From assembly GCA_963726255.1 (NCBI GenBank), contig CAVSBL010000002.1, positions 128,001 to 192,000 on the forward strand: 64,000 bases of DNA, read 5' to 3'. This document shows, piece after piece, positions 1 through 64,000 of the stretch. The position numbers were made by a program, and so were the translations under genes. This stretch comes from Candidatus Bathyarchaeota archaeon (GTDB taxonomy: Archaea; Thermoproteota; Bathyarchaeia; 40CM-2-53-6). The notes below the pieces were generated by a model, which did no database searches, was not told the DNA's origin, and saw nothing but the letters and a program-made list of their open reading frames with translations. Positions within the stretch are counted from its first letter, which is position 1; every line of letters starts with the position of its first letter.

Positions 1-307
1 GTATAGGCGAGGTGTTTTCAATCGCAAAGCGCAAAAATTCCACCCACCAGTAGGCTCACCCACGCTCGTCGCCGCAACGCAGGTTTGCAGCACGTGTGGG
101 AATCTTGTGCCGAAAGGCGCATTTTGTGAAAAGTGCGGCGCGCCGTTGGAAATGCCCGCGGCTTCATCAGACGAAAAAGTATTCGATTACATCGTGAAAC
201 ATGAAGGTGTCATATCATTAAGCAAGGCTTCATCCGATCTCGGAATTCCTGTGGGCGAACTCAAGGAAATAACGGAGCGGCTGAAGAGTCAGGGGCGCCT
301 GACCTAA
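1..307 (+). CDS. 3' end of a protein with a C-terminal zinc ribbon and winged-helix-like domain (5' part outside window)
   Basis: Frame is open from the window edge; CSTC...CEKC zinc ribbon followed by DEKVFDYIVKHEGVISLSKASSDLGI...LKSQGRL helix-turn-helix pattern; TAA at 305-307. Confidence 0.7.
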   Translation, partial: YRRGVFNRKAQKFHPPVGSPTLVAATQVCSTCGNLVPKGAFCEKCGAPLEMPAASSDEKVFDYIVKHEGVISLSKASSDLGIPVGELKEITERLKSQGRLT

Positions 308-705
308 AAGAGCGAGAAGGGGGAACGGGCCTGCTGCTCACTCGCAACCGCGTATTGTCCGAGTGGAGCGCCTAGTTTGGGAGCTAATCCCCAGTAACAT
401 TCTGTGCAGAGGCTTAGAGCCCCGTATTGCCTGTTACAGGCTGCGCAAATCGACCTGCCGCATCTTGAACATATGAACGATGATGGGAGCTCAGAGTGAT
501 AGTAGCAGCTTCCCTGTCTTTGGCCCTGTCTTGAAACGTACGTGGACGGAGCGATTGGAGCGACCGGAGTTGGTTTCATGGAGGGAGTTAAGGGCGATCG
601 CACTTCAACCTTCACAGGTGGTCCACGGGAAACCATCGCACCGCATTTGAAACAGTACTTTGCATCCCCAGAGTTGGGTGAGCCGCAAGCCGGACACATC
701 GACAT
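304..705 (-). CDS. Soluble zinc-ribbon + B-box-like zinc finger protein
   Basis: CPAC...CFKC ribbon, Pro-rich linker, CYYH-x8-CSRC-x4-CAAC-x9-CTEC; likely start ATG 705 rather than 738. Confidence 0.75.
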   Translation of the reverse strand: MSMCPACGSPNSGDAKYCFKCGAMVSRGPPVKVEVRSPLTPSMKPTPVAPIAPSTYVSRQGQRQGSCYYHSELPSSFICSRCGRSICAACNRQYGALSLCTECYWGLAPKLGAPLGQYAVASEQQARSPFSLF

Positions 706-861
706 GCTGAAATCCCAACATCCATTGGCATCAAGCATTTCTTAACGGTTGCTTAGGGCGGAAAGGGTTCGTCCATCCCAATTCGGCGTGAAATGTGGCA
801 ATCCATGGGAGTTGGAATGACCCGCGTGCAAAAGTGTGACACGGTTATTACAAAATTCACA

Positions 862-2103
862 CTATGTAAGCCTTAGAATTGATTCGTGAAACTCTCCGTT
901 CTTGTCTTCGCCGAGAACTCTGAGATAGTCCCCCCGGGCGATACCCTTTCCTAGCCTTGAATGCCCGTCAAGTAGTCTTGAACCCTCTGAAGTTTCCGCT
1001 AGGACGTTCAATGTTCCGGCTTTGATTTTGGTGTGATGGCGGATAGTTCCTTCCAAACTCTCCTTCGAACTATGGGCAACCTCGAACGGCAAATCAGCCC
1101 GTTGGGCAGGTTCTCTAGTCGTCCCTTCCTTTCCGCACACGAAGCATTTCTCACCACGTTTCAAGTCAATCGGGGTGTACCGATTATTCTTCAAATCCAT
1201 GAACAAGACAGATCTGAGGGGTTGACCGCTGGTTCCAGGCCATTTTGCGTTCGCCCGGTATTCCTTCATCCCTAGGATCAGCTTGATTGTTTCCTGGGCA
1301 AGTATTGATGAGACCAGTGAAATCGTCGTTGCAAAGGATGGAACGGCCTCCTGCTCCAACGGTGCATCACATGGGTTTCGTAAGCCAACGATCTTAGAGT
1401 ACTGGTTGGGCGGAAACATGCATACAGGGCACGCATCGTCGGGCGGTAGATAGACATGTACTCTACCGTTCAGCCCGGTGATTCCCCCGTCAACTAATGG
1501 GATGGAGTATTTTCTGCAAATCTGAGTTAGGAAAATTCGCGAGACGACATTGTCGAGCCCGCAAACAACTACGTCCGAATCCAAATAGAACTTCAGAGGC
1601 ATCTTCTCGAGGTCGCCCCTGAAGGCAATCGTCTGAACGAAAGGGTATTTTCTGTGGAGGTTTCCTGCCAGAACCTCGGCCTTATTCCGTCCTAGGTCGT
1701 TTTGTTGAAAGAGCACCATGCGGCTAACGTTAGACATTTCGACAATATCCCGGTCTACAATGAAGACTCTGCCGACTCCTAACATGGCTAGGTTCTTGGC
1801 CACCTCGTTCCCGATGGCGCCGGCCCCAGCGAGTAGCACCGATGAATCCCTTATTCTCCGCTGGCCTTCTGGCCCCCAAACGAGCAAGTGTCGCGCCCAA
1901 AGGTAGTCAACGGTCACTTTGCCCTTGATTTTCGACAGTCGGCTTTGTTCCGGGAGGAGTTTGCCGCCTGCCAGCAGATTGGTGAGATCTGGTTCAATGC
2001 CTAGTTTCTTGCAAATTATTTCCTTGACGTCCTTCACCGTCTTGTTTGGGTTCAGCTCCACTTCGAGCTCTTTGTAGGAAGGGAGCGAGGCTCTTATGCG
2101 CAT
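862..2103 (-). CDS. E1-like ubiquitin-activating enzyme (ThiF/UBA) with N-terminal ubiquitin-like domain
   Basis: GAGAIG nucleotide-binding motif, DRDIVEMSNVSR, GLDN, CPVC and CFVC zinc pairs, candidate catalytic Cys in RNPCD; N-terminal TVKDVKEII...LLAGGKLL pattern; ATGA overlap with E2. Confidence 0.92.
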   Translation of the reverse strand: MRIRASLPSYKELEVELNPNKTVKDVKEIICKKLGIEPDLTNLLAGGKLLPEQSRLSKIKGKVTVDYLWARHLLVWGPEGQRRIRDSSVLLAGAGAIGNEVAKNLAMLGVGRVFIVDRDIVEMSNVSRMVLFQQNDLGRNKAEVLAGNLHRKYPFVQTIAFRGDLEKMPLKFYLDSDVVVCGLDNVVSRIFLTQICRKYSIPLVDGGITGLNGRVHVYLPPDDACPVCMFPPNQYSKIVGLRNPCDAPLEQEAVPSFATTISLVSSILAQETIKLILGMKEYRANAKWPGTSGQPLRSVLFMDLKNNRYTPIDLKRGEKCFVCGKEGTTREPAQRADLPFEVAHSSKESLEGTIRHHTKIKAGTLNVLAETSEGSRLLDGHSRLGKGIARGDYLRVLGEDKNGEFHESILRLT

Positions 2104-2696
2104 CAAGAAGACGCTCGTCGTGCCCGTCCAGGGATATCGAACCTAACTATGTCATCTGCGCCTAAAGATTTGGCCAATTCGGGGACAGGGACTACGTTGA
2201 AGCGGACAATATCGTTGGCTTCCTTATTCGTCGGCCTAGCTTTCGTCATCTTGGGAAATCCGTAGGAGCGACAAACGCCTGCTGCTTTGAGCGCCCGGGG
2301 GTTATCAAAAACACTCTGAGGGTTTGGATCCGTCAGAAGGTAATGTAACGCGTTGACGACAGATACGAGTTTCAGCCTGGGGTCCCATTTTTCTCCGAGT
2401 ATTGAAACGCATACGGCATTCGGTATTTTCGGGACTATGTTTGGATGGGCGATTTCCGTAAGCCAGGTAGCCACGGGTGGCTTCAACGGGTATTCTGGGG
2501 GAATATCAAGTCTGAAGCGGTGCCAATTCGTGTAATCCGTGAAGGGCCAGACTCCCTTCTCGGACAGCTTCATGACTTCCCCTTTCTCGCAGCGAATGAG
2601 CCCTTCGAATTGAGTAGGTGGGTCGTCGATGGCAGTGATTGTAGGGAACTGATGGTTGAGCAGGCTCTTTTCCTTCAGCAGCAACGAGACATCCAA
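2103..2696 (-). CDS. E2 ubiquitin-conjugating enzyme (UBC fold)
   Basis: IPPEYPLKPP, HPNI, catalytic Cys in AVCVSIL, W-x-P, LLTDPNP: the canonical UBC signature set. Confidence 0.93.
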   Translation of the reverse strand: MDVSLLLKEKSLLNHQFPTITAIDDPPTQFEGLIRCEKGEVMKLSEKGVWPFTDYTNWHRFRLDIPPEYPLKPPVATWLTEIAHPNIVPKIPNAVCVSILGEKWDPRLKLVSVVNALHYLLTDPNPQSVFDNPRALKAAGVCRSYGFPKMTKARPTNKEANDIVRFNVVPVPELAKSLGADDIVRFDIPGRARRASS

Positions 2697-2707
2697 ATCT
2701 AGCCAGC

Positions 2708-2950
2708 CTACCCGCCGATGATGTTGTATGGCATGAGTGCAAGCTGAGCATTTTCAGGAATGCCTAATCTTGCAACGGTGGTACTCTCGTCTAGTATCGC
2801 GCCTCCATACATGAGAGCCACGGTGCTCGGGTCAACGTTGAACGATTGGCAGACCTGTTGCTTTATTTCCGCAACTGTATGGTCTGGGATTACATCGATC
2901 TCCGCTAGGCCAGTCTGGGGGCCGATGGGCGCTTGGACGAACAGTTTCAT
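2708..2950 (-). CDS. Ubiquitin-like modifier with exposed C-terminal diglycine
   Basis: MKLFV...TVAEIKQQV...LMYGGAILDESTTV...IIGG-stop aligns by eye with ubiquitin; GGAGGTGA 10 nt upstream of ATG 2950. Confidence 0.92.
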   Translation of the reverse strand: MKLFVQAPIGPQTGLAEIDVIPDHTVAEIKQQVCQSFNVDPSTVALMYGGAILDESTTVARLGIPENAQLALMPYNIIGG

Positions 2951-3160
2951 TTGTCGTGTTTCACCTCCACTCATGCTGGGCCTTCATTTTCGCAGATGAG
3001 CTTAAACTGTCTTGCTATGAATCGGTTGGTGCGTGAAGGTAAGGTCCTCGGCCCGGGCGGCTCTTGCTGGGTACATGGGGTGTATTGTGAGGCTGGGAGG
3101 CCGATTTGGTCACCTTCCGTTCCGGAGTCTTCGTGTAGCGTCGTGGTCTTCATATTCATT

Positions 3161-4315
3161 TTATTCAGCCAGCTGCGGTGCGGAACCCTTTGAACCGCGA
3201 ATGATGAGTCCGATTGAAGCGACCTCAATCCACAACAGTATTGATCCGATGGACAGTCTATCAGCAAGACCTGCGTACGGGGCGGAAATCGAGACGAGGC
3301 CGAGGACACCCAGGGTAAGCGCGATTGGTAGCATTACGATACTGAAACGGTCGTAGCCTTTCCAACGTGGGTCGAGACGGAATTGTAGCCAAAAGAGAGC
3401 AATCGCTGCAAGCGAGAAGAATGCAATAATTCCTGTGATGACTAAGTGCAGCATGCCCAATACAGCGAACGGAGGACTGGCGGTATAATCTTGCGGGAAA
3501 AGAAAGAGAACCAGGCCCCCAGCGCCTGCGGCGACTAGGAACGCCGAACCCCAAATGTGTCTGGCTTCTTTCTGGATTCCATAGTATAGACCAACCGCCA
3601 GAAGGATCAAGCAAACATCGTAGAAGGCGAAAAGAGGCACCATTATGACTTGGTTAGGAGCACGTGAAGAGAGAAGAGTACTCACCGTCTCGCTATAGTG
3701 TGAGTACCCAGGCCACAAGAAACCGCCAATCAAGACGGCGGCGATATAGACAATAGGACCAACGGCTCCGAAGATTCCAAGTACGCGTATCCCGGAATTA
3801 GACTGCTTCACTTCGACTGTTGGTATCGCAGCAGGAGGCGCCGCTCTTGCCTCGGGCCGAACCGCCGCCGACCGCACGGTGTAGACTGTAATTCTTTCAC
3901 CAGGTATACGGACGGCTTGCCCACTCGAAGGCTCTACGCGAAAGAAGCCTACATCGCCGGTCGAGGCGTCTACGACCATTCCAGAAATGAGGGTTGAAAA
4001 CTGTTGGAGTACTGATTGCGTGGCGATGTCTGTTTGCGAGAAGAAGAGCCCACCATGGGTGTGTGAGTGGTACCAGCCGACAATATTGCCCTTTATCCGG
4101 CCGGTCACAATTCCGTCCGCAATTTCGGCCAACGCTTTCGATGAGAGGATTGCCCGGTGCGGCTCGGTGGCGGATTCACCAGTGACTGAGTCTTCGATTA
4201 TTATGGTATTGTCTTGAAACCGCCCTATCAGTACGCCGATTATTTCATTCTTAGTCGTGCGCGCAGCCCGGACTATTTTATCGTTAACGGGCTTCGCTAT
4301 GCTCACGTAGGACAA
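3161..4315 (-). CDS. JAMM/MPN+ (Rpn11-like) isopeptidase fused to a DUF998-like multi-pass membrane domain
   Basis: EIIGVLIG and GWYHSHTHGGLFFSQTD (E...HxH-x7-S-x2-D); C-terminal half has about six hydrophobic segments and PGYSHYSETVSTL. Confidence 0.88.
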   Translation of the reverse strand: MSYVSIAKPVNDKIVRAARTTKNEIIGVLIGRFQDNTIIIEDSVTGESATEPHRAILSSKALAEIADGIVTGRIKGNIVGWYHSHTHGGLFFSQTDIATQSVLQQFSTLISGMVVDASTGDVGFFRVEPSSGQAVRIPGERITVYTVRSAAVRPEARAAPPAAIPTVEVKQSNSGIRVLGIFGAVGPIVYIAAVLIGGFLWPGYSHYSETVSTLLSSRAPNQVIMVPLFAFYDVCLILLAVGLYYGIQKEARHIWGSAFLVAAGAGGLVLFLFPQDYTASPPFAVLGMLHLVITGIIAFFSLAAIALFWLQFRLDPRWKGYDRFSIVMLPIALTLGVLGLVSISAPYAGLADRLSIGSILLWIEVASIGLIIRGSKGSAPQLAE

Positions 4316-4370
4316 AGCCTACACCAAGAAACCGGAAGGAGACAAAAAATTGGGAATGATTATTGTGCCG

Positions 4371-5144
4371 CTAGCGTCCTAGCATGCCGAGTATTCCACC
4401 CAGCACGCCCAGAACGAATCCGGCCACGAAGCCACCGCCGATCAACAGGCTCAAGACCGCAAGTGGAAAGACGACTATGCTGCCTATGGTTCCGTATCCT
4501 AGTAGCATCAGTATTGACCCGATTACCAGTATGAGCCCGATTATCGCTCCTATAGCGAACGTCAAACTCGCCGGGCCAACAGCTGGCAACCAGAAGAAGA
4601 CGCCTGTCCATAGAGTGTAGAAGCTCGGTGAAAGCAAAGCTGCTGCGTTAAGTATCACAAGTATACCTGCGATCATTGCTAGTATGAAGCCCCAGAGCGC
4701 TCTCGGGGGAGCAGGTTGGTAAAGCGGGGGCAATGGTCCCATGAAGGGAGCCGGCGCTGCCATTGGGGGTGGACCGTAGGCGGGTTGCATAGGTGGCATT
4801 TGCATCGATGGCATTTGCTGTTGTGGAGCTGCTACCATCGGTACTACGCCTTGGTAACATTGCGGACAGAGTACAAGGTCCATGTAGGCCTTCGAGTCGT
4901 CGCGGCAGATTGCTCTTCCACAACGGTTGCAAACATAGACGGCGGGTAGGTTAGGGTGATAGTAACATTGGCCAGGTGCTGGAACCCTGATCGGGCTGCC
5001 AGGGCTGACAGGTGTTACAACGCGGACTGAAGGGACTGGTTTGAGCATGGGTCCTGCTGCGCCTGCGAGCGATGAGCCACAGCTTGAGCAGAATGCTGCG
5101 TCGTCGCGGTTGTTGTAGCCGCATGCTGGGCATTTTCTGACCAT
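4371..5144 (-). CDS. Zinc-ribbon + B-box-like finger + Pro-rich linker + C-terminal membrane domain protein
   Basis: CPAC...CSSC, CYYH-x8-CNRC-x4-CRDD-x9-CPQC, PPM/PAP-rich linker, 3-4 hydrophobic Gly-rich helices; AGGAGG upstream. Confidence 0.8.
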   Translation of the reverse strand: MVRKCPACGYNNRDDAAFCSSCGSSLAGAAGPMLKPVPSVRVVTPVSPGSPIRVPAPGQCYYHPNLPAVYVCNRCGRAICRDDSKAYMDLVLCPQCYQGVVPMVAAPQQQMPSMQMPPMQPAYGPPPMAAPAPFMGPLPPLYQPAPPRALWGFILAMIAGILVILNAAALLSPSFYTLWTGVFFWLPAVGPASLTFAIGAIIGLILVIGSILMLLGYGTIGSIVVFPLAVLSLLIGGGFVAGFVLGVLGGILGMLGR

Positions 5145-5560
5145 TTTCCTAATTAGCCTCCTTTAGTTAATTTAACTCGGAAATACGCTGCCGTCGTCAA
5201 CGCACTTAAGCGTTTGCTTAACTATTGGCAAATTGGTGAATGATAAAAGCGCAATAATACCATTTTTTAACGCAAAACGTTGTCACTGGGTCTAGAGACC
5301 CCGTTCTCTTGTTACTGGTATACCTGTAATAGGGGTTTTTCACTAATGACACCATGTAGTTCCGTTTAGAACGCTTGTCACTCAGAAGAATGTCCGATCG
5401 CCTAGTCGCCCAGCGAGTTATCCTTCGGAGACAAAGTTCTCAAGAACTGAGTAAGGTTCTATCAACCTTGTCGTTATTCTACACGACTTCTCTTCAGAAA
5501 TGCCGGGTGTCTTCTCAGCACATATTTAGCGAAGTTGTGTATAGGGCAGCCCGCTCGAAG

Positions 5561-5669
5561 GCCCCGGTGGCTCAGCCTGGTAGAAACAAGACAACGCCAA
5601 AAGCGCCGCCTTGGTAACGAACAGACAAAGAGGCGAAGGTCGTGGGTTCAAATCCCGCCCGGGGCTCCA
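5561..5669 (+). tRNA. tRNA-Thr(GGT) with two introns (22/23 at 5584-5601; 37/38 at 5617-5630)
   Basis: Acceptor GCCCCGG/CCGGGGC, T discriminator + CCA, T-arm GTGGG-TTCAAAT-CCCGC, anticodon loop TT-GGT-A|A; BHB helix TGGT/GCCA restores D-stem GAGC; one C27-A43 mismatch. Confidence 0.85.
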
Positions 5670-6583
5670 ACTTCTGTCAGACCGTCAATGGGCCGGATTC
5701 TGACCCATCTGCGACCTTGTTTTTCATAGAGGCGTCTCCATTCGATAGCGGCTCGTCGTGCGTCATATGACTCTAGTAGGCGGAGGGCGACGGACATCTT
5801 CTCGTGCTTTCTTTCCAGTCCGAACCCGATGACTTCACAAAATCGCTTTTGATCCAGCCGGCTCGAAATGGTGAGATGATAACATCGACGTTTGCTCCAC
5901 ATTGGCTTTCGCTTTCTCTCTTGGAAGATTCTTGAACGTATGCCGAACCGCGTTTCTAACAATCCTTGGATGTACACCAAAAGCCAATGCTTAGTGTTGA
6001 CCAGGACGACATAGAGGGCGAGATTACGAACAATCTCAGAGGTGCTAGATGATCTTGTGTAGACTGAAACTACTGGCGAGCCTTCGGCGTCCGCAAATCC
6101 CCTTATGAACTCGGAGGGATAGACACCTGTAGTTTCCCGAATTCTTTGCCAATCTGAGAGGAATTCAAAAAGCAATCTGCTCCAGAATCTAACTACAAAG
6201 AATCCTTTCTTATCGAAGAAGGGCAGCTTCTTTTTTCCCAAGACAACGCTCGCGCAAGTTGCTACAGTTTCGGCGAATTGCCGATCTCTCACCCTCAATC
6301 GCAATTCATAGTGGAATGCACTGCTTTTGATAAGGGCACCATCGCCGAGAAAGGCGCCCGCAACATAGCTCAATGAAGTAGAAGGACGAAGGTCTGGATT
6401 CGTGCAGCTACCAAAAGGGGAGTTTATTCCACGTAACCAATTGTACACAGTGGGACATGGAAGTCCCAGCAGCTTGGCAATCCGAGTGTGATCCATGCCT
6501 CGCTCTCTGTTTAGTTCTAGCACAACCGGGTATGCAGCCACCCTCTCAGCCAGCGAAATCCGCCTGGACGTTTTGACTGGCAT
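5648..6583 (-). CDS. Free-standing double-motif LAGLIDADG endonuclease with N-terminal HTH
   Basis: Motifs YVAGAFLGDG and FIRGFADAEG; HTH pattern HTRIAKLLGLPCPTVYNWL; late TISS...FCEVIGF block typical of DOD endonucleases. Confidence 0.9.
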   Translation of the reverse strand: MPVKTSRRISLAERVAAYPVVLELNRERGMDHTRIAKLLGLPCPTVYNWLRGINSPFGSCTNPDLRPSTSLSYVAGAFLGDGALIKSSAFHYELRLRVRDRQFAETVATCASVVLGKKKLPFFDKKGFFVVRFWSRLLFEFLSDWQRIRETTGVYPSEFIRGFADAEGSPVVSVYTRSSSTSEIVRNLALYVVLVNTKHWLLVYIQGLLETRFGIRSRIFQERKRKPMWSKRRCYHLTISSRLDQKRFCEVIGFGLERKHEKMSVALRLLESYDARRAAIEWRRLYEKQGRRWVRIRPIDGLTEVGAPGGI

Positions 6584-6669
6584 GGATAAATGTCCAGTAG
6601 CTTTGACAGATGTTGCCGGTCATTAGTATGAGAGCTTAGTGAAAGTGTTCTGAGATAATCGCCTGACTT

Positions 6670-6697
6670 GTGGGTTCAATTCCCGCCCGGGGCTCCA
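6670..6697 (+). repeat. Duplicated 3' end of tRNA-Thr(GGT) (att-like site)
   Basis: 28-bp copy of 5642-5669 with one mismatch in the T-loop. Confidence 0.92.
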
Positions 6698-6967
6698 GCT
6701 AAACTCAAACTCAGCGTGTCCAATTACTCGTCGGTAATGTGCGGGGTTTTCGGTTTTTCTTGTGTTCGCGCGGGCTTATGTCATTCGACACCTAACGACA
6801 TGTACCTTGTCTGAACGGTCGGCTGACCTGCTAGGCGCTAACTGCGCGGGCTCGATGGTATCGGAGTCGTTCCACGCTATCGTAGCAGGATGAGAAGAAT
6901 GAGTGGTTATTTGTGATACGAACTCAAAGAAAAGAGTTCGCGAAGACTTGAAGGCTTTCGTCTGTGC

Positions 6968-7057
6968 TTAGTGCGCTGACTTTGCGTGTGCTTCAAGTTC
7001 TTCCCTTGTTTTGAAGAACATTTTGCAAGCAGGGCAAACATATGTTCCTAGAGACAA
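6968..7057 (-). CDS. 29-aa stand-alone C2H2 zinc finger microprotein (below ORF-track cutoff)
   Basis: MSLGTYVCPACKMFFKTREELEAHAKSAH; GGTGAG before TTG; TTTAATATAT TATA-like box at about 7091-7100. Confidence 0.75.
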   Translation of the reverse strand: MSLGTYVCPACKMFFKTREELEAHAKSAH

Positions 7058-7165
7058 TCAACTCACCAGTTGAGAATTACAGGCGCTTGGATATATTAAA
7101 TGGCTTGAATGCTTCAACCCAAGAAAAGGTAGATCAATGGACCGTGCTAGGCCTAACTTGATTTG

Positions 7166-7573
7166 CTAACGAGGCTTCTTTCGCTTGTCGGTGCCGAAGA
7201 GCTCAATCCAGATTCCGTCCGGGTCCTTTACGTAGGCTAATCTCTCGCGGCCATTAGAGAAGGGTGCAACTGCTCTCTTAGCCCCCTTTGCGATGAGCAT
7301 GGCATAAGTTCGGTCAACATCATCGGCCCAGAACCCAATATGGTCCATCTCCGTTCCTGGCCGGTACCGTTCGTAAAACTTGTTCCGGGACGGATAGTAG
7401 TTGAGTTCCAACCTCTGCGCCGATCCGGGCTTCTTGAGGTGGACGAAGACTCCTCCGTGGTGCATAGTTCCCCTGTGAATTACCTTCATGCCCAAGACTT
7501 TCGTGTAGAACCGAAGCGACCGGTTCAGGTTGCTTACTCGAATGCCAAAGTAAACGAAGCGCATAGGTACCAA
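7166..7573 (-). CDS. VOC/glyoxalase family protein
   Basis: GIRVSNLNRSLRFYTKVLGM, LELNYY, DHIGF, DPDGIWIEL. Confidence 0.9.
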   Translation of the reverse strand: MVPMRFVYFGIRVSNLNRSLRFYTKVLGMKVIHRGTMHHGGVFVHLKKPGSAQRLELNYYPSRNKFYERYRPGTEMDHIGFWADDVDRTYAMLIAKGAKRAVAPFSNGRERLAYVKDPDGIWIELFGTDKRKKPR

Positions 7574-7687
7574 CCATTAATTCACCTACTTGGTTATGTA
7601 AGAAGCTTGCCAGCGTGGGACGGTAAATGACGCGCCGGAGGTTTGAAAAGGCGCAAATGAAAGTTGAGGGGCTGAGGGAAGCTTGGC

Positions 7688-8911
7688 TTGGAAGGTTCTT
7701 TCGCGGAATCAGTTCAGCTGGCTAGTCAACTGCGCGACCTGAGCGATGAGCAGCTGAAAATTCTGGAACGCGTGGATGAAGCGTGCAAGGAGCTTTACCT
7801 TTCCGAGTTCGAACATTACATTGCACACAAGTATAATCCCGACACGCCAGAGACGCTGAAGAAATACAATCTCATGGGCCTCACAGTTTCCCAGGAGTAT
7901 GGAGGAGTCGGAGCCGACTCGCTCACGTGGGCACTGGCGCTTGAACGTTTCGGGCAGATTGGGTTGAGTGTGGTTACGTTCGTTGACGTCCACTGCCTCC
8001 TAGCCTCACTGGCAATTCAGCAATGGGGCAACGAACATCTGAAGAAGGAATACCTCGTTCCGGCAGCTAAGGGGCAGAAGGTTCTAGCTTATGGTTTGAC
8101 AGAGCCCGAAGCAGGAAGCGAACCAACCTCACTCAAGACCAGCTATGAGGAGCGTGATGGCGGCTACGTTCTCAACGGCACCAAATACCTCATCTCGAAC
8201 GGGTCCGTCGCCGACGCGCTCATAATTTTCGCTTACCCGAAAGGCAAGAAGGAAGGCATGTCAGCCTTCGTCGTCGACTCGAAGTCTGAAGGCTTCTCCG
8301 TTGCCATGCACCTCGAAGAGAAAATTGGCCTCTTCACTTCGGACACGGCTATGCTTGAAATGTCCGACGTACGCGTCCCCAAGGATAACTTACTGGGACA
8401 GCCTGGGAAGGGGTTGCATGTTGCCTACTCGGCGCTTTTGAACGGAAGAATTGGGATAGGGTCTGGATGCGTTGGCATCATTGGAGATTGTCTTAACTCG
8501 GTAACGGAACGTGCAAAGTCGCGCGTGCAACACGGGAAGCCCATCGGCAAACACCAATTGATTCAACGCCACATCGCAAACATAGCGATGAACCTCGAGA
8601 TGGCAAGATGGCCAACGTATTATGCTGCTCTCCAGAAGACGAGGCTTGACTCGAACCCTGCCGACCTAGAGCTTAGAAACAAGGTCGACCTTCATTCGGC
8701 CATAGCGAAGCGTGTCGCTTCTCGACTGGCGTACGAAAGCGCCGACTTAGCGGTTCAGGTCTTCGGCGGTTTCGGTTATTCCCTGCTCTCCCCCGTTGCC
8801 AGGCATTTCTGCGATGCTCGGGTGGCAAGAATCTATGAAGGGACGGACGAGATCATGGAGCTCAAGATAGCTTCGTTGATTCTGGGGAAAGGTTTCGAAG
8901 CGTACAGCTGA
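7688..8911 (+). CDS. Acyl-CoA dehydrogenase
   Basis: AYGLTEPEAGS, LNGTKYLISNG, RVQHGKPIGKHQLIQ, QVFGGFG, IYEGTDEI. Confidence 0.95.
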   Translation: MEGSFAESVQLASQLRDLSDEQLKILERVDEACKELYLSEFEHYIAHKYNPDTPETLKKYNLMGLTVSQEYGGVGADSLTWALALERFGQIGLSVVTFVDVHCLLASLAIQQWGNEHLKKEYLVPAAKGQKVLAYGLTEPEAGSEPTSLKTSYEERDGGYVLNGTKYLISNGSVADALIIFAYPKGKKEGMSAFVVDSKSEGFSVAMHLEEKIGLFTSDTAMLEMSDVRVPKDNLLGQPGKGLHVAYSALLNGRIGIGSGCVGIIGDCLNSVTERAKSRVQHGKPIGKHQLIQRHIANIAMNLEMARWPTYYAALQKTRLDSNPADLELRNKVDLHSAIAKRVASRLAYESADLAVQVFGGFGYSLLSPVARHFCDARVARIYEGTDEIMELKIASLILGKGFEAYS

Positions 8912-9025
8912 CTGCTCATTCAACCACCCTAGCTGTGAGAATAGTGAAAAACGAGAGCGATTACCAAGACTCCCTATTGTACCCCGCCTGCCCACCAGTC
9001 TCGGGCAATGGCCTTATCGATAGGG

Positions 9026-9475
9026 CTAAGCGCCGGCGCGTTCCTTCAACCTGTTCTTGAGGTTCTCTATAACCTGTCCTACCATCTTGCTTGACGTGGA
9101 ATCAAGAAGCTTCGTCCCAAGCCCAGCCATAATCCCTCCCACGTTCACATCGGCAACCCATCCGACCTTCGTCCCAGCGCCTGCCTCTTCAAGAGTGAAA
9201 CCGGTTTGCATATCAATTGTGCTTCCCACGCCTCGCCCGGTTCCGATGAGTTTCGCGGAGCTTGGCGGAACTTTGTCGGCTGTTCGGAATTCAAATTCCA
9301 TCGTCCCCTTCACAAGCGATATGCCCACCTTGACTTTGGCCCTGAAGCTATCCGGGGAGAGTATCACCATCGATTGCAGATCAGGAAAGCATGGTGCGAT
9401 ATCCTTCGGGCTGAGGAGGAAATCGTACACAATCTTTCGGGGCGCTAGAGTTTCAAATGAACCTTCGAAATGCAT
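9026..9475 (-). CDS. CoxG/SRPBCC family protein
   Basis: MHFEGSF...VYDFLLSP...IAPCFP...VKVGI...GGIMAGLG pattern. Confidence 0.85.
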   Translation of the reverse strand: MHFEGSFETLAPRKIVYDFLLSPKDIAPCFPDLQSMVILSPDSFRAKVKVGISLVKGTMEFEFRTADKVPPSSAKLIGTGRGVGSTIDMQTGFTLEEAGAGTKVGWVADVNVGGIMAGLGTKLLDSTSSKMVGQVIENLKNRLKERAGA

Positions 9476-9716
9476 GCATTCTCAACCTCCGTTGTCATTA
9501 GCCTTGGATGCAGAGGATGGTAAAAGACTTCATGTTCGCGCCAAGGAAACGCGAAAGCATGATGCAACTTTTCAACCAATGAATCCGAAACTATTCAACG
9601 CTTGCAGGTTTTGAAATAATTGTGTCGAGTCTTGATGCATTCAGAATGACTCCTTAATGGCGCGAAGCATTAATACACTCAATCAAAGATAACCATACGT
9701 AATTCAGGGGCCGATC

Positions 9717-10358
9717 TTGGTCAGCTTGGTCACGGTCATCGCATTTTGGAAGAGAAAAGAATCCCGCACTGCCCCTGAACCGGAGAGGGTCATTCCACTC
9801 CCAAACTTGCCTGCGTCAACGCTGGGCGCTCCCCATTCCACTTCACTTGAGGCAGTGAACCGGGCTAGGGAGGCCCTCAAAGTCCTGAGGCTGGAACGGC
9901 AGATACTGGGCTCAGCGGTAACCACTATTTACGAGTCACAAACGAAGGGGGTCATCACGGAGGCGGAACGGGATCGGCTCCTTGAGAAGTACAAGGTGGA
10001 TCTGAAGAGGCTTGAAAGCGCGATCGAGGAAAACCAGCGAGTAGTCGACCTCTTTGACCTAGAAGTTGAGAGGGAAGAGGTCGCAAAGAATTACAAAGCC
10101 AAACTGGCAGAGATTGAAACTAGAATTAAGGAGCTTAGGTCGGGGACATCAAGGCCCCAGAATCCTATGCAACTGACACGGGAACAACGCGAACGGGCGA
10201 CGGAGAGAAAGGTGACCGAAGGAGAGCAGTCAAGCCAGAACCCGCTGGGGAAGCAGGAAGAGGAGCAGGTTACTGACGCTGAGAAACGTATCGAAAAGAT
10301 ACGCGAGGAAATTCTTCAAGCCATGGACCGACTTGAACAGATTGAAACGGAAGAATGA
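9717..10358 (+). CDS. Charged coiled-coil hypothetical protein
   Basis: E/R/K-rich heptads; ATGA overlap with rpiA. Confidence 0.7.
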   Translation: MVSLVTVIAFWKRKESRTAPEPERVIPLPNLPASTLGAPHSTSLEAVNRAREALKVLRLERQILGSAVTTIYESQTKGVITEAERDRLLEKYKVDLKRLESAIEENQRVVDLFDLEVEREEVAKNYKAKLAEIETRIKELRSGTSRPQNPMQLTREQRERATERKVTEGEQSSQNPLGKQEEEQVTDAEKRIEKIREEILQAMDRLEQIETEE

Positions 10359-11053
10359 ACTTGTCTTGGGTTGAGAGCGCAAAACACAAAGCGGTCCTCA
10401 GAGCCCTGCAGCCCATAAAGAATGGGTGGATAATCGGCCTCGGCAGCGGTTCCACAATGGCCTACGCCGTAGCCGAACTCTCAAGGTTGATCAAAGGTAG
10501 AAAACTAGAGGTTTCCGTTGTCCCCACGTCGCACCAGATTGAAAATCTAGCCATATCCCATGGGCTCAGAATCCTCAGTATGAATGAGGCATTCACAATC
10601 GATTACGCAATTGATGGAGCTGACCAGGTTGAGTTGCCTTCGCTCAACCTAATCAAAGGCGGAGGCGGCGCCCTTCTTAGAGAGAAGATAGTCGACTCGG
10701 CAGCGAGGAGAGTCGCAATAGTTGTAGACGAAAACAAACTATCGAAACACCTTGGTGGCGCGCAACAAATCCCATTAGAGGTATTGCCTTTCGCGCATAA
10801 GCATGTGCAGATTCAGGTCACGAGGATGGGTGGTAGAGCGAAGCTCCGAGAGGGTCAAGGAAAAATTGGCCCGGTCGTGACGGACAACGGAAACTTCGTT
10901 CTAGACGCTGATTTCGGTAAGATAGAAAACGCAGCCCTTCTGCAACGACGTTTGAAAGCTGTGCCAGGATTGATAGAGACCGGGTTATTTCTGAATTTAG
11001 CTGATGTAGTCTACGTCGGGCGCCGAACCGGCGAAGTAGACGTACTTCAGTAA
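10355..11053 (+). CDS. rpiA: Ribose-5-phosphate isomerase A
   Basis: GLGSGST, IDGADQV, IKGGGGALLREK, VTDNGN, ETGLF. Confidence 0.97.
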   Translation: MNLSWVESAKHKAVLRALQPIKNGWIIGLGSGSTMAYAVAELSRLIKGRKLEVSVVPTSHQIENLAISHGLRILSMNEAFTIDYAIDGADQVELPSLNLIKGGGGALLREKIVDSAARRVAIVVDENKLSKHLGGAQQIPLEVLPFAHKHVQIQVTRMGGRAKLREGQGKIGPVVTDNGNFVLDADFGKIENAALLQRRLKAVPGLIETGLFLNLADVVYVGRRTGEVDVLQ

Positions 11054-11130
11054 ACGCCGGCTCTCCGTTTCCGCCGCAGCAATGCCCGTGTTACGAACGA
11101 ATAAATAACCAGCGGCGTTTCTCAGCCATC

Positions 11131-12516
11131 ATGCCGAGGTCCACAAATTTCAGCAAATTTGATGAGTTCATCACCACCAACGCCAGCGAAACTAATCTTC
11201 CGAGCGTCACTGCGGGACTAATTGAAACCGGGAAGGCCGTTCATTCGATTGCGTACGGGTTCAAAGATATCGCTTCATCGACACCAGCATCTATCAGCAC
11301 TCTCTATGGCGTTGGTTCAATCACAAAGTCCTTTACCGCGCTCTCCGTCGCGAAACTAGTTGAGAAAGGCAAACTACGTTTCCACGATAAAATAGCTGAT
11401 TTCTTGCCTCTGAAGCAGAAGGCGTTTCGAGAAGTTGAGATCCACCACCTTCTAACCCATACAAGTGGGATTCCTGGCCTCGGGTTTTCAGAAGTTCAGA
11501 TCTACAATACGCTTGGGGCTTACAAGCGGCCGTTGCCCATCTCAAATCTTGACGATGTTATCCAATTCTTGGACGAGGTGGATGACTGGGTTGAGTCGAA
11601 ACCAGGTGAGAAGTTGTTCTACCTAAACGAAGGTTACGACCTCCTTGGAGAGGTCATAACAAAAGTGAGCGGCCGTCCGTATACCGAATTCGTGAAGGAG
11701 GAAATTCTTAGCCCGCTGCGTATGACGAGGTCGTTCTTTGCAAAAGACCAAATTGAACAGGATGCAGACAGGGCAACGCCATATGTAGTCAAGGACGGTA
11801 AGGCTAACCCTTCGAAAATTCCCTATGGTTCCAGCCCCGCCGGTGGGCTCGTGTCAAATGTTGTCGATCTTTCAAACTATGTTACGATGTTAATCAATGG
11901 TGGAGCGTTCGAGGGGAAGAGAATAGTCGGCGCGGACACATTGGAGAAGATGGAAACTCCATACGTTAGATGGCCGAGGGAAACGTTCCCAGGCCAAGGC
12001 TATGGCTACGGCTTAGAGATCATACCCAGTTTCTACGGCCGCAAGGTTGTCTTTCATGGTGGGTCCGTGGAAGTGTTCACAGCCTGTTTCGCCTACTCTC
12101 GCAGTGCTGGGTACGGTATCGTATGCCTTGCGAACGGGACTGGCTACTCGATTGAAAGAATTGCGCTGTATGGAATGGCCCTTCTGATGGATAGGGATCC
12201 CGAGGAGCTGCCGGTCATTAAGCTAGACAACCTTCTCAGACGACTTGAGGGCGAGTATTCGGCGTACAAAGGCACTGTGTTGGCGGAAGTGAAACGAAAC
12301 GGCTCTTTCCTTATGCTATCCGGCGAGGACATAGGCGAAAACATAGTTCTGGTCCCTGAAAGCGAGGATGCGGATAGGGCTAGCTTCTATTCTCTGGCTG
12401 GGACAGCCAGGATGATGGTCGAGTTCAGGTTCAACAGGCACGGCGTCGAAATGATTTACGAGAGATACAAGTACAGAAAGACGGGGCCGCTTCGGCGCAA
12501 AGCGACGACTAATTGA
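11131..12516 (+). CDS. Serine hydrolase of the beta-lactamase class C / Pab87-like peptidase family
   Basis: GSITKS (SxxK), LLTHTSG, YLN, HGG. Confidence 0.9.
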   Translation: MPRSTNFSKFDEFITTNASETNLPSVTAGLIETGKAVHSIAYGFKDIASSTPASISTLYGVGSITKSFTALSVAKLVEKGKLRFHDKIADFLPLKQKAFREVEIHHLLTHTSGIPGLGFSEVQIYNTLGAYKRPLPISNLDDVIQFLDEVDDWVESKPGEKLFYLNEGYDLLGEVITKVSGRPYTEFVKEEILSPLRMTRSFFAKDQIEQDADRATPYVVKDGKANPSKIPYGSSPAGGLVSNVVDLSNYVTMLINGGAFEGKRIVGADTLEKMETPYVRWPRETFPGQGYGYGLEIIPSFYGRKVVFHGGSVEVFTACFAYSRSAGYGIVCLANGTGYSIERIALYGMALLMDRDPEELPVIKLDNLLRRLEGEYSAYKGTVLAEVKRNGSFLMLSGEDIGENIVLVPESEDADRASFYSLAGTARMMVEFRFNRHGVEMIYERYKYRKTGPLRRKATTN

Positions 12517-12562
12517 GTGTAGGAAGAAACATTGCGAAGTACGAAGTGGAAATCTCGCAGGG

Positions 12563-12769
12563 CTACTTTCGTCTGAAGGGCCAGCATCTTCTAGAACGCA
12601 AGTAGTAGATCTCAAGAGTTCCTAGCAGGTTAATGAAGGCAAATACGATGAACCAGGCTTTCTCATTCTTTCTAGCCGAAAACCATAGTCCAAGGACCTT
12701 CCAGAAAGCGCTCCAAATTACTATTGGAACGATCAGCCAAATGACGTAAGCAGGGTATAACGGAAACAC
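12563..12769 (-). CDS. Small membrane protein (DUF5652-like)
   Basis: WSAFWKVLGLWFSARK...WF...NLLGTLEIYYL. Confidence 0.7.
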   Translation of the reverse strand: MFPLYPAYVIWLIVPIVIWSAFWKVLGLWFSARKNEKAWFIVFAFINLLGTLEIYYLRSRRCWPFRRK

Positions 12770-12853
12770 GGGTTTTCTTCCACCTCAACCCAGAAGCATT
12801 ATCGCGAGAGAAATAAAAAAGTACTTCCAGACTTCAGAGTATCTGCGAGGATC

Positions 12854-13627
12854 TTAGATTTCTCTCCATCTCGCTTTGGTTCTCGCTACAAGAAATAGGC
12901 TTGAAGCTACACCAATCAAAATCGTCCAGTTAAGCGCTGTAGTTGCGGGTGACAGGGTCAGATATCCAGCAAAGCTCTGGGCCAGTTCAGCAGCGTAGGT
13001 GGTTGGAGACAGGTAGGCGAGGTACCTGTATGGAATCGGAATGTAAGTAATTGGATAGTATACCGGCGGTATCGTTGCGAAAAGGGTTGAGATCAACCTC
13101 GAGAAGGCAAAGCTTTGGACGATGTCGGACGAGAAGGTTGAAAGGGTGAAACCAATCGCAACCGAAGTGAGAAACATCAAGAGAAGTACTCCGATAAACG
13201 CTAGGGTTCCTATTGGGCTCAAATTCGTGAAGTAATATGCAAGTACGCAGAGCACGAGCAGGGCTGGGACAGAGTAAACAATTTCTGAAATCGCCATGCC
13301 AAACATGTAAGTCTGCCATGAGGTTGGGGAACTCACCACCATATCTTGCAGCTTGAAATCATTTTTCAGGTGCGAGAGGTCCCCTTGCAGAGAAACGCCA
13401 GCTGAGAACATGCTCATGATGAATCCGCCCTCCACGGCTTCTCCTATCAAGCTTCCGTGACTCACGAAAACAATGAGAAGCAGAAACGACAGAGGGGAAA
13501 GAACCGTGTTGATTAGAACAATCGGGTAATTTCTCATTTCGTATACGGAATTGACGAGTATTGCAGCGAGAAACTGGCTAAACCTACTCCTCTTCCTCAA
13601 TACAATACTATCGGACATTCTAGTCAC
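12854..13627 (-). CDS. ABC-2 type transporter permease
   Basis: Six hydrophobic segments, PPVYYP, LSPTTY; overlaps the upstream ABC ATPase. Confidence 0.85.
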   Translation of the reverse strand: MTRMSDSIVLRKRSRFSQFLAAILVNSVYEMRNYPIVLINTVLSPLSFLLLIVFVSHGSLIGEAVEGGFIMSMFSAGVSLQGDLSHLKNDFKLQDMVVSSPTSWQTYMFGMAISEIVYSVPALLVLCVLAYYFTNLSPIGTLAFIGVLLLMFLTSVAIGFTLSTFSSDIVQSFAFSRLISTLFATIPPVYYPITYIPIPYRYLAYLSPTTYAAELAQSFAGYLTLSPATTALNWTILIGVASSLFLVARTKARWREI

Positions 13628-14480
13628 CCGCTCTCCGGCTCGCTAGGTAGAAGAATATGTCATCAAGTGAAACCGGGTTGATCGTGAACTTGAGACCATG
13701 TTTGGCAAGCTCGCTCGAGATCCTGAAGGCTTCATCTTCGACTGTAAGGATTCTGATACTGCCGTCCGGTCCTGTTATTACCTCTCCCTTTTCCACGGCT
13801 GGAAGAGGGGCCGGAGGTGTTTCGAGGAGCCGCAGGCTGTAATTGTAGTTCACGCTTTGGCGTAATTCCTCCAATGTGCCTATGCGGATTAGATGGCCTC
13901 GGTCGAGTATGCCGATCTTGTCGGCCAACTGTTCCGCCTCCTCCAGATAATGCGTTGTAAGAAATGTGAGGCGTTGGTTTCCGATTTCTCGTAGCGTTCC
14001 CCAAAACTCTCTTCGTGAAATCGGGTCGAGTCCCGTCGTTGGTTCGTCTAGGAAAATTACTTCTGCCTCCGATGAGAGGACTGTGGCCACCATGACTTTC
14101 CTTCTCATTCCGCCAGATAGCGAGCGATTCATAGCGTTGGATGATTGGGCGAGTCCGAGCCTTTGAAGCGCCCGGTACGCCCGCCGCTTAGCTTCACCGT
14201 AGCCGAACCCCCTCCAGAGAAGGTACGAGAGCACCGTCTGCATCGGCGTCATCCAAGGTATCGGTCTAGCTTCTTGAGGGACGATAGCGATCTTTTCCCT
14301 GAGCCTTCGAGCCTCCTTTACGACATCGATCCCGTTTATCGTCGCTTTTCCGGACGTTGGTTCGAGTTGCGTGGCCAAGATCCGTACGAGCGTGGTCTTT
14401 CCAGAACCGTTTCTCCCAATCAGCACGAAGATGCCACGAGAAGGCAAACAAAAGGTTACGGAGTCGAGGGCCTTCGCCGG
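13620..14480 (-). CDS. ABC transporter ATP-binding protein, apparently 5'-truncated
   Basis: GRNGSGKTT, LSGGMRR, FLDEPTTGLD, TTH; recognisable sequence starts at KALDSV and the usual first strand before it is missing. Confidence 0.85.
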   Translation of the reverse strand, partial: PAKALDSVTFCLPSRGIFVLIGRNGSGKTTLVRILATQLEPTSGKATINGIDVVKEARRLREKIAIVPQEARPIPWMTPMQTVLSYLLWRGFGYGEAKRRAYRALQRLGLAQSSNAMNRSLSGGMRRKVMVATVLSSEAEVIFLDEPTTGLDPISRREFWGTLREIGNQRLTFLTTHYLEEAEQLADKIGILDRGHLIRIGTLEELRQSVNYNYSLRLLETPPAPLPAVEKGEVITGPDGSIRILTVEDEAFRISSELAKHGLKFTINPVSLDDIFFYLASRRAGD

Positions 14481-16063
14481 CCAACGTTCACTTTGCCAGC
14501 AGCAATGTTGGGGTCGCAACCGTCACGGATTCTGGACTGGTCACCGCGGTTCATACGCCAACGAATTTCGGCGACACTCCATACGTAACCGCCCAGGCCG
14601 ACGGTGTCTCAGCGTCAAACGCGGCGCTCATCCGGGTCACTCAACATTCCGTGGCATTGACGCTAGATGTTTACTGGAGTGAACACGTGGTTTTCTATCT
14701 TCCCCGTCAATCAATCGGCGACTACAATTACACAAGAATTGCTTCAAGTTACCAAGTCATTCGATTAGTAGACTTGGGTTACGAGTTGGAAAATGAGGCT
14801 ACGGCAGCCCCACCGTTCGATGGAGACATGCAATTCCTAGTGACCGATCCAGGCTCAGATAGCACAGTTCCATGCGGGCTCAGCGGAAACCCCGTGAGAT
14901 TCGGAGTAAGACTCGATAAGACAGTAAACAACAGCTGTTTCATCGTAGCGTGGCAGACCGGGAATCCCCAATGGGGAGTCTACTTTCATGAAATAGGACA
15001 CAACCACCTAGCTTTGGGCACGAAGATCAATCAGTTCTGGGGTGTTGCTGCGCCGACGGGCAACACCATTTTCGCAGAAGGCCTGGCGACAGCGCTCGCC
15101 ATGTACGCGGCGAAGATGATAGAAACGCGAGCTTCTTCGTATTCAATTTCGCAATCAATCCTCGATAGCATGCTCCGCCCGAACGGAGGAGACTGGTCTG
15201 GAAGGGTGTGGCGTTTCGGAACAACCACCGAACTCAATCAATACGTGGCGGCAGGCGCAATGTACAGTCAGATGACGCCGGACATACTCGACGAAATCAT
15301 CGACAAACTCTTCACCAAGTATGGCTACGATAAACTGCCAAACGTTTACTCCATCTTCCTCCCTCGAGACACAGCGTATCCTTTTCCGCTTCGAACGGAA
15401 TCAGACCAAGCCACCTTATTCGTGGCAGGAGTCAGCGCAGCAGTTGGCAAGGACCTTCAAGCTGAATTCCGCGCTTGGGGATTTCCAGTGAACCACACGT
15501 ACTACAACGAAATATGGTCTGCAGTGACCAAACTAATTTATCAGAGGAATCCAAACCTCCAACCTCTAATCGGGATTCCCCTATCGACTGGTTGGAACTT
15601 GATCTCGCTTCCGCTCATTCCGAGCGACAACAAAATCACCTCGATTGGTGCGACAGTGACGTCTGTTTGGGCGTACGATGCGATGCATAGCTCGTGGAAG
15701 TTCTACATGCCAGGAAAGTCAAGCACGTTGACTCAAATGACAGATGGAAATGGATATTGGATTCTAATGACGCATCCTGACGTTCTCTACGTGGATGGTA
15801 ACATTATAGAGCCGGGCGCGGCTCCGCCAAGCTATTCGTTGACTGTCGGTTGGAACCTGATAGGTTTCAAACCTCAACCTAAGGTCGCTAACGAAACGGT
15901 AGGATCCTACCTATCTAGCATAGCAGGGAGTTATGACAAGAACAATGTTTGGACGTATGATAATCAGAACGGGACATGGATTCGCGCTACAGACGTCACT
16001 TGGCTTCGACCTAGCCAAGCAATGTGGGTTCTGATGACCTCGCCAGCGACACTCCGACCCTAG
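14478..16063 (+). CDS. 5'-truncated extracellular zinc metalloprotease-like protein (Ig-like fragment, HExxH, two GWNL repeats)
   Basis: FASSNVGVATVTDSGLVTAV (Ig group 2 pattern), FHEIGH...AEGLA, repeats GWNLISLP/GWNLIGF with W-x-Y-D and YWI/MWV; no start codon or signal peptide ahead of the Ig motif. Confidence 0.7.
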
Positions 16064-16262
16064 AATTCAATGCCATTAGTCTTCGGATATTGCCAGATTA
16101 TCCTCTGAGGCAGACATCTGGCATGCGGAGGAAAGCATGTTTCCGGATCCTCGGGAACACGCGCAACCGAACGCCGCAACCCAACCCCATTAAGAACCAA
16201 ACTAGTCGACATGTACAGTGTCGGCGACGGATAACCAACACCCCGGTAATGACAAGTATCGG

Positions 16263-16372
16263 TGGTGCCGGGGGCGGGGTTCGAACCCGCGGCTTCTGGG
16301 CCCACGGCTCTCCAGATTATGAGTTTCGTCCCTTAAGCCTGGCTGGCGCTCTACCAGCTGAGCCACCCCGGC
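16263..16372 (-). tRNA. tRNA-Met(CAT), elongator type, with introns at 30/31 (16325-16342) and 45/46 (16294-16309)
   Basis: GCCGGGG/CCCCGGC acceptor, A+CCA, anticodon stem CCAG|A/TCTGG with loop CTCATAA; perfect BHB CTGG-AG|A...CCAG-AA|G; spliced length 76 nt. Confidence 0.9.
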
Positions 16373-16490
16373 CCCGCCCAGAAAGCTGGCGCTTGATGTA
16401 AAAACGTTCGCATCAAATTCCCAGATGAGGTGGTCGTGGCGCGGAGTGAAAAGCGTTTAATGAACACGAGGCTATCGTTCCGGTTATTGG

Positions 16491-17729
16491 TTGGACGCGC
16501 AAGGAATGGAGTTCAACTACCTAACCCTCGACGACTTCGAGCTCCGCGACAAACGCGTACTGCTGAGGTTAGACATCAACGTTCCAATGGACCCCAACAC
16601 CAAGAAGATCCTTGACGAAGGAAGGATTGTCGCCGCAACGCCAACGTTAGACGCGCTCGCAAGTGCCAAAGTCGTAATTCTCTCACACCAAAGCCGTCCG
16701 GGAAGGGACGATTTTACCCCTCTTCAACAACACGCAATAATCCTGCAGAACAACTGCGCAAGACCCGTTAGTTTCATTGATGATGTCATGGGACCCGCTG
16801 CACGAGGAGCAATAAAGGAGCTCAGGAGTGGCGAGGTTTTGGTGTTGGATAATGTACGTTTTTGCGCCGAGGAGAATCTAGAAGAAACGGGTGAGAAGCT
16901 TGCTAGATCAAACCTTGTCTTGCGCCTGGCGCCGCTATTTGACCTGTACGTCAACGATGCCTTCGCCGCAGCTCACAGGTCGCAGGCCTCGCTCGTAGGT
17001 TTCCCACATGTCCTCCCGTCAGCCGCCGGCAGACTAATGGAGAAAGAGCTTGCTGCACTCAAACGGTTACTTGTAGAGCCTGATCGGCCGAGTACTTACA
17101 TTCTGGGCGGTGCTAAGGTTGAAGACAAAGTACCTGTCATCGATAACCTTCTCTCAACAGGGAAGGCGGACCATGTTCTCGTAGGGGGAAACGTTGCGAA
17201 GGTATTCCTGAAGGCTGCGGACCGCGAGTTCAGCGAAGCCGATGAGAGTGAGTTGGCGAGTGTTACGGACGAAGTCTTGAAAGCCAACCGGATTCTTTCA
17301 AAGTATCGAAAACGTATTTTGCTCCCCACAGATTTTGGAACAGTCCTAAACGGTAAACGTGCTGACACGCCGGTCGCGAAATTACCCCACGCTGGCCGTG
17401 CGCTCGACATAGGCTCAAAGACAGCTGAAAGGTTCTCAGACATCATTAGCGAATCGAAGACAGTTGTTGCCGCTGGGCCCATGGGCGTCTTTGAGGAGGA
17501 TGGTTTCGAAACTGGGACTAAAGCCGTCCTAGAGTCTATGGCAGATTCGGACGCATTCACCGTAATCGGCGGTGGGCACCTTTCAGGTTACGCTGGCATA
17601 CTCGGCATCTCGGACAGATTGTCCCACGTCAGCACAGCGGGAGGCGCGATGCTCTCTTTGCTAGCCGGTGAGGAGCTTCCAGCGATCGAGGCACTTGTGG
17701 ATGCGGCTAGGCGTCACAAAAGCAGATAG
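16491..17729 (+). CDS. pgk: Phosphoglycerate kinase
   Basis: RLDINVP, SHQSRPG, LDNVRF, NDAFAAAHR, LGGAKV, GPMGVFE, HVSTAGGA. Confidence 0.97.
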   Translation: MDAQGMEFNYLTLDDFELRDKRVLLRLDINVPMDPNTKKILDEGRIVAATPTLDALASAKVVILSHQSRPGRDDFTPLQQHAIILQNNCARPVSFIDDVMGPAARGAIKELRSGEVLVLDNVRFCAEENLEETGEKLARSNLVLRLAPLFDLYVNDAFAAAHRSQASLVGFPHVLPSAAGRLMEKELAALKRLLVEPDRPSTYILGGAKVEDKVPVIDNLLSTGKADHVLVGGNVAKVFLKAADREFSEADESELASVTDEVLKANRILSKYRKRILLPTDFGTVLNGKRADTPVAKLPHAGRALDIGSKTAERFSDIISESKTVVAAGPMGVFEEDGFETGTKAVLESMADSDAFTVIGGGHLSGYAGILGISDRLSHVSTAGGAMLSLLAGEELPAIEALVDAARRHKSR

Positions 17730-17779
17730 CGAGTCGCCTTAGCGAGAATTTTAAGCTGGTCCGTTAATACTCCGCCGAC

Positions 17780-17892
17780 GCCTCGGTGGCTCAGCCTGGT
17801 AGATGCCCTACATTGGGCACTGGGGAGCAGCCGCCTTGTAACTGAATCAGGAGAGCGGCAGGTCGCGGGTTCGAACCCCGCCCGAGGCTCCA
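17780..17892 (+). tRNA. tRNA-Thr(TGT) with a D-loop intron (about 17802-17824) and a 37/38 intron (17841-17853)
   Basis: GCCTCGG/CCGAGGC acceptor, T+CCA, GCCGC-CT-TGT-A|A-GCGGC, BHB helix CTTG/CAGG; D-loop intron holds hairpin TGCCC/GGGCA. Confidence 0.92.
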
Positions 17893-17937
17893 TAATACTG
17901 GTTCATAGCCTTGCATTTTACTATTGGGCATCTAGCT

Positions 17938-18258
17938 TTGAGAAAGAAGATAGACATCCACAACTGGGACAGGCGTTACGAACTCACACTGGCCCGGCTA
18001 ATGAGCAATAATCGCATCAGCGATATCAATCGTCAGGCTATCCTTGAGTTCGTTGACGAATGCAAAGCGAATAATCTGAGCATAGCCCGCCGAGTCAAGT
18101 ACCTATACACACTTCCAATTCTGGCCGAACGATTAGGGGGGAATTTCGAATCTGCTACAGTCGATGACATCAAGAAACTTGTGGGATAAATCAACGACGA
18201 TAAAGGTTACGCTGACTGGACGAAGAACGATTTCAGAGTGGCCCTGAAACGGTTCCTC
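17938..18258 (+). pseudogene. N-terminal remnant of a tyrosine recombinase/integrase
   Basis: DIHNWDRRYE...LSIARRVKYL...ATVDDIKKLVG*INDDKGYADWTKNDFRVALKRF resembles archaeal integrase N-terminal domains; in-frame TAA at 18187-18189; no catalytic domain. Confidence 0.75.
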
Positions 18259-18909
18259 ATAATACCGCCATTAGAAGCACGCCGAATCACGTGGATGAAC
18301 ACAATTGCAGAACGACTGAAGTCACTGGAAAAGACAATTGAAGGGTTCAGCTTCCAAGGTCTGCAAGGTAATCCCTTGTTCGTTACGGCGGTTATACACG
18401 CTACAACTATAGCGCTGAGAAATCGCCAGAAAGAGAAATTGGAGGCTCTTCAAAATGCAGTTGTGAACACTGCTGTTGGCATCGACATCGAAGAGAACCT
18501 CCAACTATTCTTCCTAGAGATGGTGGACGAGCTGACTCCTCTACAACTGAGGATATTGACTTACTTCAACGATCCGAAGAAATGGTTCAAGATGCAAGGA
18601 CAAGAACTCTCGACGGTTCAGGCCCATTCGAGTCCATTTGGCAAGCCCGTTCCGTATTATGCATTGTATGAAGCAATACCTGAATTTAATGACCTGGATG
18701 GTCGAAGTGTCACTGATTTCATCGTAGACGACCTTCATAACAAAGGTCTCTTGGTTCCCAAAGTGGAGGACTTGGAGAAAGAAACAGCAACTAGGATGTT
18801 TGATTCTAGAACTACCAAGCTAGGAAGGCAATTCATTCAGTACCTTTCGGCGGCAAAGCCTGCAAAACACAACGACCACCGTTACGAATCAGGTGTGCCG
18901 GAACTCTGA
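18238..18909 (+). CDS. Island hypothetical protein (Abi-alpha-like by recollection), probably lacking its native N-terminus
   Basis: PPLEARRITWM...FVTAVIHATTIALRNRQKEKLEALQNAVVN...TTKLGRQFIQYL; same frame as the integrase remnant. Confidence 0.55.
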   Translation: MALKRFLIIPPLEARRITWMNTIAERLKSLEKTIEGFSFQGLQGNPLFVTAVIHATTIALRNRQKEKLEALQNAVVNTAVGIDIEENLQLFFLEMVDELTPLQLRILTYFNDPKKWFKMQGQELSTVQAHSSPFGKPVPYYALYEAIPEFNDLDGRSVTDFIVDDLHNKGLLVPKVEDLEKETATRMFDSRTTKLGRQFIQYLSAAKPAKHNDHRYESGVPEL

Positions 18910-19309
18910 ACTCTCGGTCTTTTGGTTCCAACCCTACTCGACTCGTTTCCGATCGCATACTTCTGAAACATTGACAAATGCGTTGGCGACCCACAAACGT
19001 GCCTTAGCTATCCAATACCGCTGGTAGAAGTATGAAGTTGTTTCATGTTGATAGTAGCGTAGTTGAGTACTGTTATAGATAGATAAATGAGTGAAGTATT
19101 CTCAGTCAACGTTTCAAATGAAACGTAGTCAGACGTTTCAGATTGTATGCGCTCTTTAAGCCCTGAGATAACAGGAACATGTTTGACTGCGAGTCTGCAT
19201 CGTGGAGAACTAGAATGGACCTCCCTATTGGGACTTCGCCTCGAAGCCTCGCCTTGAAGCTACTCGGAACCAATAAATTCAAAGTAACCTAACAATTAAC
19301 GACAGACGT

Positions 19310-20779
19310 TTGACACAGGTTCAGTCTTGGATGGACTTCTATGGGTTGCTAGGCGACCCTTTCGATACGTTGGCCCTACGGTCCAATGATGAGCTAAGGA
19401 CGTTATTCGTCAAGACGCATGATATAGTTGAGCAGGTTGACCCCTTAATTGACCACTTCATGGATTTGAGCGCATTCATTAGAACGGTCATGGGTCCGAG
19501 AGGCGCTGGCAAATCCACCTGTCTCTGGTACATGGTTTCGAAGGCTCGAGGATTCGAGAATTCGATCGCAGCGTATATTCCCTATCAATACTCGATTCTT
19601 TCCGGAAAGAGCGATCCCCAATATGCTGTGGGTCTTGACGCACTCAACAGAATTGTGCATGAACTAGCTAATGCCCTGAATCAAAGATATCAGTCACGCC
19701 CTCCGCCGTCCGAACTAAAGAAGATCTTGAGAGGGATTCAGCTTTTAGACACAGATTATGACGTGACTAGTGAGAATTTCTACCGTGCCCTATCCAATTC
19801 CTTGGACGAGATCCTCAATCTTGGTGCAAAGTCGAATCTGAAAGGGTTAGTGGCGATAGATAACTATGACAAGGTCCCTGACGAAAAGGTCGCGTTGGGT
19901 TTTCTTCGCAGTTCATATGCACGACAATTATTTGAGCGTCTTCAGAAAAATGGCGTATCTATCGTCTTTACTGCAGAGCAAAGTTGGGGCTATTCAATCG
20001 CAGCCGACCCCGAGTTCAGTTATCTAGGCCACCCGATCAACCTTGGACAGCTTAGTCCAGCTGAAGCAGAGCAAATCGTGCGCGTGAGACTTCAAGCTAA
20101 GAAGTCTACAAATGTCAACCTACCATTTCCGTTCTCCGACCAGGCACTTTCTCGAATCGTTGTTGCTAGGAACGGCATAGCTAGAGACATCCTGGAAACC
20201 TGCCGGTCTTGTCTCCTTCAAGCAGCGAGCATGAAGATCCCGCAAATCGACGAAAGCTGGGTGACTGAATATCTTTCGGCCGAACAACGTGCAGAAAAAA
20301 GGTACTACGAAACCATGTTTCAAGGCGGAATAGAACACAGAATTTTCGAATACGAAAAAGTAGCGTTGCAGTTAGAAGACTATCCAGATTACCTATCCGC
20401 GTATTGGCCGAGCAGGATTTCCTCAAGAGAATTGGTGAATCTGTTGGAGAAAATGAGCTTGCTCTCAGGTGACATCAACTTTTCTATCGTTCGTAAGAAG
20501 CCAACCAATGAGGTTTTGTACAACGAAGAAATGCTGGATCTGAAGAGTTTTCGTGAAATACCGGATGCCGAGAAAGTCATCACATTTCTCAGGATTGACG
20601 CGTCTGAATTTAGTATAACTTGGAATTATGACGAAATCGCTAACATGGTGGGTTTCATCGTTCCCAAGAAAACCAACGATGCGCTAATTGCGTCAATTGT
20701 CAGCCTTCACGCAAAAACCGCCCAATTTCCAGGAACCGAACTGCGCAAGTTGGTCGAACTGTCGGTGAAAGATGATTGA
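19310..20779 (+). CDS. P-loop AAA+ ATPase (ExeA/Cdc6-like layout) with unrecognised C-terminal domain
   Basis: FYGLLGDPF N-terminus, Walker A GPRGAGKS, Walker B LVAIDNYD, lid FPFSDQAL...NGIARDIL. Confidence 0.85.
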   Translation: MTQVQSWMDFYGLLGDPFDTLALRSNDELRTLFVKTHDIVEQVDPLIDHFMDLSAFIRTVMGPRGAGKSTCLWYMVSKARGFENSIAAYIPYQYSILSGKSDPQYAVGLDALNRIVHELANALNQRYQSRPPPSELKKILRGIQLLDTDYDVTSENFYRALSNSLDEILNLGAKSNLKGLVAIDNYDKVPDEKVALGFLRSSYARQLFERLQKNGVSIVFTAEQSWGYSIAADPEFSYLGHPINLGQLSPAEAEQIVRVRLQAKKSTNVNLPFPFSDQALSRIVVARNGIARDILETCRSCLLQAASMKIPQIDESWVTEYLSAEQRAEKRYYETMFQGGIEHRIFEYEKVALQLEDYPDYLSAYWPSRISSRELVNLLEKMSLLSGDINFSIVRKKPTNEVLYNEEMLDLKSFREIPDAEKVITFLRIDASEFSITWNYDEIANMVGFIVPKKTNDALIASIVSLHAKTAQFPGTELRKLVELSVKDD

Positions 20780-21228
20780 ATATGAGGCTTATCTGCGACA
20801 GGGAATATCTCGGTAGAGATGGTGTCAAATGGCGGGTGTACGCAACAACTGAGGATTGCCGGTTGCTAACCGGTATGCCCTGCAAGCTCTGCGTGGAGGT
20901 CAGGAATCCAATGCCGGGACACCTAGAGGCTAAGGTCCGAGCTACGGCTCTGAATCGCATAGTACTGTTTGGCTCACAGGTTCAGAATCCAGACTGGAAT
21001 GTACAAATGATTGTGCCACCCAGAAACGGGCCTCGACATCCTGGCGTTGCGTTGGAAGTTACACAGGTTACTGGCGGAAAGTCAGGCCCGGGTCGCGAAA
21101 CCATAGACGTTCAGGTTTCTCACATCATTCCCGCTTTTTCTCGAGGACCTACACCTGTGACCCTAAAGCTAGATCTGGAACTAATCGAACCAAGTTTCGT
21201 ACCCCTGCACAGTGAAAATAACCGTTAG
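20776..21228 (+). CDS. Beta-rich hypothetical protein coupled to the ATPase
   Basis: 4-nt overlap with the ATPase stop; alternating hydrophobic pattern. Confidence 0.6.
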   Translation: MNMRLICDREYLGRDGVKWRVYATTEDCRLLTGMPCKLCVEVRNPMPGHLEAKVRATALNRIVLFGSQVQNPDWNVQMIVPPRNGPRHPGVALEVTQVTGGKSGPGRETIDVQVSHIIPAFSRGPTPVTLKLDLELIEPSFVPLHSENNR

Positions 21229-21250
21229 ATTACTCAGGTTTTGAAGCCCA

Positions 21251-21733
21251 ATGTTTACCCTTGATATTGTTCCGTTCGTGATTGCTATTTTCCTCGACTT
21301 AATCTCGCCTTTTTCCCCGTTCACAAAGAGGATCATGGAGAATCTTGAGGGAACACTACGGTACGAGAATGCCGACGCCTACCTCATCGAAATCATCAAG
21401 GATTGGGTCACTTACGTTTCTGATTCATCACTTGTATTTACGTCGATTTGCGTTTCTATCGCAACTGTTCTTGTACTGCCGATCTTTAGAGCGAGTTTTG
21501 TACTTGACCTAACAGCTTTGCGACTCGGGTTGTACGCCGTACCCTACTTTTACTTGCTCCTTACCGAAACCATGCTCTGCTCTCTGTTAGCTTATACCTA
21601 TTTCCGTCTGCCCAAAACAAGTCCGTTCGTTTTTGCTGTGGGTAAACTAAAGTGGGGATATGGTTGGACTGCCCTTGCTTCACTCGGAATGGACATCCTG
21701 ATTGTTGTCAGCATACTCGTGTATCAAGCCTAG
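21251..21733 (+). CDS. Four-helix membrane hypothetical protein
   Basis: Four hydrophobic segments; 22 bp after the previous ORF. Confidence 0.65.
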   Translation: MFTLDIVPFVIAIFLDLISPFSPFTKRIMENLEGTLRYENADAYLIEIIKDWVTYVSDSSLVFTSICVSIATVLVLPIFRASFVLDLTALRLGLYAVPYFYLLLTETMLCSLLAYTYFRLPKTSPFVFAVGKLKWGYGWTALASLGMDILIVVSILVYQA

Positions 21734-22056
21734 ACGTTAGAATCTGTCCAACGACCTCACGAATGTTGTAACTTACCTTTCGGGCGGTCCGCATCGAAAC
21801 CGATTTTCGCTACACTAGTCGTACACTAGAATGGATTTGATTCCAGTAAATATCCCGGCAGCCCTACTAATGCGAGCATATATGTACCGGTAAATTGGGG
21901 TCAGAATCCTCTTCCACGCTAGATTGCCGGTATGAGTTCTGATTTTGATTTTGACTTGCTAAGTGAAGGCGTCTCTTTTGTGCAGCGAAAATGCGTCTTC
22001 TGGGGTCTAAGCGTCGCCTCGATCAGTGGTAAGGGAGTTGAACTAGTGTTTAATAT

Positions 22057-22072
22057 CCCGCCCGAGGCTCCA
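22057..22072 (+). repeat. att-like copy of the tRNA-Thr(TGT) 3' end
   Basis: 16/16 match to 17877-17892. Confidence 0.85.
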
Positions 22073-22596
22073 ACATGTACCGTTAGAAGCTTGGTATCTG
22101 AACCGTGTCGGTACTTTCCACGCGGTGCGGGTTGGTTTGTTTGGTTGAGCGTGTTTTGCAGCTTGCGCCTAGTAGGGTTGTTGAGGATCACGATGAAGGC
22201 TTTGTATTTCGTCCCTATCCAGAAATCAATATGGTCGCCCACTCGGGGACGGCCACGCCTAGTTCTGTCCGACATAGAAGATTATGTGTCGGACAAAATT
22301 CAATCCACTCTATTTCGCATTCTTCATAGCTTTCAGGGCTGTTTTCTCAGCCTTCTTGGTTGCAACTATGACGTTGTTGGCTACTACGGCCGCATACATC
22401 GCAACCGGCGCGACGAGCGTGGCGATGCCAAGCCTGGGATCCCGAGGAAGGAAAGCCTTCTCGTTGACCCTTACGGAAGATTCCCTGATTGGTTTAGACA
22501 CGAGATGGCTTTCTAGCAGAAACCGCCTAGTCGCAAGGGTTCCGGAAAAGATTACTTAGGCCGAGTGTGCTCTTGGCGCTGGGTGGTAGTGGCACC

Positions 22597-24969
22597 GTGC
22601 AAGTCGCCGAGTACGATTTGTTCATCGACCTGGATTTTACTAATTTGAAATTCAAAGGAAAGCTGCTTATCAAGCTGAAGACGGAAGAAGACATACTCCT
22701 GAACTCTGTCGGCCTAAACATAGAACATGTCAGCTCGGGCCAAAGCGTCTTCCGCTTCAGTCAGAAAGACGAGGACCTAACTATCGAGACAGGGCCATTC
22801 GACGGCACCGTGCAAATCAATTATGCAGCTGCCATTCCGAATTCCTTAGCAGGAATCTACAGCGCTCCATACGACCATACGCATATCGTAACCACGCATT
22901 TCGAGGCAGCTCAAGCGAGGCGAATGTTCCCATGCGCTGACCGGCCCGACGTTAAAGCCGAGTTTAAGCTCGCAGTGAAAATCGACATGGGCCTTGAAGC
23001 AATTTCGAACATGCCCGTACAATCTGTTAGCCAGGATGGAGAGAAGAAAACAGTTACTTTTGAAAAGACACCGCGAATGTCCACCTACCTCCTTTACCTT
23101 GGAGTCGGTAAGTTCGAAACGCAGACAGAGAAACTCGGCAAGACCGAAATAATCGTGGCAACGACCCCAGGCAAGACGAAGCTGGGCAAATTCGCACAGG
23201 ATGAAGCCCGGCAAGCAATCAAATTCTTCAATTCCTACTATGGCCTACCATACTCGCTTCCAAAGGTGCACTTGATCGGTGTCCCTGAATTCGCGATGGG
23301 GGCAATGGAGAATTGGGGGGCTATTACTTTTCGCGAAATCATGCTGTTTGTTAACGCTAACACGAGCACTAGGATAAAGATGCGTTCTTCGATGGGCGTA
23401 GCTCACGAGTTAGCCCACCAGTGGTTTGGGGACCTAGTTACCATGAAATGGTGGGACGACATTTGGCTGAACGAAAGTTTTGCAACGTTCATGTCATACA
23501 AGGCGGTAGACTCTATCCACCCAGACTGGAAGATCTTGGATAATTTCTACAACGGGGAACCAAGAGTTGAAACACTCGCCGGAGCCTTAGGCAGAGATTG
23601 CCTGAAGAACACTCACCCAATCGAAGTCAAAGTAAAATCGCCTGACGAAATCGAACAAATCTTCGACGCCATTAGCTACGGCAAGGGTGCCCACGTACTC
23701 AGAATGATTGAGGCCTACATTGGTGAAGAAGCATTTCGGGAAGGTGTAAGCCGCTATCTCTCAAAGTACGCATACTCGAACGCCACTGGGAATGACCTGT
23801 GGTCCATGCTTGAAGCTGCGTCCGGGAAGCCTGTGAAGCAGATAATGTCTCATTGGGTGAAGCAGCCAGGATATCCAATTGTAACTGTTTCGTTGCGTGA
23901 CGGAAAGCTGGCTCTTCGGCAAGAGAGATTCCTTCTCTCGGGTGATACGGAGAATGTCACTTGGCCGATTCCAATTGTGATTGAAGTGAATGGCGAAAGA
24001 AGGCGGATCCTCATGGAGAAGGTGGACGAGATAGTTGAAACCAAGGGTTTGAAGTCGTTAATAGTGAACCCTGACTGCACGGGCTTCTTCTTGGTGAAGT
24101 ACGTCGGCCTCGATGCCCTTCTGTGGGAAAGTGAGCTTTCACCGTTTGACAAATGGGGAATAGTGTTCGACGCGTTCCTTTTCCTCCTTTCCGGAAGAAT
24201 CACTTACAAGGAGTATCTGGAGGTTCCGAACAAGTTCAGTAGAGAAGCCAGTACTCTTCCGGCGGGAGAGATTTCAGACCAACTAGGATTACTGTACACG
24301 CTTGTTCCTTCAAAAGTTGCCGAAAATGCAAAGGAATTTCATCGAACGCAGCTCGAATTGCTGGAGCACAAGACCGACGGGAACAGTTCAATCTTACGGG
24401 GCAAAGTGGCGTACAGGTTGGCGCTGGTCGATGAAGGATACGCCTCCAAATTAGGCAAAGATTTCAAAGATTACCAAAAGGTCCCACCCGACATGAAACA
24501 AGCCGTAGCTCTAGCCTATGCACGATCAACTAACGATTTCGACGGTCTCGCGAAGGCTTACAAGGAAAGCGGTTCGGACGAGGACAAAATCAGGTTCCTT
24601 AACGCGATGACCGGCTTCGCAGATGAGGCGTTGCTTCTAAAGACCTTGAGTCTTGCTCTGAGTGGCGAAGTCAAGAGACAAGACGTCGTCGCCGTAATTG
24701 GCGCCGCTGCTGAGAAGCCGCATGCTGGCGACACCATATGGCCTTGGCTGCAACTGAATATTGAAAGGATTCGGGACCTGTACCATAATACGGGAGTGCT
24801 TTCGGGAATGTTCGGAAGTCTGATCCCGATCTTAGGAGTCGGTAGAATCCAAGAGGTCGAGAGTTTCTTCGACAAGCACAAAATGCCCGAGGCAGAAATG
24901 GGGATCAAGGCCGGGCTTGAAAGACTGCCGGCATATGATCGGCTCGTCAAAAGCATCATGCAAACTTGA
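22597..24969 (+). CDS. M1 family aminopeptidase (tricorn-interacting factor F2/F3-like)
   Basis: GAMENWG, HELAHQWFG...WLNESFA, ISYGKG; likely GTG start 22597. Confidence 0.95.
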   Translation: MQVAEYDLFIDLDFTNLKFKGKLLIKLKTEEDILLNSVGLNIEHVSSGQSVFRFSQKDEDLTIETGPFDGTVQINYAAAIPNSLAGIYSAPYDHTHIVTTHFEAAQARRMFPCADRPDVKAEFKLAVKIDMGLEAISNMPVQSVSQDGEKKTVTFEKTPRMSTYLLYLGVGKFETQTEKLGKTEIIVATTPGKTKLGKFAQDEARQAIKFFNSYYGLPYSLPKVHLIGVPEFAMGAMENWGAITFREIMLFVNANTSTRIKMRSSMGVAHELAHQWFGDLVTMKWWDDIWLNESFATFMSYKAVDSIHPDWKILDNFYNGEPRVETLAGALGRDCLKNTHPIEVKVKSPDEIEQIFDAISYGKGAHVLRMIEAYIGEEAFREGVSRYLSKYAYSNATGNDLWSMLEAASGKPVKQIMSHWVKQPGYPIVTVSLRDGKLALRQERFLLSGDTENVTWPIPIVIEVNGERRRILMEKVDEIVETKGLKSLIVNPDCTGFFLVKYVGLDALLWESELSPFDKWGIVFDAFLFLLSGRITYKEYLEVPNKFSREASTLPAGEISDQLGLLYTLVPSKVAENAKEFHRTQLELLEHKTDGNSSILRGKVAYRLALVDEGYASKLGKDFKDYQKVPPDMKQAVALAYARSTNDFDGLAKAYKESGSDEDKIRFLNAMTGFADEALLLKTLSLALSGEVKRQDVVAVIGAAAEKPHAGDTIWPWLQLNIERIRDLYHNTGVLSGMFGSLIPILGVGRIQEVESFFDKHKMPEAEMGIKAGLERLPAYDRLVKSIMQT

Positions 24970-25001
24970 ATGGCGAAGAGTGTTGTGCGAGGTTCTTACG
25001 G

Positions 25002-26654
25002 TCATAATATTTTCTTCTTAACGAGGACCAAGAATACTACTGCGAGGCCTAGAACGACTGCGACAAGGGTTTCCACTTCCCGCCAGTTGACTGTTGATTC
25101 CTGATTACTCGTGAGACTTTGCCCGGTTAGTGGATTGAGTAGAGTCTCAACAGGTGCGTAATTATCCGTTAGGACGGGTGCGTTGCCCGTGTCTAATGCG
25201 AGATAGTTTGCCACATAGCTATTTAGTGCCGGGATTTTGACGGTTGTCGTGCTCGCTGCGAGATTTGCGAAGTCGGTTTTTGTCAGGGGGTTGGGGAGTC
25301 GTGTCGCGAGTATTATGACGTTCTGCGGTTCTTGGTAGTCGGCCCCGTTAACTGGGAAAACGTAGACTTCCGGGAAAACCGTGCTCACCGTCTTCACCTC
25401 GGCCATAAGCAGCTGGGCTTGGTCGCCGGAAGTTGCAGCAATAAGGTTGGAAATTAGGCTTCCTTCTCCAGTCAAGTGAGATGAAACTAGCGCGAAGAAC
25501 TCAGCAGTCATGAGGTGAAACGGGACATAACTCTTTGAGTACGCGTCCAAGACGACTAGGTCGTACTTGTGGGAGTTTCCTTGGAGAAATATGCGGCCAT
25601 CTTCGTTGTAGATGTGCAGCCTAGGGTTGCTGGCGTTTACGGCGAAATACGTTTCCGCGACTCGGATGACTTCAGGGTCGATTTCAGCGACATCAACCGT
25701 GACTTTAGGGTAGTCCTTCAGGAACGCTTTGGGGCCCGTGAAGCCACCGCCCCCAATGAACAGTACGCGGGTGATGTTCGAATTGAGGAGGAAGCCTAGG
25801 TGGAAATAGTCTGTGTATTCGAAGACCGTGCGGTCCGGATTATTGAGGTCCATGGCGCTGTGCAAGTTGTCATCCAAGATCAGGTAACGGACTGTTGATT
25901 GATGCGCGGGGTCATAGGCATCAGCCACTAGCAAATGATGGTACGGGGTATCCGCCTCGTATATTGTGTCGCCGAGCGCCAAGGTGTAGGCGGCGACAGT
26001 TAATCTTCGGCTAACCATGTACGGGGCCGCAAACGGCAGCACCAGGAGTACTAGTAGAACAAAGACTTTCATTCGAAAACCAAGCCCAAGAAATGCGACA
26101 ACCAATAAAGTCGCCCCAAGGCCGAGGACGATTTTGTTTACGCCAAATGCAGGGATGAGGACGAAAACGGTGACGAACGTACCCACTATGCTCCCAAGCG
26201 TTGACAACGCGTACAGATTTCCAGACAACTTACCTAATTTCTCGAAGCTTTTCGCTGCGAGGCGTATCGCATAGGGCGACACCATGCCCAACAGAATGCT
26301 TGGAAGCCCAAGCAGCACCGTCGTCGCCAAGAGCGGCGAGTACCGATCACCGATACCGAGCCTAACCACGAAATCAAAAACAGGTGGAGCGAGGGTAGGC
26401 AAAACTGTGACAAAAAGGCCTGCGACGAAAATGAGGAGAGACAGAATATGAAAATCTGGCTTGCGGTCGGCAACTTTTCCCCCCAAGTAGTAGCCTAGGC
26501 TTAGGGCCGCGAGAACGACACCGATGAGGCTGCCCCATACAAAGATTGAATTGCCGAAAACAGGGGCAAGTAGCCTACTCCCTAGAAGTTCAAGCGCCAT
26601 CACGACCGCGCCGGACACAAAAACAGAACATAGCAGTCGCAGTTGGTACGGCAT
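25002..26654 (-). CDS. Fused membrane (MFS-like) / spermidine synthase-like protein
   Basis: SGAVVMALELLGSRLLAP, LFIGGGG, EIDPEV, EDGR, LDAYS, LTDNYAPVE. Confidence 0.9.
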   Translation of the reverse strand: MPYQLRLLCSVFVSGAVVMALELLGSRLLAPVFGNSIFVWGSLIGVVLAALSLGYYLGGKVADRKPDFHILSLLIFVAGLFVTVLPTLAPPVFDFVVRLGIGDRYSPLLATTVLLGLPSILLGMVSPYAIRLAAKSFEKLGKLSGNLYALSTLGSIVGTFVTVFVLIPAFGVNKIVLGLGATLLVVAFLGLGFRMKVFVLLVLLVLPFAAPYMVSRRLTVAAYTLALGDTIYEADTPYHHLLVADAYDPAHQSTVRYLILDDNLHSAMDLNNPDRTVFEYTDYFHLGFLLNSNITRVLFIGGGGFTGPKAFLKDYPKVTVDVAEIDPEVIRVAETYFAVNASNPRLHIYNEDGRIFLQGNSHKYDLVVLDAYSKSYVPFHLMTAEFFALVSSHLTGEGSLISNLIAATSGDQAQLLMAEVKTVSTVFPEVYVFPVNGADYQEPQNVIILATRLPNPLTKTDFANLAASTTTVKIPALNSYVANYLALDTGNAPVLTDNYAPVETLLNPLTGQSLTSNQESTVNWREVETLVAVVLGLAVVFLVLVKKKIL

Positions 26655-26669
26655 TCAGATCAACGTCCG

Positions 26670-29651
26670 TCAACGCTTGGTCGTGTTGTAGTCAAACTTG
26701 TCCGTAGATGTAAGCAAGTTCGACGACAACATCCACGAAGATGAGAGCGCGGTTGATACTGGTGATGGCTGGTAATCGTTCAGCCAGATTTGCATATTGA
26801 TATCGGCGCCTGAAGGGACATTCAGCAGGGCTGAGTACGGGGAATATCCGGCGAGTGATACCCCAATACCATAGCTTCCACCCGGCACCCAGACTTGGAA
26901 CGAACCATCCAGACTAAATGTTGTGTAATTCCCGGGCCTAACATCAATGATGGCTGTCAACGTGTAATTGTTTGGTTCCAAAGTTATAGCGGCCCAAGAC
27001 AAGGGGCGTGCGATATTGTAGAAGTCTGGGCCCGTGATGGTTCCAGAGATTCTTGTGGCGCGATCCAGGGACTCCGCCGTTGAAACGTTGCCCCTCGCGG
27101 GCACAAGCACTTGCAGCGGGATTGTCTGATAATAACCGTCAACCCACATCCTGACAACATACCAACGGGGCGAATCACTCCATGGATACAGAATTAATCC
27201 TCCCGGGCTCTGACCAGCACCGTCGGTCGTGTCATAGAATCCTGACCAGACAAACCTTGGGTCGCCGTAATAACGGTCGAACCCAGCCAAGATGAAGTGG
27301 GCGGTACGTGTGAGGGTTTTGTCTTCAGCGAAATTGGGTATGTAGCTTGCGTTGGCTGCCACAAAATTCCCATGGTCGTCGAATACTTCGATACGTGCTG
27401 GTGTGCCGTCCAAATGATTGATTGGTTGAGCATAAGGCTGCGTTGAGTTGATGATCGAGAGTAGGCCCTCGTCCCTGAAGTTGACAGTCAAGTCAATGAC
27501 GGGGTTCTCAATCATCCAGACCGCGGCATCGGTGTTGCTGCCCAGCACTACGTTGACATGCAGTATCTCTCTTTGAGTGTACCCGAGGGTTTGTACGACA
27601 ATGTCGTAACTATCAGTCTGCAGTCCTAGGTATGTGAGACTCACGTTTGCTAAAGCGCTCGGCTTGTCCACCAGACTCAGTTGTGTAGCATTTGCTTGAT
27701 AGACTGCGCCGTTGGATTCGATTATCATTATGTTGATCGTGGCCCCCGACCTGGTCGTGGAATTAGAATAGTCCCATGGCCTGCTCACCGGCGGAGTTTG
27801 GTCGTCGACGGAATAAATTGAAAGCAGTAGTCCACCTGCCTTGTACACGATAAGGCTCAGACTCACAACGACGTCTCCCAGCCCCATGGTTGCTTGAACG
27901 TTAGTCCTCTGGTAATAGAAATCTCGGATTCCAAGGTTGGCGAAACCAGCGAAACTTGGCGAGGAACTTACCCGAGCAATGATCTGATATGTTCCGGGCA
28001 GGAGCCCACCGTTTTGAGAGAAAAGCGATGAGATGCCGAAGCTTCGAGAGTTACTGAACCCCTGTAGCTCCACCGTGGCATTAGTTGCTCCCGCGGGTAC
28101 AAACGTCGTGTTCTGTGCTCTAAGTACACCCTGCTGATCGTACGCCGAGACAGTGAGTGTTGAATTGACCTCAAGTTGTCCTATCTCCGCTATCCTATTG
28201 AGTTGATCTGGTCCTATTGTTGAGTTCAGGTCCCTGAAGTGCACAGTCACATTGAACGTGCCAGATCGAATAAGAGGGATGGTGGAAACCGTCCTCGTCG
28301 TCTCATTACCCACATGCACATACACCTCTTCGAGCTGGATGTACGACGTAACGTAGGCATACAACAAATAATCACCGGAGGTCAGGCCGGATGTGAAACC
28401 CGCGGAATTCTGGGGGATTCGGCCATCAAACCCCAACTGATACTGAATCGCGAAAGGAAATGATGTTGCCTTATGTTGCGTCGTCAAAGCGAAACTGGAA
28501 GGCGGAGGAATCGAAGCCACAACAGACCCGTCTAGGTTGACGAGTCTCACCGATATCGATCGGTTTGTTGGACGGCTATGTCCAGAGATGTCGATACCAA
28601 AGAGTGTTCCCCAAGGGACAGGGAGTCCTGCAGCAGATGTCGACAGAACTGTTCCCGTCACGTTGACACTCTCGGTCATATAGATGTCAACGCCTTCAAG
28701 TGATTGGGCTGGGCCTACATTGACAGTGGTCGGTCTGGTTGTTGGGATATGCCCAGCTGCATAAGCGGTTATGTTGTAAGTGCCAGGGGCGACTCCGAAT
28801 ATGGTATACTGCCCTTGAGCAGTGGAGTTGACGAATGCTTGGGCTGAAACCGGTTCTCCGAGATAATCTGAGCCAGTCGCGATGATCTGAGCTCCCATTC
28901 CATTAGGTAGAGTTATCGGCTGTCCTGCCCTCGTCTTGTTGCGGTCACCTAGTTCTCTGAGTGTTCCTGAGATGTAGGCGGGGTCCCGACTTGCTTTGAC
29001 GACTATGGTCGGGAAATTTCTTGGACCGATTGATGTTCCGTTCAGGAATGCCTTGAAGAAATATCTTCCAGCTATGGATGGCGATGTCACTTGAGAGAGC
29101 CTGATATATTGTGTCTGGTTTTCGAGGAATATTCGGTTAGCTGTCATGTTGATGTTGTCCTTCGGGTAATTCAGGTCGGATGTCACTATCAGGTTGTAGA
29201 CTGTGATTTTCCACCAATTTGGCCCAATCTGGTCCCCGGATGAGAGTCTCGATAGCGAGATGCTGTGGGGGTCGTAACTGTTTGTGAAGCTAGTCCACAA
29301 ATTACCTATAGTTAGGCCCGAGAAGTCGGGCGGAATGTAGATGTTAACACTGCTATACAACGCGGCGTCGGGCACGCCTTGGATTGTGCGGCTGGAAGGG
29401 GTTGCGTTGAGCGTTACTGTGAAGAGTAGGTCTCCCACGCTGTTTGTTAGGATGCTGCTGTTCGGATAAGCCAGCTTAACTGGCCCAAAACCCGGGAATC
29501 CTGCACCCAGCCTGAGGTCGTATTTGCCGGGCGAGACCGCGATGTCGTTGCTGAAGACCTTCTCCTCGGGCATCGGGGCTAGTAAGAGACTCGACAAAGC
29601 CAAGCAGATAATGAGAACGCGGAAGCACCGAGTCCATGTGCCCGACATCAA
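26670..29651 (-). CDS. Large secreted S/T/N-rich protein with repeated carboxypeptidase-regulatory-like beta domains
   Basis: Signal peptide; recurring G-x-Y segments (GVAPGTYNITA, GLTSGDY, GLLPGTY, VPGGSY); many N-x-S/T sequons. Confidence 0.75.
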   Translation of the reverse strand: MMSGTWTRCFRVLIICLALSSLLLAPMPEEKVFSNDIAVSPGKYDLRLGAGFPGFGPVKLAYPNSSILTNSVGDLLFTVTLNATPSSRTIQGVPDAALYSSVNIYIPPDFSGLTIGNLWTSFTNSYDPHSISLSRLSSGDQIGPNWWKITVYNLIVTSDLNYPKDNINMTANRIFLENQTQYIRLSQVTSPSIAGRYFFKAFLNGTSIGPRNFPTIVVKASRDPAYISGTLRELGDRNKTRAGQPITLPNGMGAQIIATGSDYLGEPVSAQAFVNSTAQGQYTIFGVAPGTYNITAYAAGHIPTTRPTTVNVGPAQSLEGVDIYMTESVNVTGTVLSTSAAGLPVPWGTLFGIDISGHSRPTNRSISVRLVNLDGSVVASIPPPSSFALTTQHKATSFPFAIQYQLGFDGRIPQNSAGFTSGLTSGDYLLYAYVTSYIQLEEVYVHVGNETTRTVSTIPLIRSGTFNVTVHFRDLNSTIGPDQLNRIAEIGQLEVNSTLTVSAYDQQGVLRAQNTTFVPAGATNATVELQGFSNSRSFGISSLFSQNGGLLPGTYQIIARVSSSPSFAGFANLGIRDFYYQRTNVQATMGLGDVVVSLSLIVYKAGGLLLSIYSVDDQTPPVSRPWDYSNSTTRSGATINIMIIESNGAVYQANATQLSLVDKPSALANVSLTYLGLQTDSYDIVVQTLGYTQREILHVNVVLGSNTDAAVWMIENPVIDLTVNFRDEGLLSIINSTQPYAQPINHLDGTPARIEVFDDHGNFVAANASYIPNFAEDKTLTRTAHFILAGFDRYYGDPRFVWSGFYDTTDGAGQSPGGLILYPWSDSPRWYVVRMWVDGYYQTIPLQVLVPARGNVSTAESLDRATRISGTITGPDFYNIARPLSWAAITLEPNNYTLTAIIDVRPGNYTTFSLDGSFQVWVPGGSYGIGVSLAGYSPYSALLNVPSGADINMQIWLNDYQPSPVSTALSSSWMLSSNLLTSTDKFDYNTTKR

Positions 29652-29652
29652 G

Positions 29653-30066
29653 TTAGCCCGGTTTGAGTTTCGATAATTCTTCGGTCTCTAGCGATTCGGA
29701 TTCCTCGTTTAGTTCGGAGTCGCCCTTGCGAACTCGGCCGTACACAGCTGCAATGGCGAAAACAGCTGCCACAATGAGGAAGCCAGCTATGAACGAGGAA
29801 ACGGTGAAGCCAATCTCTGAAGTCGAACGTACAAGAGTGGTGGTAGCTCCGAATCCCCTGAATGTCGGTACTGGCGTTAGAATGTAAACGACATAAGCGT
29901 TGGCCGCGTTTAGGCCCCCGGCCACCAAAGCCCACAAAGTGATTTTTCTGGCTGAGGTTTTCTTTCCTGATTTCTGTAACGAGCCAATTAGGACGCCGAT
30001 GATTATGATGGGAATGATGATTGGCAGCTGAGGCATTTGGCGTGAACTCCAATGGCGGCGGGGCAA
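29653..30066 (-). CDS. Three-helix membrane protein
   Basis: Hydrophobic segments with acidic tail; abuts the downstream large gene; true start probably MPQLP. Confidence 0.65.
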   Translation of the reverse strand: MPRRHWSSRQMPQLPIIIPIIIIGVLIGSLQKSGKKTSARKITLWALVAGGLNAANAYVVYILTPVPTFRGFGATTTLVRSTSEIGFTVSSFIAGFLIVAAVFAIAAVYGRVRKGDSELNEESESLETEELSKLKPG

Positions 30067-30077
30067 AGGTGACCGTG

Positions 30078-30109
30078 TTTATATAAGGCTAACTACATCG
30101 CATAGTTAG
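30078..30109. promoter_or_regulatory. TATA box with adjacent palindromic operator upstream of the BlaI-family gene
   Basis: TTTATATAAG at 30078-30087 followed by CTAACTA-CATCGCA-TAGTTAG at 30089-30109. Confidence 0.7.
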
Positions 30110-30120
30110 GAATCAGCACG

Positions 30121-30552
30121 TTGAAATTTCACGCGGTCCGTCCCAACCATCCCAATCTCAGATTTGCTTTGGGTGATCTTGAGGCCGTCGTTCTCAGACA
30201 ACTTTGGGAATCTCACAAACCACTCTCCGTGAGAGAATCCCAATCTAGGACTGCAAGGACGCGGCCAGTTGCCGTCACGACGGTCGCAACAATCTTGGAC
30301 CGTTTGTATAGAAAGGGGGTGGTTTCGAGGCAGCTGGCGAGAGACGGTGGCCCCCACTACCTGTATACGGCCAAGGTTACCGAGGAAGAGTTCAAGCAGG
30401 CGGTCGTTAGGAACGTAATGGACGGGCTCCTCCACGGCTTTAATGAGGTCACAGTTGCTTACTTGGCTGAAAAAATGGGTGCCTCCGACGGAAGCGATTT
30501 GCATTTCGTTTCGAAATACTTGAATCGTCTGCGCAAGAAGGACAAGAAATGA
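30121..30552 (+). CDS. BlaI/MecI/CopY family transcriptional repressor
   Basis: LGDLEAVVLRQLW, TTVATILDRLYRKG, YLYTA. Confidence 0.92.
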   Translation: MKFHAVRPNHPNLRFALGDLEAVVLRQLWESHKPLSVRESQSRTARTRPVAVTTVATILDRLYRKGVVSRQLARDGGPHYLYTAKVTEEEFKQAVVRNVMDGLLHGFNEVTVAYLAEKMGASDGSDLHFVSKYLNRLRKKDKK

Positions 30553-31487
30553 TCCTTATTCTTCCGCGATACTTTTTCTTGATTAGCTGGCTGATTGCTG
30601 GTCCGCCCATACTTGCACTTCCGACCATAGGCCTACTCGCTGGCGGGGTCGCTCTGGTATTTGTTCTGCGGCGGTCGTATCGCGAGCGGACCCTTGCTTT
30701 GCTAGGAATCTTTGGGTTGATGCTGGTTGAGAGCGTGTTCGTCGTTGGGGTAACCATTCACTTCCTGTGGAGAGGCGAACCTGCGCATCTTGTGGAAAGT
30801 TCTAGAAGTTTCTTTGACCTATTTCACGCCTTGGACGTAGGGACGGTTCTGCTTGGGGCACTGGCTGCCGGATGCGCAGCAGTCTTCATCGAACTCGGAA
30901 AATCGCGCATGAGCCTTTCGAAAGCATTTCCGCAGATCACATTTCTCAATCCGCCAACTCGTCTGGAGGAGATGGTTAACCGACTGGCGACGGCGGCTGG
31001 AATTTCAGCCCCTGATGTTCGTTTGATTGATTCCGGTGCGCCTTCGGCGTTTACGGTGCGGGCTAATCGAAAATATACAGTTACGGTCTCGGTAGGTCTC
31101 CTGGAGTCTTTGGAAGATTGTGAAGTGGAAGCGTGTCTAGCTCACGAGATTGCTCACTTGAAAAATCATGATTTCACTGTAAGGTTCGCTGCGACCCTCG
31201 CGAAGGTCGCTCTATTCACCCGACCACTGAGCTACCTCCTTGAGCCTGCGGTCTACAGAGCCCGAGAATTCTTGGCAGACTTAACAGCGGTTAAATTAGT
31301 TGGGGAGCCAGACGCTTTAATCTCCGCGCTAGCCAAGCTGAAAGAGGCGAGCGACTTCGAGTTGGTAGTGCCAGGGTCCTCATGCGTGTGCAATCTAACA
31401 GGCCGAAGGGGAGTAGTTCGAATATTCGACAAGCATCCAACCTTAGAGGCTCGAATAAGCGCACTTTGGGAAATGAAACAAAAGTGA
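30549..31487 (+). CDS. Membrane zinc peptidase (M48/M56, BlaR1/HtpX-like)
   Basis: N-terminal TM helices, LAHEIAH, REFLAD, HPTLEARI; ATGA overlap with the repressor. Confidence 0.88.
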   Translation: MILILPRYFFLISWLIAGPPILALPTIGLLAGGVALVFVLRRSYRERTLALLGIFGLMLVESVFVVGVTIHFLWRGEPAHLVESSRSFFDLFHALDVGTVLLGALAAGCAAVFIELGKSRMSLSKAFPQITFLNPPTRLEEMVNRLATAAGISAPDVRLIDSGAPSAFTVRANRKYTVTVSVGLLESLEDCEVEACLAHEIAHLKNHDFTVRFAATLAKVALFTRPLSYLLEPAVYRAREFLADLTAVKLVGEPDALISALAKLKEASDFELVVPGSSCVCNLTGRRGVVRIFDKHPTLEARISALWEMKQK

Positions 31488-32443
31488 ATGCGTCCCATAC
31501 GATCCAGCCTTTGATTCTTGTCCTCCTGACCGTATGTTTATTGTCTGTGCCGATGGGTTCTGTTCAAGCTCAGAGTGTTCCACACTTGACAGTCACAGTG
31601 ACGGGACAGGCTCTGACGGCGGGATTCGACGATAATGTGACCGTTACAGTACTCAATAACTACTACAACTACCCGGCCATATACGATGTTGATGTGGCCG
31701 TTACTATCCCGGCTGGTTTGGCTATGTATGGCGGCAGTCACTGGCGCTATGATACAATGCAGTTAGGGCAGTCGGTTGCGATCAACTTTCAGGTGTACGC
31801 TCCAACAGCGGCCATTGGGGCCACCTATCAGGGTTCTGTAACTGTAACCTACAAGGCGTTAGGGGACGTATCTTACACTCAAGAGGTCCACTCGGTCAGT
31901 TTCTCTGTTTATGCCTACATCAACCTCATCCTGTATGGGGTACAGGTCACGCCTTCAACCTCAACGCCCGGCGGGAACGCTACAATCTCAGGCAACCTCT
32001 TGAACGCTGGCAACCTTGCCGTTTACGATGCAAACGTCACCGCCACCTCTGATGTCGTAGTGCCTAGCGCTATATCCAGCGCCTTCTTGGGCGAAATCGA
32101 CCCAAACATACCCAGACCATTCAGCTTAGTGGTAGTTTTCAAGGGAAACGTCGCTCCGGGAAACTACTCAATTCAAATTACGGCATCTGCAATAGACAAC
32201 GGTAGACCCGGATTTCCATACTTGGCCCAGGGAACCGCACCTATTCAACTAAGAAGACAGACTTCGATTCCGAATCAAGGGCGTGGAGGGCCTACCGGCG
32301 TACTCGGAATCCTATTAGAGATTCTCAGGTATCTTGAAGGAATATTCTTCGGCTCCACAAGCAACTTCAGCCTTCGGCACCCACTCATGCTTTCAATGGC
32401 AGATTGCGAATCGGCTATTAGTCTGTGTATTCGATCCTCTTAG
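31484..32443 (+). CDS. Secreted/surface Ig-fold protein (COG1361-like)
   Basis: GTG 31484 overlaps the previous stop; signal peptide ending VQA; two beta-sandwich-like units, LLNAGN motif. Confidence 0.7.
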   Translation: MNASHTIQPLILVLLTVCLLSVPMGSVQAQSVPHLTVTVTGQALTAGFDDNVTVTVLNNYYNYPAIYDVDVAVTIPAGLAMYGGSHWRYDTMQLGQSVAINFQVYAPTAAIGATYQGSVTVTYKALGDVSYTQEVHSVSFSVYAYINLILYGVQVTPSTSTPGGNATISGNLLNAGNLAVYDANVTATSDVVVPSAISSAFLGEIDPNIPRPFSLVVVFKGNVAPGNYSIQITASAIDNGRPGFPYLAQGTAPIQLRRQTSIPNQGRGGPTGVLGILLEILRYLEGIFFGSTSNFSLRHPLMLSMADCESAISLCIRSS

Positions 32444-32541
32444 CTGAAGGCTTTACAGTAACGGTGAACTACTGCGGTTCTCAATGATTTTCGTTAGCTG
32501 CGCCTAAGCCCTGTGCAGTCGGAAGATGATTCGCAGTGGGC

Positions 32542-33801
32542 CTATTCGTACTTTAAGGCTACGACCGCGTTCATTCGTGAAGCACGCCAGGCGGGATAAA
32601 GCCCCGCTATGGTTGCTAGTATTACCGGGAAGACTAATGAGAAAACAATGAGTCCCGTTGAGAAGACTGGAACGATGGTCATTCCACCTCCTCCACCCCC
32701 TCCGCCTCCTCCGAATGCGACGCGTCCGCCGCCTAATCCTCCGAGCATGCCTCCCATCAGGAAGGATAGCGCATAGCCTAGGGCAAGTCCGCAGAAGGCT
32801 CCAATTACTCCTGTGAGTGCAGCTTCTGCTAGGAACATGCCCATTATCTGTTTCGGTCTGTATCCTATGGCTTTCAGGATACCGATTTCCCTAGTGCGTT
32901 CCATCACTGAGACGTACATTGTATTGACTATGCCCACGGTGGCTACAAAGAGAGACACTGCTCCAATGCTGCCTAAGAACACAGTTAGCTGCCCGGTGAT
33001 TCCTTGAATACTCGACAAGATTTGCCCGGGGCTTATTACTCGAACATTGTTCGAGTAGTATGTTTCAATAGTGTTCTGGACGGTGGCAACGTCATCTGTG
33101 TTGTCAACTATGACGTATATTCCTGTGAAGTAGGGGCTTCTTGCGAGGATTTGGGCTGCCTGGAACGATATGTAGACCGTATCATCTATGTTTGCGAAGA
33201 GTGCTGACCCATATTGCGCGAGAATTCCGCTCGCGAGAACAGCATAAGAAAGAGCGCCCTTGGTACCTTTGATTCCTGTAATAGACATAGCAACCATTTG
33301 GTGAAGGCCGATCTGCGTTCCGGATGTCGGATTTGCGATCCCCCATCCAATAGCTGCAGAAGTCGTATCGCCTAGAAGCGGAATAGTTCCTTCGGCAACT
33401 GTCAGTCCCTTGTACAATAGTGGGAGGGCAGTTAGATCTATTCCAACTACGCTCGCCTGGAGTGAGGATCCGCCATTGTTGATGTTTGCCCCATAACTAT
33501 AGAAAGGGTAGGCCTCAGCTACGCCGGGTAGCGATTTGATGTAGACTACATCCTGTTGACTCAGCTGGTAAGTGTTTGTTGAACCGCTGGAGAAAAATCC
33601 TCCAGCATTTCGTACAGTGAGAACGTTCGCCCCGGTTTTCTCAATATTGCTGGCTATGCCAGCGTTGAGTCCGCTTGAGCTAGCGATCAGAGACAGAATG
33701 ATGGCTGAACCAACCGTGATTCCCAGTATCGTTAGGACACTGCGGATCTTTCTATCGAGCAGCGCCTTGTACGCTAGCTTGAACGTGTCACCAAGTCGCA
33801 T
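32542..33801 (-). CDS. MacB/FtsX-family ABC permease
   Basis: RSVLTILGITVG, SVMERTREIGILKAIG, AGLYPAWRASRM. Confidence 0.93.
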   Translation of the reverse strand: MRLGDTFKLAYKALLDRKIRSVLTILGITVGSAIILSLIASSSGLNAGIASNIEKTGANVLTVRNAGGFFSSGSTNTYQLSQQDVVYIKSLPGVAEAYPFYSYGANINNGGSSLQASVVGIDLTALPLLYKGLTVAEGTIPLLGDTTSAAIGWGIANPTSGTQIGLHQMVAMSITGIKGTKGALSYAVLASGILAQYGSALFANIDDTVYISFQAAQILARSPYFTGIYVIVDNTDDVATVQNTIETYYSNNVRVISPGQILSSIQGITGQLTVFLGSIGAVSLFVATVGIVNTMYVSVMERTREIGILKAIGYRPKQIMGMFLAEAALTGVIGAFCGLALGYALSFLMGGMLGGLGGGRVAFGGGGGGGGGGMTIVPVFSTGLIVFSLVFPVILATIAGLYPAWRASRMNAVVALKYE

Positions 33802-33806
33802 TGCTC

Positions 33807-34541
33807 TTACCTCAATGTATAATCGTCTATTCTTTGGATATATTCTTCTTTATCGACTAGGCCGTCCTTCAGGCTGATTACGCGCTGTGTCATGCTGGAA
33901 ATTTCTGAGTTGTGAGTAACGACCAGAATGGTCGTTCCGAATTCTTTGTTCACTTGGATAAACTGATTTACGACCTCACGAGTAGTCTTCGAGTCCAAAT
34001 TCCCAGTAGGTTCATCGGCTATTATCAGGGCTGGCTCTGCTATTAGGGCTCTAGCAATGGCCACGCGTTGTTGCTCTCCGCCACTCAACTCGGCTGGCCG
34101 TTTGTTGGCCTTCCCATTCAACCCGACAGCGCTTAGCATTTTTAGTGATTTGCTTCTTCGAACCCGTTCAGGTATTCCTCGAGAAATCAGTGGCATCTCG
34201 ACGTTCTCGGCTGACGTAAGCCGCTGAATCAGGTTGAAGGACTGGTAGACAAAACCCAGTTTCCGATTTCGGAGCAGGGAGAGTCTATCCTCATCCAGCT
34301 TCTTGAGGTCAACTCCGTCTATGATTACTCGGCCTGAGGTCGGGCGATCGAGGGCTCCTATTAGGTTCAGGAGGGTCGATTTGCCGCTGCCTGAGGGTCC
34401 CATGATCGCCACAAACTCCCCTCTTTCCACCTTGATGTTGATGCCCCGCAATGCCGGGTAATCAACATGGCCCACGCGGTATACCTTCGTAACATCAATA
34501 GTTTGTACCGCAGGGGCGGATCGTGAAGCCATGATCATCAA
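33807..34541 (-). CDS. LolD/MacB-family ABC ATPase
   Basis: GPSGSGKST, LSGGEQQRVAIARAL, ADEPTGNLD. Confidence 0.95.
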   Translation of the reverse strand: MMIMASRSAPAVQTIDVTKVYRVGHVDYPALRGINIKVERGEFVAIMGPSGSGKSTLLNLIGALDRPTSGRVIIDGVDLKKLDEDRLSLLRNRKLGFVYQSFNLIQRLTSAENVEMPLISRGIPERVRRSKSLKMLSAVGLNGKANKRPAELSGGEQQRVAIARALIAEPALIIADEPTGNLDSKTTREVVNQFIQVNKEFGTTILVVTHNSEISSMTQRVISLKDGLVDKEEYIQRIDDYTLR

Positions 34542-34556
34542 CTACACGCCATAGTT
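34540..34556. promoter_or_regulatory. Second copy of the putative BlaI operator
   Basis: AACTA-CACGCCA-TAGTT matches AACTA-CATCGCA-TAGTT (30091-30107) at 14/17 positions; sits at the ABC ATPase start. Confidence 0.65.
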
Positions 34557-34887
34557 TACTGTCTAGATTTACATGTTACGCTGGGGGGAGAGGTTGCAGG
34601 GCTTGGGTGTGCTCAGTTTTTCCCTCTTAGCTTCGTTGTATATGCATCGATTAGCTTTCCGAGCTTGTAAATTAGCCAAATGAACGCGACGGCTATTGCA
34701 ACTCCGATTATGCCTCGAATGAGCCCAAACAGGCCAAAACCCACTGGCATTTGTGGCATCTCTATCTCTCACCTCCAAGCTTCCGATCCAACCGGGTCTG
34801 CGCCTAGCTAAAGCGGTTGAGGATGAATCATCCATCTGCGCTATGAGATGAGGACGGGGTGTAGTTAGCTAATTCAAATGGTATGCT

Positions 34888-34989
34888 TGGTGGGGGCGCT
34901 GGGATTTGAACCCAGGACTTCGCGGTTGCGGTTTAGGCAACTCACGCGGGCCCAAGCCGCGTATCATAACCATGCTAGACTACGCCCCC
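34888..34989 (-). tRNA. tRNA-Pro(TGG) with a 45/46 intron (34919-34942)
   Basis: GGGGGCG/CGCCCCC acceptor, A+CCA, CGCGG-CTTGGGC-CCGCG; perfect BHB CGCG-TG|A-GTTGC...GCAAC-CGCG-AA|G. Confidence 0.93.
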
Positions 34990-35220
34990 GAAGAAAGTTT
35001 CGTCTAGCATAGCAGGCCGCTATTGCGCACAGCTTGAGTAAAGAAGATTTCTGGATGGCAGATTCAATAGGCATCGGAATGAAAGTTACGTTCGGGAAGA
35101 ACGTTAATGCAAAGTATGGGTTATCGCCTAGGAGGGTTAACTTGGCGAGTATGGGCCCAGCCGTGTCGCACGAAAGGCTTTTGAGCAATTGGCTCAAAAC
35201 ATACGGTTACGTGTTCTCCC

Positions 35221-35373
35221 TTGCAAGAGGTTGGTGAGTATGAGTTGATTGAAGAAGTACCAGTGGCAGAGGGTGGCGACTATGTCTATGTATGTGAAGA
35301 GTGTGGTCGTGAGTTGACCGAGATTCCGTACTACAACCGATTCTACTGCGGATATTGCGGTCTGCACTACTGA
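35221..35373 (+). CDS. 50-aa zinc-ribbon microprotein (below ORF-track cutoff)
   Basis: MQEVGEYELIEEVPVAEGGDYVYVCEECGRELTEIPYYNRFYCGYCGLHY, two CxxC pairs. Confidence 0.7.
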   Translation: MQEVGEYELIEEVPVAEGGDYVYVCEECGRELTEIPYYNRFYCGYCGLHY

Positions 35374-35527
35374 TCGGCCTGTTTTCCATCGCAAGCTTTG
35401 CTTAGGCATCGGAGATTCCGCCCGTTGCGTATTGCCTATGTTGCAGGCCAAGAGGGCGCTCTAGCACCAAATCTAATGCGCTTTAGTGGGGTTAATTTAA
35501 AACCCCAATCCTCATCATGTCGGCTGA

Positions 35528-36718
35528 GTGCCTTTCTTGGCGGCGAAGCTTGGTTTCATCACCGAGTCTGTTATCGCTGAAATGACTAGTTTGAGTGATG
35601 AATATGGGGCCATAAACCTCGCCGAAGGCATGCCAGATTTCGCAGCACCCCCAAACCTGATCGAAGCAGCAGTTGAAGCGATAAGACACGGCTCGAACCA
35701 GTATGCGAACACATGGGGCTACAAGGGCCTTAGAGAGGCAGTTGCCAACAAAGTCAAGGATTACAACGGCATTGAGGCCGATCCCGAAAAGAACGTTACA
35801 ATCACATGCGGTTCAACCGAAGCCCTCGCCGCCGCAATTTTCGGCTTAACAAATCCCGGCGATCGAATTGTGGTCCCGGACCCCTTCTATGAGAACTATG
35901 TTCCAGACGCAATCATGGCGAACTGCGAACTAACCTACGTCCCCTTCGTGGGGCGTAATCTGCTGCTCGACGAAGAGGCTCTAAAGAACGCCATGGCAAC
36001 CCATCCCAAACTCCTCGTCCTAAACACTCCCAACAACCCAACAGGAAAGGTGATGAGCATAGAGCAATTGAAACTGATTGCGGACTTATGCGAAGAAGAA
36101 AAGACAATCGCTGTTACGGACGAGATATACGAGCACATCATTTACGATGGCAAGAAACATGTAAGCCTAGCATCTTTAGGCAATATGCATGAGCGAACCG
36201 TAACTGTTAGTGGCGCATCAAAGACTTACAGTGTCACAGGATGGAGGGTTGGTTGGGCCATAGCGGAAGCAAAACTCACGAATGCCCTGCGAAAGGTTCA
36301 CGATTACTTAACCATCTGTGCCCCAACTCCGCTGCAAGAAGCTCTCGTCACCGCTCTGAACTTTTCACCCTCGTATTACGATAGACTTTCAGAAGCATAT
36401 GACAGAAAACGCAGGACGATGATGAAAATCCTCGACGAAACCGGGCTTCAATACCACAGGCCAGAGGGTGCTTACTACATTCTCGTGAACGCCCCCGACC
36501 AATTCAAGGATGGGGAACAATTCACCAATTACCTACTGAAGACTGTTGGGTTGGCCGTGTTGCCCGCGAGCGCTCTCTGCCACGACAAGGAGCTGGGCAG
36601 ACGAAAGGTTCGCTTAGCGTACTGTAAGAAAGATACGACCTTGCAAGAAGTCAAGCGGCGCATTAAGAAGCTCAGTGAAAAGCCGAAACAGAGGCTGCCA
36701 GCAAAAACAAGGGCATAA
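35528..36718 (+). CDS. PLP-dependent aminotransferase class I/II
   Basis: AINLAEGMPDF, NTPNNPTG, DEIYEH, SKTYSVTGWRVG. Confidence 0.95.
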   Translation: MPFLAAKLGFITESVIAEMTSLSDEYGAINLAEGMPDFAAPPNLIEAAVEAIRHGSNQYANTWGYKGLREAVANKVKDYNGIEADPEKNVTITCGSTEALAAAIFGLTNPGDRIVVPDPFYENYVPDAIMANCELTYVPFVGRNLLLDEEALKNAMATHPKLLVLNTPNNPTGKVMSIEQLKLIADLCEEEKTIAVTDEIYEHIIYDGKKHVSLASLGNMHERTVTVSGASKTYSVTGWRVGWAIAEAKLTNALRKVHDYLTICAPTPLQEALVTALNFSPSYYDRLSEAYDRKRRTMMKILDETGLQYHRPEGAYYILVNAPDQFKDGEQFTNYLLKTVGLAVLPASALCHDKELGRRKVRLAYCKKDTTLQEVKRRIKKLSEKPKQRLPAKTRA

Positions 36719-36721
36719 TCA

Positions 36722-37372
36722 GTGGCGCCGCCGCGAATGGCTTCCGGGAGAATTCTTCAAATCCTGCAAACGCTCTCGCGACAACCAAGCCCGGGGCCAG
36801 CTCCTGCCTTCACACATGTTGATGTCGCTCAAGCAATTCTTACAATTGGAGATGAAGGCCAGATCGGGAGAATTGAGCTTTCAAGGAGATTAGGGGTTGG
36901 CGAGGGCGCGGCACGTACGATCATAAAGCATCTGATGCAAGCAAACTTGATTAAAGTCGCGAAAAACGGGTGCGTGTTGACGAAGCGCGGAGCACCACTT
37001 TACAAATCACTGAGGTCAAAGGTTTCCAAGGTCTCCCGAGTAGAGGCGAAGCAGTTTGCCCTCGACAGAGTCAGTGCGGCTGTCTCAGTCAGGCGAGTAG
37101 GGCGCTTCATGAAGAAGGGTATCGAGCAGAGAGATGCCGCCATACGGGCTGGAGCGACAGGAGCTTGCACACTCGTATTTCAGGGCCGAGAATTCTCGAT
37201 GCCGATGAGTGAGACTGAGGATTGGAGGTTGAGCCGAGATGATCCGCTCTTCCAGGACTTGAGAAAACTGTTCAGCCCAGAGGAGGGTGACGTAGTGGTG
37301 TTAAGCAGCGCTCCCGATAGGGCGACAGCTGAGCACGGAGCTATGGCTGCCGCTCTGACGTTGATGGCATGA
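36722..37372 (+). CDS. Winged-helix protein (DUF4443/DUF2111-like)
   Basis: GPAPAF, IGRIELSRRLGVGEG, GIEQRDAAIRAGATGA. Confidence 0.8.
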   Translation: MAPPRMASGRILQILQTLSRQPSPGPAPAFTHVDVAQAILTIGDEGQIGRIELSRRLGVGEGAARTIIKHLMQANLIKVAKNGCVLTKRGAPLYKSLRSKVSKVSRVEAKQFALDRVSAAVSVRRVGRFMKKGIEQRDAAIRAGATGACTLVFQGREFSMPMSETEDWRLSRDDPLFQDLRKLFSPEEGDVVVLSSAPDRATAEHGAMAAALTLMA

Positions 37373-37411
37373 TTATTTCGCAGCAGGAACGCTGAGAGTT
37401 CTTGTCCCGCT

Positions 37412-38482
37412 TCATTTGCCTCGGATGAATTCTTCGAGCATGCGTCTGGCTACATCGTCGGGGTATTGTTCTGGCGGGGATTTCATAAAGTATGCCGAAG
37501 GTGCCTTCAATGCGCCGGCGATGCCTCTATCCAATGCCAGCTTGGCGCATCTGATGGCATCGATCACAACGCCTGCGCTGTTCGGGGAATCCCAGACTTC
37601 AAGCTTGGTTTCAATGTTCAGTGGGACGTTTCCGAAGGTGGTCCCCTCTAAGCGGATGTAGGCCCATTTGCGATCCAACAGCCACGGCACGTAATCGCTC
37701 GGGCCAATGTGCACGTTGTCAGGGTTCATCTTATAGTCGAGTACTGAGGTCACTGCGCCGGTCTTTGAGATCTTCTTACTTTCCAGCCTCTCCCGTTCCA
37801 GCATGTTGAGAAAATCTGTGTTTCCGCCCACATTGAGCTGCATGGTGCGTTCAAGTTTGACACCTCGGTCTTTGAAGAGTTGAGTGAGAACTCTATGAAC
37901 GATTGTTGCGCCGACTTGTGATTTGATATCGTCTCCGATTATTGGAAGGCCGCGTTTCTCAAACACTTGTTGCCATCGCTTTTCTCTCGCTATGAAGACG
38001 GGGATGCAGTTTACGACTGCGCACCCTGCATCCAGCGCCTGTTCCACGTACCATTTGGTGGCGAACTCGCTGCCAACGGGAAGGTAATTGAGGACAATAT
38101 CCGTTTTAGTTTCCTTCAAGACGTGGCTTACGTCTACCGTGTGGGACGGATGCTTCTCTATGACCTTGCTCAGGTATTTTCCTAACCCATCGTGGGTCAT
38201 GCCTCGTTGAACCTCCACGCCGAGCCTCGGGACGCTGCTGAACTTTATCGTGTTGTTGGGTTTCGTGTAAATTGCGTCCGCTAGATCCTTCCCAACCTTG
38301 TTCTTGTCGATGTCAAAGGCGGCGGTGAAGGTCACGTCACGAACGTGATAGCCGCCCAACCTAACGTGCATCAATCCCGGAACGAACTGATTGTCCTTGG
38401 CATCCTTGTAGAATTCTACCCCTTGAACGAGGGAGGATGCGCAGTTGCCCACGCCGACGATTGCAACGCGAATCTTTGCCAT
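37412..38482 (-). CDS. ino1: Myo-inositol-1-phosphate synthase
   Basis: [47 protein letters not shown]. Confidence 0.96.
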
Positions 38483-38638
38483 TATGCATGCGCCCAAACT
38501 CTGAGGGTGGCTCGTGAAGCTGCTGAAGTCATATGTAAAGAGCTAGTTCGCGGCGTGGAGGTGAAAACGACTGGGGCGTAGGTTATAGAGAAACTATATT
38601 GGCGGTCGGGTGAATCCAATAGTCCAATTGTCATACTG

Positions 38639-39820
38639 GTGAGCAGAGGATTGGACAAGGGAGAACAGACATCGCTCTTACACGACGTAGATGAGTTCTG
38701 CAAGGAACTGAGGCCTATTGAAGAGGTCTGCTACGTCGAGCACACTTTCAATGAGCAACTGATTCCGTTATGCAGAAAGTACAACCTTCTCGGTATCCCA
38801 GTCAGAAAAGAGTATGGCGGCCGCGGAGCGGATTCGCTAACGTATGCGAGAGCTTTAGCTCGTATCGGAATGGAAGGAACTGGTATTCGAACGTTTTTCT
38901 CGGGCCACACATCCATCGGGCAGGTTCCAATCCAGAATTGGGGAAACGAAGAGCAACGTAAGCGTTACCTTCCGCCATCCACAAAGGGGGAGAAAATTCT
39001 CGCGTTCGGTTTGACGGAACCCGAGGCTGGCAGCAACCCGCTTGAAATGAAAATGACATACCATGAAGAGGCAGGTAACTATGTTCTGAACGGAGTCAAG
39101 TACCTAATCTCTAATGCGGGGATTGCCCATGCCATTGTGACCTTCGCATACCCCAAGGCCGGAGGCCGCGTAAGTGCGTTCATAGTTGACACTGACAAGG
39201 AAGGAATTCTGAGACAGGATTTGACGACGAAACTGGGGATGCCAACTGCCAATACTGCGCTCTTCGAGTTGCACGACTACCCCGTGCCAAAGGAGAATAT
39301 GCTTGGCAAGGAGGGAGACGGGTTCAAGATCGCCATGTCCACGCTGATGAGCGGCCGTTTGAGTGTTGCCGCAGGGTGCGTCGGTGTGATTGCCGACTGT
39401 CTAAATGAGATAGTGCGCTACTCTAAGGAAAGGAGCCAACACGGAAAGCCGATCGCAAAACATCAACTCGTACAGGAACATATTGCAATGGTGAGAACTG
39501 AATTGGACGCCGCAATGTGCCTAGTCTACAAGTCCGCCCGCGCCAAGAATGCGTATGATGCAGATCCCACGAACGCGAAGGTCCGCGCCTATGCTGACCG
39601 GTTGATTGCTGAAGGCAAGTTCTATTCTTCCAACGCGGCCTGGGACGCTGCAGATAGGGCGGTGCAGGTTTTCGGAGGGCGAGGTTTCTCCTACCTATTC
39701 AGGCCTGGCAGGCATTTGATGGATGTTAGGGTCTGTAGGCTGTATGAAGGAACGGATGAGATTATGAAGCTGAAAATCGCGTCCGCCGTCTTGGGCAAAG
39801 AGTACGAGGCGTACAGATAA
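38639..39820 (+). CDS. Acyl-CoA dehydrogenase (paralog of 7688-8911)
   Basis: AFGLTEPEAGS, QHGKPIAKHQLVQ, QVFGGRG, YEGTDEIM. Confidence 0.95.
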   Translation: MSRGLDKGEQTSLLHDVDEFCKELRPIEEVCYVEHTFNEQLIPLCRKYNLLGIPVRKEYGGRGADSLTYARALARIGMEGTGIRTFFSGHTSIGQVPIQNWGNEEQRKRYLPPSTKGEKILAFGLTEPEAGSNPLEMKMTYHEEAGNYVLNGVKYLISNAGIAHAIVTFAYPKAGGRVSAFIVDTDKEGILRQDLTTKLGMPTANTALFELHDYPVPKENMLGKEGDGFKIAMSTLMSGRLSVAAGCVGVIADCLNEIVRYSKERSQHGKPIAKHQLVQEHIAMVRTELDAAMCLVYKSARAKNAYDADPTNAKVRAYADRLIAEGKFYSSNAAWDAADRAVQVFGGRGFSYLFRPGRHLMDVRVCRLYEGTDEIMKLKIASAVLGKEYEAYR

Positions 39821-40270
39821 TTATCCTGCGGATTCAAGCTTTGACTTTACACATTCGAAGAACTGCTGCGTGAATCTGTTCGTGCTGCTCTGAATAAGGC
39901 TAGGGGAAATCTCGCCTAACAAACCACCAAGTTCTGCGTCAGTCCTCCAAGCCAATTCCGTTGTCCCAGAGTCTACTTCATTCAGGTCCATGGTTGCATT
40001 TAATTGAACGGAAACGCCCGCACCCTTACCAAAGGCTTGGAATCTTGAATGAGAGGGAGGTTGCTGGTCGAGCAAGGTGAAATCAAATCTGAAACTCCCA
40101 CGAACGAAAGCGATTCCGACTTTCACGGTCACCGAGAAGGTTTTCGAATCCTTGACTTCTAGGCTTTGCAAATCTGGAAGGCACTTAACAATTTCCTCCG
40201 GCCTCGAAATGAACTGCCAAACCTCAGCGCGCGGCCTCTTCAGAATGTAGGCGCCTTCGAGATGCATCAA
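39821..40270 (-). CDS. CoxG/SRPBCC family protein (paralog of 9026-9475)
   Basis: MHLEGAY...VWQFISRP...CLPDLQSL...VKVGI...GKGAG. Confidence 0.85.
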   Translation of the reverse strand: MMHLEGAYILKRPRAEVWQFISRPEEIVKCLPDLQSLEVKDSKTFSVTVKVGIAFVRGSFRFDFTLLDQQPPSHSRFQAFGKGAGVSVQLNATMDLNEVDSGTTELAWRTDAELGGLLGEISPSLIQSSTNRFTQQFFECVKSKLESAG

Positions 40271-40456
40271 TCGTCGTGTTAAACCAGAGCCGTTGGTTCA
40301 TAAAAACTGTCTTGAAGGCTTTAGACTACACCTTTCGTGTGCAGTTCTGAAATGCGATGGGCATCGTAACCCAGTAATGTGTGCAGGATTTCATCTGTAT
40401 GTTCGCAAGTAACTTCAGAGGGCCATGTAAGGGTGCCCGCGAAGGGCACTGGGTCT

Positions 40457-40957
40457 TCAATTATTTCCGGTCGGGGGCTTGGTGAGAATAGTCTTGCTCA
40501 CTAAGACATATGCACAATATCCTATCATGACCGCGATGAATTGGCAGATGAATGCTGAGTAGCCGGCTTCGGTTGATGAAATCCCTGAAACGATTGGCAA
40601 AAGGTAGGTCAGCCAAAGCGACGTTATGGCTACGTAGGCTAGGCAACCTGCAAGGGTACTAAACCTCCGTGCATAGTAGATTACCAGGAGGCCGATGAAC
40701 GAGAACAGCGGGGATAACGTGGCGATCGGTGATGCTTCCACGCCAAGGTTTGCTATGAATTGGCCAAGCGTCAACCCAAATACGGCTGGCATCCCGAAAA
40801 TGGCGACGAAGGCGCTTGGCATTTCACCTATCTTGACTTGGTATGCGAGCAACGGGATTTTGGGGAGCCCTAAGGTACCTGCGGCGTAGATAGCGGTGAA
40901 GATGACGAACGTCCCAAAGTCTTGTAGCTTCAACCTAAGAGTCGACTCCCCTGCCAC
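40457..40957 (-). CDS. QueT-like membrane transporter
   Basis: TAIYAAGT, QVKIGE, GLTLGQFIAN. Confidence 0.7.
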   Translation of the reverse strand: MAGESTLRLKLQDFGTFVIFTAIYAAGTLGLPKIPLLAYQVKIGEMPSAFVAIFGMPAVFGLTLGQFIANLGVEASPIATLSPLFSFIGLLVIYYARRFSTLAGCLAYVAITSLWLTYLLPIVSGISSTEAGYSAFICQFIAVMIGYCAYVLVSKTILTKPPTGNN

Positions 40958-41775
40958 ATCAGAGCGAAGAGCACCAACCAGATTATGTGCACGAAGTGCC
41001 AGTACGTTGAGGTAGCCTCAACAAACCCATGGTTCTTCGGGGAGTATTGCCCCATGAATGCCCGGATGTCAGTATAGCCATAGGCGATTACTCCGACAAC
41101 TACGTGCGCTCCGTGAATTCCCGTTAGGAGAAAGAAGGTTGCCCCGAAGAATCCGCTTGCCGGAGTCAGTATGTTATTTAGAATCAGGTGCGGCCATTCG
41201 AAGCCGAATTGAAGAATAGGAAACAGGCTCCCTAGAATCGTAGTTCCAACGATACCCGCCTTGAAGGCTCTCTGCCTGCCCAGTTTCAGTTGCCAAACAG
41301 CCCATTCTACAAGAACGCTGCTTGAGATCAGTACGAGTGTCTGGATGCGGGCGATTGAGTCGTCCAGGATTGGTGCCCCAGCAGGTGGCCAAAACGGGAA
41401 CTGGGCTCTGATTGCAAAATACATTCCGAAGGCTCCTCCGAAAAGAAGAAGCTCCGTGAGAATGATGATTTGGATTGTAAGGTTAATGTCGACGGGGAAT
41501 GGGCCGAGCACTGTGTCTCGCGGTAGTCGAGGAAGAGATTTGGTCATGGCAGAGGACCAGTTCCTCGTCTCGCTGTAGAGGAACCCCACCAGAACAGCGC
41601 CAAATGATAGCATCATCAACAAGCCCGCCAACCAGATTACCCCTTTGAAAAGGAAGAAGAGGCCTGTTACTGCCACTCCAGTGGCAAGGGCGATAAGTAC
41701 TGGCCAGATGCTATGTTCCAAATATTCCGGAACATGTTCTTGTGGCATTTTCGAAGTTTCTCCGGCAGTACCCAA
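40930..41775 (-). CDS. coxC: Heme-copper oxidase subunit III
   Basis: SIWP, TELLLFGG, FFLLTGIHGAHV, YWHFVHIIW. Confidence 0.92.
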   Translation of the reverse strand: MGTAGETSKMPQEHVPEYLEHSIWPVLIALATGVAVTGLFFLFKGVIWLAGLLMMLSFGAVLVGFLYSETRNWSSAMTKSLPRLPRDTVLGPFPVDINLTIQIIILTELLLFGGAFGMYFAIRAQFPFWPPAGAPILDDSIARIQTLVLISSSVLVEWAVWQLKLGRQRAFKAGIVGTTILGSLFPILQFGFEWPHLILNNILTPASGFFGATFFLLTGIHGAHVVVGVIAYGYTDIRAFMGQYSPKNHGFVEATSTYWHFVHIIWLVLFALMWQGSRLLG

Positions 41776-41906
41776 TTTTAGGAGCCCTTCGCCCAGCGCA
41801 GCTGCATGAAATATAAATTTTCGGTAAAGCGCATCTCAATTATAGCATCCGACAAAAATCACATTCTTATTAGCTAAGGTTTACTTTTCGCAGGGCTCGA
41901 ATAACC

Positions 41907-42803
41907 TTGGTTTCACGGCGGCTCTACGAAATTCTTGGTATTGCATGCGGTTTCGTACTCATCGACTATGGTTTCAGCTTCGTTGCCGCAGGCTTCCCAG
42001 GAGCGCGCGCATTGACTTCGCAACTGCTTGGCGCCAACTTACTGGTTGGAGGGTCGGTTGCAGTTTTCGCTTCCCTTTACTATTTGCTTAAACCTGACTC
42101 TGTACCTAGTCCAACGGTGACATCGACTCCGTTGTCTCCTCCGGATGTGGGTGTGGAGACGATTGTAGAGGAAGAGACGCCCCCGAAATCAGGGTTCTAC
42201 AGAAATATCGAGTACGTGGGATATTTCTTTACGGTTCTAGGCCTCTTTTCTGCTGCGGACCTAGTTCTCCAAGTCTTCCTTCGCTCCACATACAACGAAG
42301 GCCGGTGGTGGGTTGAAGTCCTGCTTGTAACCTTCGGGGTACTTTCCTACACAATCTTCGGCTCCATTGGTCGCCTTGGGTCCCAAGAAGAAGCCAAATT
42401 GGCGGGCCCACCTGCCCAGCCTAGACTCTACCCCGACAATGTAGCGCCGCCACCAACAGCACCTACGATGCCCAGCCCATCACTCCCGGAGTCTTTGGAA
42501 ATACAAATCGTAGACTTTACGAGGTCGCCGAGCGGCGAATACGAACAGCATCTGTCGGGCCAAGTTTACGACATGTTCCGAATAGAAAGAGAGGGCGTCA
42601 CAGTTTGGAGAGAAGATAGGCAGAGAATTCGTTCTGTCTATTTGGCTGGGCCATATGAGGTAAGCAGGAAGATGTTGGAAGAAGGCGTGAAGCGCGACGA
42701 AGAGTTGAAGATCGGGTCTTTGAAGCTCTCGGTTGATTCGATGCAAGGTTTGCTGGCTTTGCTTGAGCGCCCACCTGAAAGCGCCACTCCTGTTTCGAGT
42801 TAG
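41907..42803 (+). CDS. Membrane hypothetical protein lying antisense within the oxidase cluster
   Basis: Four hydrophobic segments, Pro-rich linkers, soluble C-terminal domain. Confidence 0.65.
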   Translation: MVSRRLYEILGIACGFVLIDYGFSFVAAGFPGARALTSQLLGANLLVGGSVAVFASLYYLLKPDSVPSPTVTSTPLSPPDVGVETIVEEETPPKSGFYRNIEYVGYFFTVLGLFSAADLVLQVFLRSTYNEGRWWVEVLLVTFGVLSYTIFGSIGRLGSQEEAKLAGPPAQPRLYPDNVAPPPTAPTMPSPSLPESLEIQIVDFTRSPSGEYEQHLSGQVYDMFRIEREGVTVWREDRQRIRSVYLAGPYEVSRKMLEEGVKRDEELKIGSLKLSVDSMQGLLALLERPPESATPVSS

Positions 42804-42809
42804 TCTGAG

Positions 42810-42899
42810 CTACTTCGTTAAGAGGGCACGTAGGATAACCGATATCACGACGACAGTCGTTATGGCGAACGCGATCACAACCACCTGCTCTTTACTCAT
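42810..42899 (-). CDS. 29-aa single-helix membrane peptide at the end of the cox operon
   Basis: MSKEQVVVIAFAITTVVVISVILRALLTK; ATGA overlap with the ctaA stop. Confidence 0.55.
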   Translation of the reverse strand: MSKEQVVVIAFAITTVVVISVILRALLTK

Positions 42900-43357
42900 C
42901 TAGCGTGCATCCCCCCAGAATCGGAGAACAGAGCGGTCAGGGTTGTTGTCAACGCGCTAGCGAACACCAACGTCGCTACGGCAAGGTGAGAGGTGACCAC
43001 GATCGGTAGCGTCCTCGTGCTTACGGTCACCATGCCAAGAATGATTTGGCAAAACAACAAGACGAAAGTTAGCGTCGAAAGTTTCGTTAGCCTGCTACGC
43101 CAATGGTATTTGCTCCAAGCAAAAAGCATCGTAGCTACAACTAACATCGTAACGACGATTGTCCAAACCCTATGTGTGAACTCGATCAGAACACTGAGCG
43201 TCAGCGCCGGAACCACCTGTCCTCGGCACAGGGGCCAATCTGGGCAGGCTAGTCCGGAACCCGTGGAGGACACTACTCCGCCGATTACTATCAGGATGTA
43301 GACGGCGATTGCTGTGGCCAGCGACAAGTAGCGGAAGGCTGTGAGCTTCAAGGCCAT
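42896..43357 (-). CDS. ctaA: Compact (half-size) heme A synthase
   Basis: GSGLACPDWPLC, IEFTHR, QIILG, HL; start ATG 43357 or TTG 43351 overlapping the subunit I stop. Confidence 0.85.
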   Translation of the reverse strand: MALKLTAFRYLSLATAIAVYILIVIGGVVSSTGSGLACPDWPLCRGQVVPALTLSVLIEFTHRVWTIVVTMLVVATMLFAWSKYHWRSRLTKLSTLTFVLLFCQIILGMVTVSTRTLPIVVTSHLAVATLVFASALTTTLTALFSDSGGMHAR

Positions 43358-44835
43358 GGGTCTCCGGTTACCCGTGGCCCGCGAAGCCAACTGAAAACCA
43401 GGTTTAGCACCAGAATGATCACGCCTATTCCTATGAGGAAACCTGCGATGCTGGCCAGAAGGTTCGGCGTTGCGTACTGGAGTGGGTAGGTGTACCAGCG
43501 CCGTGGCATGCCTTCCATCCCGAGGAGTAGCATCATCGAGAAGAGGAGGAAAAGGCCGACTTCCGTAATTACGAATTGGATGTTTCCCCATTTTTCGTTA
43601 TACATTCTTCCCGACATGTAGGGGAAGTAGAAGTATAGGGCAGCGAAAATGGCTTGAGTTGAGGAGCCCAAGAGCATGAGGTGCAGGTGGCCGACAACCC
43701 AGTATGTGTCGTGAAACAAGTAGTCTACGGGAATCGCCGCTTGAAAGACGCCTGTGGCGCCGGCGAAGAAGAACGTGGAGATGAATGCTATGGCATATTT
43801 CATCGGCACCTTAAGGCTGATACGACCCCCTAGCATTGTCCCAATCCAATTGAACACTTTGATTCCAGACGGGACGGCGATGGCGAGGGTCATAGCCATG
43901 AAGGGAAATCGGGCGGTTATCGATAGCCCCGATGTGAACATGTGGTGCGCCCACACGCCGAACCCGAAGACACCTATCATGATTCCGGACCCGGCGACCA
44001 TTCCATACCCGAAAATCTTCTTGTGAGACATGATCGGGATTATTTCGGATATTAGCCCAAATGCTGGAATAATCATTATGTATACTTCGGGGTGGCCGAA
44101 GAACCAGAACATGTGCTGCCACATAAGCGGGTCGCCCCCTAGTTTGGGCAGAAAGAATCCTGTTCCAAGGTTTCGGTCGAAAAGAAGCATTACCAGTGCG
44201 GCTGAGAGGACAGGGGTTGCGCCAATGATCAAGAATGAGTTAACTAAGATCATCCAGACGAAGAGCGACATGTTTCTGAACATGACGCCGGGGCCGCGGA
44301 GCCTGTAGATTGTGACGACGAAGTTCACAGCGCCCAGTATCGAAGAGACACCGAGAACGGTCAGGCCCAGAAGCCATAGGTCAATCCCATAGCCGGGGGA
44401 ATAAACTGAAAGGGGTGCGTAGCCGCTCCAACCCGCGTCAGGTAACCCTGCCCAGATCAGAGCACCCCCGACCGGAAGCAGCCAGAAGCTTAGCGCGTTT
44501 AGACGGGGGAAGTACATGTCTTTGGCCCCGATTAATTTCGGCACTAAGTAGTTCCCGAATCCGACGAGGCAGGGTATCACCCACAGGAAAATCATCGTGG
44601 TGCCATGGGTTGTGAAGAGGCTGTCGTAAATCTCAGGCGTTACAACAGCATTCCCAGGCTCAGCCAGTTGGGTTCTGATTAATAGCGCCGCGACGCCGCC
44701 CAAGATGAAGAAGAAGAACGAAGTGCAGATGTAGAGAATGCCAATGTCGGTATGATGCGTGGTTGTGAGTATCCCTCTCAAGCTAGAATAGAACGCTGGC
44801 GTTTCTTTCGGTTTTTCCTCAACTGTGACTTGCAA
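43348..44835 (-). CDS. coxA: Heme-copper oxygen reductase subunit I, A1 type
   Basis: THGTTMIF, DMYFPRLN, FWFFGHPEVY, VWAHHMF, PSGIKVF, VGHLH. Confidence 0.96.
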   Translation of the reverse strand: MQVTVEEKPKETPAFYSSLRGILTTTHHTDIGILYICTSFFFFILGGVAALLIRTQLAEPGNAVVTPEIYDSLFTTHGTTMIFLWVIPCLVGFGNYLVPKLIGAKDMYFPRLNALSFWLLPVGGALIWAGLPDAGWSGYAPLSVYSPGYGIDLWLLGLTVLGVSSILGAVNFVVTIYRLRGPGVMFRNMSLFVWMILVNSFLIIGATPVLSAALVMLLFDRNLGTGFFLPKLGGDPLMWQHMFWFFGHPEVYIMIIPAFGLISEIIPIMSHKKIFGYGMVAGSGIMIGVFGFGVWAHHMFTSGLSITARFPFMAMTLAIAVPSGIKVFNWIGTMLGGRISLKVPMKYAIAFISTFFFAGATGVFQAAIPVDYLFHDTYWVVGHLHLMLLGSSTQAIFAALYFYFPYMSGRMYNEKWGNIQFVITEVGLFLLFSMMLLLGMEGMPRRWYTYPLQYATPNLLASIAGFLIGIGVIILVLNLVFSWLRGPRVTGDPWP

Positions 44836-44852
44836 CGCTCATCTTAGCTCCG

Positions 44853-45329
44853 TCACGCGACTGCGACGAGTTGGCCTATCATCGTATAATGACCTGTACC
44901 ACAGAACTGTGTGCATTCAATCCGGTATTGTCCCGGGCTGTCTGCCCTCAGCCAGTAATGGTTATCATGGCCTGGAATGGCATCGATGTGAATTCCCAGC
45001 TCATAAATGAAGAAACTATGTGCCACATCCATGCTAACGATCTCTAAATCTACTTCCTGCCCAGCCTTAACGTAGAGGGTGTTCTGTATGGAAGTTCCGT
45101 TAGGATATTCTTTGGTTGTTCCGTTGGGGAACGTTATCGAACTTCCTGGTGCATATTCGAACGTCCAGTAAAATTGACGGGCGATGACTTTCACATGGAG
45201 CGCTCCCGGTTGTTGGGGTGGTGTATCTACGGCGATTAACTGAACGCCGGCCACGACTCCTATGTATGCTAGAACGACGGAGGTGATCAGTATGGATAGA
45301 ATCTCAATGGCATTAGTCTTCGAAACCAT
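44853..45329 (-). CDS. coxB: Oxidase subunit II, C-terminal part (one TM helix + CuA domain)
   Basis: ARQFYWTFEY, DVAHSF, DAIPG, CTQFCGTGHYTM. Confidence 0.92.
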   Translation of the reverse strand: MVSKTNAIEILSILITSVVLAYIGVVAGVQLIAVDTPPQQPGALHVKVIARQFYWTFEYAPGSSITFPNGTTKEYPNGTSIQNTLYVKAGQEVDLEIVSMDVAHSFFIYELGIHIDAIPGHDNHYWLRADSPGQYRIECTQFCGTGHYTMIGQLVAVA

Positions 45330-45562
45330 TACTTCGCACCAGCCTTTTGCGGTTTCTCTCTAAATCTGATTATGGCGTAGAACAGAAGACCGAAGACTAC
45401 TAGCCCCACAATTATTCCAATGATCAGAATCTGGTTGAACAGGGCCCATTCGGCTTCAACTTGAAAGGACTGCGCGAAAGCGAAGGGTGTTGACAGGAAG
45501 AAAACGAAAAAAACAACTAATGCGAGCAGTTTGCGTGTGAAACGCAGGGCGTGTACTTGCAC
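45329..45562 (-). CDS. Oxidase subunit II N-terminal part (signal peptide + first TM helix) as a separate gene
   Basis: Signal ending AFA, LFNQILIIGIIVGLVVFGLLFYAIIRFR typical of subunit II helix I; TAATG overlap with coxB. Confidence 0.75.
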   Translation of the reverse strand: MQVHALRFTRKLLALVVFFVFFLSTPFAFAQSFQVEAEWALFNQILIIGIIVGLVVFGLLFYAIIRFREKPQKAGAK

Positions 45563-45735
45563 TAAGGATTACCACAGCGATTTTGAGTGCTGCAAATCGT
45601 TTGGTCTGATATTTAGGTTTGGGTGTTCCTCGTTTCGGTAATGAAAAAAGGCAGTGCTAACATTTCCACATTTGCCTGTTCTGCTTTCAGGGGCAAAAGC
45701 CTACGGCTGCGACTGAAGAAAGAGGCACAGAAGAA

Positions 45736-46452
45736 TTGAATCGCATTGTTCCGTTAGGCCTGACTCCAAATGAAGCTAGGGGCTGGTATCTTCGCGCCGT
45801 GCTAATGCCGTGGCTACTGAGGGGCGTCATTGCAATCAGCGTCGCCTCCACGATGATTCTTTCTATGCTTACCACGCTACGCACCTACCTTGAGTCGACT
45901 TTGATTTTGCACATGGTGGCGGAACCATTCATCTATATCGCTGCGGGTTTTCTCCTAGCGTACGGACTACATTCGCTTCTATTTGTGGCGTCCCGGTTTC
46001 ACAAGAAGATCAAAGAAATCTACCGCCAACTCCTGAAGGCCAATTACGTATTCAATAGATGGGGCGTGTTCACCTTCATCATAGCTTGTCTACTAACTGC
46101 CTACTGGTACCTACCAGTCAATTTTGATGTAGCTGTGCTGAATGGTTTGGCTCATTATGAGATGCATATCACCTTACTCGTCGCAGGCGCTCTAGTGTAC
46201 GTAGGGTCGAGAGGGTTGACGAAGGGGGCGCGGCGACTTGCGCCGATAATTGTAGGGAAAGCGTTGGGTTTGTATGGTCTTGTTCTGCTCCTTACGCCCA
46301 CGTACATTTACTCTGTGTACCCTGTGTCCGAGCAGGTTGAAGCCGGCGTGGCTATGGAGGTCCTGATGTTCGTGCTGGATCTAACTGTTATGCCCCTCTG
46401 GTTGTACAATTACTTCGGCAAGGGTCCAGTAAGCTTAGAAAGGCAGCCATGA
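45736..46452 (+). CDS. DUF1404/CtaG-like oxidase assembly membrane protein
   Basis: LHMVAEP, YWYLP, HYEMH, YSVYPVSEQ; divergent from the cox operon. Confidence 0.65.
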   Translation: MNRIVPLGLTPNEARGWYLRAVLMPWLLRGVIAISVASTMILSMLTTLRTYLESTLILHMVAEPFIYIAAGFLLAYGLHSLLFVASRFHKKIKEIYRQLLKANYVFNRWGVFTFIIACLLTAYWYLPVNFDVAVLNGLAHYEMHITLLVAGALVYVGSRGLTKGARRLAPIIVGKALGLYGLVLLLTPTYIYSVYPVSEQVEAGVAMEVLMFVLDLTVMPLWLYNYFGKGPVSLERQP

Positions 46453-46487
46453 TTTCTTAGCAATTCAATCGGGATGGATGAACTAGT

Positions 46488-46727
46488 TTGGCTTACGAGT
46501 TCGTGGAAGCTTTCTCCTCAGTCTTTCCTAAGATTCGTATTACTCAGATTCTAGCGGTTCTAGGAATACTGGTGGACTTGGCCTGGAGGGTTGCAAGCCG
46601 CAATTTTGTGCACCCTTCATTTATCGACATTCCCGCCGCTCTCCTAGTCGGCCTCTATTTGGGAAAGCGCCCTAATGCGGTGAGGACGGACGAAGGGAAG
46701 AAGTCGAGATGGATTAGGCTGTCTTGA
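46488..46727 (+). CDS. Small membrane protein
   Basis: Two hydrophobic segments; fills the gap after the previous gene. Confidence 0.45.
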   Translation: MAYEFVEAFSSVFPKIRITQILAVLGILVDLAWRVASRNFVHPSFIDIPAALLVGLYLGKRPNAVRTDEGKKSRWIRLS

Positions 46728-46743
46728 GAGTCTCAATAGTACC

Positions 46744-47421
46744 TCAAGGCGAAATACCCGTCAATAAGTAGACTCCGACGATCCCAGCTAGGACCAGCAT
46801 AGTCACGATCACCATTATGACTCCCACCCGGAGGCCTTCATGCCTCGGTTGGAGGAATTTAATGTCCGGGTAGGCTTTCAGTACAGCTTGGCACAACAGC
46901 AGTGATACCACTGCTCCCGACAAGACCTGAAGAGAGTTTATCGTTACAAGTTCCGCAAAAGCGGCGCCAACTCCGTACAACGGGGTTTCCACAGAAAAGT
47001 AGCCAAGCAACATCGCAATTGCGCCCGCCACCACACCAGCCACCTTGAGAGGAAGTCTCCTATTATTTCCGATTAGGCCAGTTAGGAAACCTTCAGTCCC
47101 TTTGATGAAGAGTGTTAACGGCGAGAAGTACGCATAGCCCAAGAGAATGTCAGAGATTGCCGAGCCAACGCCACCCGCAATACCACCAAGCCTTGCGCCG
47201 AATAGCAAGCCTGCGAGCATGACCATCGCATCACCTAGGTTGAAGTAACCACGAGTGGGCGGGAACGGTATGCTGATGACCATAGTAACGGCCGCAGTCG
47301 CAGCCGTCATAACGGCGGTGAGCGCTACCTCTCGAGGTTGCAGCGGCTTAGTACCCAATACTCCTACCCGCACTGCTACCCCCACGTCAAGTTGAATTAA
47401 ACTTCGCCCTTCATGAGTCAT
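46744..47421 (-). CDS. ECF transporter S component
   Basis: IPFPPTRGYFNLGD, GGVGSAISD, TLFIKGTEG. Confidence 0.9.
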   Translation of the reverse strand: MTHEGRSLIQLDVGVAVRVGVLGTKPLQPREVALTAVMTAATAAVTMVISIPFPPTRGYFNLGDAMVMLAGLLFGARLGGIAGGVGSAISDILLGYAYFSPLTLFIKGTEGFLTGLIGNNRRLPLKVAGVVAGAIAMLLGYFSVETPLYGVGAAFAELVTINSLQVLSGAVVSLLLCQAVLKAYPDIKFLQPRHEGLRVGVIMVIVTMLVLAGIVGVYLLTGISP

Positions 47422-47434
47422 GAGCCATGGGGAC

Positions 47435-48097
47435 TTATCGCAATAGGTTCTTGGCCCAAGCGGATAGGTCTCGAACTGTTTCTTCGCTAACCTCGTGCCC
47501 CATTGGATACTCCCGATAGTCTACGCGGGCTCCGGCCTTCTTCAGCAGCTCTGCGGATTCACGGGCTAGGCGTACGGGTATAATTTCGTCGTATGTACCG
47601 TGGGCGATGAAGGCGGAAAAGCTGCCAAGATTTTCTAGGGTGAGTGACAAGCCGGAGCGTTGCGGGATGTAACCGCTCAAGGCGGCGATTCCGAGAAACG
47701 AAGCTGGGTCCATTAACGATACGGCATAGGCCAACATAGTTCCCTGACTGAAACCTAGGAGCATGATCCGTTCAGGGTTCACAGGGTAACCTGTCCTGAT
47801 CTCGTCTATGAACCGACGTAAAATGTCGAGGCTCGAAACGAACGTCTGAGCATGTGGCATTCCCTCCTGGCCCACGTCGTACCAAGCGAATCCTCCACCA
47901 AACTGGAATGGTCGCGGTGCACGTGGAGAAATAATAAGAACGTCAGTCAAACCCAGCGAACTCACGAGTGGTATCAAATCGTACTCGTCGGTTCCACGAC
48001 CATGGAATGCGACAACAGCTGCATATCGCTCGGCTTTCTGGGTAGGATAGAAAACGACATGTTCGAGCGACGCCGCTATCGGGGAGCCTTCCTTCAT
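47435..48097 (-). CDS. Phospholipase/carboxylesterase (alpha/beta hydrolase)
   Basis: FHGRG, GFSQG, AHGTYD, MGHEV. Confidence 0.92.
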   Translation of the reverse strand: MKEGSPIAASLEHVVFYPTQKAERYAAVVAFHGRGTDEYDLIPLVSSLGLTDVLIISPRAPRPFQFGGGFAWYDVGQEGMPHAQTFVSSLDILRRFIDEIRTGYPVNPERIMLLGFSQGTMLAYAVSLMDPASFLGIAALSGYIPQRSGLSLTLENLGSFSAFIAHGTYDEIIPVRLARESAELLKKAGARVDYREYPMGHEVSEETVRDLSAWAKNLLR

Positions 48098-48162
48098 TGT
48101 CGATTCTACATCTCTGGAAAGGTTGTTATCGAGCCTCGTGGGCCATAGTCTCGTTGGAAGTT

Positions 48163-49290
48163 ATGAAGCTTCAGCCTTTTGAATTGGAGCGTTGGCAATC
48201 TACATGGGAGCACCAAGTCGAATACAATCTGTCAGAGAGCGGCGTGGAACCGCTCAAGCTCCGTGAGTTGCTTGACGGCGACGCGTCCGTTATGCTCACC
48301 CAATCCCTAGGATACAGTCAAACGAATGGAACCGAGGAACTGAGGAAGGCAATTGCGGCAACTTATCCCAAGGCGACGGCCAATGATTTGTTGGTAACAA
48401 ATGGAAGCTCTGAAGCAATCTTTGTGGCCCTCTGGCATTTCCTCCAAAGAGGCACCGAGGTCGTCGTCATGCTTCCAAACTACATGCAAATCTGGGGCTT
48501 GGCCAAAACGATGCAAGCCAAGGTCAAACCGTTTTGGCTGAGGGAAGAAGGAGGTCAATGGTCGTTCGATCTGAGGGCTTTGAGAAAAATTCTGAGTAAG
48601 AAAACAAAGCTCATCGCGGTCTGCAACCCCAACAACCCGACCGGCGCTGTGCTCGATGAGGAGAGGGTTGAGGCTGTTTGTGAAATTGCTAGAAAGGCGG
48701 GTGCTTGGATTCTCTCGGACGAAGTGTACCGTGGCGCGGAACTAGACGGAGTGGAAACTCCGACATTTTGGGGTAGGTATGATAAGGTCATCGTTACGAA
48801 CGGGTTGTCAAAGGTCTATGGCCTGCCTGGATTGAGGATTGGTTGGGCATTAGCTGGCCGGGAGTTGGCGGCCAAACTCTGGTCCTACCATGACTATACA
48901 ACCATTGGTCCAAATGCTTTGAGCGACTATATCGCAAGCAGAGCACTGCAACCGGAAATGCGAGCAAGAATCTTAGAGCGAACTCGCACAATCCTCCGTT
49001 CGAACCTGTCTCTTCTGGAGCGTTGGGTGCATGAACATCGAGAGTACTTATCTTTCATTCCACCGAAGGCCGGGGCGATCGCGTTCCTCAGGTACCATCT
49101 CAAAATCAACTCGACCGAACTGGCCGAACGGCTACTCCATGAAAAGAGCACGTTGATAGTGCCCGGCGACCACTTCGGCATGGATCACTACTTGCGAATC
49201 GGTTACGGTTCCGACAGTAGACGTTTATCTGCCGGCCTCGAACGCGTCGGAGAACTGCTTTCAACCTTAGAAAAGGCGGCAATCGCATAG
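48163..49290 (+). CDS. PLP-dependent aminotransferase class I/II
   Basis: NLSESG, CNPNNPTG, SDEVYRG, LSKVYGLPGLRIGW; likely start ATG 48163. Confidence 0.93.
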   Translation: MKLQPFELERWQSTWEHQVEYNLSESGVEPLKLRELLDGDASVMLTQSLGYSQTNGTEELRKAIAATYPKATANDLLVTNGSSEAIFVALWHFLQRGTEVVVMLPNYMQIWGLAKTMQAKVKPFWLREEGGQWSFDLRALRKILSKKTKLIAVCNPNNPTGAVLDEERVEAVCEIARKAGAWILSDEVYRGAELDGVETPTFWGRYDKVIVTNGLSKVYGLPGLRIGWALAGRELAAKLWSYHDYTTIGPNALSDYIASRALQPEMRARILERTRTILRSNLSLLERWVHEHREYLSFIPPKAGAIAFLRYHLKINSTELAERLLHEKSTLIVPGDHFGMDHYLRIGYGSDSRRLSAGLERVGELLSTLEKAAIA

Positions 49291-49395
49291 CCCTTACTCG
49301 AAGGGCCCGATCGCCCGCTATTTCGCGAAATAACGAACCGAAAGGTTTCAATTGGGGGAGGCAGAACTCTCGGATTCAATTGTGAAGTATTAGTT

Positions 49396-49590
49396 ATGAG
49401 TCAAAAGACAACGCACGTAAAACTAAGGTGTTTGGAATGCAAAGCGAAGTTCGACAGCAAGTATGACGCCTTCGACACGTCGGTCATAACAAGCGTAGGG
49501 CAAGTCCTAGAGAACTTCATCTTCTGCCAGAAAATCGGGAAACGGGGATGCGGGAAACGGGTTTCAGTCGTAGTTATCGATATTAGATAG
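49396..49590 (+). CDS. Small Cys-containing hypothetical protein
   Basis: CLEC plus a second Cys pair; co-oriented 25 bp before the flavoprotein. Confidence 0.45.
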   Translation: MSQKTTHVKLRCLECKAKFDSKYDAFDTSVITSVGQVLENFIFCQKIGKRGCGKRVSVVVIDIR

Positions 49591-49615
49591 AACCCATATT
49601 CGTCGTGAAATTGGC

Positions 49616-50764
49616 GTGGGCAAGAATATCCTAATTCTAGGCGGAGGCTTTGGTGGTCTAGCGGCGGCTAACAAACTCCGGAAAGGCCTCAGCTCCGAGC
49701 ATACAGTAATCTTGGTTGACAAGCAACCACTCTTTTTCATGGGTCTTACAAAACTCTGGGTAATTAACGGCAGAAGGCAAGTGGGCCAGAATCCCGGTAA
49801 TAGAACTCTGTTGGCGAAGCGTGGGATCAATTTCGTCGAAGGTGAAGTAAGCGAAATTGACCTTGCAAACCGTGAAGTTCGAATCGGAACCGAGCGCTTC
49901 ACCTATGACTACCTGATTATCGCCTTGGGGGCCGACTATTCGCTCGGCTCGCCAAAGGGCTTCGCTAGGTATGCTAAGAACATGTATACGGAGAGCGGTT
50001 GCGCGGAGATTAGGGATCTGCTTCCTTCGCTTAGAGGAGGGACGTTGACTGTCCTTGTTTGCGGGTTACCGTTCAAGTGTCCCCCAGCACCTTACGAGGC
50101 ATCAATGATCATAGACGATGTCCTAAGGAAAAATGGGGTCAGGGACGAAGTGAGAATGCAAATTGTAACCCCTGAGGCTCACCCACTCGGTATACTTGGT
50201 TCTGAAGCCGGAAAGAGGGTAACCACGCTCCTCGCAAGTCGAGAAATCGCCTACTATCCCTCGCAAAAAGTGAAAGAAATTCGACAAACGAGTATCCTAA
50301 CTGAAGAAGGGAAAGAGATCCCGCACGATGCGATTTTCGCGATTCCCATACATGTAGCCCCCTCAGTGCTGAAGAATTCTAGACTATTGGATGAGTCTGG
50401 ATGGATTCCGGTAGATTCAGCGACGCTAGCGACGCAGATTCCGAACGTTTATGCGGTCGGCGACTGCGCGGACCCCAAGACGCCTAAAGGGGCCATGCTT
50501 CCTAGGGCAGGCGTTTTAGCAGAAGAGCAAGGAAAGGTTGTAGCGCAGAATATAATTAACGAAATCCAAGGCGCCGGGAAATCAGCCTCCTTTGACGGTC
50601 AAGGAGTTTGCTTCATGGAAGCCGGAGATGGAATAGCCGCACCGCTTCGCGCGAATTTCTATGCGCAGCCTAATCCGGAATGGGAACTCGAGCCCCCGAG
50701 TGAGGATGGATTCCGGCAGAAGCAAAATTACTTGGAGGACCGCATGAAAGCCTGGTTCGACTGA
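49616..50764 (+). CDS. Sulfide:quinone oxidoreductase-like FAD flavoprotein
   Basis: ILGGGFGG, YDYLIIALG, KCPPAPYE, VYAVGD, GVCFME. Confidence 0.85.
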   Translation: MGKNILILGGGFGGLAAANKLRKGLSSEHTVILVDKQPLFFMGLTKLWVINGRRQVGQNPGNRTLLAKRGINFVEGEVSEIDLANREVRIGTERFTYDYLIIALGADYSLGSPKGFARYAKNMYTESGCAEIRDLLPSLRGGTLTVLVCGLPFKCPPAPYEASMIIDDVLRKNGVRDEVRMQIVTPEAHPLGILGSEAGKRVTTLLASREIAYYPSQKVKEIRQTSILTEEGKEIPHDAIFAIPIHVAPSVLKNSRLLDESGWIPVDSATLATQIPNVYAVGDCADPKTPKGAMLPRAGVLAEEQGKVVAQNIINEIQGAGKSASFDGQGVCFMEAGDGIAAPLRANFYAQPNPEWELEPPSEDGFRQKQNYLEDRMKAWFD

Positions 50765-50811
50765 AAACCCATCGTAATCCAGAATAGAGTCTCCCCAATC
50801 AGTCCACGCAG

Positions 50812-51720
50812 GTGTACCCAAAGCATTTGCAGTCGAAAGCCCCAGGCCTAGTCTTCAGTGCACTCTGCATAATCTGGGGCAGCACGTGGCTTGGAATAAA
50901 GATTGGTTTAGAATTCCTGCCATCATTCCTCTTTGCGGGCCTTCGCTTCGCAACAGCGACCGTTGCATTACTCGTCCTGGCGAAGATACTTCACGCTCGC
51001 ATGCCCAGAGACCATTCCTCTTGGAATGTGATGCTGTTTCTAGGGGCATTTCAGATCAGCCTACCGTACGCGTTAGTATTCTGGGGCGAAGAGTTCATCT
51101 CGTCAGGTTTATCCGCTGTCCTGTTTGCCACCCTACCTTTCTTCGTTGCTATCTTCGCCCATATCCTCACCTCGGAGAAATTGACACGAATCAAAACTGC
51201 AGGAATCATCCTATCCTTTTTCGGCCTGGTAGCAATTTTCTGGAGAGATATTGCAGCATTTCAAAACCTCGCCGGCCACTATTCTGTTTTGGGAAGCATG
51301 GCCGTAGTCGGAAGCGCAGCTTCGGGTGGACTGGCCAATGTGGTGGCTAAGCAACACGCGGAGAGAATTGACCCCGCTGCCAATGTTCTGGTTCAGCATG
51401 CAATTGGAGCCATTGCTCTACTGTCTCTCGGCCTGATGAGTGAATCAACGATTTCGCTCAATTTCACACCCGTAGCAGTCGTGGTCGTCCTTTACTTGGG
51501 CATAGTCGGCTCCGCACTCGGATTCATCGGACTATACTGGCTTCTGAAGAAAACTACCGCCACTAATGCTTCCATGATCACTTTTCTGAACCCCATAGTG
51601 GCATTGCTGTTGGGTTGGATAGTACTGCAGGAAGTTCCCGATCCGAATGTTGGCGTAGGCGCAGTACTGATCTTAGCTGGCGTTTACATGACTTTGAAAC
51701 CGACCGGGCGCCATACCTGA
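50812..51720 (+). CDS. EamA/DMT family transporter
   Basis: IWGSTW, ISSGLSAVL, NPIVALLLG; about ten TM segments. Confidence 0.92.
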   Translation: MYPKHLQSKAPGLVFSALCIIWGSTWLGIKIGLEFLPSFLFAGLRFATATVALLVLAKILHARMPRDHSSWNVMLFLGAFQISLPYALVFWGEEFISSGLSAVLFATLPFFVAIFAHILTSEKLTRIKTAGIILSFFGLVAIFWRDIAAFQNLAGHYSVLGSMAVVGSAASGGLANVVAKQHAERIDPAANVLVQHAIGAIALLSLGLMSESTISLNFTPVAVVVVLYLGIVGSALGFIGLYWLLKKTTATNASMITFLNPIVALLLGWIVLQEVPDPNVGVGAVLILAGVYMTLKPTGRHT

Positions 51721-51737
51721 GAAGTTGTCTTTCGTTG

Positions 51738-52151
51738 TTATCGCTGTGCTAGTTCCATCGCAAGGTCAACGTTTCGAGCTATCTCTTCCATCGGAGGCTC
51801 AATTCCTCGGTATGTCTCCACAATACCCACTTCAGTCCGGAGTAGAACCATGTAGGTTGGGTAGGCCGCGAATCTGAGGAGTCGCCTGAAATCTTGTAAT
51901 TTGTCCCTAAACTGGTTATTCTCCGAAACGTGAATCGAACCGAATTGTACTCGGTCGCCGTATTTCTCTTGGATTTGGTTTGCTAGTTTCTCAAAGAGCG
52001 GTTTTTGTATTTCACATCCTGCACATCGGTCGCGTGTTAAGGCATAAACGTAGACGGTCTTCTCGTGTTGCGCCAGCGAAGCTAAGGGCTCTGTCTCTGA
52101 CATTTTGGATTGGCGAAGATAATCCTCGTACGTCAGTCGAGTTATGGGCAT
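51738..52151 (-). CDS. Thioredoxin-fold protein
   Basis: CAGC motif followed by QKPLFEKLA; YPT cis-Pro loop. Confidence 0.75.
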   Translation of the reverse strand: MPITRLTYEDYLRQSKMSETEPLASLAQHEKTVYVYALTRDRCAGCEIQKPLFEKLANQIQEKYGDRVQFGSIHVSENNQFRDKLQDFRRLLRFAAYPTYMVLLRTEVGIVETYRGIEPPMEEIARNVDLAMELAQR

Positions 52152-52174
52152 ACGGACTTGTTTATTGAACCGCC

Positions 52175-52654
52175 CTATATACCCAAGGCTTCGCCCATGG
52201 GGATTACGGACGTAACGAACGTGAACATGTCGCCCAGGGAAACTTGGTGCGCTGCTATGAAACCAGCGTTTACCTCTAGCACGTACGTTGCCTCAACTGT
52301 TGGTGTGAAGACTGGGCAAACAGTAGGGCTGCAAGGCGGAAGGTCTTGTTCGATGAACACTGCCTGCCTACTTGAGTTGAACCATATCATATCTAACGGG
52401 AAGTTCATCTCATACATCCAGAAGCTCCAGTAATCTTCGCTTTGAAAGACGAAAAGCATCCCATGATCTGGAGCCATTGAACTACGCCCCGACAAGCCCT
52501 TCTGCTGCTCAGCGGGTGTTGTCGCTAGATCCACACTGAGTACGACCCCGTCGATCATTATGCGAACCGTGTTTCGCGGCTGGAATACAAAGTAACCGAT
52601 AGATACGGCTGCGATCACCAAGATAGCCAAAACAATGATGCCTTTTTTCTTCAA
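52175..52654 (-). CDS. DUF192 family protein
   Basis: QQKGLSGR, GMLFVF, FWM, PLDMIW, YVLEVNAG. Confidence 0.9.
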   Translation of the reverse strand: MKKKGIIVLAILVIAAVSIGYFVFQPRNTVRIMIDGVVLSVDLATTPAEQQKGLSGRSSMAPDHGMLFVFQSEDYWSFWMYEMNFPLDMIWFNSSRQAVFIEQDLPPCSPTVCPVFTPTVEATYVLEVNAGFIAAHQVSLGDMFTFVTSVIPMGEALGI

Positions 52655-52774
52655 TTATTGGACGCCGCGTTTCATCTGGATAATTGTCGGTGAAATGTGT
52701 TCTCCTATTGAACGCTTTGATACGAGGGTTATGCCAGGTTTGTGGGGAAATCCATGCCCCGCCGGGCGACAAAC

Positions 52775-53104
52775 CTACCCTTTCTTAGCCCCTAAGTAGA
52801 AGCCTAGGCTGAAGCTTCCACCAATCGGTAAGATTTGGCCTACAAAGGCGAGGGAGCTGACAAGGCCAGCTATAGCCCCGGCGAAGCCACTTCCGACGGC
52901 GGTGGAAAACGCGTTGAAATTGACCGATATAACGCCGATAGATGCTAACCAGGTTAGGCCAAGCATGAAGAGGCCTGAAATCAATGCCAGGATTTTGAGA
53001 ATTATCGTGGCGACTTTCTTCAGACCGTAACCTAGAAGGAATCCCAGAGTCCCCCCGAACCCGATCTGGGTCATAATTAGGGTTGCTAGCCCATTAGTGT
53101 CCAC
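52775..53104 (-). CDS. FUN14 family membrane protein
   Basis: GFGGTLGFLLGYGLKK, GVISVNF, GSFSLGFYLG. Confidence 0.85.
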   Translation of the reverse strand: MDTNGLATLIMTQIGFGGTLGFLLGYGLKKVATIILKILALISGLFMLGLTWLASIGVISVNFNAFSTAVGSGFAGAIAGLVSSLAFVGQILPIGGSFSLGFYLGAKKG

Positions 53105-53248
53105 GGTCTAAACACGCAAATAAGGGTGGTTTGATTCTGAGGCATTAAATGTTCGACACGGGTGCCCGCATAAATCGCGGGCGAGCCGCTTGGAATTGAA
53201 CATAGTCGTCGAAAAATAGGAAGTTTCACCGAAAAGAATGAATTTGCG

Positions 53249-53884
53249 TTGATCCCTGGCGCCGCCTCTCTCGCAGTTTTCATGGTCTCCGCGCTGGCCT
53301 TGAATATCTCTCCGGGCCCAGACATGTTGTACGTGATCTCTCGCAGCCTAGAGCTGGGAAGGAGGGCGGGCGTTGTTTCCGCGTTCGGAATCGGAGTTGG
53401 GACGTTAGTGTATACATTCATTACAGCAATTGGGCTGTCTGCACTACTCGTCTCTGTGCCGATAGCGTTTGAACTGGTCAAATTCGGTGGGGCAGCCTAC
53501 CTGGTCTACTTGGGAATCCGAATGTTGGTAACGAAGGCCAACGTCAAAGCAACAACGCACACGTCTGGCCGAACGAGCAGCCTAACTCTTCGAAGTGTTT
53601 TTCGGCAGGGAGTGACGACCAACGTCCTCAACCCGAAGGTCGCGCTTTTCTTCCTAGCTTTTCTACCACAATTTGTTGACCGGTCACAAGGCGCGTTCGC
53701 CCTGCAGATGGTCTTTCTCGGCTTGTTGTTTGATACATCTGGGACGAGTGTAAATGTGATGGTGGCTACGCTCGCTGGCCATGTTAGCGAGTCTTTGAAA
53801 AAACGTTCAGGCTTCATGCGTTTTCAAAAACTGGTCCCGGCAAGCATTCTCATAGCACTTGGGCTTTTGGTGGCAGTTAGGTGA
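53249..53884 (+). CDS. LysE/RhtB family exporter
   Basis: SPGPD, GAAYLVYLG, NVLNPKVALFFLAFLPQF. Confidence 0.93.
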   Translation: MIPGAASLAVFMVSALALNISPGPDMLYVISRSLELGRRAGVVSAFGIGVGTLVYTFITAIGLSALLVSVPIAFELVKFGGAAYLVYLGIRMLVTKANVKATTHTSGRTSSLTLRSVFRQGVTTNVLNPKVALFFLAFLPQFVDRSQGAFALQMVFLGLLFDTSGTSVNVMVATLAGHVSESLKKRSGFMRFQKLVPASILIALGLLVAVR

Positions 53885-53901
53885 GCAGAAGGTAGGAACA
53901 A

Positions 53902-54519
53902 CTGCGATACGTCGGACTCGATCTAGCTGGGTCACCGAGGCGCCCCACCGGGGGCTGCGTAATCGATGATGCATTGAAGGTGAAATGCGCGGTTCTCCAT
54001 ACGGATGAGGAGATTTTTGATTTCGTTCGAAGAAGCAGAACCAAGTACGTGGCGGTCGATGCTCCGCTTGCATTGCCAAAGGGCCGCCATTGTCTCGGGG
54101 AACATTGTCGAGGCCGCGCACACTTTCGAGCGTGTGACAGGGTTCTAACGTGGATGGGAATCAAATTCTTCCCGATAACAATAGGGCCGATGAGAACCCT
54201 CACGGCTCGAGGCATCTGCCTCAAGGAAAAACTGGAGCACCTCGGACTCGAAGTGTTTGAGACTTACCCTGGCGCTGCGCAAGATTTGCTCGGCATCCCA
54301 CGGAAACAACGTGGCCTACCAGACCTTCAAGAAAACCTAGTAAGGCTCGGGTGCCAGGGAGACATCACCGCAAGGCAGTTGACAGGTGATGAACTCGATT
54401 CGATCAACTGTGCCCTCGTTGCCAAAGAGTACGCCGAAGGAAGCTACCTCGCAATCGGGGACCCTTCCGAAATCATGATGATATTGCCCAGGCTAGGGAA
54501 GGTGGGTAAAGCTCCATGA
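53902..54519 (+). CDS. DUF429 family predicted nuclease (RNase H-like)
   Basis: YVGLDLAG lies upstream of the listed TTG; VAVDAPL, FETYPG, DELDS; only plausible start is CTG 53902. Confidence 0.8.
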   Translation: MRYVGLDLAGSPRRPTGGCVIDDALKVKCAVLHTDEEIFDFVRRSRTKYVAVDAPLALPKGRHCLGEHCRGRAHFRACDRVLTWMGIKFFPITIGPMRTLTARGICLKEKLEHLGLEVFETYPGAAQDLLGIPRKQRGLPDLQENLVRLGCQGDITARQLTGDELDSINCALVAKEYAEGSYLAIGDPSEIMMILPRLGKVGKAP

Positions 54520-55358
54520 CATCGGCGAACGCCCCAAGTGGCGCGGAGCCAAGAAGAGTGACCCCTGATGAATTAACCGAAAGTTTTGAGCAGCTTGGTC
54601 TAGGTGAGGGTGACTCGGTAATCATGCATTCGCCTCTCGACAAGATTGGCGCAGTGGATGGTGGTGCTGCGATGGTGTTACACCGGTTGCTGGGGGTTCT
54701 CGGCAAGGGTGGTACGTTGTTGATGCCTACGTTTACCTCTGTCACGAGGCATGCCAGCGCAAGTGAGAACTTCACGAGGCCAGGTTGTTGGTGCGAAGGG
54801 CATGAAGATCGGCACTTGCCGTTTATTCCTGAGCTGCAACCGGATAGGAACATCGGGACAATCGCCCAGAGGCTATGCAGTTGGCCTTCCTCTAGGCGAA
54901 GCAACCACCCAGCTTACTCGTTCGTCGCTGTAGGTAAGCGCGGAGACGAGTTGATCCGGGATTACTCGTTAGACGACCCCCTGCTACCGATCAAAAGATT
55001 CCTGAAGCAAGATCCAAAGATACTACTTGTCGGTGTGGGTTTCGATTCGGTAATCGCGATTCATGTGGCCGAGCAACTTAGGCTGTATGTTAAGTTCGTG
55101 AGGGAACGTGCCCTCACCTTCACTTCGAAAGGACGGACTTGGGTTGACATCACCGCGCTGGGGTGCAGCAATGGCTTTGAGAAGCTCAAAGCCCACATAG
55201 GAGGCAAGGATTCTACGGAGACAATGATTGGAGCGGCAAACTCCCAGGTTTACCAAATGAAGAAGTTGATTGAGCGCGCTGACTCGCTGATAGAAAAACA
55301 ACCAAAGGCGTTGCTCTGCGACAATCCAGCTTGCTTGAGCTGTTCGTTAGTATCCTAG
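54516..55358 (+). CDS. AAC(3)/YokD-family N-acetyltransferase
   Basis: GDSVIMHS, GTLLMPTF, RSNHPAYSF, LLVGVG, IHVAE. Confidence 0.88.
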   Translation: MTSANAPSGAEPRRVTPDELTESFEQLGLGEGDSVIMHSPLDKIGAVDGGAAMVLHRLLGVLGKGGTLLMPTFTSVTRHASASENFTRPGCWCEGHEDRHLPFIPELQPDRNIGTIAQRLCSWPSSRRSNHPAYSFVAVGKRGDELIRDYSLDDPLLPIKRFLKQDPKILLVGVGFDSVIAIHVAEQLRLYVKFVRERALTFTSKGRTWVDITALGCSNGFEKLKAHIGGKDSTETMIGAANSQVYQMKKLIERADSLIEKQPKALLCDNPACLSCSLVS

Positions 55359-55390
55359 TAACATGACACAAATAGGCGGAGAATATCGGA

Positions 55391-56506
55391 TTACCGCCAC
55401 CACCCAAATTCCTTTGGAAGCAACTTCGTCAGCACCCTCCCTCCTCGTTTCGTAACGAGGATATCGTCTTCGATTCGTATTCCCGTTTTACCTTGCATGT
55501 AGACCCCGGGCTCGATCGTGAAGACCATTGAGGCGTCAACCGTCTCGTTGCCGCCAGGGACAACGTATGGTGCTTCGTGGACCTCGAGCCCTAACCCGTG
55601 CCCTATCCGGTGAACAAAATACTTGTCGAGCCCATTCCGCTGGAGGCGACTTCTGGCTGCGTAGTCGATGGAGCCCACGGTTGCGCTTGGCTGTGAGGCA
55701 TTGATTGCTGCGACCTGCGCGTCGAGTACGTTTTGATAGAGGTTTTCGAATGTTGGGTCCTTGCCGATGATGAACGTACGGGTTATATCAGCAAAATAAC
55801 CCGAAAATGTGCATGAAGCATCGACCACGACGGCCTCATTTCGCTTTATTCTCCTGGCGCCTGCCTGATGATGCCCGTCCGCCGCCATCGCTCCGGATTG
55901 GACGAGCACATCCTGCGCGGATTCAGCACCGTTGAGCGAAATACGTTCCGTGATCTTCCGGGCTAGCTCAAGCTCACTCATGCCGGTTTTCAGGAGGTTT
56001 GGAATCTTCATGAATGACTTGGAGAGAATCGACGCTGCCCGTTGTAACAGCTCAATTTCGCCAGCCTCCTTTATCGCTCTAATCCCTTGAAGTAGGGGCT
56101 CGGCGTTTTCGAGCTGAGGTTGTGAGTACTTGAGTAGTGCGTCGATGTACTGGTACGGTACCCTACCTTCCAGCCCCCATTTGCCACGAATTCCGAGTTG
56201 CTGAACGGTTTCTTCAATTGCCTTACCAGGCCCCAATTCATCGTCCCAGGAATGCACGACTATGTTGATGGGACTTCTCAAGTACGGGCCTGATTCAAGT
56301 GTCGGCGCGACGAGGTGTGGAGGGCCCTCTTTACACACAAAGAACAGGAACGGCCTTTCAAAAAGAAATGAATTGACGTCAGTATAGTACCGTAAGTTTG
56401 GGCCGGGGACGAGAACGATTCCTTCAAGTCCACTGTCCGTGGCTAATTTTCTTAGTTTTTCAAGACGAAGCATGTACACTTCGGCCTGAGGTTGTTTCGG
56501 TGTCAC
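55391..56506 (-). CDS. Xaa-Pro aminopeptidase/dipeptidase (M24)
   Basis: YFADITRT, HRIGHGLGLEVHE, FTIEPGVY, GIRIEDD. Confidence 0.95.
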   Translation of the reverse strand: MTPKQPQAEVYMLRLEKLRKLATDSGLEGIVLVPGPNLRYYTDVNSFLFERPFLFFVCKEGPPHLVAPTLESGPYLRSPINIVVHSWDDELGPGKAIEETVQQLGIRGKWGLEGRVPYQYIDALLKYSQPQLENAEPLLQGIRAIKEAGEIELLQRAASILSKSFMKIPNLLKTGMSELELARKITERISLNGAESAQDVLVQSGAMAADGHHQAGARRIKRNEAVVVDASCTFSGYFADITRTFIIGKDPTFENLYQNVLDAQVAAINASQPSATVGSIDYAARSRLQRNGLDKYFVHRIGHGLGLEVHEAPYVVPGGNETVDASMVFTIEPGVYMQGKTGIRIEDDILVTKRGGRVLTKLLPKEFGWWR

Positions 56507-56690
56507 CTTTTGATACCCTCATGCATTGCGCTTGGTCTAGGCATCAGGCCTGAATGGGCGATGTTGTGAAATATGCCTTTCAAATTCGGATTCCATCCTG
56601 GAACGACGTTCCTTCCACATACTGCTTGCTGAACTGGGCCAGAACGTCAACATTGTATAAGACTTCCTGAACACGATTTAGTGACATCGG

Positions 56691-58088
56691 ATGAAAAGAA
56701 GGGCTATGAGCAGTTTCGCCAGGGCAGCTATCGTCTTACTTTTGGCCACGCTCTCTTCGCTTCAACCGGCGATTTCATCCGGAAAAATCTCATTCACAAC
56801 CGTTGCTCATGAAACGGTTTCCGTCTGGAGTAAGATAACGATTGGGATGGCGGACGCTTATTCCACAGTTGCTGAGCGTCCAATCGAAGACTGTTTGAGG
56901 CCCAACCGTGTTGATTGCTTTTCCATTCAACAGAACTTTTGGATCACCGATTCGCTGGGGAACTTCGTGTTATGGGCTCAGAATACCGTTGAATTAGCTA
57001 AACTTGCGAGTCCGATCTACTACGGAACCTACACATTCCAAGTTTGGAACAGCGCTACGGTACCCCAACCTGTCTTATGTGAACCTGAATCGAGCCGCAC
57101 TACATCATGCCGTGCCCCCTTCTACACCGACCCCGTCCCATTCCCTCAATCATTCATCTTCTACTCACACATATCGAACGAAGGCCCGGGGTACGTGCTT
57201 CAAATGTCCAACAATCTGGGAGCGATTACATGGGCAATTCCGAGTTCGGTCAAGTGCCCATGCTACATCGAGACGGTCCTCGACAAATCGCTACCATGGG
57301 GCCAGACTCCATTTGAATTGGTCGCGGTTGGATTGGACAGTTCTGCAATGGCATTTTTCAGAAATGATACCATCGGCACCTTCGGGCCCATCCTTGTCGA
57401 ATCCGCTGACGGATCCTGGCATAGAGCTTCGGTGGAGGCAATTCACTGCCTCAATTCAGGCGGTTGCCTAGGGATGTTGGCTACCGCGGAAACTTCGATG
57501 AACCTCGTATGGAATAGTACTAGCGGGGAATTTTACTGGTCTGCAGTCGGATCTGATCAAGGAGCCTACGTATCAACAGTATCAGACGCATCAGTCGACC
57601 CGCCAGCGAAGCCCACTCCAAGCACCGAAACCTTCCTGTACGCCGAGTTCCGGTCTACGTATGCATACCTTACAATTTATGACGCCGCGGAAAGGGCCCT
57701 CGGAGTTGACCCTCAATCAGGCAAACGCGTCGAAGAAATCCCGAATGCGTCAATTACTCACAATTCTTCGGAAGACTTGCTAATCGTGAACCCAACCGGC
57801 GAATACGTTCTCGTATTGACGGCGGGAGGAAACACGGCGTTCCAATTATTCGTGAGCAAGGCAACTAACATCGGAGATGTCTCGGTGGGGCGACATTATA
57901 ACGGCACACTGAACGTGGGCTATTCCACGAGTCTGCATATCAACGTCAACGACATGATCCTCATCCCACAAGTAACAAACCTGAGTACGCAATTAGCCCC
58001 GATTGCTGGAATTATCCTGACGCTCCTCGTGCTTATTGGGGTAATCGCCGCCGTCCTAATCCTTCGCCGAAAACGATCTGATGCGTAG
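56691..58088 (+). CDS. Secreted, C-terminally anchored protein, possibly thermopsin-like
   Basis: Signal peptide, FSIQQN...WAQN, FELVAVG, C-terminal TM helix + RRKR. Confidence 0.6.
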   Translation: MKRRAMSSFARAAIVLLLATLSSLQPAISSGKISFTTVAHETVSVWSKITIGMADAYSTVAERPIEDCLRPNRVDCFSIQQNFWITDSLGNFVLWAQNTVELAKLASPIYYGTYTFQVWNSATVPQPVLCEPESSRTTSCRAPFYTDPVPFPQSFIFYSHISNEGPGYVLQMSNNLGAITWAIPSSVKCPCYIETVLDKSLPWGQTPFELVAVGLDSSAMAFFRNDTIGTFGPILVESADGSWHRASVEAIHCLNSGGCLGMLATAETSMNLVWNSTSGEFYWSAVGSDQGAYVSTVSDASVDPPAKPTPSTETFLYAEFRSTYAYLTIYDAAERALGVDPQSGKRVEEIPNASITHNSSEDLLIVNPTGEYVLVLTAGGNTAFQLFVSKATNIGDVSVGRHYNGTLNVGYSTSLHINVNDMILIPQVTNLSTQLAPIAGIILTLLVLIGVIAAVLILRRKRSDA

Positions 58089-58187
58089 TTAGCATTTCGT
58101 GCAACTTTACCCGGGGCTCTCGGGATTCCACGTAAGGAAGCAAGGCCAAATAGCAGATGACGATTACCCAGAGCTTGAGGCTACAAC

Positions 58188-58391
58188 ATGAATCGAAGGT
58201 TAATTGGTTCTACAATCCTTGCCGCAGTCATGCTTCTGTTGGGACTCGTTTGGTTTCTGCAGGGAATTGGTATCTTGCCTGGAAGTGTAATGAGCGGTTC
58301 GCAGTTCTGGGAGTTCGCCGGGGCCGTGACATTCGCGGTCGGCATCGTAATCCTGGCGTTTGTGGCGAAGAGTCTTGCGCGGAAAGGGTGA
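58188..58391 (+). CDS. Small two-helix membrane protein
   Basis: GLVWFLQGIGILPGSVMSGSQFW. Confidence 0.7.
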   Translation: MNRRLIGSTILAAVMLLLGLVWFLQGIGILPGSVMSGSQFWEFAGAVTFAVGIVILAFVAKSLARKG

Positions 58392-58842
58392 ACAGCAATC
58401 GATGGCGACAGAACGTTTCGAAGTGGGCCATCATCTCTGTTAGCTTCGGATTTCGGGGAACTGTAAAGTTAGACGCCGCAGAGATCGCTTAGGATTTCAA
58501 TTACTCAGACAGATATAACAGGCAGAATGCGCACGGGAGGGGTGTAGACAGCCGTCCGAACTATCTTGGTCGAGCAACTGCTATGAATTTCGCAGAATTC
58601 TTCGCGAGAGTACTATGACTCTACGCGAATCCTATAGAACCTCAACCCTTCCAGGCGATGTGCCCGAGTTGTTTGGGTGTGAGGGGTCAAACCAGAGTCG
58701 CGCACTTCCTCGCCCGTAGCTTCTCGACTTGAAGTTTGCAAAATCCGCTCGTCTTCAATATCGGCGTCGCTACCCGTTGTTAGAAAAGATACAATTGAGC
58801 TAAGTTGAGATTCGTGCCCCACGAGCTTCAGATTGCGTGAGG

Positions 58843-59697
58843 TCATTCTGTTCCTGTGACCTTCAAGCGTGATGCGAGTCTAACCACTATACTGAGACTG
58901 AGCACGATAACGAGCAGTATCAAGGCAGCTCCCCATGCGAGGGCATGGGCGTTCTCGTATGGGGATGTTCCGAAGTCGAAGATGAGCAATGTTAGTGAAG
59001 TTGCGGGATCGTTTATGCTCGTCATCATGAACTGATTTCCTAGCGCGGTGAATAGTAGTGGTGCAGTTTCGCCCATGACACGAGCAACGGCTAGTGCGAT
59101 GCCGGTAATAACGCCGCTCCTCGCCGAACTAAGGAGAATGTACACTAATGTCTTGGCCCGGGAGATTCCTAGTGCCAATCCACCTTCCCTTATGGAGGAT
59201 GAGACGAGCTTAAGCGACTCATGTGTAGATATTGCAACGATCGGAATCATCATCACACCGAGTGCGACGCCACCGCTGAAGGCTGAAAACCGATGTTCGG
59301 TAGCTACTATCAACTCGTAGATGAAAATTCCAGTCACAATAGATGGTACGCCGGTCAGAACCTCTGCGAGAAGCCTCACGTAGTACCCAAACTTACCTGG
59401 ATATTCAGCTAGGTATGCTCCAGCAAAAACGCCGACTGGAATACCGATAAGAGAAGCTAGGCCCACCATTACTAGGCTGCCTTCAATCGCGTTCAATATT
59501 CCTCCTCCGCTACCTCCTATCGGGGGGCTAACTTGGGTGAAGAATGCTAGACTTACGGCTGCGCCTCCGAGGGCGATCGTTTCGTAGAGAATTGAAATCA
59601 GCGGTACTAAGGCTGCGAAGAAGCAGGCTGTCGCGAGAATGATGTATATTGCGTTGCTGAGCTTCCTTCTTCTACTGAAACTAAGCAGGGACGTCAC
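58843..59697 (-). CDS. pstA: Phosphate ABC transporter permease PstA
   Basis: GAYLAEY, GVPSIVTG, ARVMGETAPL. Confidence 0.95.
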   Translation of the reverse strand: MTSLLSFSRRRKLSNAIYIILATACFFAALVPLISILYETIALGGAAVSLAFFTQVSPPIGGSGGGILNAIEGSLVMVGLASLIGIPVGVFAGAYLAEYPGKFGYYVRLLAEVLTGVPSIVTGIFIYELIVATEHRFSAFSGGVALGVMMIPIVAISTHESLKLVSSSIREGGLALGISRAKTLVYILLSSARSGVITGIALAVARVMGETAPLLFTALGNQFMMTSINDPATSLTLLIFDFGTSPYENAHALAWGAALILLVIVLSLSIVVRLASRLKVTGTE

Positions 59698-60655
59698 CTC
59701 GAACTTTGAAGCTCAGTCTGTTGATGACCACTCTTCCTACAAGGTTCATGATCAGTGCAACTGCAAATAATATTAATCCCAGCTCGAAGAGTGCGGAAAG
59801 GTACACGCCGTTTCCAGCGACCTCTGTGAATTCGTTGGCAATTACGCTGGGTATGGTCTCCGCAGGCAAGAAGAGGGAAGGTGAAATTCTAGCAACGTTT
59901 CCAATTACCATTGCCACAGCCATGGTTTCACCGATGGCACGTCCCATGGCGAGCACAACCGCTGCGATTATCCCAGTTCGCGCGAAAGGCAGAACTGCAG
60001 TACGAATCATTTCCCAATTCGTCGCACCAAGAGCAATGCTTGCCTCCCGTTGACTTCGGGGCACGGCGACGATTACTTCGCGCATGACAGATGACCCATA
60101 AGGAATTATCATTATTGCCAATATTACGCCCGCAGTCAACATACCCAAACCAGTCGTAGGCCCTGTGAAAAGCGGCAGGAATCCTAGGCTTGAACTCAGC
60201 TGTGGATTAACGTAATCACGCATGAAAGGAACTAACACTAGTAAGCCCCAGAGACCGTACACAACGCTCGGGACTGACGCAAGAATCTCTATCATGAATA
60301 GTGAGGGGATTCTGAACTTGACAGGTGCGAGATCACTCTGGAAAAGAGCGACACCCAGACTAACAGGAACTGCAAGAACCAGAGCAAGCGCGGTTGTGAC
60401 CATGGAGCCATAGATCGACGGTAGCGCGCCGAGTATGGGCGGGCCTCCGTTAGGAGGGTTTGGGATCCAATCTGAGCTGAAAAGAAAACCGATGCCAAAG
60501 GCTGAAATAGAGTCTAAACTGCCGTTGCCAATTTCGTATAGCGTGAGAGCTGTTATTGCAGGTATTATTGCTGCAGCTACCACAAGTAAACGAAAAAAGA
60601 AATTTGAAGACCGCGCCCGCTGTGGGGCACGGCTTCTTGGTTTTGGGTTTTTCAT
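59681..60655 (-). CDS. pstC: Phosphate ABC transporter permease PstC
   Basis: LASVPSVVYGLWG, REASIALGAT, GRAIGETMAV. Confidence 0.95.
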   Translation of the reverse strand: MKNPKPRSRAPQRARSSNFFFRLLVVAAAIIPAITALTLYEIGNGSLDSISAFGIGFLFSSDWIPNPPNGGPPILGALPSIYGSMVTTALALVLAVPVSLGVALFQSDLAPVKFRIPSLFMIEILASVPSVVYGLWGLLVLVPFMRDYVNPQLSSSLGFLPLFTGPTTGLGMLTAGVILAIMIIPYGSSVMREVIVAVPRSQREASIALGATNWEMIRTAVLPFARTGIIAAVVLAMGRAIGETMAVAMVIGNVARISPSLFLPAETIPSVIANEFTEVAGNGVYLSALFELGLILFAVALIMNLVGRVVINRLSFKVRGDVPA

Positions 60656-60662
60656 TTTAGGT

Positions 60663-61916
60663 TTACTGGCTAAGTAGTGGTTGGCCCTGGTAATTCAGGC
60701 TCTTTAGCAGTTGTTCATCTGCGGCCACAACGTTTTGTGGAAGTGGCACGTAGATTAGGGCTGAGGAGTATTGTTGTCCATCGTGTATAGCCCACCAAAG
60801 GAAGTTGGCTAGAGCCTTGGCCTTGTCCAGAGTCATACTTGGTTGTGCTGACATGTCCTTGTAGATGAGGATGTACGTGTAGGTTGCAATAGGATATGAC
60901 TGGTCGCCAGACGCGTTGACTATGTGGAGTCGCAAATCATTAGGGTTCGGCGTCCCGGTTCCACTTGCAGCAGCAGCAAGAATCGACTGTATGGTAGGAG
61001 TCACGAAGTTTCCCGCGGCGTTCTGCACTGCGCCTACTCCCAGGTTGTTTTGAACTGCGTAGATGACGTCAACGTATCCGATTGACCCGGGCGTATTTAC
61101 CACAGCACCTGCAACCCCAGCGTTACCTTTGCCACCGACTCCGGTTGCTTGCTTATCAACCGGCCATGTTACCGAGGTGCTGTATCCCACCTCAGTTGCC
61201 CATGCGCTATCGACGACTGATAGATAATTTGTGAAGGCATAGGTCGTGCCGCTTCCGTCTGACCTATGGACGACAGTAATTTGGTTAGTCGGAAGTGCGA
61301 CACCTGGGTTGAGCGCTTGGATTTGAGGGTCGTTCCACTTGGTGATGTTGCCGGCAAAGATCGATGCTAAGAGAGGACCTGTGAAGTGGAGAACAGTAGA
61401 GTTTGGAACTCCGAACTTAACAAGGTTGTAGGTTACTGCAACCCCACCCAGAGTTTCTGGGAAGAGCACCAAGCCAGGAGCTGCCGTGAGTTGTTGGTCG
61501 TTCAGTGGTGCATCCGACGCGCCGAAGTCGACCGTCTTCTGAGTGATTTGCTGAATGCCACCACCGCTACCGATTGGGTTGTAACTTATCGTGATGCCTG
61601 GATTTAGTTGGCCATATCGCACAGTCCACTTCTGGATGAGTGGAGCCGGAAAGGTAGCCCCAGCGCCGAGCAGTGAGGCAGGAGCCATACTGCTCTCGCT
61701 CATCATGCTACTGGTTTCACTCGCCATGCTGGTTGTATTGCCCGTAAGTGTTGTTTGGTAGTAGAGTCCGCCTGCAATTATCACTATTATGATTATAGCA
61801 ATAATCACATATCGAACATTTCGTTTGCTTGTTTGGTTTGACATATTCATCATCGTGGCTGCATGTGCCTCCATCATCGTATTTAGTGGAATACCATGAT
61901 GATTACGCAGACACAT
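60663..61916 (-). CDS. pstS: Phosphate-binding protein PstS (true start probably at the MMNMS Met cluster)
   Basis: [33 protein letters not shown]. Confidence 0.96.
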
Positions 61917-62056
61917 GCATCTATACGAGTCGTATACCGTACCTTCAACTACGGTGCGGACCGTGGGTCTATAGAGCCGTAATGATTAATTCAAATGCTC
62001 TAGTCGAATTGGTAAGAAAGTCGGTAAGTGAGGACAACAGGGGAAATTTACTGGAC

Positions 62057-62815
62057 TTGGGAACTAAGCTTCAAGTCGTAGAACTCAGCGCAGGTTTCGG
62101 AAAGAAGCAGGTCTTGGAAAAAATCAGTATCGAGTTTAAAGAGAAAGCTGTGACTGCTCTGATTGGGCCATCTGGATGTGGAAAATCAACATTTATTCGT
62201 TGCCTTAACCGAATGCATGAAGTTACTCCGGGCGCGTGGGTTTCTGGCAAAATTCTTCTCGACGATGCTGACGTACTTTCTGAGGATGTCGACCCAGTAA
62301 GTGTTCGGCGGAGAGTCGGCATGGTATTTCAAAGGCCAAACCCCTTTCCTACCATGTCCGTTTTTGACAACGTAGCGGCCGGCCTTCGGTTGAACGGAGC
62401 AAGGGACCATAAGTTGCTAGCTGAGAAAGTCGAGCAGAATCTAAGCCAAGCCTTTTTGTTGGAGGAAATCGGTGACCGCTTGAATGAGTCTGGCGCAAGC
62501 CTTTCGGGTGGTCAACAGCAGAGACTCTGCATTGCACGTGCATTAGCTGTTGAGCCAGAAATCGTTCTCATGGATGAACCCTGTTCGGCCCTCGACCCAG
62601 TTGCGACGGCTAAGATCGAGGAATTGATAGTGAAGCTAAAGGAAACTTACACGGTTATCGTCGTAACGCACAACATGCAGCAGGCGGCCCGAATCTCTGA
62701 CTTTACTGGGTTCCTCTATCTCGGAAAGCTGATCGAATTCGGAATGACTGAGCAAATATTCTCGAATCCAAAGAATGAACTGACCGAGCGATACATTAGC
62801 GGAAAATTCGGTTGA
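62057..62815 (+). CDS. pstB: Phosphate ABC transporter ATPase PstB
   Basis: [39 protein letters not shown]; likely TTG start 62057. Confidence 0.96.
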
Positions 62816-62821
62816 ATCAGA

Positions 62822-63448
62822 TTGCCACGCCTAATGGATATGGGTCTTGAAAGACTATCAAATGCCATCAGCGACATGGGGAACCTAGCTCAAGACTCTG
62901 TCATGAAAGCGATTCAAGCCTACGCGAAAGGAGAACAGATAACTGAGCAGGCGCTTGACCGCGCCCGTCAGCTATCGACGCTGGCCAATGAGGTTGAAGA
63001 ACTAGCAGTTGAATTACTTGCCCGATATCAGCCGGTCGCCTCAGACCTACGTTACATAAAGTCATGTCTTGAAATCGCGTACGGGTTCTCTAGATTCGGT
63101 AGGTACGCATACGATATCGCACAGGTCCTTGAGATTTTCGGAGATGTTTCACGATGCGATAGGATAGCTGTCGAAGAACTCTCGGGAAGAGTCACTCTGA
63201 TGATTCAAACTAGTGTTCAATCTTTCAGAACGAAGGACACCAAACTTGCAAGGTCCCTACGCCACGAGGACGACCAGGTTGACAAGATGTACCTCGATTA
63301 TATGAAACGAATCACGAGGGACAAGACGATATCAGTGAAATGTGCGCTTGCTTCAACGCTAGTCATGAGATACCTAGAACGGATCGCGGACCATGCCTGC
63401 TATATCGGTGATTCGGTAATATACATTGTTACGGCCAGCAAGATATAG
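62822..63448 (+). CDS. phoU: Phosphate uptake regulator PhoU
   Basis: QPVASDLR, DDQVD, YLERIADH. Confidence 0.92.
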   Translation: MPRLMDMGLERLSNAISDMGNLAQDSVMKAIQAYAKGEQITEQALDRARQLSTLANEVEELAVELLARYQPVASDLRYIKSCLEIAYGFSRFGRYAYDIAQVLEIFGDVSRCDRIAVEELSGRVTLMIQTSVQSFRTKDTKLARSLRHEDDQVDKMYLDYMKRITRDKTISVKCALASTLVMRYLERIADHACYIGDSVIYIVTASKI

Positions 63449-63496
63449 TAATCTGGAAGTCCTACATAGAACTCTTGGCGTCTCTATATGCGTACC

Positions 63497-64000
63497 ATGA
63501 AACCAGTCATAAATGCGGACAAGGGCTTGGAGGACAGGTACGTACGCCGCGTCCAAGTGACGGGTCGGGGGTCCTACATTGTATCTATCCCGAAGCATTG
63601 GGTCGAATCGGCGGGGCTGAAGAAGGGGGGACGTGTTGAGTTCAGCAAGCAGCAGAACAGCGGCCTTCTGCTGATTCCGTTTGAGTCCGTGCGGGGAGAT
63701 CAGGAGCGCGCAAGGTGCGAGTTGTCGGTTGCACCTGACGCAGACCCTGATGCCGTAACGAGAAAGATCATTTCATTGTACGTAGTCGGATATTCGACGA
63801 TCGACATTAGCTCAAATGCGGGTAACCTCGCGGCACCGATTCGTGACGCGATACGGGATGTCGCTCGACAGAAGTTAGTGGGAACCGAGATGGTGACGGA
63901 GTCGGCGAGGAGCGCTACTCTGCAGGTGCTTCTCAATTATCCACAGCTACTCGTTCCCGATGCGCTACGGCGAATGGGTTCGATAATGAGCTCCATGCAA
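63497..64000 (+). CDS. AbrB-PhoU fusion regulator (runs off the window)
   Basis: RRVQVTGRGSYIVSIPKHW AbrB/MazE motif, RKIISLYVVGY, LVGTE; absent from the ORF track because no stop lies in the window. Confidence 0.88.
   Translation, partial: MKPVINADKGLEDRYVRRVQVTGRGSYIVSIPKHWVESAGLKKGGRVEFSKQQNSGLLLIPFESVRGDQERARCELSVAPDADPDAVTRKIISLYVVGYSTIDISSNAGNLAAPIRDAIRDVARQKLVGTEMVTESARSATLQVLLNYPQLLVPDALRRMGSIMSSMQ

Follow-up and report, generated by a model that had tools for sequence, protein, structure and literature searches.

A B-box-type ubiquitin cluster with membrane-anchored members in a Bathyarchaeia genome

The locus described here lies in a 64,000-nucleotide stretch of DNA (the window) on a 2.36-Mb contig of a Bathyarchaeia MAG, with a completeness of 98.5% and an estimated contamination of 9.3%. 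The habitat of the host archaeon is soil or wetland. The first-pass annotation had proposed six co-oriented genes at positions 304-5144, and all six open reading frames (ORFs) could be verified there on the minus strand, with Pfam domain matches in every one of them. They are met by the end of a convergent gene, and the whole set is as follows.

4371..5144, minus strand: ZnR-B-box-4TM, 257 aa, candidate membrane-anchored E3-like factor
3161..4315, minus strand: JAMM-DUF998, 384 aa, Rpn11-like JAMM deubiquitinase domain fused to a multi-pass membrane domain
2708..2974, minus strand: Ub-GG, ubiquitin homologue, 88 aa
2103..2696, minus strand: E2 (UBC fold), 197 aa
862..2106, minus strand: UBL-E1, 414 aa
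304..738, minus strand: soluble ZnR-B-box, 144 aa as longest ORF, candidate soluble E3-like factor
2..307, plus strand: C-terminal end (zinc ribbon and HTH-like tail) of the convergent gene, 558 aa in full

The Pfam domain E-values of the four core genes range from 1e-10 to 5e-51 and, together with the conserved synteny of the cluster, far exceed chance. Ub scores 40.9 bits against the ubiquitin model, is the sole stand-alone PF00240 match in the genome and, among solved structures, matches ubiquitin chains and the Ub of C. subterraneum (6fj7). Its C terminus reads IIGG immediately before the stop codon, so that C-terminal processing is not needed, and its true start is probably the second methionine, M9 (nt 2950), because the Ub ORFs of relatives are 80-88 aa long and match from residue 2-9. 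As had been annotated, 11 nt separate the Ub stop codon (TAG, 2710-2708) from the E2 start codon (TTG at 2696). The ATGA overlap proposed for E2 and E1 is absent; the junction reads TCTTCTTGATGCGC (TTGATG), and E1 starts either at TTG (a 4-nt overlap with E2, TTGA) or at ATG (a 1-nt overlap, TGATG).

E2 is the sole UQ_con match in the genome (61.9 bits) and shares 36% identity with its counterpart in a Caldiarchaeum-type locus, L179. Its HPN84-86 motif and catalytic C96 are invariant in an alignment of 21 sequences, while loop 4 (Y69-P70-L71), loop 7 (W104-x-P106) and the C-terminal extension are all conserved. Residues P70-L71 and P106-R107 align with PY67/68 and PS103/104, E2 residues that were mutated in the study of the characterized archaeal system (Hennell James 2017, PMC5654768). 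As for E1, an N-terminal ubiquitin-like domain (aa ~1-66, 28.0 bits) precedes the ThiF adenylation domain (72-283, 173.6 bits), and the protein also displays two CxxC pairs, C226/C229 and C321/C324, and a C-terminal tail of ~80 aa. Like these four cysteines, C246 is invariant among 27 sequences and is the candidate catalytic cysteine. The best solved relatives of E1 are eukaryotic Uba1/Uba7 (1.6e-35), with ThiF behind (1.8e-21). Judged by their sequences, the core enzymes are intact and eukaryote-like.

The deubiquitinase consists of a JAMM domain (aa 1-~130, nt ~3926-4315; JAB 43.5 bits) followed by a DUF998 moiety (aa ~174-374, nt ~3194-3796; 75.2 bits), with about six hydrophobic segments. 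The JAMM motif can be read in the translation as E24, H83-x-H85, S93 and D96, and the best solved relative is the Rpn11-like protein of C. subterraneum (6fjv, E 1.1e-11). The DUF998 type is confined to the nearest relatives; elsewhere, the JAMM protein has one TM helix and an outer domain, Ig-like in most. That two members carry TM domains, as noted at first, extends to the relatives, where the anchoring of both the B-box-TM and the JAMM protein is kept, with the type of JAMM anchor changing.

The two flanking proteins each combine a zinc ribbon with a B-box. The ribbon scores 32.2 bits (DZR) and 30.7 bits (Zn_Ribbon_1) in the 257-aa membrane protein and 26.0 bits in the 144-aa soluble protein, whose true start is probably M12 or M14; their B-boxes reach 17.3 and 18.8 bits respectively, both below the Pfam zf-B_box cut-off of 24.1 bits. 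In the membrane protein, the ribbon (aa 5-22) is joined by a conserved linker (K35-P-V-P..V42-V43) to the B-box (aa 60-96, nt 4857-4967), and a Pro-rich linker leads on to the TM module (aa 148-255, nt 4380-4703) in the hydrophobic C-terminal half, which AF2 models with long helices at 148-169, 192-214, 218-236 and 240-255. The soluble protein has its ribbon at aa 15-32 (nt 643-696) and, after a PVKVxVKSPL linker, its B-box at aa 78-114 (nt 397-507). Both share an eight-ligand binuclear finger, C-x2-H-x8-C-x2-C-x4-C-x2-C/D-x9-C-x2-C. Among 52 aligned membrane proteins (alignment A4), the invariant residues are C5, C8, C19, C22, C60, H63, C72, C80, C93 and C96, while C75 and D83 are kept in 90% or more; among 50 aligned soluble proteins (A1), C78, H81, C90, C93, C98, C101, C111 and C114 are invariant.

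By their sequence, these fingers belong to the B-box family and not to the RING family. The AF2 model of the finger is compact and confident (pLDDT 93-95 across residues 81-110 of the soluble protein), and in fold it comes closest to binuclear fingers of the cross-brace kind (FYVE, Rab-effector, PHD and RING). With Z values of 3-5.7, all below 6, these matches are weak and do not separate a B-box from FYVE, PHD or RING. When aligned with a RING profile by hhalign, the finger has six of its eight ligands in register, at a probability of only 19%. If the first ligand pair is matched as well, Y80 and Y105 of the soluble protein fall on the ligand-relative positions of I30 and W58 in srfp, mutation of either of which abolished or impaired in vitro ubiquitylation according to PMC5654768. 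Y80 is invariant and Y105 at least 90% conserved, and at the corresponding positions the membrane paralogue has Y62 and Y87, neither of which varies. The position of the RING linchpin (srfp R69) is aromatic in these fingers, Y115 in the soluble and Y97 in the membrane protein.

The order ZnBbox-TM, JAMM-x, Ub, E2, E1, ZnBbox and convergent gene recurs in 26 loci across the order and in one genome outside it. In a census of 59 Bathyarchaeia loci, which overlap the 26-locus set and are mutually related, so that the genomes are not independent, Ub-E2-E1 are accompanied by the zinc-finger and JAMM genes in conserved synteny, and the six genes do form one cluster as first described. Of the 41 loci whose upstream flank extends over 4.5 kb or more, 40 have the membrane B-box gene and 34 a JAMM gene, 31 of these with a TM segment; in the other seven, no JAMM gene stands beside Ub-E2-E1. 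Of the 49 loci whose downstream flank extends over 2.4 kb or more, 44 have the soluble B-box gene, and in the other five Ub-E2-E1 stand without it. Across the 401 Bathyarchaeia genomes sampled, E2 was detected in 67; within the family, it occurs in 20/22 genomes of g1 and 10/10 of g4, and in 0/22 of the sister genus g2. Strong A4 matches, most of them to the full profile, occur in the E2-bearing genera (g1 22/22, g4 10/10). In E2-less g2, 13 of 22 genomes have weak A4 matches, which among the matches listed (five genomes) cover the TM module only, and g3 (0/3) and g5 (0/1) have no A4 match. Farther afield, in Thermoprotei locus L128, Ub is fused to E2 and accompanied by E1 and by proteins of the ZnR-B-box-TM and JAMM-TM types, a set that recurs in L129, and Thermoplasmata loci L134 and L136 encode JAMM-TM, Ub, E2, E1 and three B-box-TM proteins. 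The fingers of L128 and L134 score above the zf-B_box cut-off (28.0 and 25.3 bits). In 9 of the 13 non-Bathyarchaeia loci, a B-box gene is absent from the available stretch.

The Caldiarchaeum-type cluster provides the closest comparison. In L179, JAMM, Ub, E2 and E1 are followed by a 75-aa RING protein (zf-RING_2, 39.6 bits) and, 1.2 kb beyond it, by a 4-TM protein of 250 aa whose RING is C-terminal (38.1 bits), a pair found in four of seven Caldiarchaeum-type loci. The published C. subterraneum operon (rpn11l, ubl, e2l, e1l, srfp) agrees with L179 in cluster and RING spacing (Nunoura 2011, PMC3082918), and a later paper mentions a second E3 adjoining that operon (Fuchs 2018, PMC6043591). The cluster in the window shares with that operon the order JAMM, Ub, E2, E1 and small binuclear zinc-finger protein, and with Caldiarchaeum-type loci a second, membrane-anchored finger protein nearby; its two B-box genes are positionally equivalent to the small RING and 4-TM RING genes. 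However, the fingers here are B-boxes with an additional N-terminal zinc ribbon instead of RING-H2. The membrane finger gene is upstream of JAMM and has a C-terminal TM module, whereas in L179 it is downstream with its TM segments N-terminal. The JAMM gene is co-oriented and its product membrane-tethered, in contrast to the divergent gene for a soluble 202-aa protein in the Caldiarchaeum-type cluster, and E1 bears an N-terminal UBL, unlike that of Caldiarchaeum. Ub ends at GG without the pro-peptide described for C. subterraneum (PMC5654768). The initial proposal of a variant system adding and removing ubiquitin at the membrane is sustained as to the Ub/E1/E2/JAMM cassette and the two membrane proteins, but a membrane-anchored E3-like partner does not set the cluster apart: since the second Caldiarchaeum-type RING protein has four TM segments, such a partner is common to the known system. 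What distinguishes the cluster is its B-box type and its membrane-tethered deubiquitinase.

Searches with four profiles detected no RING gene in the cluster or in the whole 98.5%-complete genome. The "no RING" of the first-pass annotation is thus correct by family, and genome-wide, but misleads if taken to mean no E3 candidate, as B-box genes occupy the RING positions. Some Asgard ubiquitin clusters are linked to ESCRT genes, whereas here the Cdv/ESCRT-III genes are ~524 kb from the cluster and EAP30 (ESCRT-II) has no match in the genome. Asgard loci L141-L148 resemble the cluster in having adjacent E2 and E1 homologues, with JAMM beside E1 in L147 and L148, but the finger profile detects no B-box there and is matched, through its zinc ribbon and weakly (E ~1e-4), in three Asgard loci only.

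We consider it somewhat probable that the locus encodes a complete, eukaryote-like, B-box-type cassette that attaches and removes ubiquitin on the cytoplasmic side of the membrane, and that its B-box proteins are E3-like. Ub, ending GG-stop, would be made ready for use, adenylated by E1, taken up as a thioester on candidate C246 and handed to C96 of E2. The soluble and the membrane ZnR-B-box proteins, the latter through its four-helix module, would act as E3-like specificity factors, and the DUF998-tethered, Rpn11-like JAMM would strip the tag. The fingers would presumably bind E2~Ub and direct transfer, the substrates may be membrane or membrane-proximal proteins, and their fate after tagging could be turnover, extraction or signalling; the role may be membrane-protein quality control or sorting, as first put forward. 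The positional equivalence with RING genes and the ligand register with its conserved aromatics argue for an E3-like role, an argument weakened by the B-box and not RING character of the sequences, the low hhalign probability, the aromatic linchpin and the low Z values of the fold matches. The sub-threshold B-box scores of the two proteins also count against this reading, as do the loci that lack the soluble finger, the JAMM or, outside Bathyarchaeia, any B-box gene, and the estimated contamination of the genome, although the contig is long.

We judge rather unlikely an E3-independent system, closer to what the first-pass annotation had in mind, in which E2 transfers ubiquitin directly and the ZnR-B-box proteins are substrates, ubiquitin receptors or regulators; the zinc ribbon, for example, could be an NZF-like ubiquitin-binding module and the Lys-bearing linker a modification site. 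The missing RING family and a linchpin position that is neither Arg nor Lys would fit, as would the conserved linkers (PVKVxVKSPL / KPVPSVRVV) and the ribbon spacing, C-x2-C-x3-N-x6-C-x2-C. Modeled ribbons are nearest to RanBP2/NZF fingers, including the ubiquitin-bound NZFs of TAB2 and Npl4, albeit with low Z values (3.0-3.4), and the NZF Thr-Phe is missing, replaced by G-S in the soluble copy (consensus G-K) and G-Y in the membrane copy. Similar ribbons are also found on the convergent gene, on split JAMM partners and on a 794-aa surface protein sharing the TM module. Against direct transfer stand the RING-equivalent gene positions, the aromatics at E2-contacting positions of the srfp register and the E2 itself, which retains loop residues that, according to PMC5654768, were required for E3-dependent transfer in the characterized archaeal system.

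An antiviral module like bacterial Bil or CBASS (Ubl, E1, E2, JAB), tagging invader proteins and not serving housekeeping, appears improbable. The patchy distribution of the cluster, its presence in distant classes (Thermoprotei and Thermoplasmata), which suggests transfer, and the variable outer domains of JAMM would suit such a module, but PADLOC models match neither Ub and E2 nor the two finger proteins, and they recognize E1 only through its generic adenylation domain (at most 61 bits, compared with 173.6 for Pfam ThiF) and JAB at 16.8 bits. Moreover, unlike a mobile defence island, the cluster keeps its place and convergent neighbor within the order down to E2 identities of 55-60%, and its enzymes are nearest eukaryotic and Caldiarchaeum proteins. 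The compact operon is shared with Bil and CBASS Cap2/Cap3, but the zinc-finger and membrane components, the stable chromosomal context and the eukaryote-closer enzymes are not. Least credible, to the point of being very improbable, is a sulphur-carrier or SAMP/Urm1-like pair of Ubl and E1 that thiolates cofactors or tRNA and to which the other genes would be incidental. Although the top NCBIfam rows of E1 are ThiF, MoeB and SAMP-activating E1, all fall far below their cut-offs and no NCBIfam model exceeds its own; E1 is nearer Uba1 than ThiF, between Ub and E1 lies a translationally coupled E2 of the UBC fold that has both HPN and Cys, and the cluster includes an Rpn11-like JAMM.

Among eukaryotic proteins, TRIM/RBCC B-boxes are binuclear cross-brace fingers working with the ubiquitin machinery, and the ligase activity of the B-box itself is limited; in contrast to TRIM/RBCC proteins, no RING or coiled coil accompanies the B-box here. 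Hrd1/Doa10 of ERAD and the MARCH family are membrane-embedded RING ligases whose E3 finger faces the cytosol, but the TM module here shows no detectable sequence relation to them. Prokaryotic B-boxes have been tied to the folding, stability and proteolysis of membrane proteins (Burroughs, Iyer and Aravind 2011, as cited in PMC4506424), a role that fits ZnR-B-box-TM architectures, although the passage in PMC4506424 does not tie them to Ub/E1/E2/JAMM operons. None of the papers searched describes this B-box-type ubiquitin cluster. As for the convergent gene, its position is kept in nearly all Bathyarchaeia clusters, its full-length product (L186:6631-8307) displays a Flg_new_2 match (41.4 bits) and a weak C-terminal zinc ribbon, and it is possibly an accessory part of the cluster.

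The six co-oriented ORFs that the first-pass annotation had described are real: they lie on the minus strand, at the coordinates it had claimed, and their products contain the Pfam domains listed here, together with the features that bound the cluster.

2-307, plus strand: end of a convergent gene (its last 101 codons, with which the window opens), bounding the cluster on one side
304-738, minus strand: soluble ZnR-B-box protein, 144 aa; zinc ribbon and sub-threshold B-box
862-2106, minus strand: E1; N-terminal ubiquitin-like domain (28.0 bits) and ThiF (173.6 bits)
2103-2696, minus strand: E2; Pfam UQ_con (61.9 bits)
2708-2974, minus strand: Ub; Pfam ubiquitin (40.9 bits), GG-stop end
3161-4315, minus strand: JAMM-DUF998 protein, 384 aa; Pfam JAB (43.5 bits) and DUF998 (PF06197; 75.2 bits against a cut-off of 30, profile positions 2-181 of 184)
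4371-5144, minus strand: ZnR-B-box membrane protein, 257 aa; zinc ribbon and sub-threshold B-box, C-terminal half hydrophobic
5561-5666, plus strand: tRNA, 106 nt (Rfam, 38.8 bits), bounding the cluster on the other side
5648-6583, minus strand: 311-aa ORF; HTH and LAGLIDADG_3 (50.9 bits), its end overlapping the 3' end of the tRNA

The gap of 11 nt from the Ub stop to the E2 start (TTG) is also as claimed, but E2 and E1 do not overlap by ATGA: the junction actually reads TTGATG, and the overlap measures 4 nt if E1 starts at TTG or 1 nt if it starts at ATG. The contig that carries the cluster measures 2.36 Mb, out of a genome of 2.42 Mb with estimates of 98.5% completeness and 9.3% contamination. 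In full, the convergent gene (locus L186:6631-8307 of the same genome; G000:C2:126631-128307) encodes a 558-aa protein with a Flg_new_2 repeat, a C-terminal zinc ribbon and an HTH-like tail. This gene, which adjoins the cluster in nearly all Bathyarchaeia loci, may be part of the ubiquitin system. The tRNA on the other side probably carries an intron; ARAGORN reports no tRNA in window positions 1-9000, though Rfam gives this one.

The catalytic equipment of the cluster is intact. The Ub ORF terminates ...IIGG-stop, and thus has the Gly-Gly C terminus of a Caldiarchaeum-type cascade, while PF00240 finds only this gene and the ubiquitin-like domain of E1 in the genome, and UQ_con has a single match. 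In the E2, H84, P85, N86 and C96 are invariant (21 sequences), as are the C226/C229 and C321/C324 pairs and C246 of the E1 (27 sequences), the last of which would be the catalytic cysteine. The JAMM motif (E24, H83-x-H85, S93 and D96) is complete. No NCBIfam model reaches its cut-off for the cluster proteins. Among solved structures, the closest are proteins from eukaryotes and Caldiarchaeum. For Ub the matches are ubiquitin and CsUb, the Ub of Caldiarchaeum subterraneum, the E2 is nearest to eukaryotic UBCs (~1e-12), the E1 is closer to Uba1/Uba7 (1.6e-35) than to ThiF (1.8e-21), and the JAMM domain has its best solved relative in the C. subterraneum Rpn11-like protein (6fjv, 1.1e-11).

Two properties of the Ub bear on how it could be used and detected. 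Where ubiquitin has K48 and K63, the alignment shows Ala and Glu in this Ub, so chains of the K48 and K63 types are not expected. Moreover, the last Arg or Lys before the GG lies 19 residues upstream (…VAR|LGIPENAQLALMPYNIIGG), so that trypsin would leave a 19-residue remnant on a target lysine rather than di-Gly, and the tryptic di-Gly profiling that had been proposed would fail for this Ub. The E2, for its part, has a conserved C-terminal extension (residues ~150-197; window 2103-2250, minus strand) with two short strand-like motifs, RFNvvPvP and DIvRFxI, in which F166, P172 and F186 are invariant. These motifs resemble the V-K-V-x-V linker motif of the two ZnR-B-box products, hereafter finger proteins.

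Both finger proteins share a common layout, with an N-terminal ribbon (C-x2-C-x3-N-x6-C-x2-C, including a conserved Asn), a conserved extended linker (PVKVxVKSPL or KPVPSVRVV) and an eight-ligand finger. In the soluble protein, the finger is C-x2-H-x8-C-x2-C-x4-C-x2-C-x9-C-x2-C and all eight ligands are invariant (50 sequences); the membrane protein has the same ligand spacing with Asp as the sixth ligand (52 sequences). The window proteins score 17.3 and 18.8 bits on Pfam zf-B_box (PF00643), or 20.6 and 21.2 in a six-frame search, below the gathering cut-off of 24.1 bits, which is passed by relatives from Thermoprotei (L128, 28.0 bits) and Thermoplasmata (L134, 25.3 bits) and by one paralogue in the same genome (28.0 bits). 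Homologue searches returned close relatives only, annotated "hypothetical" or "zinc-ribbon domain-containing protein", and the ESM Atlas only unnamed "hypothetical protein" clusters, mostly from Bathyarchaeota.

Structural models place these domains in broad terms only. The AF2 model of the soluble protein has a confident finger (pLDDT 93-95), a ribbon at ~80 and disordered linkers, while that of the membrane protein has a proline-rich linker followed by four long helices. Among solved folds, binuclear cross-brace fingers of the FYVE, Rab-effector, PHD and RING kinds lie closest to the soluble finger, with Z scores of 3-5.7 that are too weak for naming a family. In a Foldseek search against the PDB, this model had no match at E ≤ 0.001, the sole B-box chain listed being 7vsq at E = 2, and B-box chains were absent among the best 50 matches of VIA fold searches, which excludes nothing. 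The ribbon model is nearest to RanBP2/NZF fingers, again too weakly for family naming (Z 3.0-3.6), with 14.3 bits only on Pfam Zn_ribbon_RanBP. Fingers of the NZF subtype bind Ub through a Thr-Phe pair, which is absent from these ribbons.

The first-pass annotation had stressed that the cluster has no RING gene. By family this holds: no RING family exceeds its Pfam cut-off in the six cluster proteins, the zf-RING_2 position being held by the B-box-type finger, and no match above cut-off was found genome-wide with zf-RING_2, Prok-RING_1, zf-C3HC4 or a Caldiarchaeum-type RING profile. Sub-threshold matches in the genome (e.g., 16.1, 18.7 and 17.7 bits) were treated as chance. What the statement misses is that the equivalent E3 positions are filled by the B-box fingers, as comparison with RING-type clusters makes clear. 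A phylum-wide search with an E2 profile gave weaker matches (~1e-17) in whole families outside Bathyarchaeia (17/17 and 24/24 genomes, for example). One such Caldiarchaeum-type locus (L179, genome G423) encodes a divergent soluble JAMM protein (202 aa), Ub, E2 and E1, followed by a 75-aa protein whose spacing is the RING spacing printed by Nunoura et al. for srfp, the small RING E3 of the C. subterraneum operon (PMC3082918). Located 1.2 kb beyond it is a 250-aa protein that has four hydrophobic segments and a RING at its C terminus, and both proteins pass zf-RING_2 (39.6 bits for the 75-aa and 38.1 bits for the 250-aa protein). Such a pair of soluble and membrane RING proteins occurs in four of the seven loci of this kind that were compared, and Fuchs et al. 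mention "a second E3 protein" adjoining the Caldiarchaeum operon (PMC6043591). The known RING-type system thus likewise has one soluble and one membrane-anchored finger protein, and the B-box fingers of Bathyarchaeia stand at places equivalent to its RING genes.

Do the B-box fingers also resemble RING domains in how they could engage an E2? Aligning the two families with hhalign gave a probability of 19% and an E-value of 0.0012, which is no proof of homology, with six of the eight ligands in register. In the register in which the first ligand pair is matched as well, Y80 and Y105 of the soluble protein fall at the positions of I30 and W58 of srfp; Y80 is invariant and Y105 at least 90% conserved, and the corresponding Y62 and Y87 of the membrane protein are both invariant. 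In a study of srfp, ubiquitylation in vitro was abrogated by I30Q and significantly impaired by W58A (PMC5654768). On the E2 side, P70-L71 and P106-R107 align with PY67/68 and PS103/104 of the same study, P70 and P106 being invariant. The position of the srfp "linchpin" R69 is a Tyr in the finger proteins. On whether the fingers would bind E2~Ub and stimulate transfer, these are indirect arguments from register and not measured results. A complex prediction for E2 (residues 1-160), finger protein (38-125) and two zinc ions returned a score of 0.00 and a mark of 0.32, values that, having no controls, speak neither for nor against binding.

The cluster is conserved well beyond the window. With the E2 protein as query, 67 of the 401 Bathyarchaeia genomes sampled gave a match; almost all of these are from the window's order and one is from another, and two large Bathyarchaeia families gave none (0/104 and 0/71). 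Across 26 loci, with E2 identity down to ~55%, the gene order is ZnR-B-box-TM, JAMM-x, Ub, E2, E1, ZnR-B-box and convergent gene. We then counted neighbors in a census of 59 Bathyarchaeia loci, which overlaps these 26 and includes related genomes. Of the 41 loci that extend 4.5 kb or more upstream of E2, 40 have the membrane finger gene and 34 a JAMM gene, 31 of the latter with a TM segment; of the 49 that extend 2.4 kb or more downstream, 44 have the soluble finger gene. The zinc-finger and JAMM genes are therefore syntenic with Ub-E2-E1 in relatives, so that the loss of synteny which the first-pass annotation had named first as a refutation is not seen. A profile of the membrane finger protein gave strong matches, most of them full-profile and two to eight per genome, in the E2-bearing genera g1 (22/22) and g4 (10/10) of the window's family. 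In the E2-less genus g2, matches were weak only (13/22 genomes), and among those listed (six, from five genomes) all fell in the TM module; g3 (0/3) and g5 (0/1) had none. This phyletic pattern amounts to few evolutionary events, not independent trials. Metatranscriptome contigs (four runs from three studies) contain pieces of all six genes at 90-99% likeness, and one spans the Ub/E2 gap, RNA-library contigs being no proof of transcription. The membrane finger gene appears in all four runs, JAMM, Ub and E2 in two each, and E1 and the soluble finger gene in one each, with uncovered parts uninformative.

The membrane anchor of the JAMM protein varies but persists across relatives. DUF998 is confined to the window and its nearest relatives, and most other JAMM proteins have 500-550 aa, with the JAMM domain followed by one TM helix and a β-rich Ig-like outer domain. 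Two further forms occur among L046-L048, L054 and L056 (also L102-L107, L104): in one family the JAMM domain was lost and the TM-plus-outer-domain protein kept, and one locus (L056/L104) has a separate 156-aa JAMM gene, followed by a zinc-ribbon-TM-outer-domain protein in which the ribbon replaces the JAMM domain. The single locus from another order encodes a JAMM domain with one TM helix in 212 aa total. Related arrangements occur outside Bathyarchaeia. Of two loci from Thermoprotei, L128 combines a Ub-E2 fusion and E1 with a ZnR-B-box-TM protein of 156 aa and a JAMM-TM protein of 595 aa, and L129 combines JAMM-TM, a Ub-E2 fusion and E1 with a ZnR-B-box protein that has two TM helices. L134 and L136, from Thermoplasmata, each have JAMM-TM, Ub, E2, E1 and three B-box-TM genes. 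Overall, a B-box gene was found in 4 of 13 non-Bathyarchaeia loci and a JAMM with a TM segment in 6 of 13, several of these loci being cut by contig ends or of other subtypes. The fusion of Ub to the N terminus of E2 (229-291 aa) was seen in five loci (L127, L128, L129, L137 and L138) from Thermoprotei, Thermoplasmata and a single contig from a bacterial bin; L138 has a separate Ub as well. Three Asgard loci (L141, L142 and L144) encode, ~1 kb downstream of E1, a 214-237-aa protein with a C-terminal zinc ribbon that has the same spacing; its match to the finger profile is only weak (E ~1e-4), and it lacks a B-box.

Finger proteins are not restricted to the cluster. In the same genome, the membrane-finger profile has five matches, namely the two genes of the cluster, another ZnR-B-box protein, a B-box protein that carries the same TM module, and a TM module that ends a 794-aa surface protein. 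The relevant genes are as follows.

G000:C2:303644-304060 (L059): B-box protein with DUF131 TM helices
G000:C2:866551-866955 (L062): soluble ZnR-B-box protein
G000:C2:897087-897638 (L063): B-box protein with the same TM module, without zinc ribbon
L195:3659-6043 (G000:C2:741659-744043), minus strand: 794-aa protein
L195:6312-7475 (G000:C2:744312-745475), minus strand: 387-aa neighbor of the 794-aa protein, with a C-terminal cytoplasmic zinc ribbon

The 794-aa protein has a signal-like N terminus, Ig-like repeats, a TM helix and a cytoplasmic zinc ribbon, and its C-terminal end is the same four-helix membrane module as in the membrane B-box protein.

The overall interpretation of the first-pass annotation is thus partly supported: the cluster is real and conserved, and it is a variant of known archaeal ubiquitin operons. 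As to what it does, we lean, by a modest margin over even chances, toward a full ubiquitin cascade at the inner face of the membrane in which the finger proteins direct transfer. E1 would activate Ub, which is made in a ready-to-use form, and E2 would carry it; the soluble and the membrane-bound finger protein would direct it, and the membrane-tethered JAMM protein would remove it. The main rival keeps the cascade but takes the finger proteins to be receptors, regulators or substrates, with the E2 acting alone. The Tyr at the linchpin position and the absence of a RING-family match from cluster and genome speak for it; the equivalent gene positions and the conserved Tyr pair favor fingers that direct transfer, and we give the rival a real but clearly smaller chance.

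Two other readings fare worse. A role in defence seems unlikely: PADLOC has no match for Ub or E2, JAB reaches 16.8 bits, the match of the E1 is through the generic adenylation domain only (BilD, 31.5 bits), and the genomic context of the cluster is stable. A sulphur-carrier role is more improbable still, given the presence of E2 and JAMM. 

Building on the cascade with directing fingers, we tentatively raise a broader idea, to which we attach the same limited credence as to the main rival. B-box fingers could be an ancient RING-independent class of archaeal E3s, found in Bathyarchaeia, Thermoprotei and Thermoplasmata. Combined with a deubiquitinase whose outer domain lies across the membrane, they could make up a transmembrane ubiquitin switch, through which extracellular or envelope events would control the ubiquitylation of proteins at the inner membrane face.

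The origin of the eukaryotic ubiquitin system is traced chiefly through archaeal ubiquitin operons, and those so far described, in Caldiarchaeum and Asgard archaea, have RING E3s and a soluble Rpn11-like enzyme. A tie between B-boxes and ubiquitin is familiar from TRIM proteins. The cluster represents a second design, widespread among abundant archaea of soil and sediment, with B-box fingers at E3 positions, one of them a membrane protein, and a deubiquitinase that is membrane-tethered, usually with an outer domain. In the literature searched, we found no description of a B-box-type archaeal ubiquitin cluster or of a membrane-tethered Rpn11-like enzyme in one, though "Cluster III" (PMC5654768, Supplementary Fig. 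1) may depict such a cluster. A 2019 preprint reports only that homologues of signature proteins, a set including the ubiquitin system, occur in Bathyarchaeota and Thermoplasmata MAGs (10.1101/763623), the passages of Grau-Bové et al. list RING types and no B-box (PMC4327156), and a review that cites Burroughs et al. 2011 links B-boxes of prokaryotes to the folding, stability and proteolysis of membrane proteins (PMC4506424). If the fingers are ligases, the B-box-ubiquitin tie would be pre-eukaryotic and membrane-bound ubiquitylation would be no eukaryotic invention. Should the switch reading be true, both this link and membrane ubiquitylation of the ERAD/MARCH kind would predate eukaryotes, outside the Asgard lineage. 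The system is small, with one Ub, one E1, one E2 and about five finger proteins in the genome, and could be reconstituted in vitro.

As for ESCRT, a genome search for EAP30 gave no match, and a Cdv cluster was found ~524 kb from the ubiquitin cluster.

L192:4241-8698 (G000:C2:654241-658698): Cdv cluster

It comprises two or three CdvB/Snf7-like genes (weak in Pfam), CdvA (63.7 bits), an AsnC-type HTH gene and a Vps4-like AAA ATPase with MIT and Vps4_C domains.

What the first reader, a model, noticed from the sequence alone, without database searches (positions are those of the whole stretch)
3161..4315. Rpn11-like JAMM protease fused to a DUF998-like membrane domain
Seen: an intact JAMM motif in a eukaryote-like GWYHSH context, an Ala/Pro linker, then about six TM helices in one uninterrupted frame. 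Established: characterised JAMM enzymes (Rpn11, CSN5, AMSH, archaeal JAMM1) are soluble; DUF998 has no assigned function that I know of. Inference: an integral-membrane deubiquitinase, which would also give DUF998 a functional context.
Basis: partly seen in the sequence, partly recalled or inferred. Interest (0 to 1): 0.72.

Follow-up and report, generated by a model that had tools for sequence, protein, structure and literature searches.

The report
Membrane-anchored Rpn11-like deubiquitinase in archaeal ubiquitin operon
A sediment archaeon's ubiquitin-like gene cluster encodes a ubiquitin-removing protease built into the cell membrane, which hints that this archaeal ubiquitin system works at the membrane.

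Summary
Window 3161-4315 (minus strand) is one 384-aa frame: Pfam JAB (E 3e-11), a ~25-residue Ala/Pro linker, then DUF998 (E 7e-21) with six predicted TM helices. The catalytic set E24, H83, H85, S93, D96 is intact.

It is not an assembly artefact. The same fusion occurs in 5 of 23 genomes of the genus. Contigs from two other studies span it without indels, and both domains are under purifying selection.

The gene sits in a conserved eukaryote-like operon: Zn-ribbon/B-box-like membrane protein, JAMM, Ubl ending in GG, E2, E1, Zn-ribbon/B-box-like protein.

The orthologues are not soluble. All 124 clade members examined carry a TM segment after the JAMM domain. Most (97) have one TM helix plus three extracellular Ig-like domains. 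The DUF998 forms are a single nested clade.

So membrane tethering is ancestral here, and DUF998 is a swapped-in anchor.

Most likely function: a membrane-tethered isopeptidase that removes the operon's Ubl from conjugates at the cytoplasmic face of the membrane. The Ubl needs no processing in this genome.

This is a new variant of a known kind. I found no description of it in eight literature searches.

The parts
3161..4315 (-). Whole gene: JAMM-linker-DUF998 protein, 384 aa (TTG start at 4315, stop 3161-3163)
   Evidence: ORF. Pfam JAB + DUF998. 100% match to a stored protein cluster on a 2.36-Mb contig (P0001).
3872..4315 (-). Cytoplasmic JAMM/MPN+ catalytic domain, residues 1-148
   Evidence: Pfam JAB 4-106. 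Best PDB sequence hit is CsRpn11 6fjv, E 1.1e-11. Foldseek top hit 6fju_A, E 6.5e-09. VIA Z 18.5 to yeast Rpn11 4o8x_B and 17.5 to CsRpn11 6fju_B. dN/dS 0.08-0.13.
4028..4069 (-). Zinc-site motif H83-S-H85-x7-S93-x2-D96; the catalytic Glu E24 is at 4244-4246
   Evidence: Read from the sequence. HxHx7SxxD is present in 124 of 124 clade members. Glu is present in all DUF998-fused rows.
3800..3871 (-). Flexible Ala/Pro-rich linker, residues about 149-172, ending in the conserved TVEV(K/R) motif just before TM1
   Evidence: pLDDT below 50 for 150-172. Linker length 28-33 aa in 23 DUF998 forms and 16-47 aa in 97 TM+ectodomain forms, with a shared TVEV motif. dN/dS 0.2-0.55.
3191..3799 (-). DUF998 (Frag1-like clan) six-helix integral membrane domain, residues 173-375
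   Evidence: Pfam DUF998 75.2 bits. Six TM helices with positive-inside loops. Six helices at pLDDT of about 90. Residues G183, Y204, S212, L214, P220, A240, G242, H290, W318, G349, W362, L370 are invariant across 7 divergent fused and stand-alone DUF998 rows. dN/dS 0.15-0.23.
4371..5144 (-). Upstream operon gene: 257-aa Zn-ribbon + B-box-like Cys/His domain + Pro/Met-rich spacer + Gly-rich multi-TM region. Candidate membrane E3 or adaptor (unproven).
   Evidence: Pfam Zn_Ribbon_1 and DZR above cut-off. zf-B_box E 0.0056 and Prok-RING_1 E 0.011 are both below cut-off. TM segments. Found upstream of the JAMM gene in 23 of 27 related loci. Alignment A2 has 65% mean column identity.
2708..2974 (-). 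Ubiquitin-like protein ending ...IIGG-stop. The real start is probably M9 (nt 2950), giving 80 aa.
   Evidence: Pfam ubiquitin E 1.8e-10. Ends in GG followed by a stop in all five DUF998-fusion loci. 79-100% identical across 26 related loci. Stop codons upstream of M9 in several relatives.
2103..2696 (-). E2-like ubiquitin-conjugating enzyme (HPN 84-86, Cys96)
   Evidence: Pfam UQ_con E 6.4e-17. Motif. It is the only UQ_con match in the genome.
862..2106 (-). E1-like activating enzyme with an N-terminal ubiquitin-like domain
   Evidence: Pfam ThiF E 4.9e-51 and ubiquitin E 1.8e-06 on residues 11-60. GAGAIG at 94, CPVC at 226, CFVC at 321.
304..738 (-). Last operon gene: soluble 144-aa Zn-ribbon + eight-ligand B-box-like protein, a paralogue of the N-terminal part of the 4371-5144 protein
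   Evidence: Pfam Zn_Ribbon_1 E 7.4e-06. zf-B_box E 0.0018, below cut-off. 36% identical to the ZnTM protein. Cys/His pattern at 78-114.

Best explanation
The gene encodes an integral-membrane, Rpn11-like zinc isopeptidase that is the deconjugating arm of a eukaryote-like ubiquitylation operon in a Bathyarchaeia archaeon.

The six-helix DUF998 domain embeds the protein in the cytoplasmic membrane. The JAMM domain hangs in the cytoplasm on a flexible linker of roughly 25-30 residues. From there it cleaves the operon's Ubl off lysine conjugates made by the neighbouring E1 and E2, probably helped by the two Zn-ribbon/B-box-like proteins, one of which is itself membrane-embedded.

The Ubl is translated with a free GG end in this genome, so the enzyme's job here is deconjugation rather than precursor maturation.

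The DUF998 module replaced an ancestral 'one TM helix + three Ig-like ectodomains' module at the same linker position. The conserved requirement is therefore to hold the DUB at the membrane. DUF998 may additionally couple its activity or location to membrane lipid state.

Shown: domain composition, intact catalytic residues, predicted topology, operon conservation, a single anchor swap, purifying selection.

Inferred: catalytic activity, membrane-proximal substrates, any regulatory role of DUF998.
For: Domains and motif.

Closest sequence and structure relatives are CsRpn11, Rpn11 and CSN5: (6fjv, E 1.1e-11), (Z 18.5 and 17.5). CsRpn11 is a biochemically shown DUB and pro-Ub peptidase (PMC6043591 and PMC5654768; I read passages).

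Predicted N-in/C-in topology with six TM helices.

Operon ZnTM-JAMM-Ubl-E2-E1 across 27 related loci: Ubl in 26, E2 in 23, ZnTM in 23. Most misses are at locus ends.

Ubl ends in GG followed by a stop in all 5 fusion loci.

The fusion is present in 5 of 23 genomes of genus g1. 15 others carry a JAMM protein of about 500-625 aa in the same slot.

All 124 clade members examined have a TM segment after the JAMM domain. In the unrestricted representative library, 40 of 52 further JAMM-bearing representatives do as well.

The 24 DUF998 forms make one clade (SH-aLRT 95) nested among TM+ectodomain forms, needing 1 change.

The linker and its TVEV motif are shared by both architectures.

The sister architecture was modelled at pLDDT 88.7: JAMM, disordered linker, one TM helix, three beta-sandwich domains. 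These match Ig-like domains at Z 11-13.

dN/dS is 0.08-0.13 for JAMM and 0.15-0.23 for DUF998.

Independent contigs span the gene.
Against: There is no biochemical or expression proof. The RNA-library contig could derive from contaminating DNA.

Topology rests on a hydropathy scan and the positive-inside rule, not on a dedicated predictor or an experiment.

The E3 role of the Zn proteins is weak. Their B-box and RING hits are below Pfam cut-offs, and the PDB profile search matched only the Zn ribbon.

Substrates are unknown.

Nine more distant orthologues (L027-L034 and P0106) carry Gln at the catalytic Glu position. Catalysis is therefore not universally conserved in the wider clade.

The ZnTM gene is not upstream in L009, L021 and L022, although those loci have room for it.

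DUF998 keeps family-invariant polar residues and is selectively constrained. It may therefore do more than anchor, which this model leaves open.
Confidence: 0.6

Rival explanations
1. Bifunctional or cis-acting model. DUF998 is the functional core, a lipid-handling or lipid-sensing membrane protein as proposed for DrmA and Frag1-like proteins. The fused JAMM domain mainly protects or regulates it, or its immediate partners, by stripping Ubl from them. On this view the fusion reports a real functional link between DUF998 and ubiquitylation.
For: DUF998 is under purifying selection (dN/dS 0.15-0.23). It retains residues invariant in stand-alone family members, including polar Y204, S212 and H290 in predicted outer loops. 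P0024 carries a very different DUF998 sequence on a JAMM domain 85% identical to that of L008. That could be a second DUF998 recruitment. The DrmA preprint links the family to lipid homeostasis (PMC13370385, passages).
Against: The same operon slot is filled by an unrelated TM+Ig-like module in 97 of 124 clade members, and DUF998 arose once. The closest stand-alone DUF998 examined (56% identical, L010) is not next to Ub genes. The genome's own stand-alone DUF998 is elsewhere. P0024 is a single sequence with no detectable relatives of its membrane domain, so chimerism or rapid divergence cannot be excluded.
Confidence: 0.17
2. Processing-only model. As shown for C. subterraneum Rpn11, the enzyme's main role is to mature a Ubl precursor by cutting after GG.
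For: CsRpn11 does this (PMC5654768, PMC6043591, passages). In 8 related loci (L013, L027-L029, L031-L034) the Ubl has 1-3 residues after GG.
Against: In this genome, in all five DUF998-fusion loci and in most of the genus, the Ubl ORF ends in GG followed directly by a stop. Nothing needs removing. Membrane anchoring is also unnecessary for processing a soluble precursor. Seven of the eight loci whose Ubl has a tail are the ones with Gln at the catalytic Glu position.
Confidence: 0.05
3. Defence-system model. The operon is an archaeal counterpart of bacterial Bil/CBASS-type Ubl conjugation systems that act against viruses, and the membrane JAMM is its regulator.
For: The gene content (Ubl, E1, E2, JAB) resembles Bil systems. 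The E1 hits PADLOC E1-E2 and BilD models at domain level (best 2.4e-17; BilD 1.8e-08), and the JAMM hits the JAB model weakly (8.9e-04). Distribution is patchy at genus level: g1 21/22 and g4 10/10, but g2 only 2/22, and the listed g2 matches cover the DUF998 part only.
Against: The Ubl, E2 and both Zn proteins hit no PADLOC model. The E2 matches the eukaryotic UQ_con family and the JAMM is closest to Rpn11 and CSN5. The operon is syntenic and stable across a genus, family and order, with the Ubl 79-100% identical. That is unlike fast-turnover defence islands. The flanking genes are housekeeping (TBP, DEAD helicase, DHDPS, Y-family polymerase).
Confidence: 0.07
4. Artefact or pseudogene: a chimeric assembly or a decaying read-through of two genes.
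For: The genome bin has 9.3% estimated contamination. A few database entries hold only the DUF998 half (for example P0020, 212 aa, 96% identical).
Against: The gene lies on a 2.36-Mb contig. There are 20 JAB+DUF998 clusters from several sources, down to 40% identity. Five genomes carry it. Contigs from two other studies span it without indels. There is strong purifying selection on both halves. The flanking operon is conserved.
Confidence: 0.02

Closest known systems
CsRpn11, the Rpn11-like JAMM of the Caldiarchaeum subterraneum ubiquitin operon (PDB 6fju/6fjv/6fnn)
   Same: It is the best sequence and structure match. It has the same catalytic motif, lacks an Ins-2 insertion, and is encoded beside a Ubl/E1/E2/Zn-finger cluster. 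It is a shown DUB that acts alone (PMC6043591, PMC5654768, passages).
   Different: CsRpn11 is a soluble 202-aa protein with C-terminal helices, and neither paper mentions a membrane. Here the C-terminal helices are replaced by a disordered linker and a six-TM DUF998 domain. The Ubl here needs no propeptide removal.
Eukaryotic Rpn11 / CSN5 / BRCC36 (MPN+ DUBs)
   Same: MPN fold with Z 16-18.5, 22-28% identity, and the GWYHSH-type active site.
   Different: The eukaryotic enzymes work only inside soluble multi-subunit complexes with an MPN- partner (statement taken from PMC6043591 passages). No such partner lies in the operon. The genome has only one other JAB gene, a 145-aa protein elsewhere.
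AMSH/STAMBP and yeast Sst2 (endosome-associated JAMM DUBs)
   Same: It would work like them: a JAMM DUB acting at a membrane surface. The Sst2 catalytic domain matches at Z 15.2.
   Different: From my own recall, not from any call: AMSH is a peripheral protein recruited through ESCRT interactions, not an integral membrane protein. I found no ESCRT genes in the about 25 kb examined around the operon.
Stand-alone DUF998 proteins (PF06197, Frag1-like clan), e.g. DrmA of Enterococcus faecalis
   Same: Full-length Pfam match, six helices, shared invariant residues. Stand-alone relatives reach 56% identity (L010).
   Different: Stand-alone proteins of about 200-240 aa have no cytoplasmic enzyme domain. 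DrmA's reported role (glycolipid levels, PMC13370385 passages) has no known link to Ubl systems.
Sister architecture in the same clade: JAMM + 1 TM + three Ig-like ectodomains (e.g. P0025)
   Same: Orthologous operon slot, 60-67% identical JAMM domain, and the same linker and TVEV motif.
   Different: It is single-pass with about 300 extracellular residues (Ig-like matches at Z 11-13), where this protein has a polytopic membrane domain with almost nothing exposed outside.

Membership tests
JAMM/MPN+ metalloprotease (Pfam JAB PF01398) | Profile match above the curated cut-off | tested here: met
   43.5 bits against a cut-off of 22.5, E 3.3e-11
JAMM/MPN+ metalloprotease (Pfam JAB PF01398) | Catalytic Glu plus HxHx7Sx2D zinc site | tested here: met
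   E24, H83, H85, S93, D96. The motif is in 124 of 124 clade members.
JAMM/MPN+ metalloprotease (Pfam JAB PF01398) | MPN fold | tested here: met
   AF2 model against PDB: Z 18.5 (rmsd 2.8, 144 aligned) to Rpn11 4o8x_B; Z 17.5 (rmsd 2.6, 145 aligned) to CsRpn11 6fju_B. Foldseek E 6.5e-09.
JAMM/MPN+ metalloprotease (Pfam JAB PF01398) | Zn-dependent isopeptidase activity on Ub/Ubl conjugates | not testable with these tools
   Needs an enzyme assay.
Proteasome-lid Rpn11 proper | C-terminal helical bundle and Ins-2 that dock it into the lid with an Rpn8-type MPN- partner | tested here: not met
   After strand 142-145 the model shows a disordered linker, then TM helices. No second MPN gene lies in the operon. 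The genome's only other JAB is a 145-aa ORF about 0.9 Mb away.
DUF998 (PF06197, Frag1-like clan) | Full-length profile match above the cut-off | tested here: met
   75.2 bits against a cut-off of 30; profile positions 2-181 of 184.
DUF998 (PF06197, Frag1-like clan) | Six-helix transmembrane bundle | tested here: met
   Six hydropathy peaks. Six helices between 173 and 375 at pLDDT of about 90. The six-helix description of the family comes from PMC13370385 and 10.1101/2023.03.09.531927 (passages).
DUF998 (PF06197, Frag1-like clan) | Structural likeness to a solved Frag1-like or DUF998 structure | tested here: inconclusive
   Only generic helical-bundle matches with Z of 10 or less. The DrmA preprint states that no crystal structure of the family exists.
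DUF998 (PF06197, Frag1-like clan) | Role in membrane lipid homeostasis (DrmA) | not testable with these tools
   Needs lipidomics or genetics.
Archaeal eukaryote-like ubiquitylation operon (C. subterraneum type) | Ubl with a C-terminal GG, an E1 (ThiF) and an E2 (UQ_con with HPN...Cys) encoded together with a JAMM | tested here: met
   Synteny holds in 26 (Ubl) and 23 (E2) of 27 related loci.
Archaeal eukaryote-like ubiquitylation operon (C. subterraneum type) | RING-type E3 (srfp) | tested here: inconclusive
   Two Zn-ribbon + B-box-like proteins. zf-B_box E 0.0018 and 0.0056 and Prok-RING_1 E 0.011 are all below cut-offs. The PDB profile search matched only the Zn ribbon.
Archaeal eukaryote-like ubiquitylation operon (C. 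subterraneum type) | Ubl made as a precursor that the JAMM must cleave | tested here: not met
   The Ubl ORF ends in GG followed by a stop here and in all fusion loci. Tails of 1-3 residues occur in 8 more distant loci.
Bacterial Bil / CBASS-associated Ubl defence systems | Matches of the Ubl, E2 and JAB components to the system's own models | tested here: not met
   PADLOC v2: no hit for the Ubl, the E2 or the Zn proteins. JAB hit only E 8.9e-04. The E1 matches generic E1-E2 and BilD models over the adenylation domain. The library dates from 2023.

The most novel reading that the evidence does not exclude
Bathyarchaeia, and the wider clade seen in metagenomes, run a membrane-centred ubiquitin signalling module. 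In it, receptor-like Rpn11-type DUBs use an extracytoplasmic Ig-like domain, or in this lineage an intramembrane Frag1-like DUF998 domain, to sense outside or lipid cues. That sensing gates removal of Ubl from membrane proteins tagged by a membrane-embedded B-box-like ligase.

This would be a prokaryotic antecedent of ubiquitin-dependent membrane-protein sorting and quality control (AMSH/ESCRT- or ERAD-like logic), existing outside Asgard archaea.
Probability: 0.15. Interest if true: 0.85.

Novelty: new variant of a known kind. Interest (0 to 1): 0.62.

Why it matters
Archaeal eukaryote-like ubiquitin operons are known and one has been reconstituted. What they modify in the cell is still unknown.

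In this lineage the deconjugating enzyme is always built into the membrane, through either of two unrelated anchor modules, and it sits next to a membrane-embedded Zn-finger protein. That gives a concrete, testable lead: the system acts on or at the membrane.

I am not aware of any other integral-membrane JAMM-class deubiquitinase, and eight literature searches found none described.

The protein also provides a natural soluble-domain construct (residues 1-150) and a natural anchor-swap series for experiments.

It still shows the domain being used as a selectively maintained membrane module of a signalling enzyme.

Tried and rejected
Complex prediction. I folded the JAMM-DUF998 protein (alignment A1) with the upstream ZnTM protein (alignment A2). 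The result was 'no answer', ipSAE 0.00 in two runs, and the controls were not run. This is no evidence either way, and I make no binding claim.

A second origin of DUF998. A word-based search with P0024 residues 172-388 returned only P0024 itself. Whether P0024 is a second recruitment, rapid divergence or a chimera stays open.

Solved homologues of the DUF998 domain. VIA wide search gave only generic helical bundles with Z of 10 or less, which is uninformative.

Remnant of the ectodomain gene downstream of the DUF998 forms. tblastn of ectodomain C-termini against the fusion loci gave only chance-level hits (E 0.38-5.5). The [LI][TI]VR C-terminal tail is present in 79 of 97 TM+ectodomain forms but in only 2 of 23 DUF998 forms (PIVR, LIAR). 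That is a hint, not a demonstration.

Link between stand-alone DUF998 and Ub genes. There is none in L010.

Defence-system models: rejected as a classification. NCBIfam gave nothing above its cut-offs.

tRNA near the LAGLIDADG ORF: none found in 5000-7300.

RNA evidence. RNA-library contigs cover parts of the ORF and the upstream gene. These contig depths cannot rank expression, and DNA carry-over is possible. The uncovered bins (for example 2700-3109 in X15 and X16) prove nothing.

Literature. Eight answered searches found no paper describing a membrane-anchored archaeal Rpn11-like JAMM or a Bathyarchaeia Ub operon. Subscription-journal papers are not in the library.

I did not use the look-up of encoding contigs, which was declared closed. 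No AlphaFold-DB library was available for comparing the DUF998 model with Frag1-like models.
Full report
WHAT IS THERE

The region 3161-4315 holds a single 384-aa ORF on the minus strand. Pfam places a JAB/MPN domain on residues 4-106 (E 3.3e-11) and a full-length DUF998 domain on residues 185-366 (E 6.7e-21). Both are well above the curated cut-offs.

A hydropathy scan finds six TM helices. The K/R-rich loops (242-253, 310-324, C-tail) alternate with K/R-poor loops, which predicts N-in/C-in. That puts the JAMM domain in the cytoplasm.

An AlphaFold2 model built on a 28-row alignment (mean pLDDT 79.9) shows three parts: a compact MPN domain (1-145), a disordered stretch (150-172, pLDDT below 50), and six long helices (173-375, pLDDT about 90).

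IS IT REAL?

Yes, on four lines of evidence.

- The word-indexed protein search returned 107 hits. Twenty of them carry JAB+DUF998 (95% down to 40% identity, from several sources; some are named Candidatus Bathyarchaeia). Another 77 carry JAB without DUF998, and 10 carry DUF998 only.
- In a sample of 401 genomes of the class, full-length matches occur in five genomes, all in the window's own genus (G000, G281, G275, G307, G260).
- Assembled contigs from two other studies cover the whole ORF without indels. A 588-nt contig from a metatranscriptome library bridges the domain junction. Only contigs could be laid, not raw reads.
- Pairwise dN/dS against four orthologues is 0.08-0.13 for the JAMM part, 0.15-0.23 for DUF998 and 0.2-0.55 for the linker.

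THE CONTEXT

The gene is the second of six co-directional genes between 5144 and 304:

1. A 257-aa protein with an N-terminal Zn ribbon, a B-box-like Cys/His cluster, a Pro/Met-rich spacer and a Gly-rich multi-TM region.
2. The JAMM-DUF998 protein.
3. A ubiquitin-family protein ending in IIGG followed by a stop.
4. A UQ_con E2 (HPN at 84-86, Cys96).
5. A ThiF-type E1 with an N-terminal ubiquitin-like domain.
6. A soluble Zn-ribbon + eight-ligand B-box-like protein.

This is the archaeal eukaryote-like ubiquitylation cassette known from Caldiarchaeum subterraneum, whose Rpn11-like JAMM has been shown to process pro-Ub and to deconjugate Ub (PMC5654768 and PMC6043591; I read passages only).

That enzyme is the best PDB match by sequence (6fjv, E 1.1e-11). 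By fold it ties with yeast Rpn11 (Z 17.5 and 18.5; Foldseek).

tblastn of the six window proteins against 27 related loci found the Ubl next to the JAMM gene in 26, the E2 in 23 and the ZnTM gene in 23. Most misses are where the fetched locus ends, but L009, L021 and L022 have room upstream and lack ZnTM. The Ubl is 79-100% identical across these loci.

The genome has a single UQ_con gene. Its only other JAB is a 145-aa ORF elsewhere, and it has one other, stand-alone DUF998.

THE KEY COMPARATIVE RESULT

They are not, but most are not DUF998 fusions either.

Of the 23 genomes of the genus, 5 have the DUF998 fusion. Fifteen have a JAMM protein with an open frame of about 475-625 aa in the same operon slot. 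Two show only the short paralogue, and one shows nothing.

I collected 124 clade members: the window, 27 locus ORFs and 96 database proteins. All 124 have at least one hydrophobic segment after the JAMM domain. Of these, 97 are 'TM + long C-terminal region', 24 are DUF998 (23 similar to the window's, plus P0024), and 3 are short TM-only forms.

That set was limited to proteins of 211-672 aa. In the length-unrestricted representative library, 40 of 52 further JAMM-bearing representatives among the top 150 also have a TM segment. Of the 12 without one, 9 are 200 aa or shorter, so they are fragments or short forms. The same search found no JAMM+DUF998 representative other than P0009 and P0024. 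P0125 is a DUF998-DUF998 tandem with no JAMM.

A model of the nearest TM-type sister (P0025, pLDDT 88.7) shows JAMM, a disordered linker, one TM helix (186-206) and three beta-sandwich domains. These match Ig-like accessory domains at Z 11-13.

A maximum-likelihood tree of the JAMM domain alone puts all 24 DUF998 forms in one clade (SH-aLRT 95) nested among TM+ectodomain forms, with P0025 as nearest neighbour. One change of state suffices. This was a quick search on 149 columns, so many deeper forks are unresolved.

The linker length is about 30 residues in both architectures, and both share a TVEV(K/R) motif just before the first TM helix. The swap therefore replaced everything downstream of the linker.

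HOW IT MOST LIKELY WORKS

Shown: a catalytically complete Rpn11-like domain, tethered by a flexible linker to an integral membrane module, encoded within a Ubl/E1/E2 operon.

Inferred: it is the operon's isopeptidase, and its tether restricts it to conjugates at the inner face of the membrane.

The Ubl ORF ends in GG followed by a stop in this genome and in all fusion loci. Eight more distant loci have 1-3 extra residues. Precursor maturation therefore cannot be the main task here.

Two further facts fit a membrane-focused system: the membrane-embedded Zn-ribbon/B-box-like neighbour, and its four paralogous matches elsewhere in the genome. Its E3 role is unproven, because the B-box and RING hits are below cut-off and the PDB profile matched only the Zn ribbon.

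Does DUF998 do more than anchor? That stays open. The domain is constrained, and it keeps residues invariant in divergent stand-alone members, including Y204, S212 and H290 in predicted outer loops. Papers place the family in the Frag1-like clan and tie one member, DrmA, to glycolipid levels (PMC13370385 and 10.1101/2023.03.09.531927, passages). A functional metagenomic screen also recovered a DUF998 protein among ester-hydrolysing clones (PMC6302743, passages).

Against a specific DUF998-ubiquitin link, an unrelated module occupies the same position in most relatives. The closest stand-alone DUF998 examined is also not near Ub genes.

RIVALS

The rivals are a bifunctional/cis-acting DUF998 model, a processing-only model, a Bil-like defence system and an artefact. 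They are weighed in the Rival explanations section.

The defence reading is weakened in two ways. PADLOC has no match for the Ubl, the E2 or the Zn proteins. The operon is also stable and syntenic, with housekeeping genes on its flanks.

COMPARISON AND NOVELTY

By membership it is an MPN+ JAMM of the Rpn11-like archaeal clade and a DUF998 protein. It is not a proteasome-lid Rpn11: it has no C-terminal helical bundle and no MPN- partner in the operon.

By mechanism it would work like CsRpn11, but held at the membrane. It is functionally reminiscent of AMSH at endosomes, or of the TM-anchored USP-class DUBs of eukaryotes. That comparison is from my own recall.

Eight literature searches found no description of a membrane-anchored archaeal JAMM or of this Bathyarchaeia operon. 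The two CsRpn11 papers do not use the word 'transmembrane', and their only 'membrane' hits concern eukaryotic K63 trafficking and blotting membranes. Subscription journals and paper supplements could not be searched.

I rate it a new variant of a known kind. The interesting unit is the whole clade of membrane-anchored Rpn11-like DUBs. The DUF998 fusion is one lineage-specific form of it.

LIMITS

- No experiment was possible, and topology rests on hydropathy only.
- Only contigs could be laid, not reads.
- Complex prediction gave no answer.
- The genome bin has 9.3% estimated contamination, although the operon lies on its 2.36-Mb contig.

Noticed in passing
L027-L034 (JAMM ORFs) and P0106: In these more distant orthologues the residue aligned with the catalytic Glu (three residues before the conserved Gly) is Gln (..QVVG.. 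/ ..QIVG..), while HxHx7SxxD is kept. Seven of the eight loci among them also have extra residues after the Ubl's GG; L030 is the exception. They may be pseudo-DUBs or use a different general base.
   Followed up: partly
window 862-2106 (-): The E1 carries an N-terminal ubiquitin-family domain (Pfam ubiquitin E 1.8e-06, residues 11-60) ahead of the ThiF domain. From my recall, the usual position of an E1 ubiquitin-fold domain is C-terminal.
   Followed up: no
window 4371-5144 (-) and G000:C2 at 897090, 741662, 866587: The Zn-ribbon/B-box-like membrane protein has paralogous matches elsewhere in the genome: a 236-aa ORF (49% identity), a 797-aa ORF sharing the Gly-rich TM region (52%), a 143-aa ORF (32%), and the operon's own soluble copy (45%). 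This looks like a small family of possible adaptors or ligases served by a single E2.
   Followed up: partly
C-termini of clade members (e.g. P0025, P0016, P0075): A C-terminal [LI][TI]VR tail ends 79 of 97 TM+ectodomain forms. It also ends two DUF998 forms that have C-terminal extensions (P0016 PIVR, P0017 LIAR) and two short TM-only forms. It could be a sorting signal, or a DNA-level constraint just upstream of the Ubl gene.
   Followed up: partly
P0024: This single metagenomic protein has a JAMM domain 85% identical to that of L008. Its DUF998 domain is not recognisably similar by BLASTP to the window's, and a word-based search found no relatives of it.
   Followed up: partly
P0020 (212 aa) and G224:C2:492957-493717: P0020 is a DUF998-only gene call, 96% identical to the window's domain, that starts inside the linker on a 78-kb contig. 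In G224 the JAMM gene is split into 68-aa and 475-aa frames. These are either frameshifts in the assemblies or real splits.
   Followed up: no
window 5648-6583 (-): A 311-aa LAGLIDADG_3 + HTH ORF lies just upstream of the operon. No tRNA gene was found in 5000-7300, and GC dips to 0.46 at 5001-5500. It is possibly a free-standing or intein/intron-derived homing endonuclease.
   Followed up: partly
P0125: A 434-aa metagenomic protein is a tandem DUF998-DUF998 duplication with twelve predicted helices.
   Followed up: no
L035:10631-12307 (+), running into window 2-307: A 558-aa protein converges on the operon's end. It has an InlB B-repeat-like domain (Flg_new_2, E 1.4e-10) and a C-terminal CxxC...CxxC Zn ribbon, read from the translation.
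   Followed up: no
P0212, P0214, P0126, P0148: More distant JAMM proteins (about 40% identity) also have one TM helix followed by unrelated C-terminal regions: Ser/Thr/Gln-rich, coiled-coil, or up to 761 aa long. Membrane-anchored Rpn11-like JAMMs with varied outer domains therefore appear widespread in metagenomes.
   Followed up: partly

Follow-up and report, generated by a model that had tools for sequence, protein, structure and literature searches.

How can a LAGLIDADG endonuclease gene reside in the tail of a tRNA gene without an intron or intein around it, and how does it get there? The question is raised by a 1-kb unit at the 3′ end of a tRNA-Thr gene in an archaeon from soil/sediment, within the 64,000-nucleotide stretch of DNA that was analyzed as a whole (the window). 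The tRNA-Thr(GGU) gene is complete, with an encoded CCA and two short introns (5561–5669, + strand). Rfam RF00005 matched it at 5561–5666 on the + strand (38.8 bits, gathering threshold 29) with two insertions, at approximately 5585–5602 (D-arm) and 5618–5631 (anticodon loop), and the CCA is encoded at 5667–5669. The acceptor (GCCCCGG/CCGGGGC) and the anticodon loop (TTGGTAA, anticodon GGT, Thr) were read by hand. ARAGORN reported no tRNAs across the window because the tRNA carries introns.

The 3′ end of this gene was present twice. The proximal repeat, D1 (5642–5672, + strand, found by repeat search), consists of the T-arm, the 3′ acceptor strand, and the CCA of the functional tRNA, plus 3 nt. 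The distal repeat, D2 (6670–6700, + strand), is an orphan tRNA-Thr 3′ end, delimited by repeat search and by comparison with the relatives G017 and G021. Positions 5642–5669 and 6670–6697 are identical at 27 of 28 nucleotides (29 of 31 when extended to 5672 and 6700), with a spacing of 1028 bp. Allowing up to three mismatches, the 28-mer occurred twice in the window against 0.00 copies expected (100 shuffles); in the whole genome, its copies were D1, D2, and another tRNA at 3 mismatches. Over 28 nt, D2 has the sequence of the tRNA-Thr 3′ end in G017, and the flank next to it is the one that adjoins the tRNA in an empty allele (see below).

The interval between the repeats is filled by a single ORF of more than 50 aa (5648–6583, − strand), which is intact, single-copy in the genome, and encodes a free-standing HTH and double-LAGLIDADG endonuclease of 311 aa (ORF list, Pfam, AF2, Foldseek). 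The last 22 nt of the ORF, stop codon included, overlap D1 in antisense: the stop codon (tca on the + strand, 5648–5650) lies inside the tRNA T-loop, and the six codons before it (GAPGGI) run antisense to the T-stem and acceptor strand. In this frame, D2 reads GAPGGN-stop. The ORF, its overlap with the tRNA, and the in-frame stop in D2, as well as the repeats, had been pointed out in an earlier note on this DNA and were reproduced here, and so was its statement that neither an intron nor an intein surrounds the gene, the proximal tRNA being complete. LAGLIDADG enzymes usually reside in self-splicing introns or inteins, a habit that membership does not require; here the ORF is free-standing, antisense, and downstream of a complete tRNA.

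The protein was matched by Pfam LAGLIDADG_3 (1.9e-13), as were five of five distant members tried; a match to HTH_23 at the N-terminus (8e-4) was below the cut-off, and a match to LAGLIDADG_WhiA was weak. Among 16 sequences, motif 1 (LSYVAGAFLGDG) has an invariant G80-D81-G82, and motif 2 (FIRGFADAEG) has D165-A166-E167 in at least 90% and an invariant G168. The AF2 model (pLDDT 87.1) gave 139 PDB matches at E ≤ 0.001 in Foldseek, and every top match listed was a LAGLIDADG enzyme, the best being I-Tsp061I, PI-PfuI, E-DreI, and I-DmoI (2dch at E 1.1e-8). Target-normalized TM scores to the monomeric archaeal I-Tsp061I and I-DmoI were 0.69–0.74 (I-DmoI chains 0.70–0.74). By its motifs, profile match, and pseudo-dimeric modelled fold (alpha-beta-beta-alpha-beta-beta-alpha), the protein is a putative single-chain, two-motif LAGLIDADG homing endonuclease, with cleavage predicted. 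The 86 nt upstream of the gene (6584–6669, − strand), delimited by setting upstream regions side by side, are a putative promoter and 5′ UTR. Within them, visual comparison across the tRNA-Thr clade shows a recurring stretch, here at 6622–6647 (cactttcactaagctctcatactaat on the gene strand); the TTTCAC...CTATT motif, conserved in that clade before the start codon, had no family-wide support (12 loci, 8 in the reversed control).

The presence of the unit was found to be polymorphic. The closest relative, G021 (locus L022), has this same tRNA-Thr gene, introns included, with flanks 94–96% identical to those in the window, and no insert: its tRNA 3′ end runs straight into gctaaact..., the flank of D2. 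The empty and filled alleles differ by exactly the 1028-bp unit, drawn here at 5670–6697 (no strand assigned; comparison with G021 and run contigs) and, because of the repeat, equally drawable as 5642–6669. Reads were examined as Logan contigs of four runs from one study, a form in which rare circles and same-strain empty alleles are dropped. Contigs of run X2 contained both the empty junction, from a G021-like strain, and the filled one, those of run X1, which may be the source sample, the filled junction, and those of run X4 the empty junction with G021-like strain flanks, as well as a piece of the endonuclease gene. Presence and absence at one site between close relatives is the pattern of free-standing homing endonuclease genes. 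In 24 empty sites, flank similarity to the ORF tail exceeded that of shuffles in two only, and the idea that the empty alleles of genus g2 had formerly been occupied was rejected. Relics of the ORF tail are retained at the empty sites of G065 and G066 (at most 1 of 200 shuffles as good); at the G021 site, no such similarity was found (98 of 200 shuffles as good).

As its alternative, the earlier note had kept that a larger island was reduced to the present unit; what speaks for such an integrated island, or a provirus, is that duplications of a tRNA 3′ end are as a rule a mark of islands. We rejected this reading as highly improbable. The empty allele lacks the 1028-bp unit and nothing else, the ORF inside that unit is intact and shows selection, and no larger integrase-bearing island was found at the site: every spacing that could be resolved in relatives and metagenomes was 0.85–1.26 kb, with one gene inside. 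Together with the homologs and the empty alleles, this agrees with the compact, integrase-less selfish element with a single HTH-LAGLIDADG gene that the earlier note had proposed.

Homologous ORFs are, judging by dN/dS, under purifying selection (0.10–0.28 in 13 of 15 pairs, two pairs being saturated). Selection of this kind could also point to a domesticated DNA-binding protein, i.e., a vertically inherited, WhiA-like HTH-LAGLIDADG regulator or tRNA-locus factor beside repeats that are unrelated by-products of recombination; the weak WhiA match together with the HTH, and a placement relative to tRNAs that is stable over deep divergence, would fit as well. Such domestication appears quite unlikely given the distribution of the gene, which is patchy: 12 of 61 relative genomes were hit (the host genome, G000, included), a gene of the tRNA-Thr clade was present in five of the searched genomes of the family, and among 23 genomes of its genus the tRNA-Thr type was found in G000 only. 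The gene is also missing from a 95%-identical relative, copies L005, L020, and L013 have stops or decay, both catalytic acidic residues are retained, and the transfer between genera together with tRNA sequence, described below, speaks against domestication as well.

The association with tRNA ends extends to the family as a whole. For 54 of 116 free-standing homolog loci, a tRNA was located within 120 nt of the ORF 3′ end by a strict finder (acceptor, T-arm, and D-arm; 91 hits, 0 in reversed sequence): 41 ORFs adjoin the 3′ end of the tRNA in antisense, and 13 adjoin its 5′ end in the direction of the tRNA. The other loci comprised 17 with too little flank to judge and 45 without a tRNA by the finder, 21 of which do hold one by similarity. 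Consequently, about 75 of the 99 evaluable loci, which were not de-replicated, adjoin a tRNA gene by the ORF 3′ end; the approximately 24 without a detected adjacent tRNA are mostly hot-spring Aigarchaeota-like and DPANN members. As the tRNAs here have two to three introns, Rfam and the purpose-built finder were used. At the gathering threshold, Rfam missed the ~140-nt multi-intron tRNAs beside Nitrososphaerales members, which were then recovered by eye, finder, and similarity. Loci L077–L113, mostly open frames of 800–900 aa, were left out of the free-standing counts; they are probably intein or fusion contexts in DPANN.

In 12 of 13 closely examined loci, the gene is flanked by repeats of the adjacent tRNA end, 0.85–1.26 kb apart, so the expectation that homologs would lie at tRNA ends with a repeat about 1 kb away was borne out. 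The picture in the earlier note, with tRNA 3′ ends as the proposed target, is refined by sister clades, which duplicate tRNA 5′ ends and not 3′ ends. In a tree of 122 rows, the starred clade of 20 rows is on tRNA-Thr only (acceptor GCCCCGG), and clades of 37 rows, 18 rows, and fewer are each on one other tRNA type and orientation. Target specificity appears to follow the endonuclease clade, a match that vertical descent among kin can also give.

Movement between genera was read from the tRNA alleles. The functional tRNA-Thr of G028 (genus g3) is 92–93% identical over 114–116 nt to alleles of genus g2, and without any difference to them in the stretch that starts at exon 2, takes in the anticodon-loop intron, and extends as far as the 3′ end; to g3/g4 alleles it is only 73–74% identical. 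The orphan D2 of G028 is of the g3/g4 type with a T-loop intron, and its endonuclease nests among g2 copies in the tree. As judged from these sequences, the cassette crossed genera together with tRNA sequence, and the whole functional tRNA in G028 is the allele of the donor genus. In L008, a whole tRNA-Val together with the endonuclease is located between a 5′ and a 3′ fragment with mutually matching acceptor strands, another case of donor sequence beyond the repeat. No synteny of the G028 flanks with other g3 genomes was detectable at the DNA level, so its D2 is called native on allele type.

In the window, D1 and D2 differ by 1 nt, which is too few differences for co-conversion to be read. 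The four nearest elements (the window, L114, L117, and L118) have the D1 T-arm GTGGGTTCAAATCCCGC in common, and the D2 copies of the window, L114, and L118 differ (the L117 contig ends before D2). Two of these D2 copies equal a native allele of a relative, that of G017 for the window and that of G011 for L114. The T-loop AAAT of the closest empty allele, G021, is common with D1 and not with D2, and in genus g2 the D1 type is the common one and D2, of the T-loop-intron type, is rare. Either D1 or D2 may be the copy that arrived with the element in the window. All four tRNA-Thr(GGU) genes that have a T-loop intron (G072, G025, G031, and G024) are empty. The idea that this intron protects a tRNA from invasion was not supported: orphan D2 copies with such an intron occur in G028/L042, L126, and L128, which suggests that T-loop-intron alleles are invaded too.

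Direct repeats of a tRNA 3′ end, here near-perfect (27/28), are the classic footprint of an integrase, and the unit could be an integrase-less satellite with the endonuclease as cargo, for which a virus or plasmid would provide in trans the tyrosine integrase that moves it into and out of the tRNA 3′ end; in a circle, D2 would close the ORF in frame. In SSV-type elements, the integrase gene overlaps the reconstituted tRNA end (PMC3293823). The unit resembles those of the SSV/pNOB8 type in its direct repeat of the tRNA end at both borders (28–31 nt here) and in its ORF over the reconstituted end, but the ORF that overlaps here encodes a nuclease and is kept intact, and no integrase was detected in the cassette, which has one gene only between its repeats, or in the genome. 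The genome (98.5% complete, 5 contigs) had no match to PF00589, PF16795, or PF00239; as positive controls, these profiles had hits in 14, 3, and 12 of 14 genomes, respectively. The go-back joint expected of a circle was absent from the contigs of the four runs, a weak test since contigs lose rare forms. Furthermore, the one-gene architecture occurs on many tRNAs, at 3′ and 5′ ends, and its targets are tracked by the endonuclease clade and by no integrase. Within the tRNA-Thr clade, the left repeat boundary falls at varying places between about positions 39 and 49, repeats in the family are often 70–90% identical with compensatory T-stem changes, and the ORF-tail relics at two empty sites suggest imprecise loss. 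In G028, donor-type sequence spans the whole tRNA, to the left of any repeat. We consider a trans-acting integrase unlikely. The earlier note had offered homing or a borrowed integrase as routes; homing is favored, and the borrowed integrase is disfavored because no integrase was detected in the genome, clades track their tRNA targets, and the donor tRNA of G028 extends beyond the repeat.

A similar insertion was interpreted by Sugahara et al. (2012) as derived from a pNOB8-type integrase or a transposon, and LAGLIDADG is not mentioned in the text (PMC3293823). In the tRNA-Thr(GGU) of Caldiarchaeum subterraneum, a 1,868-bp insert lies between a tRNA fragment (positions 1–27) and a complete tRNA, and its one ORF, of 813 bp and an unrecognized family, adjoins the tRNA; the insertion shows presence/absence polymorphism in one population, and intron content shifts with it (PMC3293823). 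The tRNA species, the tRNA copies bracketing a one-ORF insert, and the polymorphism are as in the window, whereas the Caldiarchaeum insertion has a 5′-end duplication and an extra 545-bp repeat, and the likeness is drawn from the published description. It seems that the 2012 paper met a look-alike without recognizing the family. A Caldarchaeum MAG (G083) contains one family member, beside tRNA-Gly(GCC).

The Caldiarchaeum ORF has seven paralogs in one composite genome, and a transposable element was proposed (PMC3293823). A transposon-like, non-homing element, for example one in which the endonuclease is a target-specific insertion enzyme and capture takes place by end joining, could also explain L008 and L016, where an insert with a complete tRNA lies between fragments of another copy and one junction lacks clean homology. 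This reading is improbable: the gene is single-copy here, the elements are tied to orthologous tRNA sites and not scattered, and no terminal inverted repeats were found at 4500–8000.

The interval is probably a free-standing homing endonuclease cassette, spread by break repair, that carries a replacement tRNA end in place of an intron or intein. The enzyme would recognize and cut an unoccupied tRNA-Thr(GGU) gene in its 3′ third (variable loop/T-arm to acceptor strand), and the break would be repaired by copying the occupied allele. In that allele, the endonuclease gene is flanked by the complete tRNA and by the orphan 3′ end D2, so that tRNA sequence alone could pair with the two broken ends and the gene between would be copied in. 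The outcome would be a working tRNA continuous with the ORF tail (D1), followed by the endonuclease gene and the orphan D2. The duplication would stand in for the splicing of intron- and intein-borne endonucleases, keeping the essential gene intact, and would serve as portable homology arms independent of host flanking DNA. From sequence, and for the target site in the adjacent tRNA from where the duplications lie, we infer the cleavage activity, the cut position, and the escape of the occupied allele from cutting; our guess at the last is that D2 lacks one half-site and that substitutions in D1, at T-stem position 50 and within the T-loop, are tolerated. A typical LAGLIDADG site is approximately 22 bp, and it speaks against the homing reading that the 28–31-nt duplication is longer: a site wholly inside the repeat would persist in both copies. 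The direct repeats of the tRNA 3′ end, being an integrase footprint too, also count against it, as a transient virus or plasmid could supply the integrase. The in-frame stop in D2, from which the idea of a circle arose, is superfluous to the homing model.

Among known systems, the archaeal rRNA-intron enzymes I-DmoI and I-Tsp061I and the intein PI-PfuI have the fold and the two acidic-residue motifs in common with the cassette protein, and all are archaeal. Their genes are located within a spliced bulge-helix-bulge intron or an intein, whereas the cassette gene is free-standing and antisense to the host gene; unlike I-DmoI-type genes, it has an extra N-terminal HTH, and its host gene is preserved by the end duplication. 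Allomyces mitochondria reportedly contain atp6-type hybrid genes, in which a mobile endonuclease ORF duplicates or replaces a gene end. In Tremella, N-terminal duplications accompany mobile endonuclease ORFs in fungal mitochondria (review PMC8393795). There too, the insertion brings a foreign gene end that takes over the function and makes the native end an orphan, but the hosts are protein-coding genes of organelles and the ORF is often fused in frame, in contrast to a tRNA host, an antisense ORF, and an archaeal chromosome. SegB of phages T4/T6 is a free-standing GIY-YIG homing endonuclease in a tRNA gene cluster that cuts inside tRNA genes (PMC13096335, with Brok-Volchanskaya 2008 as its reference 26). 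Its reported motif, RAWTSGAAC (PMC13096335), is by our reading the complement of the T-loop consensus. Microhomology between the ORF 3′ end and the tRNA end, recombination-dependent copying, and homologs widely associated with tRNAs are described for SegB (PMC13096335). A free-standing endonuclease gene beside tRNA genes is common to both systems; the differences are the GIY-YIG fold, phage genomes instead of cellular chromosomes, and that no orphan duplicated tRNA end is described as belonging to the unit. In a full-text literature search, no paper was found that names or describes the HTH-LAGLIDADG tRNA-end family.

Introns and inteins are regarded as the hiding places that let homing endonucleases persist in essential genes. 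For this archaeal chromosomal family, a spare copy of the end of the host gene would be a third solution, and portable homology arms of a conserved tRNA could allow genus boundaries to be crossed, as in G028. As compact monomers with an apparent specificity for different tRNA genes, the enzymes may constitute a natural panel of new meganuclease specificities. The cassettes also suggest a testable route for the gain, loss, and movement of archaeal tRNA introns and orphan tRNA halves, a question that dates from the discovery of split and multi-intron tRNA genes and has so far been discussed via integrases. More tentatively, and with the balance of our expectation against it, the cassettes might act generally to rewrite archaeal tRNA genes, with part or all of the resident tRNA overwritten by the donor allele whenever homing takes place; the many-intron tRNAs of Thermoproteota and the Caldiarchaeum polymorphism would then stem from an arms race with tRNA-targeting homing endonucleases, not from integrases. 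If so, bulge-helix-bulge introns would be carried into and out of orthologous tRNA genes of other lineages, and each event would leave an orphan tRNA half as raw material for split or permuted tRNA genes. On this reading, G028 would have lost a T-loop intron and gained an anticodon-loop intron, and in L120 the functional copy has a T-loop intron and the orphan is without one.

ARAGORN returned 0 tRNAs for the whole window. A tRNA with two inserts was matched by Rfam at 5561-5666 (38.8 bits vs the gathering threshold of 29) and was read from the sequence as tRNA-Thr(GGU), with the acceptor GCCCCGG/CCGGGGC, the anticodon loop TTGGTAA, inserts at approximately 5585-5602 and 5618-5631, the T-arm GTGGG-TTCAAAT-CCCGC, and an encoded CCA whose final base is 5669. 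The terminal 28 nt of this tRNA were repeated 1028 bp away, at 6670-6697, with one mismatch (29/31 when extended). With up to 3 mismatches allowed, the 28-mer had 2 matches in the window versus 0.00 expected (100 shuffles), and its only match elsewhere in the 2.42-Mb genome was another tRNA, with 3 mismatches. Between the repeats there was room for the endonuclease only: the sole ORF listed there was a 311-aa frame on the minus strand (5648-6583), whose final six codons run antisense to the tRNA end, with the stop falling inside the T-loop. The earlier note had described both the repeat and this antisense gene, and all of its sequence statements were confirmed.

An empty allele of the site was found in G021, the closest species-level relative, whose flanks are 94-96% identical to those of the window. 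G021 has the same tRNA-Thr with the same two introns, and its CCA is followed directly by gctaaact..., the flank of the window's distal repeat; the 1028-bp unit was simply absent. The unit was also absent in the more distant genus-mates G015 and G004. Contigs from four public sequencing runs of one study (X1-X4), one of which may be the source sample, were compared with the region. A contig of X1 spanned the entire filled locus (record 6, 5354-7379), a contig of X2 (record 13) carried the filled tRNA-to-endonuclease junction with zero differences, and another from X2 passed at 5669 from the tRNA directly into flank of the G021 type, i.e., was empty. In X4, contigs of a G021-like strain were present along with part of the endonuclease gene. 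Thus, filled and empty alleles coexist in one habitat, in strains approximately 5% apart.

Downstream of the empty site, G021 has a stretch of approximately 755 bp (L022, 3551-4306) versus 146 bp in the window (6705-6851). This stretch contains an inverted 84-bp segment (equal to window 6713-6795) and a 79-aa ORF resembling a small membrane protein, and an X2 contig had an opposite-strand joint of 6763 to 6851 that matches the G021 inversion. At two other empty sites (L198 in G065 and L199 in G066), a translated relic of the endonuclease C-terminal region was seen in the first ~80 nt past tRNA-Thr. The flank-only relic score was equalled there in at most 1 of 200 shuffles, and 22 other empty sites gave no signal, which suggests that these two genomes lost the gene by imprecise deletion.

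The earlier note had proposed a minimal integrase-less element, spread either by homing or by an integrase borrowed in trans. The profiles PF00589 (Phage_integrase), PF16795 (Phage_integr_3), and PF00239 (Resolvase) had 0 matches in the window's genome (98.5% complete, 5 contigs), and for PF00589 at E ≤ 0.001 not even a XerA-like recombinase was detected there. In 14 positive-control genomes, PF00589 was found in 14, PF16795 in 3, and PF00239 in 12. The mechanism was narrowed to homing, with no candidate integrase from these three families in the genome. No circle junction was seen in the contigs of the four runs, which cannot show rare forms.

Of 61 related genomes, 12 carried the family gene, the window's own included. 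By Rfam (E ≤ 0.01), tRNAs adjoined the matches at 9/16 loci. Direct repeats of the adjoining tRNA's end surrounded the gene, 0.85-1.26 kb apart, at 12 of the 13 loci examined, bearing out the expected repeat about 1 kb away; at L007, the remaining locus, the orphan was decayed. Further loci were collected from genome (73) and metagenome (80) collections, and L077-L113, mostly 800-900-aa frames, were excluded from the free-standing set. A strict finder for intron-rich tRNAs, requiring a 7-bp acceptor, a T-arm, and a D-arm signature, gave 91 matches vs 0 in reversed sequences and recovered all Rfam matches. With it, a tRNA was placed within 120 nt of the ORF 3' end at 54 of the 116 free-standing loci: 41 genes lay antisense to the tRNA 3' end, the arrangement that the earlier note had proposed to look for in homologs, and another 13 read into the tRNA 5' end. 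Among the remaining loci, 17 had too little flank to judge and 45 had no tRNA by the finder, 21 of which showed one by similarity to other loci (19 strongly). In total, approximately 75 of 99 evaluable loci had an adjoining tRNA, some loci being duplicated across collections.

In a FastTree phylogeny of 122 protein rows (110 distinct), the window fell within a 20-row clade, all 19 labelled rows of which were antisense on tRNA-Thr (acceptor GCCCCGG); in L128, the twentieth, the flank was too short for the finder, and the same tRNA-Thr was seen on inspection. The C-termini of metagenomic proteins in this clade are GAPGGI, GAPAEI, or WSPGRD, as the tRNA-Thr acceptor strand reads when translated antisense. 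Clades of 37 and 18 rows, and smaller ones, each kept to one other tRNA type and orientation. This match between clade and target spans Bathyarchaeia, Nitrososphaerales, and Aigarchaeota-like records, and is not statistical proof, as kin share labels. The 37-row clade lies tail to tail with Nitrososphaerales tRNA genes of ~135-145 nt (L053, 3392-3540, and sister loci), which have several inserts and an unusual T-loop starting with C (GTCGG-CTCAAAT-CCGAC) and were missed by an ARAGORN-style search and by Rfam at the gathering threshold.

The endonuclease protein matched Pfam LAGLIDADG_3 (1.9e-13), with sub-threshold HTH matches at residues 21-53. In the alignment of 16 family members, G80-D81-G82 was invariant, D165-A166-E167 occurred in at least 90%, and every sequence had G168; by sequence, they correspond to the two LAGLIDADG motifs, which include the predicted catalytic acids. 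A confident AlphaFold model from the same alignment (pLDDT 87.1, pTM 0.79) placed three helices at the N-terminus, followed by two alpha-beta-beta-alpha-beta-beta-alpha halves and a helical tail. The first Foldseek match in PDB was archaeal I-Tsp061I (E 1.1e-8, TM 0.69 by target length), ahead of PI-PfuI, E-DreI, I-OnuI variants, and I-DmoI chains (TM 0.70-0.74). Since dN/dS was 0.10-0.28 in 13 of 15 homolog pairs (the other two were saturated), the family proteins are being kept functional. The genome carries a single copy of the gene. One other LAGLIDADG_3 match was found there, outside the window (L225, C2:1802581-1802862), in a 1619-aa open frame; it probably represents an intein within a large protein.

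The orphan repeat copy (D2) often diverged from the copy belonging to the working tRNA (D1), at 70-97% identity, and in the tRNA-Thr clade its left edge ranged from about tRNA position 39 to 49. Paired changes between the copies preserve the T-stem, e.g., GAGAG/CTCTC vs GATGG/CCGTC in L009, which indicates that D1 and D2 stem from two working alleles rather than from replication slippage. The D1 T-arm GTGGGTTCAAATCCCGC was common to the window, L114, L117, and L118, the proteins of which are just 50-59% identical. D2 was readable in the window, L114, and L118, all different (the L117 contig stops before it), and equalled the tRNA-Thr end of G017 in the window and that of G011 in L114. From this, D1 appears to move together with the endonuclease, and D2 to be the native end that was displaced. 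In the window itself, either copy may have arrived with the element: the G021 T-loop (AAAT) agrees with D1, not D2.

The clearest case of transfer was G028 (genus g3), in which the working tRNA-Thr shares 92-93% identity with the alleles of genus g2 over 114-116 nt, without a single difference from exon 2 onward to the 3' end, the anticodon-loop intron included, versus only 73-74% with g3/g4 alleles. Its endonuclease nests among g2 copies in the tree, and its D2 is of the g3/g4 type, T-loop intron included. A cassette of tRNA sequence and endonuclease thus crossed genera and overwrote the resident gene. At four tRNA-Thr loci, D1 and D2 differed in intron content, with the T-loop intron in D2 of L042 (G028), L126, and L128, and in D1 of L120. 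In L008, of the 5'-end type, a 5' fragment (GGGCCGG), the endonuclease, a complete tRNA-Val(CAC), 7 nt, and a 3' fragment (CCGGCCC) follow each other (segments 1343-1405 and 2430-2566), and the acceptor strands of the two fragments pair. At the anticodon position, the orphan 5' fragment has CTC versus CAC in the working tRNA-Val; the fragment also has an extra 19-nt insert after the D-arm. L016 is similar, with fragments of one tRNA copy around the endonuclease and a complete second copy (1316-1334, 2287-2406, and 2965-2982).

The observed anatomy, polymorphism, tRNA association, and lack of an integrase support a compact selfish element targeting tRNA ends, as the earlier note had proposed; together with the selection and the transfer with tRNA sequence, they are best read as a free-standing homing endonuclease at a tRNA gene, for which we infer cutting, the cut position, and immunity. 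The enzyme would cut within the 3' third of a tRNA gene that is still unoccupied, and the break would be repaired from an occupied allele. Because the endonuclease gene of that allele is bordered by tRNA sequence on either side, each broken end could pair with the tRNA itself, and the gene would be copied in along with some of the donor tRNA. Such a duplication would leave the tRNA intact, the role of splicing for intron- and intein-borne relatives, and free the element from reliance on host flanks. Immunity of the occupied allele is the weak point, since the repeat (28-31 nt) is longer than the typical LAGLIDADG site of ~22 bp and D1 and D2 are one base apart in the window. The site may be extended, with the HTH recognising part of it, or resistance may come from tolerated substitutions at T-stem position 50 and within the T-loop; both are guesses.

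Free-standing homing endonucleases are already known, and the window's element is a variant of them. Endonuclease-linked duplication or replacement of gene ends is known in fungal mitochondria, as in Allomyces atp6. A case in Tremella is described in a review (PMC8393795). SegB of T-even phages is likewise a free-standing endonuclease beside tRNA genes, with a GIY-YIG instead of a LAGLIDADG fold; it is reported to cut inside them (motif RAWTSGAAC), with microhomology of the ORF end to a tRNA end (PMC13096335). In Caldiarchaeum, a tRNA-Thr(GGU), the same tRNA as in the window, has a 5' fragment and an insert of 1,868 bp that carries an 813-bp ORF of unknown family; the arrangement is polymorphic in the population and adds an intron (Sugahara et al. 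2012, PMC3293823). The likeness is by description, and the Caldiarchaeum fragment is a 5' end. The insert was attributed to a pNOB8-type integrase or transposon, and the text does not mention LAGLIDADG (PMC3293823). The single family member in a Caldarchaeum MAG (G083) is beside tRNA-Gly. No description of LAGLIDADG genes docked on archaeal tRNA ends was found in full-text literature searches, and this large family has, as far as found, no name.

The element bears on the origin of archaeal tRNA introns and tRNA fragments. At four sites without the endonuclease, L203 (G072), L214 (G025), L216 (G031), and L217 (G024), tRNA-Thr(GGU) has no anticodon-loop intron and carries a third insert of ~18-22 nt inside the T-loop (GCGGGTTCAAA[...]ACCCCGC).
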